Shown piece after piece: positions 1 to 64,000 of a DNA stretch of 64,000 bases. This DNA is from an uncultured delta proteobacterium (GTDB lineage Bacteria > Desulfobacterota > Binatia > Binatales > Binataceae). Made by a program: the position numbers and the translations under genes. Within the stretch, counting starts at the first letter, position 1; each line of letters opens with the position of its first letter. The notes under the pieces were generated by a model. The model had not been told where the DNA came from. It saw nothing but the letters and a program-made list of their open reading frames with translations, and ran no database searches. The stretch covers positions 64,001 through 128,000 of the forward strand of contig CAWCDG010000005.1 in assembly GCA_963794325.1 (NCBI GenBank). Reading direction: 5' to 3'.

Positions 1-1
1 G

Positions 2-1252
2 CCGTCGCTTATGATTTACGGCGGCTCGATACAGCCGGGGCGCTTCGGCGATCAGCAGGTTTCCATTCAGGATGTCTTCGAAGCCGTGGGCGCGCATTCG
101 GCCGGCAAGATGAAGCTCGAAGACCTCAAAAAACTCGAAGATGTCGCGTGCCCGGGCGTCGGTGCATGCGGCGGGCAGTTCACCGCCAACACGATGGCCA
201 CGGCGACCGAGCTTTTGGGAATCTCGCCGATGGGCTCGAACAGCATTCCCGCGACCGATCCGAAAAAGCCCGAGAGCGCGTTCCAGGCGGGACGCCTCGC
301 AGTCGATTTGCTCAAGCGCAAACTCAAGCCCAGCCAGATAATCACGAAGAAGGCGCTCGAGAACGCGATCGCGTCGGTCGCGATGACCGGCGGCTCGACC
401 AACGCCGTGCTGCATCTGCTCGCGATCGCGCACGAGGCCGGAATCACGCTCGATATCGACGACTTCGATCGCATCAGCTCGCGCACCCCGCTGCTCGCGG
501 ACCTTAAGCCCGGCGGCCGCTACCTCGCTACCGAAATGTACGCCGCGGGAGGAATTCCGCTAATCGCAAAACGCCTGAAGGAAGCGGGACTGCTCCACGA
601 AAACGAGATGACCGTGACTGGTCGAACGATTGGCGTCGAGGCTGACTCGGCGCGCGAGACGCCAGGTCAGGAAGTCGTGCACTCGGTCGCGAAGCCAATC
701 AAGGAAACTGGCGGGCTGGTGATTTTGAAGGGCAACCTCGCGCCCGAAGGATGTGTGGTCAAAGTCGCCGGCCACGAGCGCATGACTCATCGCGGGCCCG
801 CGCGGGTTTTCGATTGCGAAGAAGACGCCTTCAAAGCGGTCTCGGCGCAAAAGATTAAGCCGGGCGACGTCGTCGTCATCCGCTACGAAGGACCGCGCGG
901 CGCGCCCGGGATGCCCGAGATGCTCGGCGTCACGGCGGCCCTCTCGGGACAAGGACTTGGAGAATCCGTCAGCCTGCTGACGGACGGAAGATTCTCGGGT
1001 GCAACCCACGGCTTGATGGCCGGGCACGTCGCTCCCGAAGCCTATGTCGGCGGACCAATTGCGGCGCTCCGCGACGGCGACGTGATTACTTTCGATGTTG
1101 CGAAGCGGCGCTTGGATGTCGCGCTCACCGACGATGAAATCAAAGCACGGATCAAGAATTGGAAAGCGCCCGAGCCTCATTATAAGAGCGGCGTGATGGC
1201 GAAGTACGCGAACACCGTATCGTCATCGTCGCGCGGCGCCGTGACCCATTGA
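2..1252 (+). CDS. ilvD: Dihydroxy-acid dehydratase (5' end lies outside the window)
   Basis: [30 protein letters not shown] and LLTDGRFSG motifs; frame open from the window edge. Confidence 0.95.
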
Positions 1253-2037
1253 CGGAGTCAGCAGAATCATCAGCGGGGGCATCGCCCGCGCGCGACGCGC
1301 GCGGGCGCTGCTCCCGCCGATTGCCCACGCTTGCAGCGTGCGCGATGCTCGCAGTCGTCCTGTGCGCGCGCCTCGCGCGCGCTCAGGACGACTGGAAGGT
1401 CATCCAGCGCCACACCACCTCGCAGGCGCCGGCCGAGGCCGGCGCCAGCGACGCCGCCAGCCCCGCCGTCGCCAGTGGCGACGGCTCCATCAACGCCTGC
1501 GGCGAAACCGCTCGCCCCGCCGGCGAGCCTTATAGCTCGATCGTCACCCAGCTCAACGATATGTGGGGCACCAATTTCCACGTCTATGAGTCGATGAATG
1601 CCGGCTCGCCCCACGCACGCAACGGCGGCTGCGTCTTCTACAATCAGAAGTTTCTCGACAGCCTGTTTCAACAGTGGATGCACATCGACGACCCCGACAC
1701 CGTGAAGCCGATGCTCTACGCGATCTTCGCGCACGAGATGGGCCATCTCGCGCACAGCGACTTCGATCCCAGCAATCAAAACGTTCCGGTAAAGAGCAAG
1801 GAACTCTCGGCGGATCACTTTGCCGGCTACACGCTCGAGCGAATGGGAATTCGACGCCTCGATCCGGTCGAAGTAACGCGCTACTACCAACTTACCGGCG
1901 ACGATTTCGTCGGCCACGCGTCCGGCCACGGCAACGGCGAGGAACGCACGACGGCCTTCGAGGATGGATGGCATCGCGCGGAAATCGGATTGCCGGAGCA
2001 AGGCACGCAGCCGGCGGGAGGACTCGGCGAGCCATAA
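1249..2037 (+). CDS. Exported neutral zinc metallopeptidase-like protein (start uncertain, may be later)
   Basis: Signal-like hydrophobic stretch, HEMGH (HExxH), ELSADHFAG third-ligand motif and [14 protein letters not shown], resembling YpfJ-type zincins. Confidence 0.65.
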
Positions 2038-2060
2038 AGTCCTGGTCGCAATTCTTGAAC

Positions 2061-3062
2061 ATGGGTGCATCGATAATTTCGCAAAAAAATTCATCACAAG
2101 CTGCGGCTGACGCGATTCGCGCCGAATCCAGCGCCATCGACGCGCAGGCGCTCGGCTTTCGTTACGGCGATCGCGAAGCCCTCAGCGGCGTAACGTTCTC
2201 AATCGCCCGCGGCGAAATTTTCGGCTTCCTCGGACCCAACGGCGGCGGCAAGACTACTCTGTTCAAGCTGCTATCGACGCTGGCGCCGATTCAATCAGGC
2301 GGCGCGCAACTCTTCGGCCACGATTTGGCCGGCGAGACCATCGCCGTGCGCCGCCGCCTCGGCGTGGTCTTTCAGCATCCGAGTCTCGACGGCAAGTTGA
2401 CCGTCGGCGAAAATCTCGCCGCCCATGCTCATCTATATGGGATCTCCGGCAACCGGCTGCGCGATCGCAGCGCGGCGATGCTCGAGCGGCTCGGTCTGTC
2501 GGCTCGCGAGCGCGACCGCGTCGAGACCTTGTCGGGCGGCCTGCAGCGCCGCGTCGAGCTGGCCAAGGCATTGTTGCATGAACCTGCGCTGCTGCTGCTC
2601 GACGAGCCGAGCACCGGGCTGGATCCGGCCGCGCGCCGCGAGTTTTGGAACTACCTCCAGCATCTGCGCGAGCACGAGGGCGTCACGATCGTGCTGACCA
2701 CTCATTATATGGAGGAGGCCGAGCGATGCGATCGCATCGGCATTCTGCATCAGGGGAAACTGGTCGCGATCGCGCCGCCGGATGAACTCAAATCCGAAGT
2801 CGGCGGTGACGTGATAGTGATTCGAACGAAGGAGCCGGAAATCCTGCAGCGAAAAATCCTCGCGCGCTTCAAGCTCAAGAGTCAGCTGGTTGATGGCGCG
2901 ATTCGTATCGAAAAACTCCGCGCCCATGAGCTGGTGCGCGATTTGATCGACGCGTTCGTCGAGGAGATCGAGTCGGTTTCATTCGGCAAGCCGACTCTCG
3001 AGGACGTATTCGTGCATCTGACCGGTCACCAGTTCTTCGCGCATATGCCGGACACGGAATAG
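2061..3062 (+). CDS. ABC-2/DrrA-type ABC transporter ATP-binding protein
   Basis: Walker A GPNGGGKT, signature LSGGLQRR, Walker B LLLLDEP, C-terminal PTLEDVF; the upstream part of ORF 1674 overlaps the previous gene. Confidence 0.92.
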   Translation: MGASIISQKNSSQAAADAIRAESSAIDAQALGFRYGDREALSGVTFSIARGEIFGFLGPNGGGKTTLFKLLSTLAPIQSGGAQLFGHDLAGETIAVRRRLGVVFQHPSLDGKLTVGENLAAHAHLYGISGNRLRDRSAAMLERLGLSARERDRVETLSGGLQRRVELAKALLHEPALLLLDEPSTGLDPAARREFWNYLQHLREHEGVTIVLTTHYMEEAERCDRIGILHQGKLVAIAPPDELKSEVGGDVIVIRTKEPEILQRKILARFKLKSQLVDGAIRIEKLRAHELVRDLIDAFVEEIESVSFGKPTLEDVFVHLTGHQFFAHMPDTE

Positions 3063-3066
3063 GGAA

Positions 3067-3852
3067 ATGCGAGAAATTTTGCTTCAGGCCGAAACCCTCT
3101 GGTATCGCGAAGTCGTGCGCTTTATCCGGCAACCGATTCGCGTGGTGAGCGCGATCGCGACGCCGCTGGTTTTCTGGTTGCTGCTCGGCGCGGGCCTGCA
3201 AGCGTCCTTCAAGCCGAGCGGGATGCCGCCCGGACTCGACTACGTGCAGTATTTTTATCCCGGCGTGATCGTTTTGATGCTGTTGTTCACCGCGATTTTC
3301 GCGACCGCATCGACGGTTGACGATCGCCGCCAGGGCTTCCTTCAGGGCGTTCTGGTCGCACCCGTCTCGCGCCCGACGATCGTGCTCGGCCAGGCGCTCG
3401 GATGCACCACGCTCTCACTGATGCAGGGCGCTATCTTCCTCGCGATGGCGCCGTTGGCGGGAATCCATCTAAGCCTCGCGGCGATCATCGTGTCGCTCGC
3501 GATAATGGGACTGATCGCGTTCGCGATGACGAGTATCGGACTCGCGATGGCGTGGCGCACCGAATCGACGCAGGGCTTCCACGCGTTCATGAACATGCTG
3601 CTATTGCCAATCTGGATGCTATCGGGCGCAGTCTTTCCGGTCGTCGGCGCGCCGCGATGGTTCCAATGGACAACGCGCCTGAACCCTCTCACCTACGCCG
3701 TGGACGCCCTCCGCCAGGGCCTATATCTCGCAGAGCCAGCCTCGAGCGGCGCCACGATGCCGATGGGATCATCGGTAGCAATCGCAATCGCCTTCGCCGC
3801 CTTCACCTTCATCCTGGCCACCCGCGCCGCCCGCATTGCCTCGACGATCTAA
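3067..3852 (+). CDS. ABC-2 type transporter permease
   Basis: About 6 TM helices, [11 protein letters not shown] motif, directly after the ATPase. Confidence 0.9.
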
Positions 3853-4616
3853 CGCGGCGGCATCCTGAGCGCGCCGTCCAGCCGGATCGTCTCGCCGTTC
3901 AGCATTTCGTTCTCGACGATGTGCCGCGCGAGCGCCGCGTATTCCGACGGCTTGCCCAACCTCTGCGGAAACGGAATCTGCGCCGCGAGCGCCTTGCGAT
4001 TCGCCTCTGGCAATCCCGCCAGCATCGGGGTCTCGAAAGTCCCCGGCGCGATCGTGCAAATCCGGATGCCGAGCGACGCGAGGTCGCGCGCGATAGGCAG
4101 CGTCATCGAAACCACCCCGCCCTTCGACGCCGAATAAGCGACCTGCCCGATCTGTCCATCGAATGCGGCGACCGATGCCGTATTGATGATCACGCCGCGC
4201 TCGCCGTCGGGACCCGGCTGATTCTTCGCCATCTGCGCCGCCGCCAGCCGCGTCACGTTGAACGTGCCGATCAGATTCACCGTGATAACCTTGCTGAACA
4301 AATCGAGCGAGTGCGGACCATCCTTGGTCACCGTGCGCATCGCGCGCCCGATGCCGGCGCAGTTCACCGCGATATGAATCGTGCCAAACTTCGCGACCGC
4401 TTTCGCAATCGCGTCAGTCGCCTGGTCGGCGGAGGCGACGTCAGCCTCAACGAAGACAGCATTTGCGCCGAGCGACTCGGCTACTTTGGCCCCGGGCGAC
4501 GAAGGTAAATCGAGAATCGCGACCTTCGCGCCCGCCGACGCGAACTCGCGGACGGTTGCTTCGCCGAGTCCCGAGCCGCCACCGGTGACAAGCGCGACCG
4601 CATTTTTGAGATTCAT
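3849..4616 (-). CDS. SDR family 3-hydroxyacyl-CoA dehydrogenase (HSD17B10/type-2-like)
   Basis: [27 protein letters not shown] and [13 protein letters not shown]. Confidence 0.93.
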
Positions 4617-4726
4617 ATCAACCTCGCAAAAGTGAGTAGCCTGAGCGCGACGAAGTTATGATTGCAGGCGCGGTTATGCAACCACGCCACTTGAGCGCCA
4701 CTTCGTGGACAACGAAAATCTGGCCG

Positions 4727-5395
4727 TCAGCAGTTGCCGCCGGAGCTTTGCACAGTCGCGGTGCCGGGCGGCGGGCCGGGGGAACAGAAGGGTGGCCCAT
4801 CGTCTGCGGCTTCCGCAGTCCCGCCGTTGGTTGCCGTCGCGTGCGCGAAGCCGCCGGCCTCACATGATGATTCCGCCGTCCCGCTCGTGTCGGCGTTTGC
4901 GGTGGCTGTGCACTTACCAGCACTTCCGTCCGCCGACGCTTGGGCAGTGCCAGATCCGCTCGCAATGGCAGTCGCCTTGGCGCGCAAGTCAGCACTAGCC
5001 GCCGCAGTGCCCGAACCGCTCGCTTTGGCGGTCGCGTTGGACTTCGAGTCAGCACTAGCCTCCGCAGTGCCCGATCCGCTCGCTTTGGCAGTCGCCTTGG
5101 CGCCCGTGTCAGAACTAGCTTGCGCAGTGCCTAGATCGCTCGCTATCGCGTTTGCCTTGCCGTGCGTGTCAGAACTAGCTTGCGCATCGCCGCCGGTCTT
5201 CGCGATTGCCTTCGACTTGCCACCCGTATCTGCACTTGCTGCGCAGGCGCTCCCATCAGTGCCGGTGTGCGAGACGCTGTGGTTGCCGCTCGCTTTGCAC
5301 GTCACTCCTCCCGCAGCATGGGCACTCGTCGCCGCCGCAAATGCCAAAAACACCGCGCCGGTAAGTAACCCCATCGTCGTCTTCGGTAGTTTCAC
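4727..5395 (-). CDS. Secreted Ala/Ser/Gly-rich 20-aa repeat protein with Cys-bounded ends (DUF6764-like)
   Basis: GGAGGG RBS before GTG at 5395, signal peptide ending AHA, repeats of type AKATAKASGSGTAEASADS, several Cys. Confidence 0.7.
   Translation of the reverse strand: MKLPKTTMGLLTGAVFLAFAAATSAHAAGGVTCKASGNHSVSHTGTDGSACAASADTGGKSKAIAKTGGDAQASSDTHGKANAIASDLGTAQASSDTGAKATAKASGSGTAEASADSKSNATAKASGSGTAAASADLRAKATAIASGSGTAQASADGSAGKCTATANADTSGTAESSCEAGGFAHATATNGGTAEAADDGPPFCSPGPPPGTATVQSSGGNC
4921..5250. repeat. Degenerate 60-bp coding tandem repeat (about 5 units)
   Basis: gcagtgcc.ga.ccgctcgc...g recurs at a 60-nt period in consecutive sequence lines. Confidence 0.8.
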
Positions 5396-5528
5396 AGATT
5401 CCCCTCCCACCTGGCTGATCTGCGTCATTTCCCGTTCGAGTAGCTCGAATACAAACAATCTGGCGCCAGGCAGTGTCGGATATCTATATGAGCGCCTTTG
5501 ATGTTTCCAGTAGCTCCCGGGTGAAGTG

Positions 5529-7580
5529 CTACGGCGACGCTTGCTGTTGGGCGGGATGCGGCGTCTCGAGCATTCGCCGTGCCGCCGCGACAGCGTCGCT
5601 CGATCCAGCCAACTCCAGAATGTCGCCTTCGCGCAAGATTTCGTCGCCAGTCGGGACCACCACTTCAGAATCGGCGCGGCCGATTGCGACCACCACCGCG
5701 CCGCTGTTGGTCTGGAGATCAAGTTCGGACAGTTTTTTTCCTACACCTTCGCTGTCCGATCGAAGCGGGACCGGCGTGATCATCCCGATGCCGGGGACTG
5801 CGTACGAGTCGCCTCCGGCGTCTGCGGGAGCGCCTCGCAGCGCGGTCGCGATCAGGCGCGTCGCATTGCGGAGTTGGCCCTGCATCTGGCGCGCGGCTCG
5901 CGCCACGATGACGACCATCAGCACGATTGTGATTACGATGATTCCGATTCCTTCAACCGGCTCCAAGAACGGCTGAACGATCGCGAGCAGCGGCACCGCT
6001 ACCACCAGCAGAATTGTGATCTGGAGCAATTCGATCAACGCGCTCACCGCGGGCGCACCATTCGATGGAAGTTCGGCGAAGGCGCGCGATGCGAGCGCGG
6101 TCGCGAGCCGCCGCGACGCGAAGTACATTGCGGCCGCGGGCCCCGCACATACGAGCACCGCGAACGCGTCGACATACAGGCCGGCGCCGAAATACGTCAG
6201 ATGTTCCATGCTCGCGACTGTGGTCGTCAGATCGAGAGGATCCCATTCGTTGACGATCAGAATTGCGCCGATCAAAACGCCGCTCGCGGCGATTGCCGCC
6301 GTCGGCCATGCGATTGAGTTGGCGTTCTTCGCCGGCTGTCCGGCGTTGCGAATTCGCTCGAACCACGAGTCGTAGAGCGCTTCGAGCACCTTGAGCGGAC
6401 GCGGCATGCGCGCGGATACGAATTCGGCGAACGGAATCGATCCACGAATCATGTAGGGCGTCAGGAAAGTCGTGACGGCGGAGACCGCGACCGCCAGCGT
6501 ATAGAGAAAATCGCGCGCCGCGCCGGTCTTCAATCCCGCGCCCGCGATGATGAATGAGAACTCGCCGATTTGCGACAAGCTCATGCCGGCTTCGATCGAA
6601 GTCTTGGTGCCGACGCCGCTCAAAATCGACGCGAAGGTAACCCCGAAAATCTTTCCGCCGACTACCGCGGCCGTCAGCACGATCAGCGCCTGCCAATGCT
6701 CCGCGATGAGTTTGGGATCGATCATCATGCCCACCGAGACGAAGAATACCGCACCGAAAATGTCCCGCAGCGGTGCGACCAGATGTTCGATCTGCTCGAC
6801 TTCGCCCGACTCCGCGACCAGCGATCCCGACAGGAACGCGCCGAGCGCAACTGAATAGCCGGCGTGTTCCGCCAGCAGCGCGAAGCCGAAGCAGATGCCG
6901 ACGACTGCCACCAGCGTCGTCTCGGGCCGGCCCATCCGCACCACGAATCGCACCACCGGCGGCACCACGACAAATCCAATGCCGACGAATGCGACCAGGA
7001 ACAGAATCAGGCGCGCGATCGTCACCGTCATCATCGATGCCGACACGCTCGCGCCCGAGGCTAGCGTCGTCAGAATCGCGAGCTCGACGACCGCCGTGAG
7101 ATCTTCGGCGAGCAGCACGCCGAACACCAGCTCGCGCAGGCCGTCTGAGACCGGAGTTTCCTGGTAGGCCTTGGCGACGATAGTCGTGCTCGAGATTGAA
7201 AGAATCGCGCCGGTGAAGATGCTCTCGAGCGGCGTCCATCCCAGCGCGCGCCCGCATACGTAGCCAAGCCAGATCATGAAGCCGACCTGCAGCGCCGTGA
7301 TAAAGCCCGAGGTCGGGCCGAGGCGAATCAGCTTGCGCACGCTGAATTCGAGCCCGAGCGCGAACATCAGCAGAATCACGCCCAGTTCGGAGAGCGTGTG
7401 GATGCGCTCGGGATCCGCGAGCAGAGGAATCGGCACGTTGGGCCCGACGATCAGGCCTGCGATCAGATAACCGACCACGACCGGCTGCCGGATTTTCTGA
7501 AAGATGATGGTGGTGACGGCGGCGACGCATAGCACCATCGCGAGATCTTCGAGAAACGTATGTGAGCTGAGTACGTGCAC
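5529..7580 (-). CDS. CPA2 cation:proton antiporter with C-terminal TrkA-C (RCK_C) domain
   Basis: LSELGVILLMFALGLEF, SISSTTIVAK, LLAEDL, QIGEFSFII; terminal PTGDEILREGDILELAG. Confidence 0.92.
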   Translation of the reverse strand: MHVLSSHTFLEDLAMVLCVAAVTTIIFQKIRQPVVVGYLIAGLIVGPNVPIPLLADPERIHTLSELGVILLMFALGLEFSVRKLIRLGPTSGFITALQVGFMIWLGYVCGRALGWTPLESIFTGAILSISSTTIVAKAYQETPVSDGLRELVFGVLLAEDLTAVVELAILTTLASGASVSASMMTVTIARLILFLVAFVGIGFVVVPPVVRFVVRMGRPETTLVAVVGICFGFALLAEHAGYSVALGAFLSGSLVAESGEVEQIEHLVAPLRDIFGAVFFVSVGMMIDPKLIAEHWQALIVLTAAVVGGKIFGVTFASILSGVGTKTSIEAGMSLSQIGEFSFIIAGAGLKTGAARDFLYTLAVAVSAVTTFLTPYMIRGSIPFAEFVSARMPRPLKVLEALYDSWFERIRNAGQPAKNANSIAWPTAAIAASGVLIGAILIVNEWDPLDLTTTVASMEHLTYFGAGLYVDAFAVLVCAGPAAAMYFASRRLATALASRAFAELPSNGAPAVSALIELLQITILLVVAVPLLAIVQPFLEPVEGIGIIVITIVLMVVIVARAARQMQGQLRNATRLIATALRGAPADAGGDSYAVPGIGMITPVPLRSDSEGVGKKLSELDLQTNSGAVVVAIGRADSEVVVPTGDEILREGDILELAGSSDAVAAARRMLETPHPAQQQASP

Positions 7581-7663
7581 CGCGTCGAGGAATCTTAGCT
7601 TGCGGCGCCGATCGCGCGCGAGAGAGCTACTGACTTCGCCGCGATTGTTCCCGTCGCGCGATT

Positions 7664-7744
7664 GTTCCCCTTCCCTCGAGGGAAGGGGTTACTCCAAACA
7701 CTCCGGTTCCCCTTCCCGCTCGGGAAGGGGTTAGGGGTTAGGTT
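7664..7744 (+). repeat. Family A palindromic repeat (two hairpins plus GGGGTTAGGGGTTAGGTT tail)
   Basis: CCCCTTCCC-N4-GGGAAGGGG twice, then TTAGGGGTTAGGTT; further copies at 8389, 32039, 45972 and 51547. Confidence 0.9.
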
Positions 7745-7760
7745 CTTCTCGCTACAGAGC

Positions 7761-8345
7761 CTACTGCTTCAAGACCAACGGAGGCCCGCTGACTCGCGTC
7801 CCCAGGAGCGAGACGTTCACCTCGACCCGATTGGCGATTCTGATAAACGGAATGCCGCTGTTCATCCCGTAGTCCTTGCGATCGAAGTACAGCGTCCCGT
7901 TAATTGTGCCGGAGCCGGTGCCCACGCCGGACACCGTAAGTGTGAGTTTCTCGAGCCTGGTAACTCCGCGGATCGTAAAGTTGCCGTCCACCTCGAAGGT
8001 GTTAGGACCGGTCTGCAAAATCTTCGTCGATTTGAATGAGATCAAGGGATTATTGGCGACATCGAAGAAGTCCGAACTCTTCAGCTTGCTATCCTTCATC
8101 CCGCTCCCGGTATCAACCGATGCAGCCTGAATCTCGACGTCCAAAACCCCCGTCGTCACGTCCGTAGATGCAAAAGTCAGAGTGGCGTTCCACTTATCAA
8201 AAGTGCCGGCTATCGCCACCGACGCCTTCACGTCGAACTTGATCGAGCTTTGTACTGGTGTGATCGCGAAGACAGGAACGTCTTGCGCTCTGCTCAATGA
8301 CGGAATCAAAGCGGACGCCAGCAGACATACAGCAATTAATCGCAT
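7761..8345 (-). CDS. YceI family lipid/polyisoprenoid-binding periplasmic protein
   Basis: Signal peptide; SVDTG...DSKLKSSDFFDV..NPLISFKST, GNFTIRGVT, DRKDYGM. Confidence 0.92.
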   Translation of the reverse strand: MRLIAVCLLASALIPSLSRAQDVPVFAITPVQSSIKFDVKASVAIAGTFDKWNATLTFASTDVTTGVLDVEIQAASVDTGSGMKDSKLKSSDFFDVANNPLISFKSTKILQTGPNTFEVDGNFTIRGVTRLEKLTLTVSGVGTGSGTINGTLYFDRKDYGMNSGIPFIRIANRVEVNVSLLGTRVSGPPLVLKQ

Positions 8346-8351
8346 GGCGGC

Positions 8352-8380
8352 AGTCTGAGTTCTTCCTGCCTTCCTGTCAA
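8352..8380 (-). promoter_or_regulatory. Sigma70-type promoter, probably leaderless, for the YceI gene
   Basis: Minus strand TTGACA-17 nt-CAGACT-6 nt-ATG with no SD sequence. Confidence 0.55.
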
Positions 8381-8388
8381 TTACAAGG

Positions 8389-8429
8389 AACCTAACCCCT
8401 AACCCCTTCCCATAGTGGGAAGGGGAACC
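8389..8429 (-). repeat. Family A palindromic repeat, inverted copy
   Basis: aacctaacccctaaccccttcccatagtgggaaggggaacc. Confidence 0.9.
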
Positions 8430-8444
8430 AAAACGATTAGAAGA

Positions 8445-9608
8445 TTAGTTCGTGTTGCTCACGCGAGGGAGGACTTTGGTCCAAAACAACTCGATCGTTT
8501 TCATCAGCCGGTCGTGCGGCATCAGCCCGTTGTACATCCACGCGAAGACCCATCGGATGGGCAGGCGCTTCAGCAGATGCTCGACCTGGCGCGTGACGGT
8601 ATCAACCGTGCCGACAAACGCGAGACCGTTGGTCCATAGATCGGCGGGCTCACCGGTTTTCGGATCTTCGAGGCCCTTGGAAAATCCGAACGGCTCAAAC
8701 CATTCGTGACCGCAGAAGTAACCGCTCTCGCGCCAGATTGCGCGCGCCTCGTCGTCGCTGTCCGCGATCACGATATCGCGCAGCACGCCCATCCCTTCGC
8801 CGAGCGGCTTTTTCGAGACTTCGGCATAGACCTCGCACAGCTGATGCTCGAGCGACGGATGCAACGGCGGCAGGATCGCGGTGACACCCTCCTGCGCGCA
8901 CCATCTGATACTGCGCTCCGACGACGCGAACGGCTGGAAGATCGGCGGATGCGGCTTCTGGACCGGCTTCGGCACGACCGCCACCGCGCGCACGATTCCG
9001 TTCTCGATGCCGCCGCCCCATTTCGCGGTCGCGTCGAGCGTCCACGGTGTTTCGCCGGGCGGAACGCGCCAGTACTTGCCCTCGTAGGAAATAAAATCCT
9101 GCGTCCACGCTTGCTTGATGATGCGAAAATTTTCTTCGAACGCCGCGCGGTTGGCGTTGTCGATCTCGTCGTGCTGATGCGGCAGCGCGCCGTGAATTCC
9201 GTGCGTCTGCTGCGCCATGATATCGACCCATCGCCGCTGATAGCCGCGCGCGAAGCCGGCATTGGCGCGCCCGCCGCTCATATGATCGAGCATCGCGATA
9301 TCCTCGGCGACGCGCAGCGGATTCTGCGACGGCAACACGATGCCGAGCTGGCCGACACGCAGCCGCTTGGTCTGCATCGCGATATACAAGTCGAGCAGCA
9401 CCGGATTGTTCGACAACTCGAAACCTTCGACGTGAAAATGATGCTCGGTGAAACTGATCGAGTCGTAGCCGAGGTCGTCAGCGAGGCGCGCCTGCCCAGT
9501 GATGTCGTGCAGCATCTGATCGTATAGATGCCCCTTCAATCCAACGCGCCCTCTTTCGATGTCGGCCTTGCTGCCGACCGAAGGTAGATAGAACAGCGAT
9601 ACTTTCAT
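8445..9608 (-). CDS. LLM-class flavin-dependent oxidoreductase
   Basis: FTEHHF, NPLRVAEDIAMLDHMSGGR, PKPVQKPHPP. Confidence 0.92.
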   Translation of the reverse strand: MKVSLFYLPSVGSKADIERGRVGLKGHLYDQMLHDITGQARLADDLGYDSISFTEHHFHVEGFELSNNPVLLDLYIAMQTKRLRVGQLGIVLPSQNPLRVAEDIAMLDHMSGGRANAGFARGYQRRWVDIMAQQTHGIHGALPHQHDEIDNANRAAFEENFRIIKQAWTQDFISYEGKYWRVPPGETPWTLDATAKWGGGIENGIVRAVAVVPKPVQKPHPPIFQPFASSERSIRWCAQEGVTAILPPLHPSLEHQLCEVYAEVSKKPLGEGMGVLRDIVIADSDDEARAIWRESGYFCGHEWFEPFGFSKGLEDPKTGEPADLWTNGLAFVGTVDTVTRQVEHLLKRLPIRWVFAWMYNGLMPHDRLMKTIELFWTKVLPRVSNTN

Positions 9609-9662
9609 GATGTCTGGACTCTAGAACTCTCGGAACGAAAACGCCAAACGCGCGATTTCACC

Positions 9663-9731
9663 GGGTGCAGGGGTCACCCCTGCCGAAGGAAGCGTGAAAC
9701 CCACCGCGGGTTTCAAATTTAATAAAGTGAT
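9663..9731 (-). repeat. Family B multi-hairpin repeat
   Basis: GCAGGGGTCACCCCTGC plus GTGAAACCC..GGGTTTCA; near-identical to 15505-15572. Confidence 0.88.
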
Positions 9732-9742
9732 TTCCCCTTCCC

Positions 9743-10576
9743 CTAAACCGCGAAAAATTCCTTCATCGCTACGAGCGACTCCGCCTCCGTCAACGACGGT
9801 GCATGTCCCACCCCCGGCACCTCGACGACCTTTGCCCGCTTGAGCACCTTACACATCCGCGATGCCGTCCCGCGGTCCAGGACGTCGCTGTCCGCGCCGC
9901 GAATGATTAACGTCGGGCATGCGATTCGCGCGTACGGCACCCACAAATCGAATCGTTGTTGCGCGGTGCCTCCGCGAAGCGGACGCCGCACGTTCGGGTC
10001 CATCTTCCACGACAATGCCCCGTCGGTACCCTGCTTGACCGACCATTTCACCTGATCGGCGACGACGCTGTCTGCGAGCTTCGCCATCGGCGGATAATTT
10101 TCCTTGTAGTACTTCACCACCTCGCCGATATCCTTGAATCGTTCCGGCGCCGTGCCGACGTAATTCCCGATTCTCGCCAATCCCACCGGATCGATCTCCG
10201 GCCCGATATCGTTGAGCACCAGCCGCTCGACCCGCTCCGGCCATCCGCCCGCATACATCATCGAAATGATCCCGCCCATCGACGTCCCGATCAGGCTCGC
10301 GCGCGCGACGCCCAGCTCTTCGAGCATCTTCGCCAGGTCGGTCACATAATTTTGCGGCAAATATTCCGTCGGCGGACCCCACTGACTCTCGCCGCGTCCG
10401 CGCACGTCAACCGAGATCACGTGATACTTCGCCGCCAGATGCGCCGCGAGCGCGTCGAAGTTGTGTGCGTTCTGGGTCAGCCCATGCACGCAGATCACCC
10501 ACGGCGCATCGTCATTGTCGTAGTCCAGGTAATGCAGCCGCAGGCCGTTTGCGTTGACGAATTTATCCGATGCCAT
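9743..10576 (-). CDS. Alpha/beta hydrolase
   Basis: HGLTQ oxyanion motif, GTSMGG nucleophile elbow, GHAP catalytic His. Confidence 0.9.
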   Translation of the reverse strand: MASDKFVNANGLRLHYLDYDNDDAPWVICVHGLTQNAHNFDALAAHLAAKYHVISVDVRGRGESQWGPPTEYLPQNYVTDLAKMLEELGVARASLIGTSMGGIISMMYAGGWPERVERLVLNDIGPEIDPVGLARIGNYVGTAPERFKDIGEVVKYYKENYPPMAKLADSVVADQVKWSVKQGTDGALSWKMDPNVRRPLRGGTAQQRFDLWVPYARIACPTLIIRGADSDVLDRGTASRMCKVLKRAKVVEVPGVGHAPSLTEAESLVAMKEFFAV

Positions 10577-11284
10577 CTACTTCCCCTGCGGCGTTTGCCC
10601 GACCTGCCACAATTTCTCCGGCACGATTATCAGCCGCCGCCCGTCGCGAGTAATCACACCCTCGCGTTCGAAATCGTTGAGCTGCTCGGTAGTACGCTGG
10701 CGCGACGCGCCCACCAACTCCGCCAGATCCGCATGAGTCAGCTTGATCGTTAGCAACGTCCCGCGCGAGTCGCGCACGCCGAACTTTTCCGCCAACTCGA
10801 GCAGCGCACCCGCCAGCCGCTCGCGGAGTCCAAGCCCCACGAAGTTCGCGTACCGCACCAGCATTCCCCACCATCTCCCGACCGTCACGTCGAGTATGAT
10901 GCTCAGCCGATCGAGCGGCACGCCGAGCACAGTATCCACAAAAATTTCCGGCTTCACCACCGCGACGAGGCAATCGCTATACGCCTCGCATCGAAACGGC
11001 CGCGTGGTTTGCGGCAGCAGCGACGACAATCCGAACACCTCGCCCGGCCCGACGAAGCCGACCAGCACGCGCTGCTCGCGATTCACGTAACACAGCTTCG
11101 CCACGCCCGACAGCAGGATATAGACGTGACTCGACGCATCGCCTTCCTTGAAGATCGGCCCTTCGCGCCTCACCTTTAGCGCCTCCGACGCAGCCGCCAG
11201 ATGTGCTGCCTGATCTTCGCGCATCCACGACAGCGATTTGAGCCGCGTCAGGGATTTGGCATCAACTGCGACTTCCGCTACCAT
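10577..11284 (-). CDS. Crp/Fnr family transcriptional regulator with a CooA-like RQ recognition helix
   Basis: cNMP-like beta-roll (GPGEVFG) and HTH LTHADLAELVGASRQRTT. Confidence 0.92.
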   Translation of the reverse strand: MVAEVAVDAKSLTRLKSLSWMREDQAAHLAAASEALKVRREGPIFKEGDASSHVYILLSGVAKLCYVNREQRVLVGFVGPGEVFGLSSLLPQTTRPFRCEAYSDCLVAVVKPEIFVDTVLGVPLDRLSIILDVTVGRWWGMLVRYANFVGLGLRERLAGALLELAEKFGVRDSRGTLLTIKLTHADLAELVGASRQRTTEQLNDFEREGVITRDGRRLIIVPEKLWQVGQTPQGK

Positions 11285-11312
11285 GAACGTTAGCTAGCAC
11301 AATCGAAGTAAT

Positions 11313-11328
11313 TGTCGCGAATGTGACA
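11313..11328. promoter_or_regulatory. Crp/Fnr (CooA-type) operator TGTCG-N6-TGACA
   Basis: tgtcg-cgaatg-tgaca between the divergent regulator and phaE. Confidence 0.65.
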
Positions 11329-11362
11329 GCTCCCGCGATTCTTTTCCTCGATATGCACCTTT

Positions 11363-11378
11363 TGTCACGGGTGCGACA
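11363..11378. promoter_or_regulatory. Crp/Fnr (CooA-type) operator TGTCA-N6-CGACA
   Basis: ttTGTCA-cgggtg-CGACAaa, a second palindrome 50 bp from the first. Confidence 0.65.
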
Positions 11379-11475
11379 AACGTAAGCGTATCTAATGCTT
11401 GACGTAACTATCATATTACCGCAACTTACTTACGCCAAGACTGTGGAACATTCGAAGCAGAGAGAGGTAGTACCG

Positions 11476-12111
11476 ATGGCCAACAACAACGACAACCCAA
11501 GGAGCAAACTGAACTTCACCGACTCAAATTTTTCCGATGAGATCCTGAAACTCGCTCAGTGCCTGATGCCCGAGCCACCCACCACCAAAGTGAAGCGGCT
11601 CGTCGCAACCATCGCCGACAAGGGAATCGATCGCCAGCTTCATGAACTCGGCTGGAAGGCATACGATACCGTGGTCGGCGTTGCCAACAATGCAACCAAT
11701 CGCGTCTTCACCAGTCCGACCGTAGGCAACCTGCTCGGCGGTGCAGTCGATATCATGCTCCGATACCAGCGCTTCAATATGGCCGTCGCCGGCGCATTCT
11801 TCTCGGCGCTGTGGCCGGCCGTCGGTCTGCCTTCCGCAAGCGAAGTCGAGTCGCTCCGCGTTGACGTGCGTGCGATGCGCGAGGATCTGCGCGACGCCGT
11901 CGCCGATCGCGACACCAAAGACGACTTCGCCAGTGACCTGCACCGCGCGATCCGCGAGTCGATCATTAGCCCGCGAACAGTCGACCAGGCTGCCGCCCTC
12001 GAATCGATCGGCCACAAGCACGCCGAGAGGTCCGGCGTGTACCAGTTCTCGGTATGGTCCGGATGGCCCAGCGCAGACCCGATGGAGCACGGGGAAGATG
12101 TCGGCAATTAA
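11476..12111 (+). CDS. PhaE-like subunit of class III PHA synthase (divergent)
   Basis: GAGG RBS; VGLPSASEVESLRVDVRAMR resembles the PhaE C-terminal LGLPTRSE.. coiled coil; overlaps phaC. Confidence 0.6.
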   Translation: MANNNDNPRSKLNFTDSNFSDEILKLAQCLMPEPPTTKVKRLVATIADKGIDRQLHELGWKAYDTVVGVANNATNRVFTSPTVGNLLGGAVDIMLRYQRFNMAVAGAFFSALWPAVGLPSASEVESLRVDVRAMREDLRDAVADRDTKDDFASDLHRAIRESIISPRTVDQAAALESIGHKHAERSGVYQFSVWSGWPSADPMEHGEDVGN

Positions 12112-13162
12112 CGAAATCGCTTCGCTCTGGATGGAAGGCACGATGCGCACGCTCGACGCGTTCCGCACCGGCTTCGGCGCCACGATGGACGATCCGCCGC
12201 CCGCGACGCGATCGCGCGTCATCTATGAGTCCGGCCTCGTGCGGCTGCGCCACTACCGCGCCCTCGGCGAAAACCCCAAGCGCGTGCCGCTGCTGCTCAT
12301 CTACTCCCTGATCAAACGCCCCTTTATCCTCGACCTGCAGCCCGGCCGCAGCGTCGTCGAGTATCTCGTCAAACAAGGCTTCGACGTTTACCTGATCGAC
12401 TGGATTCCACCGCGGGCCGACGACAAGGGCCACGGCTTCGACGAGTACGTCAACGTCGACATCGCCAACGCCGTCCGCGCCATCCAGATTTACACCGGCA
12501 TCCAGCAGATCTCGATCCTCGGCTACTGCTTCGGCGCGCTGCTCGGCCTGATGTACAGCGCGCTGCACAGCGGCAACGTCAAGAATCTCGTCACCTTGAC
12601 CATCCCGCTCGACACCAGCCCGCGCCAGTTGCCCATCGAGCATCTGACGGCCGCGATGTCCTCGCGCAGCGCCAAGATGATCGTCGATATGTACGGCAAC
12701 GCGCCGGCCTGGATGATCTACTCGTTCTTCAACACCCTCGCGCCGACCCATCACATGCTCGACAAGTTCGTCGGCGCATATCGCAGCTCGGCGCGGCCCG
12801 GCTACCTCGACACCTTCAAGCTGTTCGAGCGATGGCTCCATAGCGACGTGCCGATGGCCGGTCGAATCTTCCTCGAGACCTCCGAGATGTGGCGCGAGAA
12901 TTCGCTGGTCAAGGGCACGATGAAAGTCGGCGCATCGATCGCGGACCTCGCCGGCATCAAGATGCCGTTGTTGAACGTCATCGGCGACCGCGACGACATC
13001 GTCAATCCCGCATCGAGCGAGCCGCTCCCCGATTTGGTATCGAGCGACGACAAACAGAATCTGCACTACCCAACGGGCCACATGGGCGCGGCGATCAGCG
13101 CCGACTCGCTCAAGCGTCTATGGCCCCAAATCGCCAATTGGCTGAGTGCCCGCGATGAGTGA
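12098..13162 (+). CDS. phaC: Class III polyhydroxyalkanoate synthase PhaC
   Basis: PLLLIYSLIKRPFILDLQPGRSVV, DVYLIDW, lipase box GYCFG, Asp in RDDIV, His in TGHMG; 354 aa. Confidence 0.88.
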   Translation: MSAINEIASLWMEGTMRTLDAFRTGFGATMDDPPPATRSRVIYESGLVRLRHYRALGENPKRVPLLLIYSLIKRPFILDLQPGRSVVEYLVKQGFDVYLIDWIPPRADDKGHGFDEYVNVDIANAVRAIQIYTGIQQISILGYCFGALLGLMYSALHSGNVKNLVTLTIPLDTSPRQLPIEHLTAAMSSRSAKMIVDMYGNAPAWMIYSFFNTLAPTHHMLDKFVGAYRSSARPGYLDTFKLFERWLHSDVPMAGRIFLETSEMWRENSLVKGTMKVGASIADLAGIKMPLLNVIGDRDDIVNPASSEPLPDLVSSDDKQNLHYPTGHMGAAISADSLKRLWPQIANWLSARDE

Positions 13163-13349
13163 AGAAACCAAAACACCAGGCTCAACGCACAAGCGGCAAA
13201 AGAAACGGACCGACAAAGGTCCCAAAGGAAACGTAGCGTCCCAGAAGATCGCTGACGCCGTCGGCGCGGCAGCGAAAACAATTTCGATCCACAACGTTAG
13301 CAAAACAAACGGCGGGCACGAGCCGCGCCGGCCATCAGGAGAAAAAGGA

Positions 13350-13610
13350 ATGTCAGAGCACAAAGGGAACGGTTCCGTGTTAGAGGGTCTTACCAGCAAC
13401 CTGAACATCGAGGGCGCCAAGAAGTTCGCCGCGTGGTATATCGACACCAGCGAGAAAGTCGCCAAGCAGGCAATCGACTTCCAGGCGCAGGCGACCAAGT
13501 GGGCGAAAGAAACCCCGCTCGCTCCAATTTTCGACGCACAGCTCGAATACGGCAAAAAGTTTGTCGAGCGCTCGGCCAGCGCCGCCCGCAGCCTCTGGCG
13601 CATCGAATAA
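13350..13610 (+). CDS. Phasin-like small helical protein (alternative start at 13155)
   Basis: AGGA RBS before ATG; amphipathic helix (EKVAKQAIDFQAQATKWAKETPL); last gene of the pha run. Confidence 0.55.
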   Translation: MSEHKGNGSVLEGLTSNLNIEGAKKFAAWYIDTSEKVAKQAIDFQAQATKWAKETPLAPIFDAQLEYGKKFVERSASAARSLWRIE

Positions 13611-13634
13611 TCTTTTCAGTATTAAGGCCGCGCT

Positions 13635-13668
13635 CCGTTGTCGCGCGCGGAATCGCGCGCGACAACGG
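13635..13668. terminator. Perfect 15-bp hairpin after the pha operon
   Basis: ccgttgtcgcgcgcg-gaat-cgcgcgcgacaacgg; no clear U-tract. Confidence 0.55.
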
Positions 13669-13707
13669 TTGGCGCCCTCCTCTGAGAGTCGTTAGATTCT
13701 TCAGAGC

Positions 13708-14973
13708 ATGGCTTCAGAACTCGCATCAGCCAACTCAGCCAACGCGCATGAGATCTCCCGCGACGAGCTCCGCGCCCGCCTGCGTGATCCCTCGCTGACC
13801 ATCCTCGATGTACTGCCCCAGGCCTCGTTCGTCGAGGCCCACATACCCCGCGCCATCAACATTCCGCTCGAGCAGATTCCCACTCAGGCGCGCGAGATAC
13901 TCCCCGACCTCGATGCTGACATCGCGGTTTACTGCGGCAAATTCACCTGAACTCGCGCCCAGGAGGCGGTCGCCTCTTTGCGTGAGCTTGGTTACTCGAA
14001 GGTCCGCGAATATCGCGGCGGCCTCGAGGACTGGATCGAGGCAGACGGACCAACCGAGCGCGTGAACGACGAAGTCTCGGAGCCGAAACCTGACGCCACG
14101 CCCGAGATTGCCGGCCCTCCGCTGAGCGCTTCGCCCGACGGCGCCGTCGGCCGCGGCCCTGCGCGCCTCTCCCGGATGCGCCGGCTCGACAAGTCGGTTC
14201 TCGACCTCGTCCAGCAACGCTCCACTTTGCAGCTGTTCACAATCTGGCTCGCAATGATCCTGCTGACCGGCCTCGCCTACTGGCTTGGCGCGATGCTCGG
14301 CGAGCACGGCCTCGTCGAACAGAGGCGACCCGTCCAGGCCGACCTCAGCGGATTCGCAAGTGCGCTATATTTCAGTTTCGTCACCGCAACTTCCATCGGT
14401 TATGGCGACATCGTGCCGGTCGGCGTTGCGCGCGTGGTCGCTGTAGCGGAGGCGATTGCCGGACTGCTGATCTTCGGCGCGGTCGTCGCCAAGTTCGTCT
14501 CGCATCGACAGGAAGAGTTAGTGAGCGAAATTCACCGCGTCACCTTCGAAGAACGGCTCGACCGCATCGAGACCAATCTGCATATGGTTGTTTCGGAACT
14601 GCTCGCGGTCACTGCGATGGTCGAAGCGAAGGCGCCGCTGAATCGAGTCACCACCCGGCTCGAGAGCGCCGTCATCCTTTTTGTGAGCGAATTGCGCACC
14701 ACCCGCGACCTGCTCTACCAGCCGCGCCTGATGGTCGAGGAAGGCGTGCTGGCCGGGATTCTTGCCACCCTCGCGTCGGCCATGAACGTGCTGGCCGAAC
14801 TGCTCGCGCTACTGCCGGATGAATTCTCGCGCTCGCAGGGATTAACCATTACCCTCGATCGTGTCACTGGTCTGGCCGAGGAGGTTTGCGGCGATTGCGT
14901 CCCCCACTCCTACACCCCAAGGCTCGTATTCTGGATGGACCGAATCCAGGCCACCGCCAAACGAATCAGATAA
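13708..14973 (+). CDS. Putative selenoprotein: rhodanese (YCGKFT-U) fused to a 2-TM K+ channel with a C-terminal helical CxxC domain, 421 aa
   Basis: ORFs 13708-13950 and 13978-14973 share a frame and are separated only by TGA 13948-13950; the rhodanese fold continues after it (LRELGYSKVREYRGGLEDW); FSFVTATSIGYGD filter; SECIS-like hairpin. Confidence 0.82.
13952..13986 (+). promoter_or_regulatory. Bacterial SECIS-like stem-loop
   Basis: Lower stem CTCGCGC/GCGTGAG, upper stem AGGAGGC/GCCTCTT, apical loop GGTC starting 18 nt after the TGA. Confidence 0.78.
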
Positions 14974-15031
14974 TCCCAGTGGGGCGGGCCGCCGTGCCCG
15001 CAATTGACTTGAGAGTGGCGCGGCAAGAATA

Positions 15032-15089
15032 CCTCGCCCGTTACTTCACGGGAGAGGAGGCCGGCCGCAACGCGGCCGGTAGGTGAGGG
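15032..15089 (+). repeat. CCCTC..GGGAGAGG..GGTGAGGG-type palindromic repeat, degenerate
   Basis: cctcgcccgt..acgggagagg, then ccggccgc-aac-gcggccgg, then ggtgaggg. Confidence 0.6.
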
Positions 15090-15196
15090 TTCCGCGATTC
15101 AATATGTAAGCGCGCCGCGACGCTGCCCTTTTTTTCTTGTCTTTCCCTCCTTGTGTCATTCAGAGCGAAAGTTGCTGTAGCGAAGAATCCCGAATC

Positions 15197-15318
15197 TGAG
15201 CGACCGGGATGATCGGTAACACTTTAGACCGGCATGATCGGTAACACTTTATCGGGGTTTGGCGGGGAGGAGCGCGAGGGGGGAGGCCGACGCTTCCAGC
15301 GTCGGGTGGGGGACTACA
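15197..15318 (-). mobile_element. IS481-like terminal remnant or MITE without transposase
   Basis: TGAGCG start, 25-bp tandem repeat gaccgg[g/c]atgatcggtaacacttta, ends in ACTACA; resembles the repeated AAAGTGTTACC.AT binding sites of IS481-family ends; no TSD seen. Confidence 0.5.
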
Positions 15319-15367
15319 TTTCCGGATTCCGAATATGCGGCGCCACAGACAATCGCGCCGCAATTGT

Positions 15368-15406
15368 CCCCCACCCTAACCCTCCCCCCACGAACGGGGG
15401 AGGGAA
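15368..15406 (-). repeat. CCCCACCCTAACCCTCCCC..GGGGAGGG repeat related to family A
   Basis: ccccaccctaaccctccccccacgaacgggggagggaa. Confidence 0.7.
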
Positions 15407-15504
15407 TCAGATCGCTTAGCTCTGAATGACACAAGAACTGAATGACACTGGAAAAAGAACCTGAGAGCAAAAGGGCGTCCTCGCCATTTTGCGATTAGTA
15501 CTAA

Positions 15505-15572
15505 GGTGCAGGGCTTAGCCCTGCCGAAGGAAGCGTGAAACCCACCGCGGGTTTCACATTAAATAAAGTGAT
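15505..15572 (-). repeat. Family B multi-hairpin repeat
   Basis: Near-identical to 9663-9731; abuts the stop codon of the MocR gene. Confidence 0.88.
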
Positions 15573-16901
15573 CTACGCCGATTGCGCATGCGTGCGCGGC
15601 CGGATCGATTCCGCCAAATCGGCCGCGAACTTGCCCGCATCTTCGACTGGCATGGTCGATGCCGTCACGCGGATTCCGGGCGCGCTTTTGATTCGATAGC
15701 ACTCGCCCGCCCGAATCGCCCAGCCTTTCGATGCCATCGCGTTCACCACGCCCGCTTCTTCCGCGACCGGCACCCACACGTTCAGCCCCGAGCGTCCGCG
15801 CGCCTCGATTCCGTGATTAGCGAGCGCTTCGATCAGCGCGCGCCGGCGATGCGCATAAGTATCGGCCGCTCTCCTCAGAATCGCCGGCGTCGCCGTGTCC
15901 GCCCACATCATCGCGACCAGGTCTTGCAGGATATGACTGACCCATCGCGGACCGAGGCTCTGCCGCCCCTGCACTCGCGCCACCGTCAGCGCATCACCTG
16001 CGACTGCGCTCACTCGCAAATCGGGACCGAGCGACTTCGACACCGACCGCACTGTCGCCCAATCCTTGCGGCCTCCCGACAATGTAATCGCTGGAGCGCC
16101 CGAAACCGGCCCGGCGTGATCGTCCTCGATCAAGACGACATCCGGAAACCCGGCGAGCACGTGCTTTAACTCGGACGCGCGTTTTCGATCGAGTGCCGCA
16201 CCGCTGGGATTCTGCGCACGCGGGGTCAAAATGAAGGCCTTCGCGCCGAGTTTGAGCGCGCGATTCAAATCCGCGGCCATCGGCCCCGAATCGTCGATCG
16301 CAACCGGCTCCGCCACCAGCGCCATCGCCGCAACCAGGTCGAGCACGCCGGTGTAGCTGGGATCTTCGACCGCGACGACGTCGCCGGGCCGCAGATGCGC
16401 CTGCAGGACGCGCTCGATACCGTCGAGCGCGCCGCTGACCACCGCAATCGAATCAGCCGCGATACCATCGCTCTTGAATTGCCGCGCGGCCAGCTTCACC
16501 AGGGCGGCGCGATTCTCGGCGTCGCCGTATTTGCCTGGAATTCCGTCGAGCCGCGCGAGAAACAGCTTCAACTTCGGCAGCATCGCCGGATCAGGCCCGC
16601 CGTCCGCCAGATTTCGCAGCCCGGGAGCGGGCGGCGGAAAGACCGCCCGGGTCAACAGCGGCGGCCGCCGATTGACGACGGTGCCGCGACGCCCCGAGCC
16701 ATGCACCAATCCACGGACCCGCAGCGCGTTATACGCCGCCGCCACCGTGGTCGGGCTGACGCGCAGCTTCGTGGCCAGCGCGCGCACGGTCGGCAGCCGC
16801 TCGCCGGCCTGCAACTTTCCGCCACGAATTCCATCTTCGATGCTCGCGGCGATCTGGTTGCTTGAATCTCCGCGGATTTGATATTGTACCGATACGTTCA
16901 T
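15573..16901 (-). CDS. MocR/GabR-type GntR regulator with PLP-dependent aminotransferase domain
   Basis: GERLPTVRALA..VSPTTVAAAY wHTH; PRAQNPSG, IEDDH, RSVSKSLGPDLR. Confidence 0.93.
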   Translation of the reverse strand: MNVSVQYQIRGDSSNQIAASIEDGIRGGKLQAGERLPTVRALATKLRVSPTTVAAAYNALRVRGLVHGSGRRGTVVNRRPPLLTRAVFPPPAPGLRNLADGGPDPAMLPKLKLFLARLDGIPGKYGDAENRAALVKLAARQFKSDGIAADSIAVVSGALDGIERVLQAHLRPGDVVAVEDPSYTGVLDLVAAMALVAEPVAIDDSGPMAADLNRALKLGAKAFILTPRAQNPSGAALDRKRASELKHVLAGFPDVVLIEDDHAGPVSGAPAITLSGGRKDWATVRSVSKSLGPDLRVSAVAGDALTVARVQGRQSLGPRWVSHILQDLVAMMWADTATPAILRRAADTYAHRRRALIEALANHGIEARGRSGLNVWVPVAEEAGVVNAMASKGWAIRAGECYRIKSAPGIRVTASTMPVEDAGKFAADLAESIRPRTHAQSA

Positions 16902-16932
16902 AGTTACGTACTGTAACAAAGAGGCAAGGTAG

Positions 16933-17658
16933 ATGGAAGAGGCGACGCAGATCCCGCAGACGGCCAATCCGAACGACAGCAGCCACTCGATCGCGGCCAC
17001 CGATCGAACGCGCGTCAAGCGCCTGCCCAAGCGCGCTTCATACGACCGCGAAACCATCTACTCGATCCTCGATACCGCGCTGGTCTGCCACGTTGGTTTC
17101 GCAATCGATAGGCAACCCTACGTGATTCCCACGCTTCACGTTCGTATCGACGACCGTCTTTATATTCATGGATCGGCGGCGAGCCGGATGCTTGGCGCCG
17201 CGGCCGACGGCACGCCGCTAGCGGTCACGGTGACGCATATCGACGGCTTGGTGCTCGCGCGATCGGCGTTCCATCATTCGGTCAACTACCGTTCAGTCGT
17301 GATTCTGGGCAATGCGACCCTGGTCACCGATCCGGCTGAGAAGCTGATCGTGATGAAGGGGCTTATCGATCACGTTGCGCCGGGCCGATGGGACCATATT
17401 CGGCATCCGAACGCGAAGGAGCTCGGCGCGACGTCGGTTCTGTCGATTCCAATCGTCGAGGCGTCGGCGAAGCTCAGGAGCGGCGACCCGTTCGACGACG
17501 AAGCCGACTACGCGATGCCGATTTGGGCGGGACAGATTCCGTTTGCGACGGGAACGTTGACCCCGATCGCCGATGGACGCCTCGAGGCCTCGACACCGAT
17601 TCCTGCGCACGTAGCCGAGTACGCGTTGCCCTTGAATCGAGGAGCAAGAGTTACATGA
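16933..17658 (+). CDS. Pyridoxamine 5'-phosphate oxidase-like flavin-binding protein
   Basis: LYIHGSAASRM, DGLVLARSAFHHSVNYRSVV; usual divergent partner of MocR regulators. Confidence 0.92.
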   Translation: MEEATQIPQTANPNDSSHSIAATDRTRVKRLPKRASYDRETIYSILDTALVCHVGFAIDRQPYVIPTLHVRIDDRLYIHGSAASRMLGAAADGTPLAVTVTHIDGLVLARSAFHHSVNYRSVVILGNATLVTDPAEKLIVMKGLIDHVAPGRWDHIRHPNAKELGATSVLSIPIVEASAKLRSGDPFDDEADYAMPIWAGQIPFATGTLTPIADGRLEASTPIPAHVAEYALPLNRGARVT

Positions 17659-18137
17659 CCGCGATGGTAGTGATGGAGACGGGCAGATTCCTGATCAGCA
17701 CCGATCGGTCGAAGCTCGACGTCGATTTGATTCACCGGTTTCTCGCAGACTCGTACTGGGCGGCCGGAATTCCGCGTGAGACGGTCGTTCGCTCGATCGA
17801 AAACTCGCTGTGCTTCGGGGTTTACGACGATGCCCGCCAGGTCGGCTTCGCGCGCGTGATTTCCGACTTCGCGACCTATGCGTACCTCGCCGACGTGTTC
17901 ATCCTCGAGCCGTATCGCGAACGCGGGCTGGCCAAGGAGTTGATGGCGTCGATCATGGCGCATCCGGATTTGCAGGGGCTGCGGCGATGGAGCCTCGGCA
18001 CCCGCGACGCACAAGGGCTGTACGCGCAGTTCGGTTTCAAGCCGGTCGTCAACACGCGGGCGCGCTCTGGTCATGGAGATCGTGAACCCCGAGAGCTATT
18101 CGCGTTCTTGAACGGGGCGCATCGACGTTCTATATAA
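17655..18137 (+). CDS. GNAT N-acetyltransferase (probable +1 frameshift near 18058-18060; corrected end 18111)
   Basis: ISTDRSKLD, SYWAAG, QVGFARVISD, YRERGLAK, TRDAQGLYAQFGF; the family-type tail MEIVNP lies in the +1 frame. Confidence 0.85.
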   Translation: MTAMVVMETGRFLISTDRSKLDVDLIHRFLADSYWAAGIPRETVVRSIENSLCFGVYDDARQVGFARVISDFATYAYLADVFILEPYRERGLAKELMASIMAHPDLQGLRRWSLGTRDAQGLYAQFGFKPVVNTRARSGHGDREPRELFAFLNGAHRRSI

Positions 18138-18226
18138 CAAGTGTTAGGGACCGCAGCCGGCGGCTGACGCCCGTCGTGGGCGCGGCCAGGACGCGCATTA
18201 CGCGGTCACCTCACGCGGAGGCAACA

Positions 18227-19420
18227 ATGGATTTCAAGTTCAGCGCCGAGGACGAGGCGTTTCGCGCGGAGTTCAGCGGCTGGCTCAAGGCTAACCTGCC
18301 CAAGGCGGGGAAGAGCGAAGACGACGGCGACTTCATGCGCGAAAGCAGCGCCGACGACTGGAAGCGGCGGGTCGAGTGGCACAAAAAAATGCACTCGGGC
18401 GGATGGGTCGGAATCAGCTGGCCCAGGGAATACGGCGGCCGCGGCGCGACGCTCACCCAGCAGATCATTTACAACGAGGAGTTGGCGAAAGTCAGCTCGC
18501 CGATGATGGTCAACGGCCTCGGCATCATGCTGGTCGGTCCGACGATCATCCATTGGGGCACCGAGGAGCAAAAGAAAAAACACATTCCGAAAATTCTTTC
18601 GGCCGACGAGCTTTGGTGCCAGGGATATTCCGAGCCCGGCGCCGGATCCGACGTGGCCAGCCTGCAGACGCGCGCGGTCGAGGAAGGCGACTACTTTATC
18701 GTCAACGGACAGAAGGTCTGGACCTCGGACGCGCATCACGCGGACATGTGCATCCTGTTGGTGCGCACCGATCCCGAGGCGCCCAAGCACAAGGGCATCA
18801 GTTACATCCTGGTGGACATGCACAGTCCCGGCGTGACGGTGCGTCCGCTGGTGCAGATCACGGGTGACGCGAATTTCAACGAAGTGTTTTTCGAAGATGT
18901 GAAGGTACCGAAGAAAAATCTGATCGGCGAGAAGAACCAGGGATGGCAGGTCGCGATCACGACGCTGATGTTCGAGCGCTCGGGAATCGGCGGAGGCCGC
19001 GACATGATGGGACAGGTCAAGGAGCTGGTCGAGCTGGCGAAGACGATTCGCAGCAACGGGCACACGGCGTGGAACGATACCAGCGTGCGCCAGAAGCTGG
19101 GAGGTTTCGCGTGCGAGGCGGCGGCGCTGCGCTACACGGGATTTCGGCAACTGACGCGGAGGCTCAAGGGTCTGCCGCCGGGGCCCGAGGGTTCGGTGCT
19201 CAAGCTATGCACCAGCGAACTGAATTTGCGGATGAACAAATTCGCGATGGAGATGCTCGGGCCGTACAGCCAGATGGAATTTCACGCGCCGCATGCGATG
19301 GACAAGGGTAAGTGGTCCTACCGGATGCTCGCATCGCGGGCGCTGACGATCGCGGGTGGCACCAGCGAAATCCAGCACAACATTATCGGCGAGCGCGTAC
19401 TGATGTTGCCCAAGGGCTAG
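18227..19420 (+). CDS. Acyl-CoA dehydrogenase family protein
   Basis: WCQGYSEPGAGSD, NGQKVWTS, FNEVFF, TIAGGTSEIQHNII. Confidence 0.95.
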   Translation: MDFKFSAEDEAFRAEFSGWLKANLPKAGKSEDDGDFMRESSADDWKRRVEWHKKMHSGGWVGISWPREYGGRGATLTQQIIYNEELAKVSSPMMVNGLGIMLVGPTIIHWGTEEQKKKHIPKILSADELWCQGYSEPGAGSDVASLQTRAVEEGDYFIVNGQKVWTSDAHHADMCILLVRTDPEAPKHKGISYILVDMHSPGVTVRPLVQITGDANFNEVFFEDVKVPKKNLIGEKNQGWQVAITTLMFERSGIGGGRDMMGQVKELVELAKTIRSNGHTAWNDTSVRQKLGGFACEAAALRYTGFRQLTRRLKGLPPGPEGSVLKLCTSELNLRMNKFAMEMLGPYSQMEFHAPHAMDKGKWSYRMLASRALTIAGGTSEIQHNIIGERVLMLPKG

Positions 19421-19445
19421 TCACATTCTGCAGTGAGTACTTTAC

Positions 19446-19475
19446 GAAAGGCGGCCCGGAATCGGGTCGCCTTTC
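19446..19475. terminator. Bidirectional hairpin terminator
   Basis: gaaaggcggccc-ggaatc-gggtcgcctttc between convergent genes. Confidence 0.75.
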
Positions 19476-19478
19476 CAG

Positions 19479-22400
19479 TTAATGGCCGGTTCCATTCAGG
19501 TTGACGGTGCGGGGGCCGCTTGAGCTGTTGTTCTTGATCGTGAGCAGGCCGGGGCGCGGTCCCGTTGCGGTCGGAGCGAAGACGACAGCGTAGCTACAAG
19601 TTTTTTTCGGCTTGAGCGTCGTGCCGCAGACCCTCGAGAGTGTGAAGTCGCCAGTCACCTGGGTGCCTATCAGCAGAATCGGGACCTTGCCGCCGTTGCG
19701 CGCGGTTATTTTTCTGGCCTTGCTGCGCTTGCCCAACTTCGCGGTGAAAGTGGCAGAGCCTGGTGAGACGATCAGCGGCGCCGCCACGGTCGGCATCGGG
19801 GTTGGGGTGAGTGTCGCCGTAGCGGTCGCAGTCGCAGTCGCCGTTGCGGTAGGTGTCGCCGTGGATGTCGGCGTCGCTGTCGTAACCGGAGTGCGAACCA
19901 TGCTTGGTGTCGCTGACATGGTCGCCGTCGTAGATTGGGTCGCGGTAAGCGTCGCAGTGGCAGTCGAGGTCGCAGTGGCTGTGGCCGTCGCGGTAGGCGA
20001 GGCTGTCACGCTAGCGGTCGCGGTGATCGTGGCGGTTGCAGTTGACGTGGCAGTAGCTGTCGCGGTGGCGGTTGCAGTTATCGTAGCAGTAGCAGTCGCT
20101 GTCGCAGTCGGGGTAGCGGTAGTCGTCGCGGTCGCTGTGCTGCTGGCAGTCGCGGTGGCGGTGATTGTCGAAGTTGCAGTTGCGGTCGGGGTTGCCGAGG
20201 CGGTACGCGTCGCAGTCGGCGACGGAGTGCCGGTGCGCGTTGGTGTCGCGGTATTCGAAGCGGTTGGCGTCGAAGTCGGGGTCCTGGCACCCGTGGACGT
20301 AGGGGTTGGGGTTGGCGTCACGCCGGGCGAGCCTTCGCCCGACAGCTCAAATATCCCGCGCCCATGCGTCGCGGCGAAAACCACGCCGCTCAAATTCTGC
20401 TCGATATCGAAAACAGCTACCGCGGGAATCACGCCGAGGTTGAACGGCGCCCAGGTGTTTCCGCCGTCGGTGGTTCTGAAAATGCCGATGTCGGTCGCCG
20501 CGAGGACGGTGTTGGCGGTCGGGTCGTTGCGATCGACCAGCAGTCTCAAGACCGGAACGTCGGGCAGCGCGTTGATGGGTGGCGGACTCTGAAGCGTCGG
20601 ATTGCCGTCGGCCTCAATCCACGATCCGCCGAAGTCGGTAGTCACAAAAATATGCCCCATCCCGGTCGCCGAGGTGAAGCCCGAGAGGCTTAAGTATGCG
20701 ATCGAGGAATTGAACGGGTCGATCGCGATTCCGGTGGCCTGCGTCGAATCCGGAAACACAATGGGCGGCAATTGGGCGGTCTTGTCGGTCCAATGCGCGC
20801 CTTCGGGCTGTCCGGGATTGACCTGCATATCGGCTTGATCGGTCGTGAAGATTTTGAACGGGGTCGGACGAAAAGTGGTGCTGGTCTGCATCGCGAGCGC
20901 GTAGGCCTTGGTGTGGTCGGAGGGCGAAATCTCGAGATCTTCGAGCCCGCATTCGCCACTGTTGCATCTCCCGGTCAGATCCTGCGTTGTTTGCAGAGAC
21001 CAGGTTGCCATCGCGTCGTTCGAAACATAGACGGAATGCGCACCGAACAGGACGCGCTGTGCGACGGCAGGGTCGCTGGCTATCGGCGGAAAATAGGCAG
21101 CGCCGGGATCGCCCGCCGTCACCATCGCAGCCTGCAGCGCCGCACTCGACGCGGCGGAATTAAAAGTGACTCCGCCGTCGGTCGAGCGCGAGACCCACGG
21201 CCCCACAGTGGTAGTCGCGAAGGTGTGGTAGGCGAACAGTGGGTTGACGATGTCGAAGAGCGCGAAGCCGCCGTCGAGATTATCGACCTCGCTCCAGCTC
21301 GACGAGGGCGGCTGGGTCGCGTCAAAGCGGGCGGTGCCATTGTCCTGGAATCCCGCAATCACCACCGTGCTGTTAGTCGGATGAGGACCGACCGATTGCG
21401 CTTGTGCGGCGCCGATGCTCGTGTTCAGGGGGCTCCAGGCAAGGGTCCCGACGTCGAAGCGGTACAGCCCGCCGTCGTTGCCGAGGTAAAAGTTATGCGC
21501 GATTGCAGGATCGAACGCGATCGCGTGCTGATCCGAATGCGTCCCACCGGCCGGCGCGAGCGACGTCCAATTAGATCCGGAATTGATCGAGCGGTAGATT
21601 CCGACGCCGCCAAACACGACGGTGGCGCCGGTTGGGTCGGCGGGATCGATCGCCAGTGCCTGGTTGAAGAACGACTGCGAAAAGTTGCTCGAGTTGGCGC
21701 CGTCGATAGTCGTGGCGCCGACTGTCGCGCTCGGCACCGACGCCTGCGTCCAGGTCACGCCGTCGTTGGCGGATTTGTAGAAGCCTGCGAACTCGATACC
21801 GTCGGCCGCGCCAATGATCGCGTAGGCGACGCCGTTGGCCGCAGCAACGCTCGCGCGGCCCACTCCGCCGTTCAAGTTGGGCAGGCTGGCTAAGGTCCAA
21901 CTGAATCCCGAATTCGACGAGCGGAACACGCCGACGCCGAGAATCGAAACCAGGACGGAGGTTGGCGATGCGGGATCGATCGCAACCGACTCGGCGGGGC
22001 ACGGATCGTTGGTGAAGTACGGGCATGCGCCGAAGGTCCCCGCCGGATATGAAATCCACGACGCGCCGCCGTTATCCGAGCGCCAGAGCCCGTTCTGGCT
22101 GAAATCACCCTCGACCCACGACGCATCGGCCCGGTTGGCGGTCGAGCCGTAGGTCACCGCCGCATAGATTACTCGCGGCGTCCGCGTGGTATCGACTGCG
22201 AGCGAGGCAATCGACGCATGGGAAAAATTACTCGCACCGAGTTGCGTCCACGAGTTGCCGAGATCACTCGAGACGAATACTCCCTCGCCATAGTACGAAT
22301 CGGCTGAGCCGTTGCCCTCGCCAGTGCCGACGTAGAGCGTTGGATTCGGGGTGGTCGTGGTATCAAGCGCGAGGGCGCCGACTGACAGCGTCGGCTCAAG

Positions 22401-22928
22401 GTCGAATATCGGCGCGAAGGCCGCGGATGCATTTGCGCGCATCCATACGCCCCCATCTCCGGTGCCCACGAACAATCGTCCACTGACGGTAGCGTCTGCA
22501 ACGATAGCGGTTACTCGCCCGGTTACGCCGGCGAGCACGGGGCCGGTCGCCACTCCGCCGAACGTCGGAATCTCATTTTGCAATGGCAACGGACCGAGAG
22601 CAGTCCACGTCAATGAAGCGGAAGCCTGCATCGGATCAGAAGCATTCAGCGCCGCGCTTCCAACTGCTCTGCGCTCCTGCATTCGCATCTGTGCGATCGC
22701 TCTGCCATACGCTCCGTGCGGCAGTCCAAACCTGAGTCCTCGCTTGCTGAGGAAGAAAGCCTCGCGCGCCACGCGCTCGCGCGCGTGCAGCGCACCGGGC
22801 GCGTTGAGGTTAGCGCGTGCCGATCGAGAGCTCGCACGCATCGGGGAAGACAGAATTACGGCGAGGCCGGCCGCGAGCAGCAAGCCGCCGGCGGCGGCAA
22901 AAAGCCATGGCGAGAAAACTTTGGACAA
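19479..22928 (-). CDS. Large secreted BNR/Asp-box beta-propeller protein with Thr/Ala/Pro linker and C-terminal ASH/choice-of-anchor D-like Ig domain
   Basis: Signal peptide; many S.D.G..W Asp boxes; ATHGRGIF propeller end; long (TA/TP)n linker; CGTTLKPKKTC..F.PTATG.R.G.L. Confidence 0.85.
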   Translation of the reverse strand: MSKVFSPWLFAAAGGLLLAAGLAVILSSPMRASSRSARANLNAPGALHARERVAREAFFLSKRGLRFGLPHGAYGRAIAQMRMQERRAVGSAALNASDPMQASASLTWTALGPLPLQNEIPTFGGVATGPVLAGVTGRVTAIVADATVSGRLFVGTGDGGVWMRANASAAFAPIFDLEPTLSVGALALDTTTTPNPTLYVGTGEGNGSADSYYGEGVFVSSDLGNSWTQLGASNFSHASIASLAVDTTRTPRVIYAAVTYGSTANRADASWVEGDFSQNGLWRSDNGGASWISYPAGTFGACPYFTNDPCPAESVAIDPASPTSVLVSILGVGVFRSSNSGFSWTLASLPNLNGGVGRASVAAANGVAYAIIGAADGIEFAGFYKSANDGVTWTQASVPSATVGATTIDGANSSNFSQSFFNQALAIDPADPTGATVVFGGVGIYRSINSGSNWTSLAPAGGTHSDQHAIAFDPAIAHNFYLGNDGGLYRFDVGTLAWSPLNTSIGAAQAQSVGPHPTNSTVVIAGFQDNGTARFDATQPPSSSWSEVDNLDGGFALFDIVNPLFAYHTFATTTVGPWVSRSTDGGVTFNSAASSAALQAAMVTAGDPGAAYFPPIASDPAVAQRVLFGAHSVYVSNDAMATWSLQTTQDLTGRCNSGECGLEDLEISPSDHTKAYALAMQTSTTFRPTPFKIFTTDQADMQVNPGQPEGAHWTDKTAQLPPIVFPDSTQATGIAIDPFNSSIAYLSLSGFTSATGMGHIFVTTDFGGSWIEADGNPTLQSPPPINALPDVPVLRLLVDRNDPTANTVLAATDIGIFRTTDGGNTWAPFNLGVIPAVAVFDIEQNLSGVVFAATHGRGIFELSGEGSPGVTPTPTPTSTGARTPTSTPTASNTATPTRTGTPSPTATRTASATPTATATSTITATATASSTATATTTATPTATATATATITATATATATATSTATATITATASVTASPTATATATATSTATATLTATQSTTATMSATPSMVRTPVTTATPTSTATPTATATATATATATLTPTPMPTVAAPLIVSPGSATFTAKLGKRSKARKITARNGGKVPILLIGTQVTGDFTLSRVCGTTLKPKKTCSYAVVFAPTATGPRPGLLTIKNNSSSGPRTVNLNGTGH
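19790..20320. repeat. Low-complexity 6-bp-period coding repeat (Thr-Ala/Thr-Pro linker)
   Basis: Runs such as gtcgcagtggca; translates to TATATA/TPTPT. Confidence 0.85.
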
Positions 22929-23139
22929 AGCGACGACCCCCCTTCCGGCCCACGTCCAATAGTCACTCTACTCTCATTATATGTACGAACGAATAACATA
23001 ATGAGTATCCAGTCGATTACTCATTTAGTATTGTTCCCGTCTAACTGAGTATTCCTTTGCCTACGGCAGGCTGCGCTTGGCGTTGCCGCTGTGTGCGGAG
23101 GGAGCGAAGTGCTCGACGAAAGATAACGTGCTACGGCGG

Positions 23140-24051
23140 TCAGACTGCGGCGATTCGGAAGCCAATCTTCGGGAAGTGATTAACGATCCTGCCCAACTCC
23201 GGAACCTCGCGCTCGATTGCGATCTCATGAATCGAGCTGACGACCACCCTGCCGGTCACCGGATCGAAAGCGTAGTCGTCGGGGGTGATCGAAACGCGGG
23301 TCCCGGCCTCGAGGCCGTTGGGATCACGCGAGTCGACGTTCTCGGCGGTGGCGGGCGCGCTGTCTTTCGCGATCTTGAGAGCCTCGTCGGGATCCATCGG
23401 GCGCACGTCGCCGTAACCCATCGCATCGATACGTTCGAACCATCGCATGAGATGCGTAAATTTTTGCGCGAGGCCAAATGCGGTCGGCTCGGCGCGCAGG
23501 AACCACACCGGATGGAAACAGGCAGCATCGGCAAGGCTGAACGAATCGCCGAGCAGGAATGGCGACGAGGCAAGTTGGCGATCGAGGATTTCGAGGAATG
23601 CACGCAACTGGTTTCGCGAATCGGGGGCCGAGCGTGCGATATTCCCGAAGTCGGCGCCCTGCATCATCTTCGAACGGTCTTCGATAAATTCCTTGGGCAC
23701 CACCGCTGCGAGCTTCTCGAAAATCACCGGCGTCGTCGACCAGAACATCCGGCGATCCGCCCATTGATTCATCGTGTCAGCCGCGGCGGTCAAACCGCCG
23801 GGATAGATTGTCGGTTCTGGTTTCAGCTCGTCGATTTTCCTGATGATGATTCCCGTGTCGCACCAAATGTCGGCGCCGATTTGCAGCACCGGGATTCGCC
23901 GATAGCCGCCGGTGAGCGGCACCAGCTTGGGCTTCGGCATAATCACTGGCTGTTCGACCGAGCGCCATGTAATTTTTTTGTGCGCGAAAATTTTGCGGAT
24001 CTTTTCAGAGAAAGGTGACGTGGCATATTGGTGCAAAATTATTTCGGGCAC
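23140..24051 (-). CDS. Glutathione S-transferase family protein
   Basis: HQYATSPFSEKIR, TGGYRRIPVLQIGADIWCDT, HFPKIGF. Confidence 0.93.
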   Translation of the reverse strand: MPEIILHQYATSPFSEKIRKIFAHKKITWRSVEQPVIMPKPKLVPLTGGYRRIPVLQIGADIWCDTGIIIRKIDELKPEPTIYPGGLTAAADTMNQWADRRMFWSTTPVIFEKLAAVVPKEFIEDRSKMMQGADFGNIARSAPDSRNQLRAFLEILDRQLASSPFLLGDSFSLADAACFHPVWFLRAEPTAFGLAQKFTHLMRWFERIDAMGYGDVRPMDPDEALKIAKDSAPATAENVDSRDPNGLEAGTRVSITPDDYAFDPVTGRVVVSSIHEIAIEREVPELGRIVNHFPKIGFRIAAV

Positions 24052-24138
24052 GACTTACTCCTGCGGGTGCAGTATTTGGAACGATCCTTAGCGCATTGAA
24101 TTTTTGCACGCCAGTAGAAACCTGATAAGTTCGCGCTC

Positions 24139-24792
24139 ATGCATGGCCATCACGAATTCGATCTGTATGACGCGATTTACACCACGCGCTCGATGCGGCG
24201 GCTGAAGCCCGATCCGGTGCCGGCGGCGCTTATCGTCAAGGTGATCGAGGCGGCCACGATGGGTCCGAGCGGGCATAATCGTCAGCCCTGGTTTTTCATC
24301 GTCGTCACCGAATCCGAGACGAAGAATTTCGTCGCCGAACGTTATCGCAAGGCGTGGGAGGTAGTGTTCACGCCGACCGAGCGAGAAGTTGTCGCCAACG
24401 ATCCTCAAAGCCAGCGCGGGCGAAATCTGCGCTCGGCAAAGTATCTCGCCGAGCATATCGCCGACGTGCCCGTGATGATTTTCGCATGCGTGAAAAAATA
24501 CACCGATCGCGCTCGCGCCGGGCAGCCGATGTTGGGTGCGATTTACCCGGCGATTCAGAACCTGTGCCTGGCGGCGCGCGGCTACGGACTCGGCACGTCG
24601 ATCACCGGGATGCACACGATGTTCGCGAAGGAGATCGACGCGATGCTCGGCGTGCCGTCCGAATACGCGAACGTCGTGCTGATCCCGATGGGCTATCCGA
24701 AGGGCCGATGGGCGCGACCCGATCGCAAGCCGGCGCTGCAAGTGACGTTCTGGGGAAAATGGGGCAACCGGCGCGAGCTGATGCCCGATTGA
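24139..24792 (+). CDS. Nitroreductase family protein
   Basis: TTRSMRRLKPDPVP, PSGHNRQPW, AIQNLCLAARGYGLGT. Confidence 0.92.
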   Translation: MHGHHEFDLYDAIYTTRSMRRLKPDPVPAALIVKVIEAATMGPSGHNRQPWFFIVVTESETKNFVAERYRKAWEVVFTPTEREVVANDPQSQRGRNLRSAKYLAEHIADVPVMIFACVKKYTDRARAGQPMLGAIYPAIQNLCLAARGYGLGTSITGMHTMFAKEIDAMLGVPSEYANVVLIPMGYPKGRWARPDRKPALQVTFWGKWGNRRELMPD

Positions 24793-24793
24793 A

Positions 24794-25006
24794 TCACGCA
24801 TCGATGACGGCGAGCACTACGTTGCGCTGAATCTGATCGCCCGGCTTGACGCGGAACTCCTTGAGGCGCCCGCTGGCCGGCGCCTTGACCGGTATCTCGA
24901 CCTTCATCGACTCGATCACCATCAACTCGTCGCCGCGCGCGATTTGCGCACCACTCTCGACCGACAGTCGCAGCACCTTGCCTACGGCGGGGCTCTTTAT
25001 ATCCAT
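24794..25006 (-). CDS. Stand-alone biotin carboxyl carrier domain protein
   Basis: IESMKVE biotinylation motif, 70 aa. Confidence 0.88.
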   Translation of the reverse strand: MDIKSPAVGKVLRLSVESGAQIARGDELMVIESMKVEIPVKAPASGRLKEFRVKPGDQIQRNVVLAVIDA

Positions 25007-25144
25007 CGCTCAGCATTCCTTGATCGAGCGTGATAGCAGGCACGGCCCGAATGTACCAGCATCGAAAAAACGCCTTGTGTTTTCGGGCCGCTTGGTTGTA
25101 GAGAGACTAAATCGGCGCGATCGTGCGGCTAATGGAGAGACGGC

Positions 25145-26500
25145 ATGAACAGTTTCGTCGCGGCTCGAACGCTCACTGAATATCCGCGCGGCCGGCATCG
25201 ATGGTCGCTGCTGATTCTCACGGTGCTCGCCTCGATTCTCGGCGCGTACGACTTCCAACTCGCCCCGCTGCTGCCGATCCTGCTGCCCTACCTGCACATG
25301 AGCCACACCGCCTATGGCCTCTTCATCACCTTCACCGTGCTGATCTCCGGCATCTCGGCATTCTTCGGCGGCCCGCTCGCCGATCGCTACGGCCGCGTCC
25401 TGATCATCGACATATGCCTCGGCTGCGTCACGGTCCTGTTGTTCCTGAACGTCTTGATCACCAACATCGCGACCTTCGTGATCCTGCGCACCTTGATGGG
25501 AATCGTCGCGGGCCTTACCGCCGGCGCCGGCGCCGCGCTGATTCGCGACATGTCGCCGCGGCTCAGCCGCGCGCTCGCCTTCGGACTGCTGACGATAGGC
25601 CCGGTCGGCGCGAACTTCCTGGCCAACTACGTCGCCGGCGCGACGCTGCCGATCTACCACACCTGGCAATCGCAGATCTGGATCATGGGATTCCTCGCGG
25701 TCGCGATGTACATCCCAATCGTGATTTGGCTGTGCGACCTCAGCCCCGAACTGCGTATGCAGATCATGAAGACCGAAATCCAGGCGCTCGCCGCCGAAGG
25801 ACGCTTGCCCGCCGCGTCGGAGATCCCGTCCGGCACGCGCGACGCCTTCCGCCGCCTGCTCGGGCATCTCGAGGTCTGGCTGCTGGTGCTCGGCATCACC
25901 GCGAACCTGACATTGTACTTCGCGATCCAGGGCTTCGGTCCGCTGATGTTCACCGAGGCGTTTCACTATTCTCCGTCCGAAGCCGCGAAGATGAACGAAT
26001 ACTTCTGGCTCACCAATCTCGGCGTACTCGTGCTGACCGGACTTGTCTCCGACCGCCTGCAAATCCGCAAACCGATCGCAATCTTCGGCGGCATCCTCGC
26101 GTCGCTCCTGATGGCGTGGTGGATTCCAAAGTTCGGCACTGAGATGCCGCGCGCGACGCTGATAATGGTCGCGTCGCTGATGGGATGCTTCCTCGCCATC
26201 GCATACGTGCCGTGGGCCGCGCAATTCTCCGAGGCGCTCGAAGACGTCTCGCCCGCTTTGCAAGCCACCGGCTGGGCCTTCTTCGGCCTGGTCGCGCGCG
26301 CCTGGGTCGCGATCTCGGCGCCGCTCTCGCTCTACGTCGCGGTCCACTACGGATGGGGCGAATGGGTCAAAGTCGCGCTCGGCGGAATGATCATCTACAT
26401 CGTCGCGATGGCCTTCACGCGCGGCCACGCGGCGGTTGAGGAGCACGCTCACGCGGTGCCCGCGAGTGATCGCGTGACAGCCGGCAAATCCACAGCCTAG
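25145..26500 (+). CDS. MFS transporter
   Basis: About 12 TM; motif A GPLADRYGR and GLVSDRLQIRK. Confidence 0.92.
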   Translation: MNSFVAARTLTEYPRGRHRWSLLILTVLASILGAYDFQLAPLLPILLPYLHMSHTAYGLFITFTVLISGISAFFGGPLADRYGRVLIIDICLGCVTVLLFLNVLITNIATFVILRTLMGIVAGLTAGAGAALIRDMSPRLSRALAFGLLTIGPVGANFLANYVAGATLPIYHTWQSQIWIMGFLAVAMYIPIVIWLCDLSPELRMQIMKTEIQALAAEGRLPAASEIPSGTRDAFRRLLGHLEVWLLVLGITANLTLYFAIQGFGPLMFTEAFHYSPSEAAKMNEYFWLTNLGVLVLTGLVSDRLQIRKPIAIFGGILASLLMAWWIPKFGTEMPRATLIMVASLMGCFLAIAYVPWAAQFSEALEDVSPALQATGWAFFGLVARAWVAISAPLSLYVAVHYGWGEWVKVALGGMIIYIVAMAFTRGHAAVEEHAHAVPASDRVTAGKSTA

Positions 26501-28053
26501 GGGCGCATCGTGCGCGTACGAATCCCCAGCTGCGTCGGAACGATCTCGTACGCCTGATGGACCCAGTCGACTAGCAGCGGCCGGGTGTCGCGCGGATCGA
26601 TTATCTCCTCGATGCCGAACGCCTCAGCAGTACGCAGCGGCGATCGGATAGCGTTGAATTTATCTTCGAGCTCCTTGCGCAACTTTTCCGGATCGCTCGA
26701 CGCCGCGAGGTCGCGCTTGTATGCCGCCTCGATTCCGCCCTCGATCGGCAGCGAACCCCAATCCGCCGACGGCCACGCGTAGCGAAAATTCAAGCCCGTC
26801 GTGATTCCATGACCCGCACCGGCGACGCCGAACGCCTTGCGCACCATGATTGCCACCAGCGGCGTCGTGGTCTGAAACATCGCATACAGCGCGCGCACGC
26901 CGCGGCGGATGGTCCCGGAAATCTCGGCCTCGCGCCCAATCAGAAAGCCGGGCTGATCGACAAAATTCACGATCGGCAGATGGAACGTGTCGCAAAGGTC
27001 GATGAACTTGACCATCTTGTCCGACGCCGGCCCGTCCAGCGACCCGCCGATCGAGAACGGATCATTCGCCATCACGCCGACCGGGAATCCGTCGAGCCGC
27101 GCGAAGCCCGTCACCAATGACGGCCCGAAGAACGGAGTCATCTCGAAGAATGAATCGCGATCCATCACCAGCTCGAGGATTCGCCGCGCGTCGTAACCGT
27201 GGCGGCGATTGCGCGGCACGATACTGATCAGCTCCTCTTCGCGGCGAGCGGGATCGTCGTCGGGCGTCGTCCGCGGCGGAACTTGCCAGACGCTTTGCGG
27301 CAGGTACGACAGGAAGCGACGAATCTGCGCGAGCGCGTCGTCCTCGCTCTCGGCCTCGTTGTCCACCGCGCCGCTCATGTGAGCATGAATTTCGGCGCCG
27401 CCGAGTTCCTCCTTGGTCAGATCCTCGCCGACGCCCCATTTGACGACCGGCGGTCCCGCGACGAAGAGCTGACTCGTCCCGCGCACCATCACCGAGAAAT
27501 GCGACGCCGCCACCCGCGCCGCGCCGATTCCCGCAACCGAGCCCATGCATCCCGCGACGACAGGCACCTCGCCCATCAATTTCACCAGCACGTCGAAGTC
27601 CGGATTGGCCGGGACGTAAGTCCGCTTCACGGTCTCGAACGATTTCACGCTGCCGCCGCCACCGGTGCCATCGACGAGCCGGATAATCGGGATGTGCAGC
27701 TCGTGCGCGATCAGCTCCGCGTAGCTGCGCTTGTTGCCGATATTCGCGTCCGCCGCACCGCCGCGCACCGTGAAGTCGTCGCCGCCGACTACGACGCGCC
27801 GCCCGTTGATCCGTCCGGTACCACCGACGAAGTTCGCCGGCATGATCGACGCAAGCGTCTCGCCCTCGTACTTCGGCGCCCCCGCGAGCGCGCCGTACTC
27901 GTGGAACGTGCCCGGGTCGAGCAGCCGCTCGATACGCTCGCGGACGGTGAGCTTCCCCCCGTCGTGCTGCCGCTTGATATTGTCGGCGCCACCCATTCCT
28001 TTCGAAAGCTCAACGCGGCGCCGAATCTCCTCGACCTCTTTCTCCCACGACAT
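26497..28053 (-). CDS. Acyl-CoA carboxylase carboxyltransferase subunit
   Basis: GKLTVRERI, DDFTVRGG, AGPPVVK, EELGG, IIDPRDTR. Confidence 0.93.
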   Translation of the reverse strand: MSWEKEVEEIRRRVELSKGMGGADNIKRQHDGGKLTVRERIERLLDPGTFHEYGALAGAPKYEGETLASIMPANFVGGTGRINGRRVVVGGDDFTVRGGAADANIGNKRSYAELIAHELHIPIIRLVDGTGGGGSVKSFETVKRTYVPANPDFDVLVKLMGEVPVVAGCMGSVAGIGAARVAASHFSVMVRGTSQLFVAGPPVVKWGVGEDLTKEELGGAEIHAHMSGAVDNEAESEDDALAQIRRFLSYLPQSVWQVPPRTTPDDDPARREEELISIVPRNRRHGYDARRILELVMDRDSFFEMTPFFGPSLVTGFARLDGFPVGVMANDPFSIGGSLDGPASDKMVKFIDLCDTFHLPIVNFVDQPGFLIGREAEISGTIRRGVRALYAMFQTTTPLVAIMVRKAFGVAGAGHGITTGLNFRYAWPSADWGSLPIEGGIEAAYKRDLAASSDPEKLRKELEDKFNAIRSPLRTAEAFGIEEIIDPRDTRPLLVDWVHQAYEIVPTQLGIRTRTMRP

Positions 28054-28124
28054 ACGATTCTCCTGGCAGATAAGATTCCTGATCCTATAGACCATGCAGA
28101 TACGAATTCACGCAATCTGATTTT

Positions 28125-28201
28125 AGTGGCACAGGCTTTAGCCTGTGATTTTCTGGTCCATGAAATCCAGGAAAGAATCACAGGCTGAAGCCTGTGCCAC
28201 T
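28125..28201. repeat. GTRG-type REP doublet in inverted orientation (REPIN-like)
   Basis: aGTGGcacaggc-tt(t/c)a-gcctgtgatt at 28125-28150 and its inverse at 28176-28201, with 1 mismatch. Confidence 0.85.
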
Positions 28202-28327
28202 TGAGCAATGCTACCAACCCGGCGGGCGCAGCCGCCGGCTGGCGCGGAAAAAAGACGTCGGATGCCGGGGCGTTTCTCGGGCGTGTTCTTCCTGTTAGTT
28301 TCAATTGGTACTTTCAGTTTTTGCATC

Positions 28328-29701
28328 ATGACGACGAATAGAACCTCTGCGCTGCATCCGCAGCATGCGATGCTCACCGGCTGGGGGCGTTATCCGCTTT
28401 CCGAGAGCGATGTTTATCGGCCTGATCGAATTGCCGAGCTGCAAACTGTTGTCACCTCGAATTCATCGTCGGTGATAGCGCGGGGGTTGGGGCGCGCTTA
28501 TGGGGATGCGGCGCTCAATGATCAGAATCGCGTCGTTGATCTTACGCGGCTCAACAGAATGCTCGCGTTCGACGCCACCTCAGGGCTGCTGCGATGTGAG
28601 GCTGGGGTTACGATTGCCGAGTTGATCGATGTTTTTCTGCCGCGCGGGTTTTTTCCGCCGGTGACGCCGGGGACGCGTTTCGTGACGCTCGGCGGATCGG
28701 TCGCGGCGGACGTGCATGGCAAGAATCACCATCGCGATTCGTCGCTGGCTTCGCATGTGACCTGGTTCGATTTGATGGTCGCGTCGGGCGAGGTGCTGCG
28801 ATGCTCGCGCGAGGAAAACTCCGCGCTGTTCTGGGCGACGGTCGGCGGTATGGGGCTCACCGGCGTTATTCTCGAATTGGAGCTCAGGATGCGGCAGGTT
28901 GAAAGCGCTTATCTCGACGGCGAGCTGATCCGCGCCGGGAATGTCGATGCGGCGATCGAGGCCTTCGAGCGGATCGACGCGCAGTACGGTTATTCGGTCG
29001 CGTGGATCGATTGCAACAGCACCAAAAGCGCGCTGGGCCGCTCGATCCTCAACGTCGGCAACTTTGCGACGCTCGACCAGTTGCCGCGGGCCGCCGCGCA
29101 GAATCCGCTGAGCACGACGCCCAAGCTCAGCCCCTTCGTGCCGTTCGATTTACCGGTGGTGAACTCGCTGACGGTAAGAGTGTTCAACGCGGTCAACTAT
29201 GCGTTCCATCGCGAGAAAGCGGCGCACACGATTTTCGACTGGGGCAGTTTTTTCTATCCGCTCGATTCGATCCGCAACTGGCCCCGGATCTATGGCAAGC
29301 GCGGCTTCGTGCAGTATCAATGCGTGTGGCCTCCCGAGGAGAGCCGTGCGGGGCTGGTTGAAGTGCTCGAAGCGATCACGCGCAGCAAGCGCGGTTCGTT
29401 TCTCGCCGTGCTCAAGAAATTCGGCGCGCAGGACGGCCTGCTTTCTTTTCCGATGCCCGGCTACACGCTCGCTATCGACTTCCCGGTTACGACTGGGATG
29501 CTCGAATTTCTCGACACGCTCGATGCGATGGTGCTGAAGCGCGGCGGGCGCGTGTACCTGGCCAAGGATGCGCGGATGTCGCCTGAGACGTTTCGCGCGA
29601 TGTATCCAAATCTCGGCAAGTGGCAGACGGCGAAGAGTGTCGCTGATCCCGAGAATCGGTTTTCGTCGAGCTTGTCGCGCAGGCTGGGAATGACGGAATA
29701 G
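28328..29701 (+). CDS. DprE1-like FAD-binding oxidoreductase
   Basis: RGLGRAYGDAA, VTPGTRFVTLGG..DVHGKNHH, YG..GFVQYQ, GGRVYLAKD, SSLSRRL. Confidence 0.9.
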   Translation: MTTNRTSALHPQHAMLTGWGRYPLSESDVYRPDRIAELQTVVTSNSSSVIARGLGRAYGDAALNDQNRVVDLTRLNRMLAFDATSGLLRCEAGVTIAELIDVFLPRGFFPPVTPGTRFVTLGGSVAADVHGKNHHRDSSLASHVTWFDLMVASGEVLRCSREENSALFWATVGGMGLTGVILELELRMRQVESAYLDGELIRAGNVDAAIEAFERIDAQYGYSVAWIDCNSTKSALGRSILNVGNFATLDQLPRAAAQNPLSTTPKLSPFVPFDLPVVNSLTVRVFNAVNYAFHREKAAHTIFDWGSFFYPLDSIRNWPRIYGKRGFVQYQCVWPPEESRAGLVEVLEAITRSKRGSFLAVLKKFGAQDGLLSFPMPGYTLAIDFPVTTGMLEFLDTLDAMVLKRGGRVYLAKDARMSPETFRAMYPNLGKWQTAKSVADPENRFSSSLSRRLGMTE

Positions 29702-30439
29702 ATGAATAGAGTTTTGATTCTTGGCGCCACCAGCCCGATCGCGCGGGCGCTTGCGCTCCGGTTCGCATCCGATGGAGCACGATTGTATCTTGCCGCGCGC
29801 AACGCCGATGAAGCGCGGCGCGTTGCCGAAGACGTCAGCGCTCGCGCGGGAGTGACCGCTCTCTCGGGGACCTTCGACGCCCTGGATTTCGCGTCGCATG
29901 ACGAGTTCATCCGCAGTGCCGCCGGCGAGCTCGGCGGGCTCGATGGGGTGGTCGTATGCTTCGGCACGCTCGGCGACGAGGACGTTGCGCAGACTGATCC
30001 GGGCGAGGCGCTCGCGACGATTCATCAGAACTTCACTGGTGCGGTGTCTTTGATCACGCTCGCCGCGCGCCATCTTGAACAGCAACGTTCCGGCTTTATC
30101 ATCGTGATTGGATCGGTCGCCGGCGAGCGCGGCCGCAAGAAAAATTACGTGTATGGATCGGCCAAGGGAGCGCTCGCTACTTTTGCGCAAGGACTGCGAG
30201 GGCGGCTGGCCGACAGCGGAGTGCATGTGATGACGGTCAAGCTCGGCACGGTGGATACCCGAATGACCTGGGGACGCGAAGGCGCGCTGCTCACGATTGC
30301 GCCGACCAAAGCAGCCGACCTGATTTACGCGGCGTATCGAAAACGCGCCGAAGTCGTATATGTGCCGTGGTTCTGGCGCGTGATTATGGGTGTGGTTCGG
30401 ATGATTCCCGAAAGCCGGTTCAAACGCCTCAGTTTCTAG
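29702..30439 (+). CDS. DprE2-like short-chain dehydrogenase
   Basis: LILGATSPIA, SVAGERGR..NYVYGSAK; abuts the DprE1-like gene. Confidence 0.88.
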   Translation: MNRVLILGATSPIARALALRFASDGARLYLAARNADEARRVAEDVSARAGVTALSGTFDALDFASHDEFIRSAAGELGGLDGVVVCFGTLGDEDVAQTDPGEALATIHQNFTGAVSLITLAARHLEQQRSGFIIVIGSVAGERGRKKNYVYGSAKGALATFAQGLRGRLADSGVHVMTVKLGTVDTRMTWGREGALLTIAPTKAADLIYAAYRKRAEVVYVPWFWRVIMGVVRMIPESRFKRLSF

Positions 30440-30552
30440 CAGGGTGATTCCTGCGCCCAGTATAAAGAAAGCCGGCTGTGGTGTTTTTCGCACACGCAAT
30501 GAAGAAAGGTACTCGAACTGAAAAACTTTATCGGCGAAGGCGAAAATACAAA

Positions 30553-31878
30553 ATGAAAGTAAAACTTGAAGTTGTTGCGCTGGTTGCGCTCGCGGTTCTC
30601 TCGATTGCCGGCTCATCACGCGCCGGGGTGAATGCCGGAGATGTGATCACGAAGGATCAGGCCGACAAGGTTGCCGACCTCGTCAGTCCCGGGAATCTGG
30701 TCCTGGTGAAACAGGGCATGACGATGAAGATCGTGCCGACCGACCGGCTCGAGTGGCCGCCGCCGTACAAATCGGCGACCGAGAAATATTCGCCGCAGGT
30801 GAGCCTCGCGCCCGACGGAACGTTGAAAGGCTATTCGGCCGGGCTGCCGTTTCCGCTGGTCGATGCGAACGATCCGCAAGCCGCGCTGAAAGTGATGTGG
30901 AATTTCAGCTACCGGCCGCTCTACACCGATGACGCGATTTCCAAGAACACCGAGATTGCGAGCTACCGGCCGGGCTCGACAGCCGCCGATCCAGTCGAGC
31001 ATTTCACGATTGGCAATGTGGGCTTCTACAACAACACCGGACGCACCGAGGTGAATCCGATCCCGACCGATCCGGAAGCGAAGCGGTCGAACATCCGATA
31101 TCGATTCGGCGCGTACCCGTTCCTCGAACCTTCCGAGATGCGCGGATTCGGATTTATCCGCTATCGCAGCATGGACCCGAAGACCGAGGACAATAGCTGG
31201 ATGATGAATCCGCGCACGCGACATACGCGGCGCGCGTCGGCCAGCGAACTCTCGGATGTGTTCGGTTTGCTCGACACGGCCGCAGGCGGCGGTGGCGGAG
31301 GCGCCGGGACTTACGCGAGCAATCTCGATCCTGATTCGTTTTTTGGCTTCGCCGCGAAAATCGAGGATTTCAATTACAAGTTCCTCGGCGAGAAGCCGAT
31401 GCTCGCAGTGGTGAATGCGGAGAATTCACCGGCCAAGGCGTGCCCGACCGACGGCGGACGAACTATCTGCCCCGAGAATTGGGAGATGCGCCGGCTCTAC
31501 GTGATCGAAGCTGACGCGAAGCAGACCTCCGCAATCGCCAGCAGCCCTTCGATTCCGAAGCGGATTTTCTATATCGACTCCGAAGGATGGTTCATCACGG
31601 CGTCGGATCAATACGATCGCGACGGCAAGCTGTGGAAGACCGTCGCGACGTTCAACGCGTATCGCGACCGGCCGGTTCCGGACGCGCACGTCGCGATCTG
31701 GCCATTCAAGCGGATGTTCCAGACCGCGCTGGTCGATGAAGACGTCACCAATGGCTTCTCAACCGTCGTGCTGTCGCCCGGAGTCGAGACTGACGAGCAT
31801 GAGAGCTGGTACATCAACATGGGACTCGCGACGGAGAATTTTTTCAATCCCGCGGCAATGTCGAACGCGGCGCACTGA
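30553..31878 (+). CDS. DUF1329 family exported protein
   Basis: Signal peptide, YKSATEKY, GLPFP...DPQA..KVMWN, WEMRR, YDRDGKLWK. Confidence 0.82.
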   Translation: MKVKLEVVALVALAVLSIAGSSRAGVNAGDVITKDQADKVADLVSPGNLVLVKQGMTMKIVPTDRLEWPPPYKSATEKYSPQVSLAPDGTLKGYSAGLPFPLVDANDPQAALKVMWNFSYRPLYTDDAISKNTEIASYRPGSTAADPVEHFTIGNVGFYNNTGRTEVNPIPTDPEAKRSNIRYRFGAYPFLEPSEMRGFGFIRYRSMDPKTEDNSWMMNPRTRHTRRASASELSDVFGLLDTAAGGGGGGAGTYASNLDPDSFFGFAAKIEDFNYKFLGEKPMLAVVNAENSPAKACPTDGGRTICPENWEMRRLYVIEADAKQTSAIASSPSIPKRIFYIDSEGWFITASDQYDRDGKLWKTVATFNAYRDRPVPDAHVAIWPFKRMFQTALVDEDVTNGFSTVVLSPGVETDEHESWYINMGLATENFFNPAAMSNAAH

Positions 31879-31902
31879 GTCGTAGGGAAACTCACGAATC
31901 GT

Positions 31903-32005
31903 ATGTGAAACCCTCCGCGGGTTTCACGCTTCCGCGGCAGGGGTGACCCCTGCACCCAGTATTAAGAAAGATGCGGGGCTTCGCCCCTGTTAGAACTTTT
32001 GGGCG
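31903..32005 (+). repeat. Family B multi-hairpin repeat, three modules
   Basis: gtgaaaccc..gggtttcac, gcaggggtgacccctgc, ggggcttcgcccc. Confidence 0.88.
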
Positions 32006-32038
32006 AGGGCAATCGCACAGCGCGCTATTCCAACAATC

Positions 32039-32121
32039 CGGTTCCCTTTCCCGCGCGTGAAGAGGTTACTCCAAACAATCCGGTTCCCCTTCCCGAGCGG
32101 GAAGGGGTTAGGGGTTAGGTT
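32039..32121 (+). repeat. Family A palindromic repeat
   Basis: Shares ggttactccaaaca..ccggttccccttccc..gggaaggggttaggggttaggtt with 7664-7744. Confidence 0.9.
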
Positions 32122-32213
32122 CTCCGGATCGTCCGCAACGCTCGCGCTTGCTTTTCCATATCGCGCATGAACTATAGGTGATGAATCTCTTACGCTTTGC
32201 GGAGTCACTATCA

Positions 32214-33386
32214 ATGTCGAATCGTCTCGACCAAATTCAGAAACTGACGTTCACCGGCGCGGTCGATGCCGACGGGCATATCCTCGAGGACGCCGGTCTA
32301 TGGGACCGCTATATCGAAGCGAAGTACAAAGATCGCGCGGTGAGAGTCCGCACCGACGCCAAGGGACTCGAATATCTCGAGGTCGCGGGCCGCCCGTCCA
32401 AAGTTTTCAGCGGCGGCCGGCTCGGCGGGCTCTCCGCGATGGGTGCGACGCGTAACGACAAGTTTGACGCTCCTCCGACTTACGGCGGCTTCGCTCCGTT
32501 CGGTGCGATGGACGCGAAGGAGCGGCTCAAGAGAATCGACGAGGAGGGGCTCGCCGCGGCGTTCCTCTATCCCACGATGAGCCTGCTGTGGGAGACCGAG
32601 ACCGAAGATCCCGAACTCGCGCAGGCATGCACGCGCGCCTACAACCGGTACATCGTGGACTTCTGCTCCGGGAGCGGAGGCAAGCTGATTCCGATCGCAC
32701 ATCTGTCGCTCGGCGATCCAGCGGCGGCGGCGGCCGAGCTCGAACGCGCGGTCAAACAGGGATGCAAAGGCGGATGGGTCGCGCAATTCGTCATGACGCG
32801 GAAGCCGCATGCGCATCCGGATCACGATGTGCTGTTCGCCAAGGCGCAGGAACTCGATGTGCCGATTGGGATACATCCGTCGCTCGAGCCGGTGTGGGCC
32901 GCGCCGGGACGCTACGATCGCAAGTTCATGCGCGGGAATTACTATTTTCTGAATATCGTCGCGGCCGACGCGATACGTCATGCGTTCACCAGCTTCTTCC
33001 AGTACGGAACCTTCGACAAATTCCCGAAGATGCGGCTGGTGCTGCTCGAGGCGGGCGCGGGATGGATCGATTACTGGCTCGGCAGGCTCGACGCGGTTTA
33101 TGCGAGCGCGATGGGCCGCACGGTGTCGCTGAAGGAGAAACCGAGCTTCTACTTCAATCGCAACTGCTGGATTTCAGCGGACCCCGATGAGCGCTCACTG
33201 CCCGCGATGGTCGAGCTGTGCGGCGCCGACAAATTTTTCTGGGCGTCGGACTTCCCGCATCCCGATCACGTCGGCAACTATATCGAGGAAGTCGAGGAGC
33301 TGGCGCACAAGCTGCCGCCCGCTGCACGCGCGAAAGTGATGGGCGAGAATGTGATGAAGGTGTATAAGTGCGAGCTGCCGCGGTAA
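32214..33386 (+). CDS. Amidohydrolase_2 family protein
   Basis: DADGHILE, LYPT, RAYN, IHP, LEAGAGW, WASDFPHPD. Confidence 0.92.
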   Translation: MSNRLDQIQKLTFTGAVDADGHILEDAGLWDRYIEAKYKDRAVRVRTDAKGLEYLEVAGRPSKVFSGGRLGGLSAMGATRNDKFDAPPTYGGFAPFGAMDAKERLKRIDEEGLAAAFLYPTMSLLWETETEDPELAQACTRAYNRYIVDFCSGSGGKLIPIAHLSLGDPAAAAAELERAVKQGCKGGWVAQFVMTRKPHAHPDHDVLFAKAQELDVPIGIHPSLEPVWAAPGRYDRKFMRGNYYFLNIVAADAIRHAFTSFFQYGTFDKFPKMRLVLLEAGAGWIDYWLGRLDAVYASAMGRTVSLKEKPSFYFNRNCWISADPDERSLPAMVELCGADKFFWASDFPHPDHVGNYIEEVEELAHKLPPAARAKVMGENVMKVYKCELPR

Positions 33387-33416
33387 TGAAAAATTGAATC
33401 GAAGGTTTGGGAACAG

Positions 33417-33450
33417 AAAAGGCCCGCGAGATTTTCTCGCGGGCCTTTTT
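33417..33450. terminator. Bidirectional rho-independent terminator
   Basis: aaaaggcccgcgaga-ttt-tctcgcgggccttttt. Confidence 0.9.
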
Positions 33451-33474
33451 GCGTTCGCTGGAAATATTTGCGGG

Positions 33475-34476
33475 TCAGCTGGTCACAGTCCAGGTATCGC
33501 CCTTGCCCAGCAGCGTCTTCAGGTCGCCGGCGCCCTGCTTTGCTTTGGCGTCTTCGAGCTGCTTGTTGACGGCGCCGTCGTAGGTAGGTCGCGACACCGC
33601 ATAGAAGACGCCCACCGGAGTCGGCAGCGGCGGCTCGAAGTTGCCGAGCATGAACGCGAGCGAGAGATTGGTCTCGTCATGCACGACGAGGTCCGCCTCC
33701 GTGACGCCCGCGCCGAGCTGCACTGCTTCCGGACGCATCCCGTTCATCTTGATTCCCATGTCGCGATTCTTGCCGAAGAGGAGCGGCTTGCCGTGCTCGA
33801 GCACGAGCTGATGGTCGGCCTTGAGCGCCTTGTCGCTGACGTCGTTGAATGCGCCGTCGTTGAAGATGTTGCAATTTTGCAGAATCTCGACGAATGACGC
33901 GCCGCGATGCGCATGCGCCCGCTTGAGCATCTCACCGAGATGCTTCTGCTCGACGTCGACGGTGCGCGCGACGAAGGTCGCGTGCGTGCCGAGCGCCACC
34001 GTGATCGGATTGAAGGGAAAATCGACGGAGCCGGCCGGCGTGGACTTGGTGACCTTGCCCACTTCTGAAGTCGGTGAGTACTGGCCCTTGGTGAGCCCGT
34101 AAATTTTATTGTTGAAGAGCAGAATTTTCAGATCGACGTTGCGCCGCAGCACGTGGATCAGATGATTGCCGCCGATCGACAGGCCGTCGCCGTCACCGGT
34201 GACCACCCACACGTCGAGATCGGGCCGCGAAACCTTGAGCCCCGTCGCGAACGCCGGCGCGCGGCCGTGAATCGTGTGGAAGCCGTAGGTGTTCATGTAG
34301 TACGGGAACCGGCTCGAGCATCCGATGCCCGAGATGAAGACCGTGTTCTCCGGCGCGATGCCGAATTCGGGCATCGTCTTTTGCACCGCGGCCAGAATTG
34401 CGTAATCGCCGCATCCGGGACACCAGCGCACTTCCTGGTCGGAGACGAAATCCTTGCGATTAAGAGCGGTAGCCAT
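33475..34476 (-). CDS. korB: 2-oxoacid:ferredoxin oxidoreductase beta subunit, downstream copy
   Basis: WCPGCGD, SGIGCSSR, GDGD...NN ThDP motif, YGLTKGQYSPT. Confidence 0.9.
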   Translation of the reverse strand: MATALNRKDFVSDQEVRWCPGCGDYAILAAVQKTMPEFGIAPENTVFISGIGCSSRFPYYMNTYGFHTIHGRAPAFATGLKVSRPDLDVWVVTGDGDGLSIGGNHLIHVLRRNVDLKILLFNNKIYGLTKGQYSPTSEVGKVTKSTPAGSVDFPFNPITVALGTHATFVARTVDVEQKHLGEMLKRAHAHRGASFVEILQNCNIFNDGAFNDVSDKALKADHQLVLEHGKPLLFGKNRDMGIKMNGMRPEAVQLGAGVTEADLVVHDETNLSLAFMLGNFEPPLPTPVGVFYAVSRPTYDGAVNKQLEDAKAKQGAGDLKTLLGKGDTWTVTS

Positions 34477-34482
34477 TTTCGA

Positions 34483-36179
34483 TCAGCCCTCCAGGGCCCG
34501 GTTGATGCGGTTTTCGATCTCGCTGACTTTGAACGGACGGCCCTGGATTTTGTTGAAGCCGAAGGCGTCGATCAGGTAGTCGGCGCGAATCATCTTGAGT
34601 AGTTGTCCCATGTTCATTTCGGGAATCATGACCTGCTTGAAACGCTTGAGCGTCTCTTCGAGGTCGTGCGGCAGCGGATTCAGATAGCGCAGATGCACGT
34701 GCGAAACTTTCTTGCCCTTCGCGCGCAAATGTTTGACGGCCTCGCGAATTGGCCCGTAGGTCGAGCCCCATCCGAGCACGACCAGGTCGCCTTCGGCGTC
34801 ACCGAAGACTTGCGTCGGCGGAATCTCGCGCGCGATGCCGGCAATCTTGCGCGCCCGCGTCCGCACCATCAGCTCGTTGTTGGCCGGCGAGTAGCTGACG
34901 TTGCCGGTCAGGTTCTCGCTCGACAGTCCGCCGACGCGATGCTCGAGGCCCTTGGTTCCCGGCACCGCCCATGGACGGGAAAGCGTCTCCGGCTCGCGAT
35001 TGTACGGCAGGAAACCTTCGGGATTGGTCGCGAACTCGACTTTGATTTCGGGCAGCTTGTCGGCGTCGGGCAGCAGCCACGGCTCGGAGCCATTGGCGAG
35101 CTGGCCGTCGGTGAGCAGAATCACCGGCGTCATGTATTTCACCGCGATGCGCACCGCCTCGTAGGCGCAGTCGAAGCAGTCGGCCGGCGTCGACGCCGCG
35201 ATAATCGGAATCGGCGACTCGCCATGCCGTCCGTACATCGATTGGAGCAAGTCGGCCTGCTCCGGCTTGGTCGGCATGCCAGTGGACGGGCCCGCGCGCT
35301 GGATGTCGGTGATCACCAGCGGCAGCTCGACTTTCACCGCGAGCCCGACCGCTTCGGCCTTCAAGTTCATGCCGGGGCCTGAAGTTGTGGTGATCGCAAT
35401 CGATCCACCGAATGCCGCGCCAATCGCGGCGCAGACGCCGGCGATTTCGTCCTCGGCCTGGAAAGTATAGACCGGAAAATTCTTGAAGCCTGAAAGTTCG
35501 TGCAGGATGTCGCTGGCGGGCGTGATCGGATACGAGCCCAGGAACAGCGGACGTCCCGACTTGACCGCCGCCGCGACGAATCCGAGCGCGGTCGCGCTGT
35601 TGCCCGTGATATTGCGATACAGTCCCGGCGCGATTCGCGCGGCCGGGACTTCGTACGAGCTCGCGAACATCTCGGTCGTCTCGCCGTAGTTGAACCCGGC
35701 CTTCAGCACCTTGATGTTGGCCTCGAGAACTTCGGGCGTCTTCTTGAAGCGGCTCTCGAGATAGGTGAGCGTGCTCTCGATCGGCCGCTGATACAGCCAC
35801 GACAGCATCCCGAGCACGAACATGTTGCGGCATCGGAAGACCGCGCGATTGTTCAGACCCATCCCGTGCACGGCGAGCGAGGTGAGCTTGGTCACATCGA
35901 CTTCGATCACCTGGAATTTGTCGAGCGAATGGTCGGTGAGCGGATTGGTCTTGTAGCCGGCGCGCTTGACATTGGAATCGGTGAACGCCTCGCGGTCAAC
36001 GATAATGACGGCGTTTTGCGGGACGTCCTCGATATTGGCCTGCAGCGCCGCGGGATTCATCGCGACCAGCACGTTGGGCTCGTCGCCGGCGGTGAAAATC
36101 TCGCTGCTCGAAAAATTCAGCTGAAAGCCGCTGACTCCGGCCAGGGTGCCTTGCGGGCGCTCGGATTTCAGCGGGAAAG
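34483..36179 (-). pseudogene. korA: 5'-truncated duplicate of the 2-oxoacid:ferredoxin oxidoreductase alpha subunit
   Basis: Near-identical to 37211-38906 but lacks the first ~65 codons and has an extra base near 36155. Confidence 0.8.
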
Positions 36180-36202
36180 CGTTCGCTGGAAATATTTGCG
36201 GG

Positions 36203-37204
36203 TCAGTTGGTCACAGTCCAGGTATCGCCCTTGCCTAGCAGCGTCTTCAGGTCGCCGGCGCCCTGCTTTGCTTTGGCGTCTGCGAGCTGCTTGTTCACGG
36301 CGCCGTCGTAGGTCGGTCGCGACACCGCGTAGAAGACGCCCACCGGAGTCGGCAGCGGAGGCTCGAAGTTGCCGAGCATGAATGCGAGCGACAGATTGGT
36401 CTCGTCGTGCACGACGAGATCCGTTTCCGTGACGCCTGCGCCGAGCTGTACTGCTTCGGGACGCATGCCGTTCATCCGGATTCCCATGTCCCGATTCTTG
36501 CCGAAGATGAGCGGCTTGCCGTGCTCGAGAACCAGCTGATGGTCCGCCTTGAGGGCCTTGTCGCTGACGTCGTTGAATGCGCCGTCGTTGAAGATGTTGC
36601 AATTTTGCAGAATCTCGACGAATGACGCGCCGCGATGCGCATGCGCCCGCTTGAGCATCTCACCGAGATGCTTCTGCTCGACGTCGACGGTGCGCGCGAC
36701 GAAGGTCGCGTGCGTGCCGAGCGCCACCGTGATCGGATTGAAGGGAAAATCGACGGAGCCGGCCGGCGTGGACTTGGTGACCTTGCCCACTTCTGAAGTC
36801 GGTGAGTACTGGCCCTTGGTGAGCCCGTAAATTTTATTGTTGAAGAGCAGAATTTTCAGATCGACGTTGCGCCGCAGCACGTGGATCAGATGATTGCCGC
36901 CGATGGACAGGCCGTCGCCATCACCGGTGACCACCCATACGTCGAGATCGGGCCGCGAAACCTTGAGTCCCGTCGCGAACGCCGGCGCGCGGCCGTGAAT
37001 CGTGTGGAAGCCGTAGGTGTTCATGTAGTACGGGAACCGGCTCGAGCATCCGATGCCCGAGATGAAGACCGTGTTCTCCGGCGCGATGCCGAATTCGGGC
37101 ATCGTCTTTTGCACCGCGGCCAGAATTGCGTAATCGCCGCATCCGGGACACCAGCGCACTTCCTGGTCGGAGACGAAATCCTTGCGATTAAGAGCGGTAG
37201 CCAT
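36203..37204 (-). CDS. korB: 2-oxoacid:ferredoxin oxidoreductase beta subunit, upstream copy
   Basis: Same motifs; 5 aa differ from the other copy. Confidence 0.92.
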   Translation of the reverse strand: MATALNRKDFVSDQEVRWCPGCGDYAILAAVQKTMPEFGIAPENTVFISGIGCSSRFPYYMNTYGFHTIHGRAPAFATGLKVSRPDLDVWVVTGDGDGLSIGGNHLIHVLRRNVDLKILLFNNKIYGLTKGQYSPTSEVGKVTKSTPAGSVDFPFNPITVALGTHATFVARTVDVEQKHLGEMLKRAHAHRGASFVEILQNCNIFNDGAFNDVSDKALKADHQLVLEHGKPLIFGKNRDMGIRMNGMRPEAVQLGAGVTETDLVVHDETNLSLAFMLGNFEPPLPTPVGVFYAVSRPTYDGAVNKQLADAKAKQGAGDLKTLLGKGDTWTVTN

Positions 37205-37210
37205 TTTCGA

Positions 37211-39103
37211 TCAGCCCTCCAGGGCCCGGTTGATGCGGTTTTCGATCTCGCTGACTTTGAACGGACGGCCCTGGATTTTGTTGAAGCCGAAGGCGTCGAT
37301 CAGGTAGTCGGCGCGAATCATCTTGAGTAGTTGTCCCATGTTCATTTCGGGAATCATGACCTGCTTGAAACGCTTGAGCGTCTCCTCGAGGTCGTGCGGC
37401 AGCGGATTCAGATAACGCAGATGCACCTGCGAAACTTTCTTGCCCTTCGCGCGCAAATGTTTGACCGCCTCGCGAATTGGCCCGTAGGTCGAGCCCCATC
37501 CGAGCACGACCAGGTCGCCTTCGGCGTCACCGAAGACTTGCGTCGGCGGAATCTCGCGCGCGATGCCGGCAATCTTGCGGGCCCGCGTCCGCACCATCAG
37601 CTCGTTGTTGGCCGGCGAATAACTGACATTGCCGGTCAGGTTCTCGCTCGACAATCCGCCGACGCGATGCTCGAGGCCCTTGGTTCCCGGCACCGCCCAT
37701 GGACGGGAAAGCGTCTCCGGCTCGCGATTGTACGGCAGGAAACCTTCGGGATTGGTCGCGAACTCGACTTTGATTTCGGGCAGCTTGTCGGCGTCGGGCA
37801 GCAGCCACGGCTCGGAGCCGTTGGCGAGCTGGCCGTCGGTCAGCAGAATCACCGGCGTCATGTATTTCACCGCGATGCGCACCGCCTCGTAGGCGCAGTC
37901 GAAGCAGTCGGCCGGCGTCGACGCCGCGATAATCGGAATCGGCGACTCGCCATGCCGTCCGTACATCGATTGGAGCAAGTCGGCCTGCTCCGGCTTGGTC
38001 GGCATGCCAGTGGACGGGCCCGCGCGCTGGATGTCGGTGATCACCAGCGGCAGCTCGACTTTCACCGCGAGCCCGACCGCTTCGGCCTTCAAGTTCATGC
38101 CGGGGCCTGAAGTTGTGGTGATCGCAATCGATCCACCGAATGCCGCGCCAATCGCGGCGCAGACGCCGGCGATTTCGTCCTCGGCCTGGAAAGTATAGAC
38201 CGGAAAATTCTTGAAGCCTGAAAGTTCGTGCAGGATGTCGCTGGCGGGCGTGATCGGATACGAGCCCAGGAACAGCGGACGTCCCGACTTGACCGCCGCC
38301 GCGACGAATCCGAGCGCGGTCGCGCTGTTGCCCGTGATATTGCGATACAGTCCCGGCGCGATTCGCGCGGCCGGGACTTCGTACGAGCTCGCGAACATCT
38401 CGGTCGTCTCGCCGTAGTTGAACCCGGCCTTCAGCACCTTGATGTTGGCCTCGAGAACTTCGGGCGTCTTCTTGAAGCGGCTCTCGAGATAGGTGAGCGT
38501 GCTCTCGATCGGCCGCTGATACAGCCACGACAGCATCCCGAGCACGAACATGTTGCGGCATCGGAAGACCGCGCGATTGTTCAGACCCATCCCGTGCACG
38601 GCGAGCGAGGTGAGCTTGGTCACATCGACTTCGATCACCTGGAATTTGTCGAGCGAATGGTCGGTGAGCGGATTGGTCTTGTAGCCGGCGCGCTTGACAT
38701 TGGAATCGGTGAACGCCTCGCGGTCAACGATAATGACGGCGTTTTGCGGGACGTCCTCGATATTGGCCTGCAGCGCCGCGGGATTCATCGCGACCAGCAC
38801 GTTGGGCTCGTCGCCGGCGGTGAAAATCTCGCTGCTTGAAAAATTAAGTTGAAAGCCGCTGACTCCGGCGAGCGTTCCCTGGGGCGCGCGGATTTCAGCG
38901 GGAAAGTCGGGCAGTGTTGCTATATCGTTGCCGGCCAGCGCCGATTCGGCCGTGAACTGCATCCCCGTCAACTGCATCCCATCGCCAGAGTCGCCCGCAA
39001 ACCGGATAACAACGTGGTCGCGCTTCAGATGCGGCTTGAGCGCAGACGCTGCGGAACCGTGCGACTCGGCAGCTTGCCCAGCCGCCTCAGGTGGTACAGC
39101 CAT
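37211..39103 (-). CDS. korA: 2-oxoacid:ferredoxin oxidoreductase alpha subunit (gamma-alpha fusion)
   Basis: FAGDSGDGMQ, PAEIRAP, YPITPAS, QAEDEI, TSGPG, QRAGPSTG. Confidence 0.95.
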   Translation of the reverse strand: MAVPPEAAGQAAESHGSAASALKPHLKRDHVVIRFAGDSGDGMQLTGMQFTAESALAGNDIATLPDFPAEIRAPQGTLAGVSGFQLNFSSSEIFTAGDEPNVLVAMNPAALQANIEDVPQNAVIIVDREAFTDSNVKRAGYKTNPLTDHSLDKFQVIEVDVTKLTSLAVHGMGLNNRAVFRCRNMFVLGMLSWLYQRPIESTLTYLESRFKKTPEVLEANIKVLKAGFNYGETTEMFASSYEVPAARIAPGLYRNITGNSATALGFVAAAVKSGRPLFLGSYPITPASDILHELSGFKNFPVYTFQAEDEIAGVCAAIGAAFGGSIAITTTSGPGMNLKAEAVGLAVKVELPLVITDIQRAGPSTGMPTKPEQADLLQSMYGRHGESPIPIIAASTPADCFDCAYEAVRIAVKYMTPVILLTDGQLANGSEPWLLPDADKLPEIKVEFATNPEGFLPYNREPETLSRPWAVPGTKGLEHRVGGLSSENLTGNVSYSPANNELMVRTRARKIAGIAREIPPTQVFGDAEGDLVVLGWGSTYGPIREAVKHLRAKGKKVSQVHLRYLNPLPHDLEETLKRFKQVMIPEMNMGQLLKMIRADYLIDAFGFNKIQGRPFKVSEIENRINRALEG

Positions 39104-39235
39104 CTCAGTCCAATCTCCTTATGGTTAAGACCCGATCGAAAGTTAAATCGAAGCCATGCAAATACTCGGACACGCGGATTTAAAGCATAGCTAATCGAGG
39201 GGAACCATTAAAGGGCCGCCTATCGGCAGGTCAAA

Positions 39236-39529
39236 TCATCGAATCTGGAAGTCCTTGAATTCCCCTGTGAAATCGGACCACTCTTCGCGTACGGCGGTTA
39301 CGTGCGCTGACGGCGGGCCCAAATGTGCCCATGCTGCAAGCATCTGCAAGTTCTCACGGCTCCCTTCCGCGACAATTTCGACGTTCCCATCGGGTATATT
39401 GCGCACCCATCCGGCAAGTGCGAGATCTTTGGCCTCGTCGTAAGCAGAGAATCGAAAGCCGACGCCCTGCACCCGTCCGCTGATGATTAGATGCAACCTC
39501 GCGCGCTGTTGTTTGTTTTGAGTGGTCAC
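39236..39529 (-). CDS. acyP: Acylphosphatase
   Basis: SGRVQGVGFR, GWVRN..DG.VE, GPPSA. Confidence 0.92.
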   Translation of the reverse strand: MTTQNKQQRARLHLIISGRVQGVGFRFSAYDEAKDLALAGWVRNIPDGNVEIVAEGSRENLQMLAAWAHLGPPSAHVTAVREEWSDFTGEFKDFQIR

Positions 39530-39567
39530 ACCGGTTCGAAAGCGCTTCGGGTGGTGCCTAAAGATAA

Positions 39568-39596
39568 AGGCCGGACTATTTGCGAATCCGGCCTTC
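39568..39596 (-). terminator. Hairpin downstream of the ligA operon
   Basis: aaggccgga...tccggcctt. Confidence 0.5.
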
Positions 39597-39620
39597 TCCG
39601 AAGCGTCGGGGCTTGAGAAA

Positions 39621-39914
39621 CTAAGCTTTAGCTTTGGCGAGCAATTGGTCCAGCTTTTTGTTCGTGTCCTCGAACGTTTTAATGAGATCGTCGAGGACAC
39701 TATCGAGTTCCGCCTTGTCCAACCCCTTTCCGTTTCCTTCCGAAGTCCGGATCAAAGCCTGAACGGTCTTTTGGTTTTCTGTCACGCGTTTCATAAGGTC
39801 TGAAGCTCTCTTCCTCGACTCCGAATCAAGCTTGAGGGTTGCCAGCTCTCGCGCTTTTGACAGCGCCTCAACAAGAAGATGGACGATTCTCTCAAGCTTG
39901 TCCATAAGCACCAA
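39621..39914 (-). CDS. Hypothetical helical/coiled-coil protein
   Basis: Charged helical 97-aa ORF co-oriented right after ligA. Confidence 0.6.
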   Translation of the reverse strand: MVLMDKLERIVHLLVEALSKARELATLKLDSESRKRASDLMKRVTENQKTVQALIRTSEGNGKGLDKAELDSVLDDLIKTFEDTNKKLDQLLAKAKA

Positions 39915-39923
39915 ACTTACAGT

Positions 39924-42661
<2,738 letters not shown>

Positions 42662-42676
42662 CGCAAGTTCTCCAGA

Positions 42677-43333
42677 TCAGGATTTGCCGCCGCGCTCCGC
42701 TTTTCTCTTCTCTGCGCGCGCCGTCTTCTCGTCCTCTTCGATTCGCAGTGCGCGATCCCATAGAAATTCGGGCTCGCCGAGCCGCTTCGCGACCCATCGC
42801 GATTGCACGAACAGATGGTCGCTCAGGCGATTCACATAGATGATGAGATTGTCGTTAATGTCTTCCTCGCGCTTGAGCCGCCAGCACACGCGCTCGGCGC
42901 GCCGACAGACCGTACGCGCCTGATGGAGGAACGCGTTGAGCACGCCGCCGCCCGGCAGCGTGAAGGATTTCAGCGGCTCGAGCTCCTTCTCCATCGCGTC
43001 CATTTCTTCTTCGAGCTTCTTGATCTCGCCGGCGCCCATCTTATGCATCTGCGGATATTCGCCGTCGGGCGGCGTTGCAAGTTCGCTGCCCACGTCGAAC
43101 AGTTCGTTCTGAATACGGCGCAGCGATTCAGAATACGGATCGAAGTCAGCGCCGAAGCCGTCGCGATATTGCGGCAAGTAGGTACGCACGATTCCGATGA
43201 TCGAGTTCAGCTCGTCGATCGTGCCATAGGCCTCGAGCCGCGCGCTCTCCTTGGGCACGCGCTTGCCGCCGACTAGAGCGGTCTGACCCTTGTCGCCAGT
43301 GCGCGTGTAAATCCGGCTGAGACGTATCGCCAT
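42677..43333 (-). CDS. PduO-type cob(I)alamin adenosyltransferase
   Basis: IYTRTGDKG, AYGTIDELNS, ARTVCRRAER, NRLSD. Confidence 0.94.
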   Translation of the reverse strand: MAIRLSRIYTRTGDKGQTALVGGKRVPKESARLEAYGTIDELNSIIGIVRTYLPQYRDGFGADFDPYSESLRRIQNELFDVGSELATPPDGEYPQMHKMGAGEIKKLEEEMDAMEKELEPLKSFTLPGGGVLNAFLHQARTVCRRAERVCWRLKREEDINDNLIIYVNRLSDHLFVQSRWVAKRLGEPEFLWDRALRIEEDEKTARAEKRKAERGGKS

Positions 43334-43773
43334 CAGACGCCCGCCTTGGCTTTCTGCGCGGCGTATGCGGCGTCGCCGAGGTCGGTCGTCACCGGCAGTC
43401 CCGCTTCCTTCCAGCCTGCGACGACGACCTTGCCCGACGCGTCGCGCTGGCCACCAAAGCCGCCGACCACGTTGGTCAGGTCGGTGAAGCCGGCTTCTTC
43501 GAGCATCTCGCATGCGCGCTGCGAGCGTCCGCCCGCCATGCATCCGACGACGAGCTTTTTGTTTTTTGGGAGTACCTTCTCAGCGACTTCGTCAAATTCG
43601 AGATTCAACTGCATCTGCCCCGGACCCTTCGCCACCATCACCGGGATATTGATCGCACCGGCGGGATGTCCCGCTGCAAACTCTCCTTCGGTGCGAACGT
43701 CGAGATAGAGCGCGTCGGGATTCTGCTTGAGCGTTTCGTACGCTTCGGGAGGGACCTGCTGCTTTATCGCCAT
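43333..43773 (-). CDS. Single-domain rhodanese
   Basis: LDVRTEGEFAAGHP, GCMAGGRS, GWKEAGLP. Confidence 0.92.
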   Translation of the reverse strand: MAIKQQVPPEAYETLKQNPDALYLDVRTEGEFAAGHPAGAINIPVMVAKGPGQMQLNLEFDEVAEKVLPKNKKLVVGCMAGGRSQRACEMLEEAGFTDLTNVVGGFGGQRDASGKVVVAGWKEAGLPVTTDLGDAAYAAQKAKAGV

Positions 43774-43813
43774 CGAAAGACCTCTGTTTCAGTATCCAAA
43801 CTCTATCAGATTC

Positions 43814-44326
43814 TTACGGCTTCGGATTTCCTACGCGCTCATAGTGCACCATCTCGGCGCGCGGTTTCAGCGGCTTCGCCTGCGGCGGACTTTTCGGATC
43901 GGCATAACCGAACGGCAGGATTGTGAAGATTGCCCATCCGTCTTTGACTCCGAGCATCGCGCCGATCTTTGCACCGTCGAAATTGCCGACCCAGCAGGTG
44001 CCGAGTCCCAGCGCCCATCCCGCGTCAGCCATGTTCTGGACGGCTTGCCCGCAATCGACGTCGGCCCACCGCGCATTCGCGACATCCTTGAGCACGACGA
44101 TCGCCGACGGTGCGTCAGTGACGAAGCGACCGGTCGCGCACAGCGCGCCAATTTCTTTGAGCCTATCGCGATTCTGAATCACGACAAACTGCCACGGCTG
44201 CAGGTTGCGAGCGCTCATCGCATGGCGCCCGGCATCGACGATTTTCGAGAGTTTTTCGCGCTCGACTGGTTTGTCCGCGAACGTGCGCTGCACCTTGCGT
44301 GAGAGAATGACTTCGAGAGCGTCCAT
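43814..44326 (-). CDS. Nitroreductase family protein
   Basis: SARNLQPWQF, DCGQAVQNM..GLGTCWVG. Confidence 0.92.
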   Translation of the reverse strand: MDALEVILSRKVQRTFADKPVEREKLSKIVDAGRHAMSARNLQPWQFVVIQNRDRLKEIGALCATGRFVTDAPSAIVVLKDVANARWADVDCGQAVQNMADAGWALGLGTCWVGNFDGAKIGAMLGVKDGWAIFTILPFGYADPKSPPQAKPLKPRAEMVHYERVGNPKP

Positions 44327-44484
44327 GGATAAGGCCTCCGGCTGGAATTGCGTTCATCAAGCAGCCACAAAAACTTGTAGTATCAACCGGCAGCTGAATC
44401 CAGTTGGATTCGGGGAGGAACGGCGCGCGATAGGGCCAGTGATGCTGGTGAACTGAAGGCGCTGCTGAGCGACGCGCTGCGCGC

Positions 44485-44573
44485 GAGATCCTTCGCTGCG
44501 CTCAGGATGACACAAAAAAAGGAAACGGCCCCACGCGTCATTCTGAGCGAAAGCTGCTGTAGCGAAGAATCTC
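44485..44573. repeat. Family C repeat pair, back-to-back
   Basis: gagatccttcgctgcgctcaggatgaca (44485-44512) and gtcattctgagcgaaagctgctgtagcgaagaatctc (44537-44573). Confidence 0.85.
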
Positions 44574-44658
44574 GACGGACGCTCTAGCGGCCGGCGTTGC
44601 GTCGCGTGCATGGAAGGAATCGGACCGATTTATCGATAGATATTAGATACAGACGCCT

Positions 44659-44946
44659 TCAGCCGCGCTTGTAAACAGAAAATTTCTGCTCGAGTTTTGT
44701 TACTCGCTCCTGAATCGAAGGTAAGCGTTGCACGCCGAGGAAGAATTGCACCAGTTCTTCGTGGCCGGCCTGGCCGCCGGGGCTCATTACTTCGACCAGT
44801 TCTTCTATCAGGCTGGGGAACTTTTCGCTCGGGATGTAGTAGTTCGCCCATCCGAAGTTGCAATGGCGATGTAGAATCTTGGCGATCGTTTTTTCGAGAA
44901 GCTCGCGGCGGCCGCCTGCGTGTTGCTGTTCGTTTTCGTTGTTCAC
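44659..44946 (-). CDS. Hypothetical protein
   Basis: GGGGAG RBS before GTG; 95 aa with protein-like composition. Confidence 0.55.
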   Translation of the reverse strand: MNNENEQQHAGGRRELLEKTIAKILHRHCNFGWANYYIPSEKFPSLIEELVEVMSPGGQAGHEELVQFFLGVQRLPSIQERVTKLEQKFSVYKRG

Positions 44947-44986
44947 TGGATGCTCCCCTGGCTCAGATGGTGCTGGTGTTTCGCGC

Positions 44987-45889
44987 TCAGGCGCCCTTTT
45001 TTACCGGCGCGGGCGGTGCGTCGTCGGCCCACAAAATCTTGTGATAGTCGAAACGCATGCCTTCGATGATATTGAATTTGACGATTTCGAAATAGGGTGA
45101 CAAGTCGAAATCGCGCGGCGTGACCAGCGTCGGCGAGACCATCCTGAGGGCGCCGTATTGCAGCCAGCCGGTTGTCGATTTCGAGCCGATAGGCCACAGC
45201 TTGCGCTTGGGCGGCTCGGGCGGAGCCTGGGGCGGCAACTGCTCGTAGTTCGCCACGATCGGAAATTTCACGCGATGGAACGACGACGCGATTACGCTCG
45301 AACAGATGACGCGGGTCGGCTCGCCGCTGCCGAATTGCAGCGCCCGGCGGCGAAAGCGCGCGGGCACCAGGCTCACCGGCAGAAAGTAGCGCGCGAGATC
45401 GATCACGTTGCGCAAATCGTAAGTGTCGCCGACGCTGCGAATCGCCTCGTCCATCACGTCGGCCAGGTCCACCGCCGACAGGTTGAACGGGCGGCATACG
45501 CGGAGGTTGAAATCGCGATATTTGGTGAGCGGCGAGAGCACCACGCCGGCCTCGACGATCGCCTCGACCACCAGGAAATTCGCTTCTTCGCCGAATTGCG
45601 CGACCAGCGGCGCCTTCAGCTCGGGATTGCGGCGAATCGGCTCGTCACCGACGTACAGCGCCGAATGCGACCACGAGCTTTGCGTCAGATATTTGATGCA
45701 TTCGCTGATACGCTCGTTTCCCTCGACCAAAATCACGTCGCCTTTGCGAATGTGACGCTTGAGCGCGGAAATGTCGTTCGGTATGTGGAGCGCGTAACTC
45801 TTTAAAGGCTTGGTGAGCAGACCGACGGCCCAATCGCTCATCCGGTCCAGCAACCAGGAAATGATCCCCGATTTTTCGCGCCGAGCCAT
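44987..45889 (-). CDS. YiiX/YebB-like permuted papain-like NlpC/P60 protein
   Basis: GDVILV, SSWSHSALYVG, YDL, ICSS, PRDFDLSPYF. Confidence 0.85.
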   Translation of the reverse strand: MARREKSGIISWLLDRMSDWAVGLLTKPLKSYALHIPNDISALKRHIRKGDVILVEGNERISECIKYLTQSSWSHSALYVGDEPIRRNPELKAPLVAQFGEEANFLVVEAIVEAGVVLSPLTKYRDFNLRVCRPFNLSAVDLADVMDEAIRSVGDTYDLRNVIDLARYFLPVSLVPARFRRRALQFGSGEPTRVICSSVIASSFHRVKFPIVANYEQLPPQAPPEPPKRKLWPIGSKSTTGWLQYGALRMVSPTLVTPRDFDLSPYFEIVKFNIIEGMRFDYHKILWADDAPPAPVKKGA

Positions 45890-45971
45890 TTCAGTGAATG
45901 AATATAGGAATGGAGGGCGGGGCGAAACAATGCGGGTGCGGCGGTGCCAGGAACCTAGCCGTCAAACCACG

Positions 45972-46010
45972 TAACCCCTAACCCCTTCCCATAGTGGGAA
46001 GGGGAACCGG
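45972..46010 (-). repeat. Family A palindromic repeat, inverted copy
   Basis: 37-bp core identical to the 8389-8429 copy. Confidence 0.9.
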
Positions 46011-46062
46011 ATTTGAGAAAAACGGGAAGGCGACGGGATTACAGATGGAAAACAGATAAAGT

Positions 46063-47103
46063 TCAGGTTTTGAACTGGCCTACGATTGCGTAGAACGGGA
46101 CGTTCAGGGTTGCCTGGTCAGGGTCGTCGGTCTTTATCGTTAAATTGCCGCGGAGTTGGCCGTCAGGGGTGCCGTGTCTCAGAGTGACGGTCACCTTGTA
46201 TTCCTTGCCCGGGGTGACTGGCTCCGCGACAGCGCCGACGGCGGGACTGCTGCTTGCAACGTCGAGCACCTTGACCGGATGCGGCCCCTGGTTGCTCAGC
46301 TTGAAAATTCTCACGATGTCCTGTCCATGCGGCACGATCCCGAACGAAACCTGCGCCGGGTCGACGTTTAGATCGCCAGTCACCGTTCCAAAGACGTCAA
46401 CCTGCAGCGGCACGCGATTCGTGGTGATTTTAATCGTGTCGTCGAATGGCCCGGTCGGCATCGACTTGAGCAGCGAGACTTTCAGCAGCGCGCCGGGTTT
46501 GCCGTCGGGACGCTTCTCCTGCTCGACCTTGATCGACGAGTTCGAGTTGCTGATCGGGCCGACCGAGAACGCGCCGCGCGCCGGATTCAAATCGTTGACC
46601 AGCAATTCCTTGGTGCTTTCGGTTCCGCGTTTTACGTCGCCGAACGCGACTTCGCCCGGCACCGCCTCGACCTGCTTCTTGACGATCCCCTGCATCGTCA
46701 TCGCGACTTGCGGATTGTCGGGATCGTTGGTGAACGCCGTGATCGTGCGGACCTGGTGGCCCTTCTGGAAATGCGTGTCGAACGCCACCGCGATATCGGT
46801 CGTGTCGCCCGGCGCGACGTGCATCTTCGAGGGCTGACCGGTGGTGCATCCGCACGAAGTCTTCACGCCAGTGAGATCCAGATAGCCTTGGCCGTTGTTC
46901 TTGATGGTGAAGGTATGCGTGACCATCTGGCCTTCGAGCGCACTGCCGAAATCGTACAGCGGCGTGCTGACTACGGCCTTCGGCGCATGGCCCGGGGGCG
47001 CGCTGTTGCCGCCGGGAATCAGCGGATTCATGCTGCTGTCCTGCGCGAAGGCCGGCGCACTCGCGATCAATCCAATCATCAGTGTGAGAAGAATTCGTTT
47101 CAT
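46063..47103 (-). CDS. DUF1573 multi-Ig-domain secreted protein
   Basis: Signal peptide AFA-Q, YDFG, VKTSCGCT, TNDPDNP, three Ig-like repeats. Confidence 0.85.
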   Translation of the reverse strand: MKRILLTLMIGLIASAPAFAQDSSMNPLIPGGNSAPPGHAPKAVVSTPLYDFGSALEGQMVTHTFTIKNNGQGYLDLTGVKTSCGCTTGQPSKMHVAPGDTTDIAVAFDTHFQKGHQVRTITAFTNDPDNPQVAMTMQGIVKKQVEAVPGEVAFGDVKRGTESTKELLVNDLNPARGAFSVGPISNSNSSIKVEQEKRPDGKPGALLKVSLLKSMPTGPFDDTIKITTNRVPLQVDVFGTVTGDLNVDPAQVSFGIVPHGQDIVRIFKLSNQGPHPVKVLDVASSSPAVGAVAEPVTPGKEYKVTVTLRHGTPDGQLRGNLTIKTDDPDQATLNVPFYAIVGQFKT

Positions 47104-47188
47104 GGTTTTCAAGTTAGTCACGTGCCTTGCGGACGAGGCTGTCGAGCCTCGAACCGCACTCTATCAATTATGGCGCGGAGCGTTGCGG

Positions 47189-48571
47189 TCAAGAGGCCTT
47201 GCTTACCGGTGCGTGCGCGGCTTCGCGATGGGCCGGTTCATAGCGGGTAAGAAAATCGGTCGCGTATTCGCCGCGATTGAAATCCGGATCGTGCAGAATC
47301 TTCAGATGCAGCGGGATGTTGGTCTTGATGCCGTCGACTACGTACTCGCGCAGCGCAGCCTTGGCCCGCGCGATAACTTCCGGCCGCGTCTCGGCATGCA
47401 CGATCAGCTTTGCAATCAGCGGATCATACTGCACCGGCACCCGATAGCCGTCGTACAGCGCCGTCTCGACCCGCACGCCCAGACCGCCCGGCGTATGATG
47501 ATTCGTCACGACGCCCGGCGACGGAATGCCACGCTCGGGATCCTCGGCGTAGATGCGAAACTCCATCGAGGCGCCCTCGAAGGTCACCTGCCGCTGCTTG
47601 AGCGCGAGCTTCTCGCCCATCGCCATCTTGATGCTTTCCTTCACCAGGTCGACGCCGGTAACCATCTCGGTCACGCCGTGCTCGACCTGGATGCGGGTGT
47701 TCATCTCGATAAAATAAAACTCGCCGCTGCCCGCGAGCAGAAACTCGACAGTGCCGACGTTGGAATAGCCGACGACTTCCGCCGCGCGCACCGCCGCCTT
47801 GCCCATCTTCTCGCGCAGCCGCGGGGTCAGAATCGGGCACGGCGATTCCTCGACGACCTTCTGATGACGCCGCTGGATCGAGCAGTCGCGCTCGCCAAGA
47901 TGAATCGCGTTGCGCTGCAGGTCGGCAAGAATCTGAAACTCGACGTGACGCGCGCGCTCGAGATATTTTTCGAGATACATTTTCTTCGAGCTGAACGACG
48001 CTTCGGATTCGCCCTGCGCCAGCGCAAATAAATGGGTGAGCTCGTCCGCGTTGCGAACGACTCGCATCCCCTTGCCGCCACCGCCGGCCGCCGCCTTGAT
48101 CAACACCGGATAGCCGAGGCGCTTGGCGTCCACTTGAGCCTCGCGCAACTCGGTGACGCCAGTGCCCTCACTACCCGGCAGCACCGGAACGCCGGCACGC
48201 TTCATGATTCGTCGCGCGCGCGGCTTGTCGCCCATCAACCTGATGTGACGCGCACGAGGGCCGACGAAATTCAGCCCCGACTTCTGGCACGCTTCGGCGA
48301 AGTCGCCGTTTTCGGACAGGAAGCCGTAGCCCGGATGAACCGCATCGGCGCCGAAGGTCGTCGCGGCGCTGAGAATCGCCGGGATATTGAGGTAGCTGTC
48401 TTCCGCCGCCGGCGGGCCGATACATACCGACTCGTCGGCCATCCGCACATGCAGCGCATTCTTGTCGGCGGTCGAGTAAACCGCGACGGTTAAAATTCCC
48501 AGCTCACGGCATGCGCGAATTATCCGGATTGCGATTGTCCCGCGATTTGCGACCAGCAGTTTTTTGAACAT
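47189..48571 (-). CDS. accC: Biotin carboxylase
   Basis: LVANRG, HPGYGFLSEN, GGGGKGMR, ERDCSIQRRHQK, EMNTRIQVEH. Confidence 0.95.
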   Translation of the reverse strand: MFKKLLVANRGTIAIRIIRACRELGILTVAVYSTADKNALHVRMADESVCIGPPAAEDSYLNIPAILSAATTFGADAVHPGYGFLSENGDFAEACQKSGLNFVGPRARHIRLMGDKPRARRIMKRAGVPVLPGSEGTGVTELREAQVDAKRLGYPVLIKAAAGGGGKGMRVVRNADELTHLFALAQGESEASFSSKKMYLEKYLERARHVEFQILADLQRNAIHLGERDCSIQRRHQKVVEESPCPILTPRLREKMGKAAVRAAEVVGYSNVGTVEFLLAGSGEFYFIEMNTRIQVEHGVTEMVTGVDLVKESIKMAMGEKLALKQRQVTFEGASMEFRIYAEDPERGIPSPGVVTNHHTPGGLGVRVETALYDGYRVPVQYDPLIAKLIVHAETRPEVIARAKAALREYVVDGIKTNIPLHLKILHDPDFNRGEYATDFLTRYEPAHREAAHAPVSKAS

Positions 48572-48590
48572 CGGCGAACGCTCCGCCCCG

Positions 48591-49088
48591 TCAAATCACT
48601 TCGATGATCATCAGGGGTTGACCGTATTCTATAGGATTCCCGTTCTCCGCGAGGATTCTTATCACGCGCCCCGCGGCCGGCGATTCGACTTCGTTCATCA
48701 TCTTCATCGCTTCGATAATGCAGAGCGGCTGGCCCTTGCGCACCGACGATCCTTCCTCGACGAACGGCGCCGCGTCGGGCGAAGCTGCGCGGTAGAAAGT
48801 GCCAACCATCGGGCTTTCGATCAATTTCTGATTCGGCGCGAGATCGATTTTCCCCGCCGCCCGCGAGCCGTCCTCTGCCGTCGCCTCGACGTGCCGCGTC
48901 GCCATCTTGATCGGCGAGGCTGCGCGCGCTGCGATATGCGCCTCCGAGCCTGTCTCAGTCTGATCCACCGACGCGCGACCGCCGCCGCGCACCAGCCGCA
49001 CCTTGCCCTTCTTGTCCTCGATTTCGAGTTCGACCAGCCCGTAATCGCGCATCAGGACCAGCAAGGTTTTCAGCTCGCGTACTTCCAT
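48591..49088 (-). CDS. accB: Biotin carboxyl carrier protein
   Basis: [24 protein letters not shown]. Confidence 0.95.
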
Positions 49089-49152
49089 CCCTTCTCCGTG
49101 TCGTGTTGCAATCGCGGATCGTCGGCGTTCTGGATCGTTGTCCGCCATGCGA

Positions 49153-49680
49153 CTAGCCACTCCGTCGGCGCGACTCCTCTGCAATCGTGCGCGCCGCTCT
49201 GAGAGCCAAACTGTAGCTCTCGGCGCCAAATCCCATGATTCGGCCGTGCGCGATATCCGCGATCGTCGAATGATGCCGGAACGGCTCGCGCTTATACACG
49301 TTCGACAGATGCACTTCGATCACCGGAATATTCACCGCCGCGATCGCGTCGCGAATCGCAACGCTGGTGTGGGTGTATGCGCCCGGATTTATCAATAGTA
49401 CGTCGCACTTGCCGCGCGCTTTCTGAATTCGATCGACGATCCCGCCTTCACTGTTCGACTGAAACGTCTCAACCTTCATCTTAAGCTCGAGTCCCAGCCG
49501 CTTCAGTTCCTTGTCGATATCGGCCAGCTTTGTCCTGCCATAGACTTCGGGCTCGCGTTCGCCGAGCAGATTAAGGTTGGGTCCATGAACGACCAGCACC
49601 GCGATTTGGCCACCCGATGAAGGCTCGCCAGCCGAATCCCGCGCTTTAGCCCTCGTCGCCACACCACTCCTCACTGTCAT
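49153..49680 (-). CDS. aroQ: Type II 3-dehydroquinate dehydratase
   Basis: [38 protein letters not shown]. Confidence 0.96.
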
Positions 49681-49734
49681 TGAACCGCACCCTCAAAGCG
49701 ACTGCAAGCGCGGGGGTTATCCACTGTCCACCGG

Positions 49735-50619
49735 TCAGTCATCACTAGAATCGTCATCGCGCGCCTTGAGCGCATCCTGATACACTTCGCGACGGCCCTT
49801 CCCAGTCAGCCGCGCGACTACCGCGCTCGCCTGTTTGAGGCCCAGCCCTGCTTCGCGCAGGATTTCGAGCGCCTCATGCGCATCGATCGCGACGTTCTCC
49901 GCATCCTCTTGCTGCGCAGCTCCCGCGACGACGATCACGATCTCGCCCAGCGCGGGCGTCGCGCGAAATTTGCGCTCCAGCTCACCCAGCGTCCCGCGAA
50001 TCGTCCGCTCGTAAGTCTTGGTGATTTCGCAGACCACGGCCGCATCGCGCGACTCGCCGAATGCGGTCGCCATCGCGCCCAGCGTATCCGTCACTCGGCG
50101 CGAAGCTTCGTAGAAGACCATCGTGCGGGACTCGCGGCGCAGTTCTTCCAGCGCCTTTCGCCGAGCCGCGTCGCGCGAGGGGACAAATCCTTCGAAGGTG
50201 AACCTGTCGGTGGGGATTCCGGCAATCGACAGCGCCGCGATCGCCGCCGATGCTCCCGGCACCGCGATCACCGGCACGTTCGCGTCCAACGCCGCGCGCA
50301 CCAGCCGAAAACCAGGATCGGAAATCGCCGGCGTGCCCGCATCCGTGACGATCGCGATTTTTTCGCCGGCCTTCAACCGCGCGACCAGCTCGGGAACGCG
50401 CCGTTCCTCGTTATGCTCGAAATGGCTGACGGTCGGCGTGCCAATCTGATGACGCGCGAGCATCTGCCCGGTGCGCCGCGTGTCCTCGCATGCGATCAGG
50501 CTGACTTCCGCGAGAGTGCGGATCGCCCGCGCCGAAATGTCGTCGGGATTTCCGATCGGCGTCGCGACCACGTACAAAATCCCGTCGCCCCCGGTTTGTC
50601 TAATTGTGCGAGCAGACAT
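49735..50619 (-). CDS. rsmI: 16S rRNA C1402 2'-O-methyltransferase
   Basis: LYVVATPIGN, CEDTR, DAGTPAISDPG, EITKTYE. Confidence 0.95.
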   Translation of the reverse strand: MSARTIRQTGGDGILYVVATPIGNPDDISARAIRTLAEVSLIACEDTRRTGQMLARHQIGTPTVSHFEHNEERRVPELVARLKAGEKIAIVTDAGTPAISDPGFRLVRAALDANVPVIAVPGASAAIAALSIAGIPTDRFTFEGFVPSRDAARRKALEELRRESRTMVFYEASRRVTDTLGAMATAFGESRDAAVVCEITKTYERTIRGTLGELERKFRATPALGEIVIVVAGAAQQEDAENVAIDAHEALEILREAGLGLKQASAVVARLTGKGRREVYQDALKARDDDSSDD

Positions 50620-50670
50620 TACAATTCGATTTGGAATTCAAAGTGACTATTTGTCCCGGGAGTAATCAGC

Positions 50671-51536
50671 GTGGCCGAAGGCAAAGCAACCCTGCTCATC
50701 TCATGCATCGACCGCCCCGGCCTCATCGCGAAAGTCGCCACTCACCTTTACACGCTCGGCTGCAATATTATCACCTCGGACCAGTACTCCGACGACGAGG
50801 ACGGCCACTTTTTCTGGCGCATCCACTTCGAAAGCCTGCGATTACCAGTAAGCGAGCTACAGAATGAACTCGACGCCTCGATGACGTCGATGTTACCGTG
50901 GGAGCACCTCAAGTGGGCTCTCTTCGACGCCGCCAAGCGCGACCGAATCGTCATCATGGTTTCGCGACTGCCGCATTGCATGATCGATCTGCTCAGCCGG
51001 CATCATGTCGGCGAACTGGATGGCGACGTGGTCGGCGTTGTCAGCAATCATCCCGACCTCGAATCGCTGGTGCGTCCGTTCGAAGTCCCGTTCAAGGTGA
51101 TTCCGGTCACCAAGGATAGCAAGTCGGAATCCGAAGCCGCGCTACTGAAGCATCTCGGCGAACTCAAGGCGGACACTGTCGTGCTCGCGCGCTATATGCA
51201 GGTGCTGTCCGGCCGAATTTCTGCGCGTCATGGAACAAGCCGATCGTCAACATCCACCACAGCTTCCTGCCCGCGTTCGCCGGTCAGCGTCCGCACAAAC
51301 AAGCACATGACCGCGGCGTCAAACTAATCGGCGCCACCGCGCACTATGTGACCGAAGAACTCGATGCCGGCCCGATAATCGCGCAAGCCACCACCCCGAT
51401 GACCCATCGCGACACCGTCGCCGACCTCGCGCGCAAGGGCAAGGACCTCGAAGTGATGGTGTTAGCGAAGGCAGTGAGAGCCCACCTGAAAAAACAGGTG
51501 CTCCTGCATCACAACCGCACAATCGTCTTCGAGTAG
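50671..51536 (+). pseudogene. purU: Formyltetrahydrofolate deformylase, frameshifted near 51211-51228 (possibly sequencing error)
   Basis: ACT domain and [10 protein letters not shown] in one frame; [30 protein letters not shown] in another frame. Confidence 0.85.
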
Positions 51537-51546
51537 CATTCCTTCT

Positions 51547-51629
51547 GGTTCCCTCGCCCCACGAGGGGAGAGGTTACACTCCGTAATCCGGTTCCCCTTC
51601 CCGCTGGGGAAGGGGTTAGGGGTTAGGTT
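51547..51629 (+). repeat. Family A palindromic repeat
   Basis: ccggttccccttcccgctggggaaggggttaggggttaggtt between convergent purU and nuoN. Confidence 0.9.
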
Positions 51630-51639
51630 CCCAATCTGC

Positions 51640-53130
51640 TCAGGCCGGCCCAGTAAAGAAATTCAACGACCGATTCGCAAACGAAATAATCGGCGACCAG
51701 TACAGTCCAAATACAATCGTCGCGCAGACCAGCACTCCCATCAGGCCGTAGTTCCACGAATCGAAGCGCACCGTGCCTTCGTCGCCGCGCGGCTGCTCGA
51801 AGAACATAATGCGAATCGGCTTCAAGTAGTAATACAGCGACACTACTGAATTGAGTATTCCGACAATAGCCAGTATGTAGAACTGACCTTTAATCACTGC
51901 CGCGAACAAATAGAATTTACCAATGAAGCCCACGGTCAGTGGGATACCAGTCAGCGAAAAAAGAAATATAGTCAGTGCGACCGCCGGAACGATTCCGCCG
52001 CGCCACGCCAGCCCGCGGTATGCCTCAACATCCTCGCGGCCGGTCGAGTTCGCGACAATCATGACTACCAGGAACGCCCCTGCGTCCATTACGTAGTAGG
52101 CGAACAGGTAGAACAGCATCGCGCGGATGCCGTCGTTCGAGAGCACGACGAATCCCATCAACGCGTAACCGGCCTGCGCGATACTGGAATACGCGAGCAG
52201 CCGCTTCATGTTGGTCTGCTGCAGCGCCGCGAGATTGCCGAGCGTCATCGTAATGATGCAGACGAACAGAAGCAGTTGCGGCCAATCGACTCCCGCAAGC
52301 GCGGTCCAGCTACCGCCCGCCGTCAGATGCGAAATAGCAGGGAAGAAAAAGCGCGTCAGTAGTGCAAAGCCCGCGGCCTTCGATCCGATCGCGAGGAAAG
52401 TCGTAATCGGAATCGGCGCGCCGGTGTAAACGTCGGGCGCCCACATATGAAACGGCACCGACGAAACCTTGTAGCCCATCCCGGTCAGGATCAGCACCAG
52501 CGCGATGAACACGGCGAGGACCGGCAGATGCGCCGGCGTCGAGAGCGCCTTGTTGATCACGCTGAAGTCGAGCGAGCCGGTGATTCCGAAAATCCAGCTC
52601 ATCCCGTAAATCATCGTGCCCGACGCGACGCCGCCGTAAATCAAATACTTGAGTGCGGCTTCGAGCGAGCGCCGGTTGTGTCGCAGAAACCCGGTCAGAA
52701 TGTACGAGGTCAGGCTGACGAACTCGAGCGACAGGTACGCCATCAGCAGATTCGCCGACTCGGCCATCAGGAACATCGCGAAGGTGCTCGCGAGCAGTAT
52801 CGCGTAGTACTCGCCCTGGTCGCAGTTTTTCACTTCCTCGGACCCGATCGACATCCAGATGGCCACCACGGCCGCCAATGCGATCAGCGCGCGGAAGTAA
52901 ATCGCGAACGAATCGAAAACCAACATCCGGTGGAATAGCCATGCACCGCCGGGGAGCGCCGGCTCCAGGGCAATCCGGATCAGCGCCACCGCGGCGACGA
53001 TCAGCGCCACTGCGCCGATGGCCGATTTGTCGCGCACGATCAAATCGATGATCACGATCGCCAGAACTCCGACGGCAAGGACCGTCTCCGGCATGAAGTG
53101 TTGCAGGCTCGCGAGGTTTCCGAGATCCAT
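51640..53130 (-). CDS. nuoN: NADH-quinone oxidoreductase subunit N
   Basis: EAALKY, KVSSVPFHMWAPDVYTGAP, KRLLAYSSIA. Confidence 0.95.
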   Translation of the reverse strand: MDLGNLASLQHFMPETVLAVGVLAIVIIDLIVRDKSAIGAVALIVAAVALIRIALEPALPGGAWLFHRMLVFDSFAIYFRALIALAAVVAIWMSIGSEEVKNCDQGEYYAILLASTFAMFLMAESANLLMAYLSLEFVSLTSYILTGFLRHNRRSLEAALKYLIYGGVASGTMIYGMSWIFGITGSLDFSVINKALSTPAHLPVLAVFIALVLILTGMGYKVSSVPFHMWAPDVYTGAPIPITTFLAIGSKAAGFALLTRFFFPAISHLTAGGSWTALAGVDWPQLLLFVCIITMTLGNLAALQQTNMKRLLAYSSIAQAGYALMGFVVLSNDGIRAMLFYLFAYYVMDAGAFLVVMIVANSTGREDVEAYRGLAWRGGIVPAVALTIFLFSLTGIPLTVGFIGKFYLFAAVIKGQFYILAIVGILNSVVSLYYYLKPIRIMFFEQPRGDEGTVRFDSWNYGLMGVLVCATIVFGLYWSPIISFANRSLNFFTGPA

Positions 53131-53147
53131 CTACTTCCTGCCAAGCC

Positions 53148-54647
53148 CTAGTGAAGCATCGCGACGGCTGCGCCCGAGGTCGACAACACAACCTGGTTGA
53201 GATGCACCAGCGAAGTGTTGAGCAGGCCAATAATTGCATTCGGATAAACGCCGAGTATCAGCACGATGATCGCGAGCGGAACCAGCGTGAAGGCCTCGCG
53301 GAACGACAAATCCGGAAAGTCCTTGTACTTCTCATTGAGCGGGCCGAGATAGATTCGCTGGAAGGTCCAGAGTAGATAGCCCGCTGTGAGAATAGCGGTC
53401 GCCGCACCGAACGCGACCATCAGCGGATGCCTCGGCCATGCGCCGAGCAGCACCAGCACTTCCGAAATAAACGCGGACATCCCCGGCAGTCCCATGCCCG
53501 CGAAAAACGCAAACCCGGTAATCGCCGTGTATATCGGCATCTGCTGCGCGAGGCCGCCGAAGCCGTTTATCTCGCGATGGTGTGCGCGGTCGTAAATCAC
53601 GCCGACCAGGAGAAAGAGCATCGCCGTGATCGTTCCGTGATTGAACATCTGCAGCACGGCGCCGTTAATTCCCGCCGCCGTGAAGGCCGCCAGCCCGAGC
53701 ATCACGTAACCCATGTGACTAATCGACGAATAGGCAATCAACTTCTTATAGTCAGTCTGCGCCATCGCGCACATCGCGCCATATACTATGTTGATAGTGC
53801 CGATCACGCCGAGGAACAGCCACGCGAGCTGATAGCTGGCGGCAGGCAGCACCGCAAAATTGACGCGCAGAATGCCGTAAGTGCCCATCTTCAGCAGCAC
53901 GCCGGCGAGTATCACCGAGATGGCAGTGGGCGCTTCGACGTGCGCGTCGGGCAGCCAGGTATGGAACGGGAACGCGGGAATCTTGATCGCGAAGCCGATG
54001 AACAGTGCAATCCAGACTATTCGCTGAAACCCAATTGAGTAGTGACTCGAATTCGCCGCCAACTCAGTCAAATCAAAAGTTGGAGTAGCGCCGTAGTAAT
54101 ACAGTCCCAGCATCGCCAGCAGAATGAGTACTGAACCGAGCAGTGTATAGAGAAAAAACTTGATCGCGGCGTACTCGCGTCGCGGACCGCCCCAGATGCC
54201 GATAAGAAAGTACATCGGCAGCAGCATCACTTCCCAGAAAATATAGAAGAGGAAGAAATCGAGCGATACGAAGACGCCCATCATGCCGGTATCGAGCATC
54301 AGCAGCATCGCGTAGTAGCCCTTCTCCGCGCGATTGATGCCGAAGCTGGCGAACACCGAGATGAACATGATCAGCGCCGTCAGCAGAATCATCGAGATGC
54401 TGATGCCGTCCACGCCGATGAAGTAGCTAATGTGGTACGCGGGCATCCACGATGCTTTCTCGGCGAACTGCACCGCGCTGGTGGTCGTGTCGAAGTTCTC
54501 GTAGAGGTAAATGGCTATCAGCAGTTGCGGAATCGTCGCCGCGACCGCGATCCACTTCGATAGATTCTTCATCGAGTCGGGCAGCGCGAGAATCAGGATC
54601 ATCCCGGCGATCGGAACAAAGGTTATCAGCGTAAGCGCGTGACTCAT
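53148..54647 (-). CDS. nuoM: NADH-quinone oxidoreductase subunit M
   Basis: FWEVMLLPMY, PFHTWLPDAHVEAPT, KKLIAYSSISHMG. Confidence 0.95.
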   Translation of the reverse strand: MSHALTLITFVPIAGMILILALPDSMKNLSKWIAVAATIPQLLIAIYLYENFDTTTSAVQFAEKASWMPAYHISYFIGVDGISISMILLTALIMFISVFASFGINRAEKGYYAMLLMLDTGMMGVFVSLDFFLFYIFWEVMLLPMYFLIGIWGGPRREYAAIKFFLYTLLGSVLILLAMLGLYYYGATPTFDLTELAANSSHYSIGFQRIVWIALFIGFAIKIPAFPFHTWLPDAHVEAPTAISVILAGVLLKMGTYGILRVNFAVLPAASYQLAWLFLGVIGTINIVYGAMCAMAQTDYKKLIAYSSISHMGYVMLGLAAFTAAGINGAVLQMFNHGTITAMLFLLVGVIYDRAHHREINGFGGLAQQMPIYTAITGFAFFAGMGLPGMSAFISEVLVLLGAWPRHPLMVAFGAATAILTAGYLLWTFQRIYLGPLNEKYKDFPDLSFREAFTLVPLAIIVLILGVYPNAIIGLLNTSLVHLNQVVLSTSGAAVAMLH

Positions 54648-54684
54648 TTCAATTTTCGCTCTTCCCGTTTCCCTTGATAGCTCG

Positions 54685-56760
54685 TCATGCTCTCGCAACC
54701 GCGCGCGCCAGCAGTATCAACATCACGGCGGCCAGAATTCCGTACAGGTATCCATTGATCGAACCGGTCTGCAGCCGGCGGAGCCTGCCGCCGACGTTAT
54801 AGGTCACGTTCGAGGCGAAGTTCACCAGCCAATCGACTACGTAATGGTCGAATAGTCCGGACAGCCACGACACAAATACTATTACGCGCGCCGCGAGATT
54901 CACGAATCCGTCGATGATGTTAGTATCGAACCACGCCAGCGCGCGCGTCGCCATCAGGTACGGCTGTACTATTGCTCGATCGTAAAATTCATCGACGTAG
55001 TATTTGTTGAATACCCATTCGTAAGGCACTCCGCCGAGCATCTGACTAAAGCGCGCGGGATCCAACCGATCCCGACGGTACATCAAATCGGCAATGTACC
55101 ATCCGGCGATAACCACTATAACGGTGATAACTGCGAATCCCGCTTCCATGCTGTGGCTATGTATTCCAGCTTCGGTGACTTGGCGAGTCGCCTCTGAACT
55201 GAAGATCGGATCCAGGAATTCCTCGAACGGCTTGAACGAGACCATGAACTCCGGCCACTTCAGCCATCCGCCGATGAGCGAAAGGGAGCCAAGTACGATG
55301 AGCACGTACGACATCGACGGCGGCGATTCGTGCAGATGATGTTCCTGCTCGTGCGTGCCGCGGAACTCGCCGAAGAAAGTCATATACACCTGGCGCGACA
55401 TGTAGAAGACGGTGAACCCCGCGCCGAGCAGCAGGAACGCCCACACGACGAAATGTCCGTGCGAGAACGCCTGCCAAATGATCTCGTCTTTCGAAAAGAA
55501 CCCGGCGAACGGGAAAATGCCGCAGAGCGCGAAGGTCGCCGCCACGAAGGTCCAGAAGGTGATCGGCATCTTGTGCCGCAGACCGCCCATCTTGCGCATG
55601 TCCTGCTCGCCGCCCATCGCGTGAATCACCGAGCCGCTGCCGAGAAACAGGCATGCCTTGAAGAACGCATGCGTCATCAGATGGAACACGCCGGCCGCGT
55701 ATGCGCCGACGCCCAACGCCGCGAACATGTATCCGAGCTGGCTCACGGTCGAGTACGCGAGCACTTTCTTGATGTCGTTTTGCGCGATGCCGATGGTCGC
55801 TGCGAAGAGCGCAGTCGCTCCACCGACCAGCGCAATCACGCCCATCGTGAACGGCGACATCGAGAATAAAAAGTTGAGGCGCGCCACCATGTACACGCCG
55901 GCCGTGACCATCGTCGCCGCATGGATCAGCGCGCTGACGGGAGTCGGGCCGGCCATCGCGTCCGGCAGCCAGACGAACAAGGGAATCTGCGCAGATTTTC
56001 CCGTCGCACCGATGAACATCAACAGCGTGACGAATCCGACCAGAGTGTGCCCCGAGAGAAATCCCGCGAAACCTATCGGCACGCCGGCGAGCAGCGGCGC
56101 GTACTTCGCGACCTCGCGCGTCACCAAGGTCGGATGCCCGAGCGCTTGCAGGCCGGCGAACAAACTGTACAGCGCGATCACGAACGCAAGGTCGCCGACG
56201 CGATTCACGATGAACGCCTTGTTGCCCGCCGTTGAGTTCGCCTGCACCTTGTACCAGAAGCCGATCAGCGCGAACGAGCACAGCCCCACGCCTTCCCATC
56301 CGACGAACATCAGCCACATGTTGTCGCCCAGCACCAGCACCAGCATCGCGAAGGTGAACAGATTGAGCCATCCGAAAAATCGCCAGTAGCCGTCGTCGTC
56401 GTGCATGTAACCGGTCGAGTAGATGTGGATGAGCCCGCCGACGCCGGTGATGATCAGCGTCATGATCATCGACAGCGGGTCGAGCCAGAACGCGATGTCG
56501 AGATTCAGGCCGCCGACGTCGAACCACTTCCAGAGGTCGTCGAGCATGAAACGATTTTCCGGCGGCAGCCCGATCATTCCGAAAAACGCGCGCACTGCAA
56601 GAATGAATGCGAAGATCACAACGCCGCATCCGACGAAGCTGATCGCGCGCTTGCCGAAGGTCTTCTGCAGCCAGGCGCCGGCAAGAAAATTGATCGTCGC
56701 GCCGATCAGCGGCAGCAGAATGATCAGTCGAATGAAAGTAACCGGAATCGGATGATCCAT
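54685..56760 (-). CDS. nuoL: NADH-quinone oxidoreductase subunit L
   Basis: GWEGVG, GKSAQIPL..WLPDAMAGPTPVSALIHAATMV, HAFFKA. Confidence 0.96.
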   Translation of the reverse strand: MDHPIPVTFIRLIILLPLIGATINFLAGAWLQKTFGKRAISFVGCGVVIFAFILAVRAFFGMIGLPPENRFMLDDLWKWFDVGGLNLDIAFWLDPLSMIMTLIITGVGGLIHIYSTGYMHDDDGYWRFFGWLNLFTFAMLVLVLGDNMWLMFVGWEGVGLCSFALIGFWYKVQANSTAGNKAFIVNRVGDLAFVIALYSLFAGLQALGHPTLVTREVAKYAPLLAGVPIGFAGFLSGHTLVGFVTLLMFIGATGKSAQIPLFVWLPDAMAGPTPVSALIHAATMVTAGVYMVARLNFLFSMSPFTMGVIALVGGATALFAATIGIAQNDIKKVLAYSTVSQLGYMFAALGVGAYAAGVFHLMTHAFFKACLFLGSGSVIHAMGGEQDMRKMGGLRHKMPITFWTFVAATFALCGIFPFAGFFSKDEIIWQAFSHGHFVVWAFLLLGAGFTVFYMSRQVYMTFFGEFRGTHEQEHHLHESPPSMSYVLIVLGSLSLIGGWLKWPEFMVSFKPFEEFLDPIFSSEATRQVTEAGIHSHSMEAGFAVITVIVVIAGWYIADLMYRRDRLDPARFSQMLGGVPYEWVFNKYYVDEFYDRAIVQPYLMATRALAWFDTNIIDGFVNLAARVIVFVSWLSGLFDHYVVDWLVNFASNVTYNVGGRLRRLQTGSINGYLYGILAAVMLILLARAVARA

Positions 56761-56767
56761 CTCTCAG

Positions 56768-57082
56768 CTATCCACGCAGCGATTCGGTCGCATCGACGTC
56801 GATCGTCTTGAAGTTCTGATAAATCGCCAGCACCACCGCCAATCCGATGACCGCCTCCGCGGCCGCCAGCATGATTACGAAGATCGCAAAAATCTGCCCA
56901 TCGTATTTCCCGCCGCCGTAAAATGCGAACGCAAGATAGTTGATATTGGCGGAATTGAGTATCAGCTCGACGCCCATCAGGATTCCGATCGCGTTGCGGC
57001 GGGTCAGAACCGTGAACAGCCCGAGCGAAAACACGATCAGGCTAAGCACCAGGAAATGGTTAAGCGTTATTCCCCCGCCCAT
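56768..57082 (-). CDS. nuoK: NADH-quinone oxidoreductase subunit K
   Basis: RRN..LMGVELILN, AAAEAVIGLA. Confidence 0.95.
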   Translation of the reverse strand: MGGGITLNHFLVLSLIVFSLGLFTVLTRRNAIGILMGVELILNSANINYLAFAFYGGGKYDGQIFAIFVIMLAAAEAVIGLAVVLAIYQNFKTIDVDATESLRG

Positions 57083-57104
57083 CTCTTACGATTCTCCCCC
57101 TCCC

Positions 57105-57602
57105 CTATTCCCGCGCTTCGTGGCGCGAAATCACTATCGCGCCGATGAGAGCCGCCAACAGCACCAACGACGCGACCTCGAACGGCAGCACGTAATCGCC
57201 GAGGAACGCGTTTCCGATCGCGTAGGTGGTCGGCGCGGCGGTGACTGCTGCCGCTTGATGCCATTGCGTGCGCTCGATCGCGTACAACATCACCATCCCG
57301 GCGATACCTACTGTGAAGATTCCTGCGCCTCTTCCGACCGCGCGATTCGATACTGTCACGTCGCCGATTCCCGCCGTCAGCATTACCGCGAAGATAGTCA
57401 GTACCAATATCCCGCCGACGTAAACGAGCAACTGGACCATCGCGACGAAGTCCGCGGCGAGCAGAATGTAAATACCTACTACGCCCATGAACGCGCCGAG
57501 CAGCGCGAATGTCGAATAAACTATGTTGCGCGAGAACGCTACTAACATCGCCGACCCGACCGTCATCGCGGCTAGCGCATAGAATATTACCTGTGCAAGC
57601 AT
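57105..57602 (-). CDS. nuoJ: NADH-quinone oxidoreductase subunit J
   Basis: QLLVYVGGILVL, PFEVASLVLLAALIGA. Confidence 0.95.
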   Translation of the reverse strand: MLAQVIFYALAAMTVGSAMLVAFSRNIVYSTFALLGAFMGVVGIYILLAADFVAMVQLLVYVGGILVLTIFAVMLTAGIGDVTVSNRAVGRGAGIFTVGIAGMVMLYAIERTQWHQAAAVTAAPTTYAIGNAFLGDYVLPFEVASLVLLAALIGAIVISRHEARE

Positions 57603-57641
57603 CGATTCGATCTTCCCCGGGTTGTTGCCAAGCCGCGCGGG

Positions 57642-58208
57642 TTACGCCGGCTCTTCTTCGGCCGGCTTCTCGCCACCGGGTTGCGCCCACTGATCGAGGT
57701 ACGTCATGCCGCGATTAAGAATCGGGGCGATTTGAGGATCGGTCTCCGGCCCCTTTTTGGGCTTGTACGCCATCACCGGATCCTTGACGAAGCGGCGAAT
57801 CAGACTCTCGAGCGAGTAATCGGCGCCCTCGAACTCGGTTGTGTGATGGATCGAGCCGGTTGGGCATGGCTCGCTGCAGAGCCCGCAATACATGCACTTT
57901 GCGATGTCGATGTCGAACTGCGACAGCAGCATCTGGCGCGTCTGCGGGTCTTTATCGACAACAATCACGATGCAATCGATCGGGCACGCGCGCTCGCACG
58001 CCAGGCATCCGGTGCAGATTTCGAGATCGACCTCGAGGATTCCGCGATAACGGAACGGCAGGGTGTCCTGCACGCGCACCGGCATCCGATCCGGATACTG
58101 CACCGTGTACGGCTTGCGCATGAAATGCGAGGCCGTCACCGCCATGCCCTCGAAGATGCTGGTGACTGCGTCTTTTATATTAGTTACGTATTCCGAAACC
58201 GCGCTCAT
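57642..58208 (-). CDS. nuoI: NADH-quinone oxidoreductase subunit I
   Basis: Two CxxCxxCxxxCP motifs, TVQYP, RYRG. Confidence 0.93.
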   Translation of the reverse strand: MSAVSEYVTNIKDAVTSIFEGMAVTASHFMRKPYTVQYPDRMPVRVQDTLPFRYRGILEVDLEICTGCLACERACPIDCIVIVVDKDPQTRQMLLSQFDIDIAKCMYCGLCSEPCPTGSIHHTTEFEGADYSLESLIRRFVKDPVMAYKPKKGPETDPQIAPILNRGMTYLDQWAQPGGEKPAEEEPA

Positions 58209-58217
58209 CAATAGCCT

Positions 58218-59408
58218 CTATATAGTCGGATTGAAGTATACTTCCATCCGCGAACGCCGGAGATAGTATATGACCCGCTGAGTGAATACTGCGGCCAGCG
58301 CTATCGCAGCCGCCAACATGATATAGCCCATTAGTGAGTTGCCGTCGGGCCAAATAGCTACCCACACCGCGGTTCCGATCATATTCACAAACGAAATCGG
58401 GACGAAGTATTTCCAGCAAAGTGTCATTAGCTGATCGATACGCACTCGCGGCAGCGTCGCCCGTATCCACATCGAGACGAAGACCAGGAATAGTACTTTG
58501 ACGTTGAAGGTGAGCGCCTCAAGGATGTTCATCATGACGACATTGTTGGTCACGTGCGGGAACTGCCAACCGCCGAGGAACAGCGTCGCGATTATCGCGC
58601 CGATGATGAACAGGTTTCCCCATTCCGCCATGAAGAAGAACAGGTAGCGCATGCCGCTGTACTCGGTGGCGAAACCGGCCACCAGTTCGGACTCCGCTTC
58701 GGGCAAATCGAACGGCGTGCGGTTGCCCTCGGCGAGCGCGGAAATATAAAGGATGTTGGCGGCGACGAATGTGAACGGATTCGCGAACAGGAACCAGTGC
58801 TGCGGAGCCCATCCCTGCGCGCGAATGATTCCCTGCATCGAGAGCGTGCCGGTCATCAGGACGACCGGGAAGATCGAAAGCCCCGCGGGAATTTCGTAAC
58901 TGACTATTTGCGCCGCCGACCGTATTCCGCCGATCAGCGACCACTTGTCATTCGACGCCCATCCCGCCATCAGGACGCCGACCACGGTAAGCGCGGTCAC
59001 CGACGTCATATAGAGGATGCCGACGTTCAGGTCGGCGAGGATCAGCGACGACGAGAACGGCATCACCGCCCACGGCAGGGTGAACGCCAGCATCACGAGG
59101 TACGGCGCCATCTTGAACAGGGGAGCGTCGGATTCGTCGGGAATAATGTCTTCCTTGCAGACGTGTTTGACGCCGTCGGCCAGCCATTGCAGGAAGCCTT
59201 GCGGACCGACGCGATTCGGGCCCACCCGCGACTGGATTCGCGCCCACACTCGACGCTCGGCCCAGCTGACGATTCCCGCGAAGGGAAACGCGACGCCGAG
59301 GAAGACCACGGCGCTCATTATGAATACGACGATTGCGGCGACGAGGCTCGGCGAGGCGTTCTTACCGAACGCGCCCGACGCGATCAGATTGTGTACCAGT
59401 GTCTCCAT
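58218..59408 (-). CDS. nuoH: NADH-quinone oxidoreductase subunit H
   Basis: [29 protein letters not shown]. Confidence 0.96.
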
Positions 59409-59414
59409 CGAGGA

Positions 59415-60533
59415 TTAGCGATCGATCTCCGGCGCGATTACATCGAGGCTTGCGATAAGCGTCACGAGGTCCGCGATCATCAGTCCCGCGCTCAGCTTCT
59501 GGATGATTCCCATCGCGGCAAACGATCCGGTGCGGACGTGCACGCGCCACGGATAGCCGGTCCCGTCGCTCACGACGTACCATCCCATGTCGCCGCGTCC
59601 GCTCTCGAGCCGAATCTGGCACTCGCCGGCCGGCGGTTTGAAATTGCGCGCGACTTTCGCCAGCACCGGGCCGCCGGGAATCTTGTGCAGCGCCTGGCGC
59701 AGGATCTTCGACGACTCCGCCATCTCGCGAATCCGCACCACATAGCGATCCATCGAGTCGCCGAGCTTGCCCCAATGGCCGTCGCCAATCGGCACGTCGA
59801 ACTCGAACTCGGGATAGACCGAATACGGAATGTCCTTGCGGATGTCCCACTTGACTCCGCACGCGCGCAGATTCGGCCCGACCAGGTTGTAATTGACAGC
59901 CTCGGCGGGCGTGATCACGCCGACGTTGGCGAGCCGCTCGATATAAATTTTGTTCCAGGAGATGAGCGCGTTGTATTCCTCGAGGATCGGATCGAAATGA
60001 TCGAGGTACGCGAGCGCCTTCTCGCGCCATCCGGGCGGGAGGTCCCACGCCACGCCGCCGATTCGCATGTAGTTGAAGGTGAGCCGCGCGCCGCACAGCT
60101 CCTCGATCAGGTCGTTGATCATCTCGCGCTCGCGGATCGCATGAGTGAACGGTGTCACCGCTCCGATATCCATCGCCATCGCGCCGACTGACAGCAGATG
60201 CGACGCGATTCGGTTGAACTCCGCGGCGATCACGCGGCAGTACTCGCCGCGATGCGGCACTTCGATGTGCGCGAGCTTCTCGCAGGCCATTCCCCAACCC
60301 TGGTTGGTGAACATCGCGCATACGTAATCGACGCGGTCGGTGTACGGCATGAAGCCGTGGTAGCCGACCTTCTCCGCGATCTTTTCGATCGAGCGATGCA
60401 GGTAGCCGACGTCGGGAATCGCTTCGCGCATCACCTCGCCGTCGGCGCGCACCACGAAGCGCAGGACACCGTGCGTCGATGGATGCTGCGGGCCCATGTT
60501 GAGCGTCATTTCTTCGGTATGCAGCGTGCTCAT
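59415..60533 (-). CDS. nuoD: NADH-quinone oxidoreductase subunit D
   Basis: [28 protein letters not shown] end. Confidence 0.96.
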
Positions 60534-61039
60534 TTCTTTTTGGTGTCGAGCCTGATTATCGGGCTCTCCCTGACGGTTGAGATTCCGTGGTATTCGGCCG
60601 GCTCGACGAAATCCTTGCGCTGTGGATGACCGATCCAGTCCTCCGGCATCAGGATTCGCCGCATGTCGCTATGCCCTTCGAAGTTGACGCCGATCAGATC
60701 GAAAATTTCGCGCTCCATCCAGTTGGCTGACTTCCACACGCCCTCGAGCGTCGCGACGCTGGGGTTGTCACGCGGCAGCTTCACTTTCAACACGGCGCCA
60801 TGGCGCTTCGAGTACGAGAACAGGTGATAGACCACCTCGATGCGGTCCTTGTAATCGACGCCGGTCTCGTTGGACAGACAGTCCATCGCGAGCTCGGGAT
60901 CGTCGTTCATGAATTTCCCGACCTCGACGATCGATTGCGGGTCGATCACCGCGAATGGATCCGGCTGTTTCTCGGAAATTTCCAGCACGCGGTCTGCGAA
61001 CTTGTTCTTGACCCGTTCGAGTATTTGAAGCGACTCCAT
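60530..61039 (-). CDS. nuoC: NADH-quinone oxidoreductase subunit C
   Basis: [33 protein letters not shown]. Confidence 0.95.
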
Positions 61040-61043
61040 CTAC

Positions 61044-61562
61044 TCAGGCAGCCGCGACCTGCTTGCCATTGCCGTTGCCATTAGGCGAGCGCACCAGCCA
61101 TCGCTCGGTCATCATCTTCTCCTGCAGCTTGAGCAGGCCTTCGGTGAGCGCCTCGGGACGCGGTGGGCATCCGGGGACGTACACGTCAACCGGCAGGATC
61201 TTGTCGACGCCGTCGCAGACCGAGTACGCAAGCTGGAACAGTCCGCCGCAGCTCGCGCACGAACCCATCGAGATGACGTACTTCGGATCGGGCATCTGAT
61301 CGTAGAGCAACCGCGTGCGCAGCGCCATTTTCAAGGTCAGCGTGCCCGCGACGATCATCAGATCAGACTGGCGCGCAGAGGCACGCGGCGTCGCGCCGAA
61401 ACGATCGATATCGGCGCGTGGGCCGCCGGTATGCATCAGCTCGATGGCGCAGCAAGCCAGGCCGAACAGCATGTACCAGATGCTCGATTTGCGCATCCAG
61501 TTCAGCAGCTCGTCGGTCTTGGTGGTCAGGACGTAATCAGGAAGCGTGTTCAACAGGGGCAT
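61044..61562 (-). CDS. nuoB: NADH-quinone oxidoreductase subunit B
   Basis: [25 protein letters not shown]. Confidence 0.96.
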
Positions 61563-61573
61563 AAAAACAAACC

Positions 61574-61966
61574 TCAGTTCTCGACCGGTACTTTTTTGAT
61601 CCATTCGAGGTCGTGCTTGACCCAAACGTAAACCAAGCCGACGAACAGAATCAGTAAAAAAATCAAAATTTCGCTGAGCGCGTACAGGCGGCGTCCCGAG
61701 CGCACCCATTCAAGGTAAACGGCGGCGATCGGATAAACGAAGGCGACCTCGACTTCGAACACCACGAAAATCAGCGCGATCAGGTAGAAGCGGACATTGA
61801 AATTGATCCATGCGCGGCCGGTCGGCGGCTCGCCGCATTCGTAGGGAATCAGCTTGCGATCGTACGGATTTTGCGGGGCGAGCAGCTTCTGCAGCCCGAA
61901 CATCAGGGCCACGAAGCCGATCCCGATGATCGTGAGGGCCAGCGGCACGCCAAAATTAAGATACAT
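61574..61966 (-). CDS. nuoA: NADH-quinone oxidoreductase subunit A
   Basis: [23 protein letters not shown]. Confidence 0.95.
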
Positions 61967-62076
61967 GTGATGTTACCGAGTCTTGATTAGTTGGACTGAA
62001 CAAGGCTGTCAAGAAGTATCGCTTCACCGGTGATTGTTTTCGCTTAAGTGCTACTTAATTCAAATCGGCAGCGCCG

Positions 62077-62607
62077 CTAACCGTTGGCGCTCGGACCTGC
62101 GGCGGCATCCAGACGTTTACGGATTTCGCGCAGCATGTCCTGGTCAATCCACGCTCCATGATGCTTCGGACACTCCATCTCTGCCAGTCCCACTTCGCCC
62201 GGGGCGGTCTCCGCTCTTGCGCTCAGTCTCGATCCGCAATCGGGACAGTCGATCTCCTTGGGATGCTTGTGACGCATTTCCTCGACGATCTCTTCGAGGC
62301 TGACGAAGATCCTTTCGCCCAGCGAATCGTGCCGAATCGCCGCCGCGTTCGCCAGGCGCATGCGTAACTGATCGGCCGCCTCCCGATCAACCCACGCGCC
62401 GTGATGCGTCGGACAGGCCATTCCGCCGACGCCGATCGCGACCCGGGCGTCGAGCGTCTGACCGCATTGCGGGCAGTTGATCGCCTTGGCGTACTTCCGG
62501 CGCAGCCTTTCGATTATTTCCTCATCGCGCTGTCGCGCCCATTGGTCCTCGCGAGCTTTCTCAGCGTGATGGAGCTTGTCGCCGAGACGATCCTTTTCGT
62601 CGCTCAT
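62077..62607 (-). CDS. Protein with an IF1/zeta-like N-terminal helix and two zf-TFIIB-like zinc ribbons
   Basis: GGAGAGG RBS; EKAREDQWARQRDEE; CPQC..CPTHHGAWVD and CPDC..CPKHHGAWID. Confidence 0.75.
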   Translation of the reverse strand: MSDEKDRLGDKLHHAEKAREDQWARQRDEEIIERLRRKYAKAINCPQCGQTLDARVAIGVGGMACPTHHGAWVDREAADQLRMRLANAAAIRHDSLGERIFVSLEEIVEEMRHKHPKEIDCPDCGSRLSARAETAPGEVGLAEMECPKHHGAWIDQDMLREIRKRLDAAAGPSANG

Positions 62608-62646
62608 GACTATCCTCTCCGGTGGAGATCTACCGGCGTTGATTGG

Positions 62647-62940
62647 TCATCGTACCGTCCGATCGGCCGGCGCGCCGTCGGTTAATTTGTGATCCTTCAT
62701 CACAGCCTTTAATTCCGGCGCGTCGAGCCACGCGCCATGGCCGTCCGGGCAAGCGTGCAGGTGTATGCCGTTTTCGGTCTTCGCTACGAGGAACTGCTTG
62801 CAGTGCGGACACGCGTGATTGTGCAGACGCTCGCGCATTTTCTTTAGCAACTCTTCGTCGCGCTGCCGCGCCCATTGATCTTCGCGCGCCTTTTCGACGT
62901 CGTGGAGCTTGCCGCCCAGCCGGTCCTTTTCATCCCCCAT
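62647..62940 (-). CDS. Paralog with the same N-terminal helix and one zf-TFIIB-like zinc ribbon
   Basis: EKAREDQWARQRDEE; CPHC..CPDGHGAWLD..EL. Confidence 0.78.
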   Translation of the reverse strand: MGDEKDRLGGKLHDVEKAREDQWARQRDEELLKKMRERLHNHACPHCKQFLVAKTENGIHLHACPDGHGAWLDAPELKAVMKDHKLTDGAPADRTVR

Positions 62941-62950
62941 AAAATCCGCC

Positions 62951-63289
62951 TCAGGTCATCTCCTTGATCAGCTTGCCACTGCGAGCCTTCTCGACCGTCG
63001 CTTCGAATTTCGATCCGAGATCGACGCCCATCTCCTTGGCGCGCTTCTTCGCCCACATTCCGACGTTGCGCGAGTCGCGATAGAAAGAATCATCACGCGG
63101 CTTCGACGCGTCGAAACTCGCGAGCCGCGACGCCTCGCTCTCGACCACCGCGAACGACGACATCACGCGCCGCATCCGCGCCGACTTGCACTGCGGGCAT
63201 CCAGGACGCTCGCGGCGCCGCGATGAACCCATCACGACGTGAGAGCTGACAAGCCCGCATCGCGCGCATTCGTACTCAAAAATCGGCAT
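62951..63289 (-). CDS. FmdB family zinc-ribbon regulatory protein
   Basis: MPIFEYECARCG..CPQCKS..MRRVMSSF. Confidence 0.88.
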   Translation of the reverse strand: MPIFEYECARCGLVSSHVVMGSSRRRERPGCPQCKSARMRRVMSSFAVVESEASRLASFDASKPRDDSFYRDSRNVGMWAKKRAKEMGVDLGSKFEATVEKARSGKLIKEMT

Positions 63290-63370
63290 CGGATCAAAGA
63301 ATATCCTGCCGGGGCAAAGCCCGCAATTCGGCACGGCGCGAGCCGCGCGAGCAGAGGAGGGGGGAATCGA

Positions 63371-63625
63371 ATGCGGGGGCTGCGCGCCCCCGCCCCCGCG
63401 GCAGGGGTGACCCCTGCACCCAGTATTAAGAAAGAACGGATGCGGGCTGACGCCCTGTTAGGAAGTTTGGGCGCGAGGACGCGAAGCAGGCTCGTGTCCG
63501 CAATCGCGGATAAACCTGGACGCTTCTTCTCTATAGTTCTAACAGGGGCGAAGCCCCGCATCTTGAATGGATACTGGGTGCAGGGGTCACCCCTGCCGCG
63601 GGTGCGGGGCGCGCAGCCCCGCGTC
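63371..63625. repeat. Two family B repeats in inverted orientation (63371-63473 and 63535-63625)
   Basis: gcggcaggggtgacccctgcacccagtat..gatgcggg..ccctgttag and its reverse complement. Confidence 0.88.
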
Positions 63626-63856
63626 TTACTTCCGCCAGCTTTCGCGGATGTCGAGCGCGGGCTTTGCCAAGGGGTTGCCGACCAGGAACAGGAGGCCGAC
63701 TGCGCCCACCGCGATGCCGCATCCGAGCCACCAGATTGAGCGGTATTCGATGCCGACCGCGAGCATCGCGAGCGCCCAGAGTGGGATGATTAGCGAGACG
63801 ACGAAGCGCATCAGCGCGCTAATCGCGTGTTCGGCCTGTTCAGCGGGATCAGCCAT
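63626..63856 (-). CDS. Small two-TM membrane protein
   Basis: 76 aa with two hydrophobic helices; starts 6 nt after the upstream stop. Confidence 0.6.
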   Translation of the reverse strand: MADPAEQAEHAISALMRFVVSLIIPLWALAMLAVGIEYRSIWWLGCGIAVGAVGLLFLVGNPLAKPALDIRESWRK

Positions 63857-63862
63857 CGTTTT

Positions 63863-64000
63863 CTATTTAGCGGCTTCTGGAGAAATTTCAAATAGGGACA
63901 GCGACCCGGCGCCGTCGATCAGATTGGACTTCGTAAGGAACTTGAGCCGCGCGCGATACTGAGGCGTCATACTGTCCAAGTCGCGGCGCGCCGCGACCAA
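63863..64000 (-). CDS. 3' end of a CDS entering from beyond the window
   Basis: Open frame LVAARRDLDS...FEISPEAAK ending in TAG at 63863; family not identifiable. Confidence 0.45.
   Translation of the reverse strand: MVAARRDLDSMTPQYRARLKFLTKSNLIDGAGSLSLFEISPEAAK

Follow-up and report, generated by a model that had tools for sequence, protein, structure and literature searches.

The question raised by this locus is whether two adjacent open reading frames in the window (the whole stretch of DNA that was analysed, 64,000 nucleotides) are in fact one gene for a selenoprotein in which a rhodanese is joined to a K+ channel. The first frame (13708..13950, 80 aa) ends at the TGA at 13948-13950, and the second (13978..14973) lies in the same frame at an offset of 270 nt. 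This TGA is the sole in-frame stop from 13708 up to the final TAA (14971-14973), and reading through it gives one 421-aa protein, ...IAVYCGKFT-U-TRAQEAVASLRELGYSKVREYRGGLEDW.... The initial annotation had described two ORFs in one frame split by a single TGA; this was borne out, with no further stop found, and the read-through sequence that it proposed was reproduced as first written. It had also left the TGA itself to be confirmed in reads, and contigs of runs X1, X2 and X4 show only TGA at 13948-13950. The four runs examined are DNA contigs of a single study, to which these three all belong; X1 is possibly the source sample itself. Since the contigs of the three runs agree and 67 other species genomes carry a TGA at the aligned codon, the TGA is no sequencing slip. 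A search for expression found no RNA run containing the stretch, and on the gene's strand between 13300 and 15600 there was no promoter-like and no terminator-like site. The features of the gene are collected in Table 1.

Table 1. Features of the gene and their coordinates in the window.
Feature	Position (strand)	Details and basis
Whole gene	13708..14973 (+)	421 codons including one Sec-UGA; stop TAA 14971-14973
Rhodanese homology domain	13759..14040 (+)	Pfam PF00581, residues 18-111, 60.4 bits (cut-off 22.2)
Cys76 (TGC), canonical rhodanese active-site cysteine (VYC)	13933..13935 (+)	Aligns with YC of solved rhodaneses
Sec81 (TGA), second chalcogen of the C-x4-U active-site loop	13948..13950 (+)	TGA or TGC/TGT in relatives
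SECIS-like stem-loop	13952..13986 (+)	MFE and centroid structures
Pro-rich linker, predicted disordered, residues 121-155	14068..14172 (+)	pLDDT <50, residues 122-155
Helix 156-170, directly before TM1	14173..14217 (+)	Predicted secondary structure
TM1, residues 173-196	14224..14295 (+)	Predicted structure; Pfam Ion_trans and IRK partial matches over 170-261
Pore helix and selectivity filter T-S-I-G-Y-G-D	14344..14409 (+)	Filter 14389-14409, residues 228-234
TM2, from residue 240	14425..14502 (+)	Predicted helix H240-306
C-terminal five-helix domain, 155 residues	14503..14970 (+)	Prediction pLDDT 92.3, pTM 0.84
C394-G-D-C397, within motif I-C-x-x-C-V-P	14887..14898 (+)	Alignments A6, A3

The N-terminal part of the read-through protein is a rhodanese, with a folded domain of approximately residues 8-120 (AF2 pLDDT 85-97 per ten-residue block over residues 11-120). 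The 80-aa first ORF stops within the active-site loop of this domain, and the second half follows the TGA. The initial annotation had inferred a rhodanese cut in exactly this way, and both the Pfam match, which spans residue 81, and the predicted fold indeed cross the TGA. In Foldseek the best matches were rhodaneses with a TM-score (target) of ∼0.8; the matches listed were single-domain rhodaneses such as 3nhv and 3ilm, and YgaP (PDB 5hbo) was also among the fold matches. The active-site loop, C-G-K-F-T-U, is two residues longer than that of solved rhodaneses. Cys76 is invariant (58/58 rows of alignment A6), as are U81, C394 and C397 across the same 58 aligned family members, and the C-x4-C loop is a feature of the whole family. 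A second gene of the same genome carries the same C-x4-U rhodanese module fused to a CBS domain.

If codon 81 is read as Sec, relatives should be informative, and we examined it in two sets of genomes that overlap and contain related genomes, so that the counts below are not independent events. In the genus set (47 genomes, source genome included) an ortholog was present at E <= 1e-40 in 30 genomes. The part covering codon 81 contained one TGA in 25 of these, no stop in 4, and Cys together with a frameshift in 1. For the 19 genus loci in which the site was located, a count that omits L024 (the motif search missed its site), the loop read VYCG[KQ]FT-U in 15, VYCG[KN]LT-C in 3, and VYCAKFT-C in 1 (TGT, frameshifted); the Sec81 position was verified in 15 same-genus orthologs. 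The wider set comprised 80 loci from other species genomes, with TGA at codon 81 in 67, TGC in 6, TGT in 4, and 3 loci in which the codon was uncovered. A complete frame of 401-444 aa with exactly one TGA was found in 66 of the 67 TGA loci, and the TGA was kept down to 41% protein identity with both flanks conserved. The initial annotation would have been refuted by relatives with TAA or TAG at this codon or with two separate genes. Among the 80 loci neither occurred, and the gene was always one fused frame with TGA (67/80) or TGC/TGT (10/80). The alignment of UGA with Cys, which the annotation had put forward as the hallmark of Sec, was thus found in these 10 loci, and also in 11 of the 13 more distant database relatives whose N-terminal region is retained (the other two have Gly and Ser, one each). 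In a tree of 83 rows the Cys clades are nested among Sec forms, and the Sec/Cys state switches at least 7 times, with at least 3 of the switches forced by well-supported branches. The family is common in soil MAGs of Binatia and Acidobacteriota, and single records are titled Eisenbacteria, Gemmatales and others.

The source genome, a Binatus-like soil MAG, has the machinery that such decoding needs. SelA (515 bits), the wing domain of SelB (74 bits), selD (377 bits; Sec-containing, with an in-frame TGA of its own) and a tRNA-Sec (selC, anticodon tca) were all detected, so that the check on selA, selB, selC and selD on which the initial annotation had made its case depend came out in its favour. 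TGA is the usual, and the commonest, stop of this genome, since it ends 1136 of the 2260 stop-to-stop frames of at least 350 codons. Within the genus, SelA was present in 24 of the 25 genomes with a TGA ortholog, the exception being a 64% complete genome, and 8 of the 9 genomes without SelA are also without the gene.

A SECIS-like hairpin follows the UGA. Its upper stem has 7 bp (13961-13967 / 13972-13978), its lower stem is formed by 13952-13958 / 13980-13986, and its 4-nt apical loop, GGUC (13968-13971), has G in first place and lies 17 nt downstream of the UGA; the MFE is -11.9 kcal/mol (nt 10-40 after the U of UGA). The four published bSECIS criteria ask for an apical loop of 3-9 nt, an upper stem of at least 4 bp, a G in the first two loop positions, a distance of 16-37 nt from the UGA and an MFE of -7.5 or lower (PMC13188914), and the window hairpin satisfies all of them. 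When scripted strictly, these criteria were passed by 46 of 68 family sequences, and most failures had a 3-bp top stem above a one-base bulge. Across 67 sequences 74.6% of the cells in the stem pair, compared with 31-50% when the partners are slid, and the mean MFE of nt 10-36 was -12.1 in 67 Sec forms versus -7.4 in 10 Cys forms. For 15 same-genus sequences 62.9% of cells pair in the register without a bulge, versus 83.3% with a one-base bulge; RNAalifold gave a weak alternative structure without covariation for the same number of same-genus sequences. Covariation of the hairpin was not above that of shuffles (97/500 reach the observed score), a consequence of the conserved stem sequence and of its overlap with conserved codons (Q-A-V-G/A-L-L). 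The 63-nt fold was not unusual for its composition (z = -1.06), and an Rfam scan of 13880-14060 gave only chance-level matches and no SECIS family.

These data bear directly on two other readings of codon 81. If the TGA were a true stop, the locus would be a nonsense-mutated pseudogene, or an 80-aa rhodanese fragment followed by a separately started channel. Gene callers do split the locus, hence the 330-aa database products, and the TTG at 13978 is a conceivable start codon. However, a TGA that recurs at this codon in 67 of the 80 species genomes, with conserved flanks and no second stop, is hard to reconcile with a stop, as are the Cys codons in the remaining 10 loci that cover the site, a domain whose 80-aa first piece ends inside the active-site loop with its second half downstream, and a gene presence that tracks SelA; the true-stop reading is disfavoured and in our estimate highly improbable. 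We give just as little credence to the idea that reassignment or near-cognate decoding inserts Trp, Cys or Gly at the UGA. One database relative, P0029, does have W at the site, for which a TGG codon and translation of TGA as Trp are both possible, but the source genome uses TGA as its commonest stop and has the full Sec machinery, and the hairpin at SECIS distance accompanies the TGA and is weaker in Cys forms. We conclude that the gene at 13708-14973 is very probably a genuine selenoprotein of rhodanese-K+ channel architecture; direct evidence that it is expressed or that selenium is incorporated is lacking.

Beyond the rhodanese domain, every element that the initial annotation had listed was present, namely the Pro-rich linker, a TM1-pore-TM2 unit with its TSIGYGD filter, and a helical tail with CGDC. 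The linker differs in length and sequence among orthologs, and the predicted helix that follows it may be an interfacial or slide-type helix. The features of a two-TM K+ channel pore were met by the score of Ion_trans_2 (PF07885; residues 214-264, 51.4 bits, cut-off 22.5), the TxGYGD filter and the flanking helices 173-196 and 240-306, with the TM2 helix unbroken to residue 306 in the predicted structure. The filter residues G231, G233 and D234 are invariant in A6. We infer from this architecture that the protein forms a tetrameric K+ channel; the tetramer, conduction and K+ selectivity are all inferred. The C-terminal domain matched no Pfam family, and its fold search returned no PDB match at E <= 0.001, the best being designed helical repeats. 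As it stands, this domain has no known relative to guide the mechanism of a gating model. Its cysteine motif is conserved: C394, C397 and P399 are invariant in 58/58 rows of A6, and in alignment A3 (25 rows) C394 is invariant and C397 is found in at least 90%. His400, which follows CxxCVP, is present in the window protein and in 16/16 rows of A2, and this residue is R, Q, T or others in more distant relatives. Predicted docking of the C-terminal domain against the rhodanese domain, for Cys-form database proteins, gave scores of 0.43, 0.00 and 0.00, which speak neither for nor against a contact between the two.

The protein database searched contains the Sec forms only as fragments of ∼330 aa called "ion channel" or "hypothetical". 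Among the best 120 matches, 62 are records of 265-342 aa that have PF07885 only and begin right after the TGA (mostly 72-84% identical, with one 265-aa fragment at 94%), and the other 58 have both domains and are 57-68% identical. Of the 11 two-domain records that were aligned, 10 have Cys at the codon-81 site and one, P0029, has Trp. The truncated records, some of which JGI names 'potassium channel LctB', are the expected artefact of gene callers splitting the Sec forms. None of the NCBIfam selenoprotein models reaches its cut-off with the read-through protein, and annotation pipelines and selenoproteome surveys miss the Sec family because its database forms appear only truncated. Gene neighbours are common only to close kin, which share an upstream PhaC-like gene (18 of the 80 loci), a 154-aa ORF (19), a MocR-type regulator (9) and a PNPOx-like gene (3); no neighbour gene is conserved across the family in these 80 loci. 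In the window, no sulfur, selenium or metal genes lie adjacent to the gene, and no ars, mer or cop genes. The initial annotation knew of no described Sec-containing channel, and our full-text literature search agreed with it, finding neither such a channel nor a rhodanese-K+ channel fusion, with supplements and one key paper outside the search. Both searched words occur in "The algal selenoproteomes", in unrelated passages.

Altogether, the best explanation is a 421-residue selenoprotein that combines a rhodanese domain with a K+ pore, to which we assign a probability of roughly 0.85. What was observed is the structure of the gene and its domains, the pairing of Sec with Cys among relatives, the hairpin and the Sec machinery, and the following mechanism goes beyond these observations. 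SelB and tRNA-Sec would decode the UGA at codon 81 as Sec under the direction of the stem-loop, which begins 4 nt beyond the UGA. From N to C terminus, the product would consist of a cytoplasmic rhodanese with Cys76 and Sec81, a disordered tether of ∼35 residues, a 2-TM K+ pore, and the five-helix CxxC domain continuing TM2. We infer that Cys76 and Sec81 could together form a two-chalcogen switch (thiol/selenol, persulfide or S-Se bond) that informs the gate about sulfane sulfur or redox state, and possibly about selenium; the C-terminal domain with its CxxC may relay this signal. Synthesis of the full-length channel would require available selenium, because the UGA comes before the part that encodes the pore. 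That the state of the rhodanese loop gates the channel is a tentative inference without functional data. The same reserve applies to the wider proposal, possible though short of probable, that this is the first ion channel known with Sec, gated by a tethered Cys-x4-Sec rhodanese that responds to sulfane sulfur, redox or selenium, and with selenium-dependent synthesis.

A genuine selenoprotein might also work differently. The rhodanese could be a working sulfur or selenium transferase at the membrane, with the channel part serving as a tetrameric anchor or having an independent function and K+ flux not gated by the loop. The protein retains the canonical catalytic Cys76 and has a long, disordered tether, YgaP (PDB 5hbo) is a membrane-anchored rhodanese without a channel, and nearly all known rhodanese selenoproteins are regarded as enzymes (PMC13188914 table). 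On the other hand, the filter, the TM2 glycine, the C-terminal domain and the CxxC are conserved like the rhodanese loop, which suggests one co-evolving unit, and fusion of the C-x4-U module to a CBS (regulatory) domain is a context typical of sensors; neither point is decisive, and we consider this transferase unlikely without dismissing it. Quite unlikely, in our judgement, is that a soft metal or metalloid (As, Hg, Cu, Se) is bound by C76/U81, perhaps with the help of C394/C397, and that the channel responds to this ligand instead of to sulfane sulfur or redox state. Arsenate reductases with a rhodanese fold exist. The protein offers four invariant chalcogen residues and, here and in all 16 A2 rows, a histidine after CxxCVP. 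Moreover, the 2026 review (PMC13188914) links the majority of predicted transporter-linked selenoproteins to resistance against metals or metalloids and names Sec as a possible metal ligand. This histidine is not invariant, however, and the family has neither conserved neighbours nor, in the window, ars, mer or cop genes beside the gene.

If instead the gene encodes a channel with a Sec-containing rhodanese sensor, Sec would be a regulatory sensor residue and not the catalytic residue of an enzyme. Almost all known selenoproteins are redox enzymes. With Sec in a domain that regulates a K+ channel, the biology of selenium would reach into ion transport and signalling. As the C-x4-U rhodanese also occurs CBS-fused in the same genome, it would amount to a sensor module that is based on selenium and portable. 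Natural Sec and Cys versions coexist, which would make the family a tractable experimental model for the gating of channels by chalcogens.

Among known systems, KefB/KefC offer a functional analogy only: these glutathione-gated K+ efflux systems place K+ flux under thiol chemistry in a cytoplasmic domain, but they have a CPA2 antiporter fold with an RCK/KTN sensor, and no rhodanese, Sec or homology to the window protein is known for them. In YgaP of E. coli a cytoplasmic rhodanese domain is likewise joined to transmembrane helices, with no known pore signature, second loop chalcogen or Sec. A 2026 review (PMC13188914) lists five Sec-rhodanese forms, none of them C-x4-U and none a channel, and the word 'channel' is absent from its main text. 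Forms 1-4 (UxxS, UxxG, CxU, which is NF041203 'rhodanese_LYCAU', and UxxG; none listed as a fusion) resemble our protein in having the rhodanese fold, a Sec within or next to the active-site loop, and Cys homologues. By the review's motifs, Sec comes first in forms 1, 2 and 4, where in our own reading it replaces the catalytic Cys, and stands two residues after Cys in form 3; in the window protein the catalytic Cys is kept and Sec comes five residues later in a lengthened loop. Membership of NF041203 was rejected (33.9 bits versus a cut-off of 115; motif C-x4-U, not C-x-U). TsoB, as listed in the review's table (PMC13188914), is also a selenoprotein with a rhodanese loop that has two chalcogens four apart and is fused to an integral-membrane part. 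Both of its chalcogens are Sec (U-x4-U) and its membrane domain is DsbD-like, whereas the window protein has Cys plus Sec, a K+ pore and a novel helical domain. Membership of the TsoB model (NF045694) was rejected as well, at 27.9 bits versus a cut-off of 805 and over the rhodanese part only. With 2-TM K+ channels of the KcsA / LctB type (PF07885) the protein shares TM1, the pore helix, the TxGYGD filter and a TM2 extending as a cytoplasmic helix, and it differs from them by its extra tethered N-terminal rhodanese, its five-helix CxxC domain and its Sec.

We conclude that the gene at 13708-14973 is a real selenoprotein gene of rhodanese-K+ channel architecture, an identity that is well supported (probability about 0.85-0.9). 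As the initial annotation had proposed, two ORFs of the same frame can be read through as one. An 80-codon ORF (13708-13950) has TGA as its last codon, a 331-codon ORF is called from a TTG at 13978, 270 nt after the start of the first, and translation of 13708-14973 with TGA as selenocysteine (Sec, U) gave 421 residues with U81 as the sole recoded position (...IAVYCGKFT-U-TRAQEAV...). The Pfam rhodanese domain (residues 18-111) straddles the TGA, and an Ion_trans_2 pore was found at residues 214-264; the positions previously reported for the selectivity filter and the CGDC motif were exact (see table). The TGA itself was recovered without any alternative letter in contigs over 13948-13950 from three sequencing runs (X1, X2 and X4). 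Since these all belong to one soil study and X1 is possibly the source sample, this agreement rules out an assembly slip only. Between the gene start and an upstream 154-aa ORF (stop at 13608-13610) lies a perfect 15-bp inverted repeat (13635-13668, loop GAAT); read by eye it lacks a T tract, which is why it is absent from the terminator scan.

Positions of features in the gene and its read-through product
Feature	Position	Basis
Upper stem of hairpin, 7 bp	13961-13967 / 13972-13978	fold of 63 nt from the UGA
Selectivity filter TSIGYGD	14389-14409	read-through protein
CGDC	14887-14898	read-through protein
Rhodanese domain	about residues 8-120	AlphaFold2, confident
Pro-rich disordered tether	residues 122-155	AlphaFold2
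Short helix	residues 156-170	AlphaFold2
TM1	residues 173-196	AlphaFold2
Pore helix	residues 213-228	AlphaFold2
Single long helix, TM2 into cytoplasm (four more helices follow it)	residues 240-306	AlphaFold2

The absence of Sec machinery would have refuted the initial annotation, and this machinery is complete in the source genome. Its assembly (10 contigs, 4.45 Mb, 85% complete) contained SelA (515 bits), the SelB-specific wing domain (74 bits), SelD (377 bits) and a tRNA-Sec gene with anticodon tca. The selD gene (G000:C4:1158546-1159820, minus strand) adjoins selB and has its own in-frame TGA (...CKAAG-U-AGKLGP...), so its product is itself a selenoprotein. TGA ended 1136 of 2260 stop-to-stop frames of at least 350 codons, and is therefore the commonest stop rather than a reassigned sense codon. 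A second candidate selenoprotein of the genome lies outside the window (G000:C2, locus L106 804..1520, minus strand), with one in-frame TGA in a loop of the same C-x4-U type (VVAYCRDSL-U-DLS). In its 238-aa product a rhodanese domain (45.9 bits) precedes a CBS domain (25.7 bits), and downstream of the TGA lies a hairpin of 7 bp with GGC as its loop. The product reached the cut-off of no NCBIfam selenoprotein model; rhodanese matches with one TGA and 35-38% identity in many genomes of the genus may be its orthologs.

Whether orthologs keep TGA or a Cys codon at this site, a check proposed in the initial annotation, was answered by scanning a single genome from each species. Among the best 80 of the 155 relatives found, the aligned codon was TGA in 67, TGC in 6 and TGT in 4, with 3 not covered, and in 66 of the 67 TGA loci reading through this TGA, the only one, gave a complete frame of 401-444 aa, whereas a contig end truncates the remaining locus. 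By record title these 80 loci were mostly Binatus, Binataceae, Binatia and "delta proteobacterium" MAGs, the remainder being Acidobacteriota, Eisenbacteria, Gemmatales, Verrucomicrobiia, Myxococcota and Methylococcaceae. Within the genus, 30 of 47 genomes (source genome counted; G019 and G024, included here, are flagged unpublished) had an ortholog at E <= 1e-40. Exactly one TGA was present in the part spanning codon 81 in 25 of the 30, four had no stop, and one had two TGA codons and on inspection carried TGT (Cys) at the site and a frameshift right after it. Direct reading of the site in 19 genus loci (in one more, L024, the motif search did not find it) gave VYCG[KQ]FT-U-[TMH]R in 15, VYCG[KN]LT-C-DR in 3 and VYCAKFT-C in 1; the remaining 10 TGA genomes rest on the stop count only. 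SelA was found in 38 of the 47 genomes and in 24 of the 25 with TGA (the lone exception is 64% complete), and the gene was also missing in 8 of the 9 genomes lacking SelA. The species and genus sets overlap and their genomes are related, so these counts should not be taken as independent observations.

A maximum-likelihood tree was built from 83 rows (67 Sec, 16 Cys), without the partial or frameshifted loci L047, L062, L063, L065 and L073. On it Cys clades were nested among Sec forms, with at least 7 state changes, of which at least 3 were forced by well-supported branches. The tree has no known root and so does not tell which way the changes ran. One locus of the genus (L025/L062, from the 63% complete genome G033) has TGT at the Sec site and then a one-base frameshift, with downstream sequence still similar to the stem of the SECIS element in Sec forms; a recent change from Sec to Cys, decay of the copy and an assembly error are all possible explanations. 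Two further copies look like decayed paralogues, namely L065, with TGA at a conserved Gly of the TM1-pore loop (GEH-U-LLE) and its N-terminal part missing in frame, and a fragment of a second copy interrupted by TGA and TAG (G007:C1:173283-174012).

Protein database records showed the annotation artefact that the Sec reading predicts. Of the best 120 matches, 62 were products of 265-342 aa with PF07885 only, starting right after the TGA, mostly 72-84% identical (94% for one 265-aa fragment) and named "Ion channel", "potassium channel LctB" or "hypothetical protein". Both domains were present in the remaining 58, at 57-68% identity, some labelled "rhodanese-like domain-containing protein" by NCBI; in 11 that were aligned, the Sec site held Cys in 10 and Trp in one. 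The latter, a full-length JGI metagenome protein (P0029, VYCGKFT-W-QLGEQ), would, judged from the protein sequence alone, go back either to a TGG codon or to a TGA that was rendered as Trp when its contig was translated. Clusters at 50% identity gave the same pattern down to 37% identity, with Cys in 11 of 13 full-length relatives, Gly in one and Ser in one, and many ORFs starting 5-13 residues past the site.

Downstream of the UGA, the 63-nt fold placed a hairpin with apical loop GGUC on a lower stem. The bacterial SECIS model calls for a loop of 3-9 nt with G in its first two positions, an upper stem of at least 4 bp, a distance of 16-37 nt from the UGA and an MFE of at most -7.5 (PMC13188914). 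The window hairpin satisfies all four criteria (4-nt loop beginning GG, 7 bp, 17 nt, -11.9 kcal/mol), and a strict scripted version was passed by 46 of 68 sequences, failures mostly having a 3-bp top stem over a bulge. In 67 aligned rows (the window and 66 distinct sequences) 74.6% of cells paired in a single register, versus 31-50% with the 3' partners slid. Covariation was not above that of shuffles (observed score reached by 97 of 500), the 63-nt fold was unexceptional for its composition (z = -1.06), and no Rfam family matched the region. Conserved codons (Q-A-V-G/A-L-L) coincide with the stem, so its sequence conservation by itself could reflect constraint on the protein as well as on the RNA. 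Mean MFE over nt 10-36 was -12.1 for Sec forms (n=67) versus -7.4 for Cys forms (n=10), and the loss of the 3' arm in the latter is the best argument for a role of the RNA.

An AlphaFold2 model from a 58-row alignment had a mean pLDDT of 88; its pTM of 0.55 leaves the domain arrangement undefined, and the Foldseek matches listed for the whole model were all rhodanese domains. Cys76 aligns with the canonical active-site cysteine of solved rhodaneses, the loop is two residues longer than theirs, and Sec81 sits in the extra part, right before the next helix. C76, U81, C394, C397 and P399 were invariant in all 58 rows. Folded separately, the C-terminal 160 residues reached pLDDT 92.3 and pTM 0.84, with no PDB match at E <= 0.001 and no Pfam family.

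From established knowledge of 2-TM K+ channels, the protein would be a K+-selective tetramer with both termini cytoplasmic. Cys76 and Sec81 could serve as a two-chalcogen switch (thiol/selenol, Cys persulfide or S-Se bond), whose state might be relayed to the gate, possibly via the CxxC-bearing helical domain continuing from TM2, and selenium shortage would cause termination at UGA81 and hence no channel synthesis; these steps are inferred. Such gating is a reasoned hypothesis that we hold only tentatively. The main rivals are that the rhodanese acts as a sulfur or selenium transferase that is merely tethered and takes no part in gating, or that the protein senses soft metals or metalloids, and the related loci offered no conserved neighbour gene to choose between them. 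A PhaC-like alpha/beta hydrolase gene (PhaC_N and Abhydrolase_1) and then the 154-aa ORF, which has no Pfam family, lie upstream (11741-13610), and are found ahead of the channel gene in 18 and 19, respectively, of the best 80 of 155 loci, all close kin. Downstream (15573-17658) a minus-strand MocR-type regulator (GntR and aminotransferase domains) is divergent from a pyridoxamine-5'-phosphate-oxidase-like gene, a gene pair characteristic of vitamin B6-related regulation, which appears unrelated to the selenoprotein gene.

Full-text searches of the literature turned up no report of a K+ channel fused to a rhodanese or of any channel containing Sec, supplementary tables and Haft & Tolstoy 2025 being outside this scope, and neither rhodanese nor channel is named in the deep-Sep paper's main text. 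Within that scope, the fusion is a previously unannotated selenoprotein family, widespread in soil bacteria. Five forms of rhodanese-type selenoprotein (UxxS, UxxG, CxU, UxxG and UxxxxU, the last being TsoB, in which a rhodanese is fused to a DsbD-like part) appear in a 2026 review together with several Sec-containing transporter subunits, the word "channel" being absent from its main text (PMC13188914). No model of NCBIfam release 20 was reached by the 421-residue protein, which scored 33.9 against a cut-off of 115 for NF041203 (rhodanese_LYCAU) and 27.9 against 805 for TsoB (NF045694). TsoB, in which two chalcogens are spaced as here and a rhodanese is likewise joined to a membrane domain, is the nearest idea but a separate family; the protein described here joins a new C-x4-U rhodanese variant, the pore of a K+ channel and a novel helical domain bearing CxxC.

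Follow-up and report, generated by a model that had tools for sequence, protein, structure and literature searches.

According to the part of a review of bacterial selenoproteins that was available (PMC13188914), the bacterial SECIS is modelled as a hairpin with a loop of 3-9 nt and an upper stem of 4-16 bp, a G in the first two loop positions that is usually followed by G or U, a UGA-to-loop distance of 16-37 nt and an MFE of -7.5 kcal/mol or lower. In E. coli fdhF the hairpin lies directly 3′ of the in-frame UGA, inside the coding region. When the region after codon 140 (TGA) of this gene was read from the K-12 genome (NC_000913.3) and folded, a GGTC loop was predicted 18 nt from the UGA, closed by a top helix of only 3 bp whose 5′ strand has a bulged U, in agreement with the GGUC loop that a first-pass annotation of the present locus had ascribed to fdhF.

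The same review, within the part available, tabulates five rhodanese selenoprotein forms with the motifs UxxS, UxxG, CxU (NF041203), UxxG and, for TsoB, UxxxxU (NF045694) (PMC13188914). In forms 1, 2 and 4 Sec is the first motif residue, taken as the catalytic position, while in form 3 it stands at +2. TsoB, listed as "rhodanese form 5" and rhodanese/DsbD fusion-like, joins a rhodanese domain to a membrane protein. None of forms 1-4 is listed there as a channel fusion, and the word "channel" occurs 0 times in that text (PMC13188914).

Here we describe a hairpin at 13952-13986 of the window, the whole 64,000-nt stretch of DNA that was analysed, which is very probably the bacterial SECIS of a rhodanese-K+ channel fusion gene, with its core at 13961-13978 (Table 1).

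A SECIS-like hairpin downstream of an in-frame TGA

RNAfold of positions 13945-13995 (51 nt) returned exactly the two-part hairpin drawn by the first-pass annotation, with an MFE of -24.0 kcal/mol (z = -3.35; 0 of 200 dinucleotide shuffles fold as well), and the structure was retained when folded in a 151-nt context. The lower and apical stems are separated by two-base and one-base interruptions. The positions and pairings earlier assigned to the TGA, both stems, the loop and a TTG at 13978-13980, which is in frame with the TGA-containing ORF, match the sequence base for base.

Table 1. Features of the rhodanese-K+ channel locus, in window coordinates
Feature	Position	Strand	Evidence
Rhodanese-K+ channel gene, 421 residues with TGA read as Sec	13708..14973	+	ORFs, translation, PF00581, PF07885, model
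TGC codon of Cys76, aligned with the catalytic Cys of solved rhodaneses	13933..13935	+	Alignments to 6mxv, 3tp9, 1yt8
In-frame TGA, read as selenocysteine U81 (predicted)	13948..13950	+	TGA in 61/61 stop-containing orthologue segments; TGC in stop-free segments; Sec machinery present
Full hairpin in the window genome, including the lower stem CTCGCGC 13952-13958 / GCGTGAG 13980-13986	13952..13986	+	RNAfold
Conserved core of the predicted SECIS: 7-bp apical stem AGGAGGC 13961-13967 / GCCTCTT 13972-13978, loop GGTC (GGUC) 13968-13971	13961..13978	+	Fold and orthologue pairing

The element lies within all constraints of the bacterial model as given in the part of the review available, with a 4-nt loop, a 7-bp stem, the required G, a TGA-to-loop spacing of 17 nt (13951-13967) and an energy of -22.1 to -24.0 kcal/mol; no difference from the consensus was found, but the model is permissive and the fit by itself thus carries little weight. 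Compared with E. coli fdhF, the element occupies the same position directly 3′ of a UGA inside a coding region and carries the same predicted GGTC loop, at 17 rather than 18 nt. In contrast with the short, bulged top helix of fdhF, the apical stem in the window consists of seven contiguous base pairs, while in most Binataceae orthologues a U bulges out of the 3′ strand (GCC-U-UGCU) or the loop has 5 nt. The host genes are unrelated. An Rfam search of 13000-15000 (E <= 10) gave no match on the hairpin and only spurious miRNA/IRES matches. Four of these five spurious matches fall on an upstream inverted repeat.

To place these values against the surrounding DNA, every TGA triplet of the window was taken from both strands (1837 in all) and the 42 nt downstream of it were folded. 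The downstream MFE of TGA 13948 (-22.1 kcal/mol) is equalled or surpassed by 11 of the 1837 triplets, and a strict filter (7 or more uninterrupted base pairs next to the loop, a spacing of 16-22 nt, a G at loop position 1 or 2 and an MFE of -20 or lower) is passed by five, TGA 13948 among them. The window hairpin is thus real and within the top 1% of the TGA background of the window. The loose published bSECIS criteria, however, are passed by 505 triplets (27%), so that a hairpin alone is weak evidence in GC-rich DNA; as a general point, hairpin criteria by themselves are nearly worthless in GC-rich genomes. This pass rate favours an alternative in which the hairpin lacks an RNA function and arises as a by-product where GC-rich codons spell out a conserved helix (Q-Q/E-A-V-A-L-L), the UGA being decoded some other way or not at all. 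The position and loop type shared with the fdhF SECIS, and the full Sec machinery of the genome described below, argue against such an origin, which we regard as very unlikely and which is weighed further with the orthologue data.

The host gene and its in-frame TGA

The ORFs at 13708-13950 and 13978-14973 share one frame. Their joint translation contains a rhodanese domain (PF00581, residues 18-111, E 2.5e-16, 60.4 bits against a gathering score of 22.2) and a K+ channel pore (PF07885, Ion_trans_2, residues 214-264, E 1e-13, 51.4 bits against a gathering score of 22.5) with the selectivity filter TSIGYGD, of which G231, Y232, G233 and D234 are invariant in 46 aligned sequences. The remaining regions comprise a disordered linker at about 120-155, a two-TM channel and, at the C-terminus, a helical domain in which a CxxC is invariant. 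An AlphaFold model built on the 46-sequence alignment (mean pLDDT 80.8) displays a strand at residues 71-75, a loop and a helix at 82-93, these three at pLDDT around 90, as well as the disordered linker 120-155, helices of the channel and a helical C-terminal domain modelled with confidence. In a Foldseek search of the PDB the N-terminal domain matched rhodaneses at an rmsd of 1.3-1.9 Å; searching with the whole model returned almost only rhodaneses and nothing informative for the C-terminal domain. Two weak matches to mitoribosome entries are probably spurious.

The TGA sits within the rhodanese fold, where it falls in the active-site loop at a distance of five residues from the preceding catalytic Cys. 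The motif reads C76-G-K-F-T-U81-T-R (C-x4-U), in a loop that alignments to PDB structures show to be two residues longer than the canonical one. C76 is invariant in the 46 aligned sequences, and position 81 is Cys or Sec throughout the sequences compared.

The genome to which the window belongs is 85% complete and encodes selB (375 bits against a cut-off of 242), selA (570 bits), selD (377 bits, itself containing one in-frame TGA) and a tRNA-Sec (72 bits with the Rfam model; identified by ARAGORN as tRNA-SeC, anticodon tca). The region after the selD TGA also folds, but its loop is ambiguous and it offers no clean reference from within the genome. The locus therefore presents the context looked for around a SECIS, namely an in-frame UGA where homologues have Cys, together with selA, selB, selD and tRNA-Sec in the same genome. 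The presence of selA in 154 of 165 Binataceae genomes, those with the Cys form included, makes co-occurrence of the UGA form with the Sec trait uninformative.

A phylum-wide sample of 401 genomes (E <= 1e-20) contained the gene only in the window's own genome, and a family-level search was therefore needed. A scan of species-representative genomes gave 30 orthologous loci, all from MAGs titled Candidatus Binatus, Binataceae, "delta proteobacterium" or, in one case, "Proteobacteria bacterium"; codon 81 is TGA in 24 and TGC in 5 of the 29 loci covering it. Within Binataceae the gene is present in 73 of 165 genomes, at identities to the query down to 45%, with a TGA in the match in 66 and a stop-free, full-length match in 7. 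One genome flagged as unpublished, in which the gene is split over two contigs (G415), is included in the 66/73 tallies and was excluded from the sequence analyses. After 40 further divergent orthologues had been added and identical 66-nt segments collapsed, 67 distinct segments remained, 61 with TGA and 6 with TGC; the stop is never TAA or TAG. Six loci without a motif match were left out of these 67, namely L030 and L073, which begin at codon 78, L040, which is without its N-terminus, L090, a form with two TGA, and L045 and L074, Cys forms whose downstream motif escaped the search pattern; L030 (TGA) and L045 (TGC, a seventh TGC form) are counted within the species-representative set.

Public databases divide along the same codon. 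Full-length entries (about 421 residues) share 57-68% identity with the query, and in the 45 of them that were aligned position 81 is a Cys with a conservation of 90% or more, whereas the entries at 72-84% identity have about 330-340 residues, comprise the channel domain only and are named "Ion channel", "potassium channel LctB" or "hypothetical protein". These shorter products could be taken to mean that the TGA is a real stop, yielding an 80-residue rhodanese fragment and a separate channel protein initiated at TTG 13978 or a similar codon, and in the window an AGGAGG indeed lies 11 nt upstream of that TTG. Such a stop would, however, split a single rhodanese fold between the modelled strand 71-75 and helix 82-93; every orthologue continues the conserved reading frame to either side of the codon, and the stop is always TGA and aligned with Cys. 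The channel-only entries are, moreover, the product expected of an ORF caller at an unrecognised Sec codon. UGA forms thus appear in public collections only as fragments, while Cys forms are annotated at full length.

The initiation signals are not conserved either. The first-pass annotation had suggested that the hairpin masks a Shine-Dalgarno (SD)-like sequence and the TTG, from which a channel-only isoform could be translated. Across the 61 UGA sequences, AGGAGG occurs in 3 and TTG at 13978-13980 in 2; most orthologues have AGCAGG or CGCAGG at the former site, the others have CTN Leu codons at the latter, and an SD core with any nearby in-frame start is found in 2 of 61. This proposal was therefore not borne out by the orthologues and, judged from sequence, appears unsupported rather than excluded for the window genome, while termination at the TGA is, in our estimate, slightly less probable even than the by-product origin considered above. 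In a combined reading, the SECIS would also sequester an internal ribosome-binding site, with selenium supply or SelB occupancy setting the ratio of full-length to channel-only protein. The location of both AGGAGG (13961-13966) and TTG 13978 inside the stem, in the window genome alone, would suit such a dual role, but both features occur together in only 2 of 61 sequences and the product would start in the middle of the rhodanese domain, inside the modelled helix 82-93; of the explanations considered here this is the least probable.

The preferred reading remains that of a SECIS serving a Sec codon, and we infer that SelB binds the hairpin and that Sec is inserted at UGA 13948-13950. With the ribosome at or near this UGA, SelB together with GTP and Sec-tRNA(Sec) would bind the apical loop about 17 nt downstream and would deliver Sec to the A site; the UGA would then be read as U81, giving the full 421-residue protein.

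Hairpin conservation in UGA and Cys forms

The sequences compared all come from one family and are related rather than independent, so that none of the conservation or codon figures below is a probability. Over 25 close orthologues the full 14-bp structure of the window is 57% paired, a value reached by 91 of 500 shuffles. RNAalifold applied to these 25 sequences did not recover the hairpin and returned a 4-pair alternative; pairs were therefore counted on named structures instead. The apical stem, placed in register with one bulged U, is 91% paired in the same set. When five of the seven pairs of the lower stem are added to it, this composite is 83% paired, and sliding the partners leaves 64% or less. 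In the 61 UGA sequences the 7-bp apical stem (alignment columns 20-26 / 32-38) is paired in 86.2% of cells, compared with 29.5-47.3% when the partners are slid by 1-3 columns, and none of 500 shuffles attains the pairing or the covariation score of the real alignment. The alignment column of the loop, and with it the UGA-to-loop spacing, is fixed across all 61. On the sequences compared, the widely conserved unit is thus the apical half only, and the lower stem of the window appears partly lineage-specific. In E. coli, SelB binding needs only the upper stem-loop at a fixed distance, which would fit this restriction to the apical half.

A fixed 30-nt slice of each segment was folded, a hairpin being counted when at least 6 pairs formed with the loop at the same place. 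Such a hairpin is present in the local MFE structure of 55 of the 61 UGA forms and absent from 6. All 55 loops, of 3-5 nt, have a G at position 1 or 2 (GGTC in 22, GGTCG in 9, GTC in 8, TGGAC in 6, GTG in 3, CGTGC and GTT in 2 each, others in 3). By comparison, any hairpin is found in 2 of the 6 Cys forms, with the loops AGCA and GTTG; neither has the consensus G[G/U] pair, although GTTG does begin with G. The mean local energy is -12.0 kcal/mol in UGA forms and -6.6 kcal/mol in Cys forms. The expectation voiced in the first-pass annotation, that UGA-containing orthologues would keep the hairpin and Cys-containing ones lose it, is therefore matched.

RNA and protein constraints are entangled here, since the nucleotides of the hairpin double as codons for the helix (T-R-A-Q-E-A-V-A-S-L-R-E) on the C-terminal side of the rhodanese active-site loop. 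Against synonymous recoding with the gene's own codon usage, the 42-nt MFE of the window alone has z = -1.92 (12 of 300 recoded sequences as low), the mean over 25 UGA orthologues is z = 0.0, hence no excess stability of the region as a whole, and a position-specific local test gives a mean z of only -1.06. Recoded peptides still form the apical hairpin in 60% of UGA-form trials, and most of the structure is thus written into the amino-acid sequence. Together with sparse covariation, double-sided compensatory changes amounting to 9 cells in 3 pairs of the apical stem across the 61 UGA sequences, these values speak for a by-product of coding. The peptide, however, differs at the 3′ arm between the two forms (A-L-L or A-S-L in UGA forms; Q-Q-L, D-Q-L, Q-I-L, R-H-L or H-Q-L in Cys forms), and the proportion of recoded trials retaining the hairpin falls to 19% for Cys forms.

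Third codon positions in the stem are likewise at odds with a by-product of coding. At codon 90, Leu is spelled with a final G in 52 of 53 sequences (CTG 34, TTG 18), compared with 57% of the 2561 Leu codons in the rest of the same genes. Where codon 86 specifies Gln or Glu, it is CAG or GAG every time (52 of 52), although elsewhere in the genes CAG makes up 77% of Gln codons and GAG 54% of Glu codons. Synonymous third positions inside the stem are therefore held beyond codon usage. In the close clade, four of the six four-fold columns in codons 82-91 (83, 87, 88 and 89) fall within the lowest 7.4% of 189; in the wider 61-sequence set the signal is weak, the three usable four-fold columns ranking 6, 18 and 74 of 84. 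The comparison also illustrates a general point, that a bacterial SECIS shapes the peptide it overlaps, with UGA and Cys forms differing exactly in the 3′-arm residues.

The main claim of the first-pass annotation, that a SECIS supports Sec recoding of the TGA rather than a nonsense mutation, is upheld by the Sec machinery, by the TGA/Cys codon and by the conservation of the apical stem. The SECIS, although itself a textbook element, provides a second, independent line of evidence for the TGA as a Sec codon, which is of consequence for how such genes are annotated.

Relation to known rhodanese selenoproteins and possible function

Like rhodanese forms 1-4, as described in the part of the review available, the window protein combines a rhodanese fold with a predicted Sec in or beside the active-site loop. 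In contrast to these forms it keeps the catalytic Cys, carries the Sec at +5 and has a loop two residues longer. Assignment to form 3 (NF041203, LYCAU) was rejected, as the score is 33.9 bits against a cut-off of 115 and the motif is C-x4-U rather than C-x-U. TsoB resembles the window protein in the fusion of a rhodanese domain to a membrane protein and, as far as the available part of the source describes it, in having two chalcogen residues spaced x4 in the active-site loop, U-x4-U in TsoB and C-x4-U here (PMC13188914). The window protein gives a weak domain match to NF045694 over residues 8-129 (E 5.9e-7). Membership of TsoB was nevertheless rejected, with 27.9 bits against a cut-off of 805, a K+ channel partner (Ion_trans_2) that is not DsbD-like, and one Sec instead of two.

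A literature search covering listings and abstracts found no Sec-containing rhodanese-channel fusion, although supplements and non-open papers may list one, and a search on Binatota and selenocysteine found nothing related. We lean towards the view that the gene represents an uncatalogued selenoprotein family, a K+ channel with a cytoplasmic rhodanese domain and a Cys-x4-Sec pair in an elongated active-site loop. The RNA element is of a known kind, and the interest lies in the uncatalogued, mis-annotated selenoprotein that it serves. If this assignment is correct, members of the family would occur widely among Binataceae of soil and would systematically bear the wrong annotation of a truncated "ion channel". 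The protein might also be expressible in E. coli, whose SelB might read a SECIS with an fdhF-like GGUC loop and spacing.

Most known bacterial selenoproteins are soluble redox enzymes; the family would instead provide a selenium-containing ion channel. Within the lengthened loop, the Cys-x4-Sec pair could close into a selenenylsulfide, or it could bear a persulfide or a perselenide. The rhodanese domain is joined to the K+ pore by a flexible linker, an arrangement that suggests gating by chalcogens or redox state, and any of these three states of the sensor could then control K+ flux. Through a channel with such a Sec-bearing sensor, membrane potential or K+ homeostasis would be tied to selenium, sulfur or redox chemistry in a lineage of abundant, uncultured soil bacteria.

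C-terminal cysteine motif and public annotation of the rhodanese-channel protein

The C-terminal helical domain of the rhodanese-channel protein, for which a Foldseek search returned no informative match, contains a C-G-D-C motif. Both cysteines of the motif remain unchanged throughout an alignment of 46 full-length sequences, and a second redox or metal site is possible at this position. Public entries for the orthologues carrying TGA at codon 81 (P0002, P0006, P0019 and others) are systematically channel-only proteins of ~330-340 residues named "Ion channel", "potassium channel LctB" or "hypothetical protein", the rhodanese half being missing from their annotation.

Irregular copies were observed in the Binataceae family search. 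G422 displays a rhodanese-channel form with two TGA codons, G531 has an extra partial or stop-ridden copy with one TGA and one TAG, and G421 and G524 contain extra copies in the form of fragments. Such copies may be paralogues in decay, or may point to a second Sec site.

Genomic surroundings of the rhodanese-channel gene

The neighbours at 10580-13159 and 15576-17655 of the window offer no context related to selenium or sulfur. Between the upstream ORF, which ends at 13610, and the start of the rhodanese-channel gene lies a long inverted repeat rich in GC, which probably serves the upstream gene as an attenuator or terminator. Rfam matches to this repeat were confined to miRNA families and were all spurious.

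Features in and around the rhodanese-channel locus (window positions unless stated)
Feature	Position	Strand	Details
Crp/Fnr-type regulator	10580-11284	-	
PhaC-like alpha/beta hydrolase	11741-13159	+	
ORF without Pfam match	13146-13607	+	154 residues
Inverted repeat	13629-13676		~20 bp arms around GAAT
C-G-D-C motif	14887-14898		residues 394-397
GntR-aminotransferase (MocR-like) regulator	15576-17057	-	
Pyridox_ox_2 protein	16933-17655	+	
TGA with SECIS-like hairpin	19434	+	13 contiguous bp, loop GAAT
TGA triplets with SECIS-like hairpins	16834, 42126, 58080 (reverse-complement offsets)	-	strict filter
selD and selB (L001/L017)	G000:C4:1158546-1161572, outside the window		same strand, ~200 bases apart

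Other TGA triplets and the selD-selB locus

Strong hairpins also lie 3' of four further TGA triplets in the window and satisfy the strict SECIS-like filter (at least 7 contiguous bp at the loop, spacing of 16-22 nt, G in the first two loop positions, MFE of -20 or lower). The hairpin after the TGA at 19434 looks like a terminator behind a stop codon. Elsewhere in the same genome, the fold 3' of the one in-frame TGA within selD is an ambiguous hairpin; selD carries this in-frame codon, and SelD is therefore a selenoprotein in the genome to which the window belongs.
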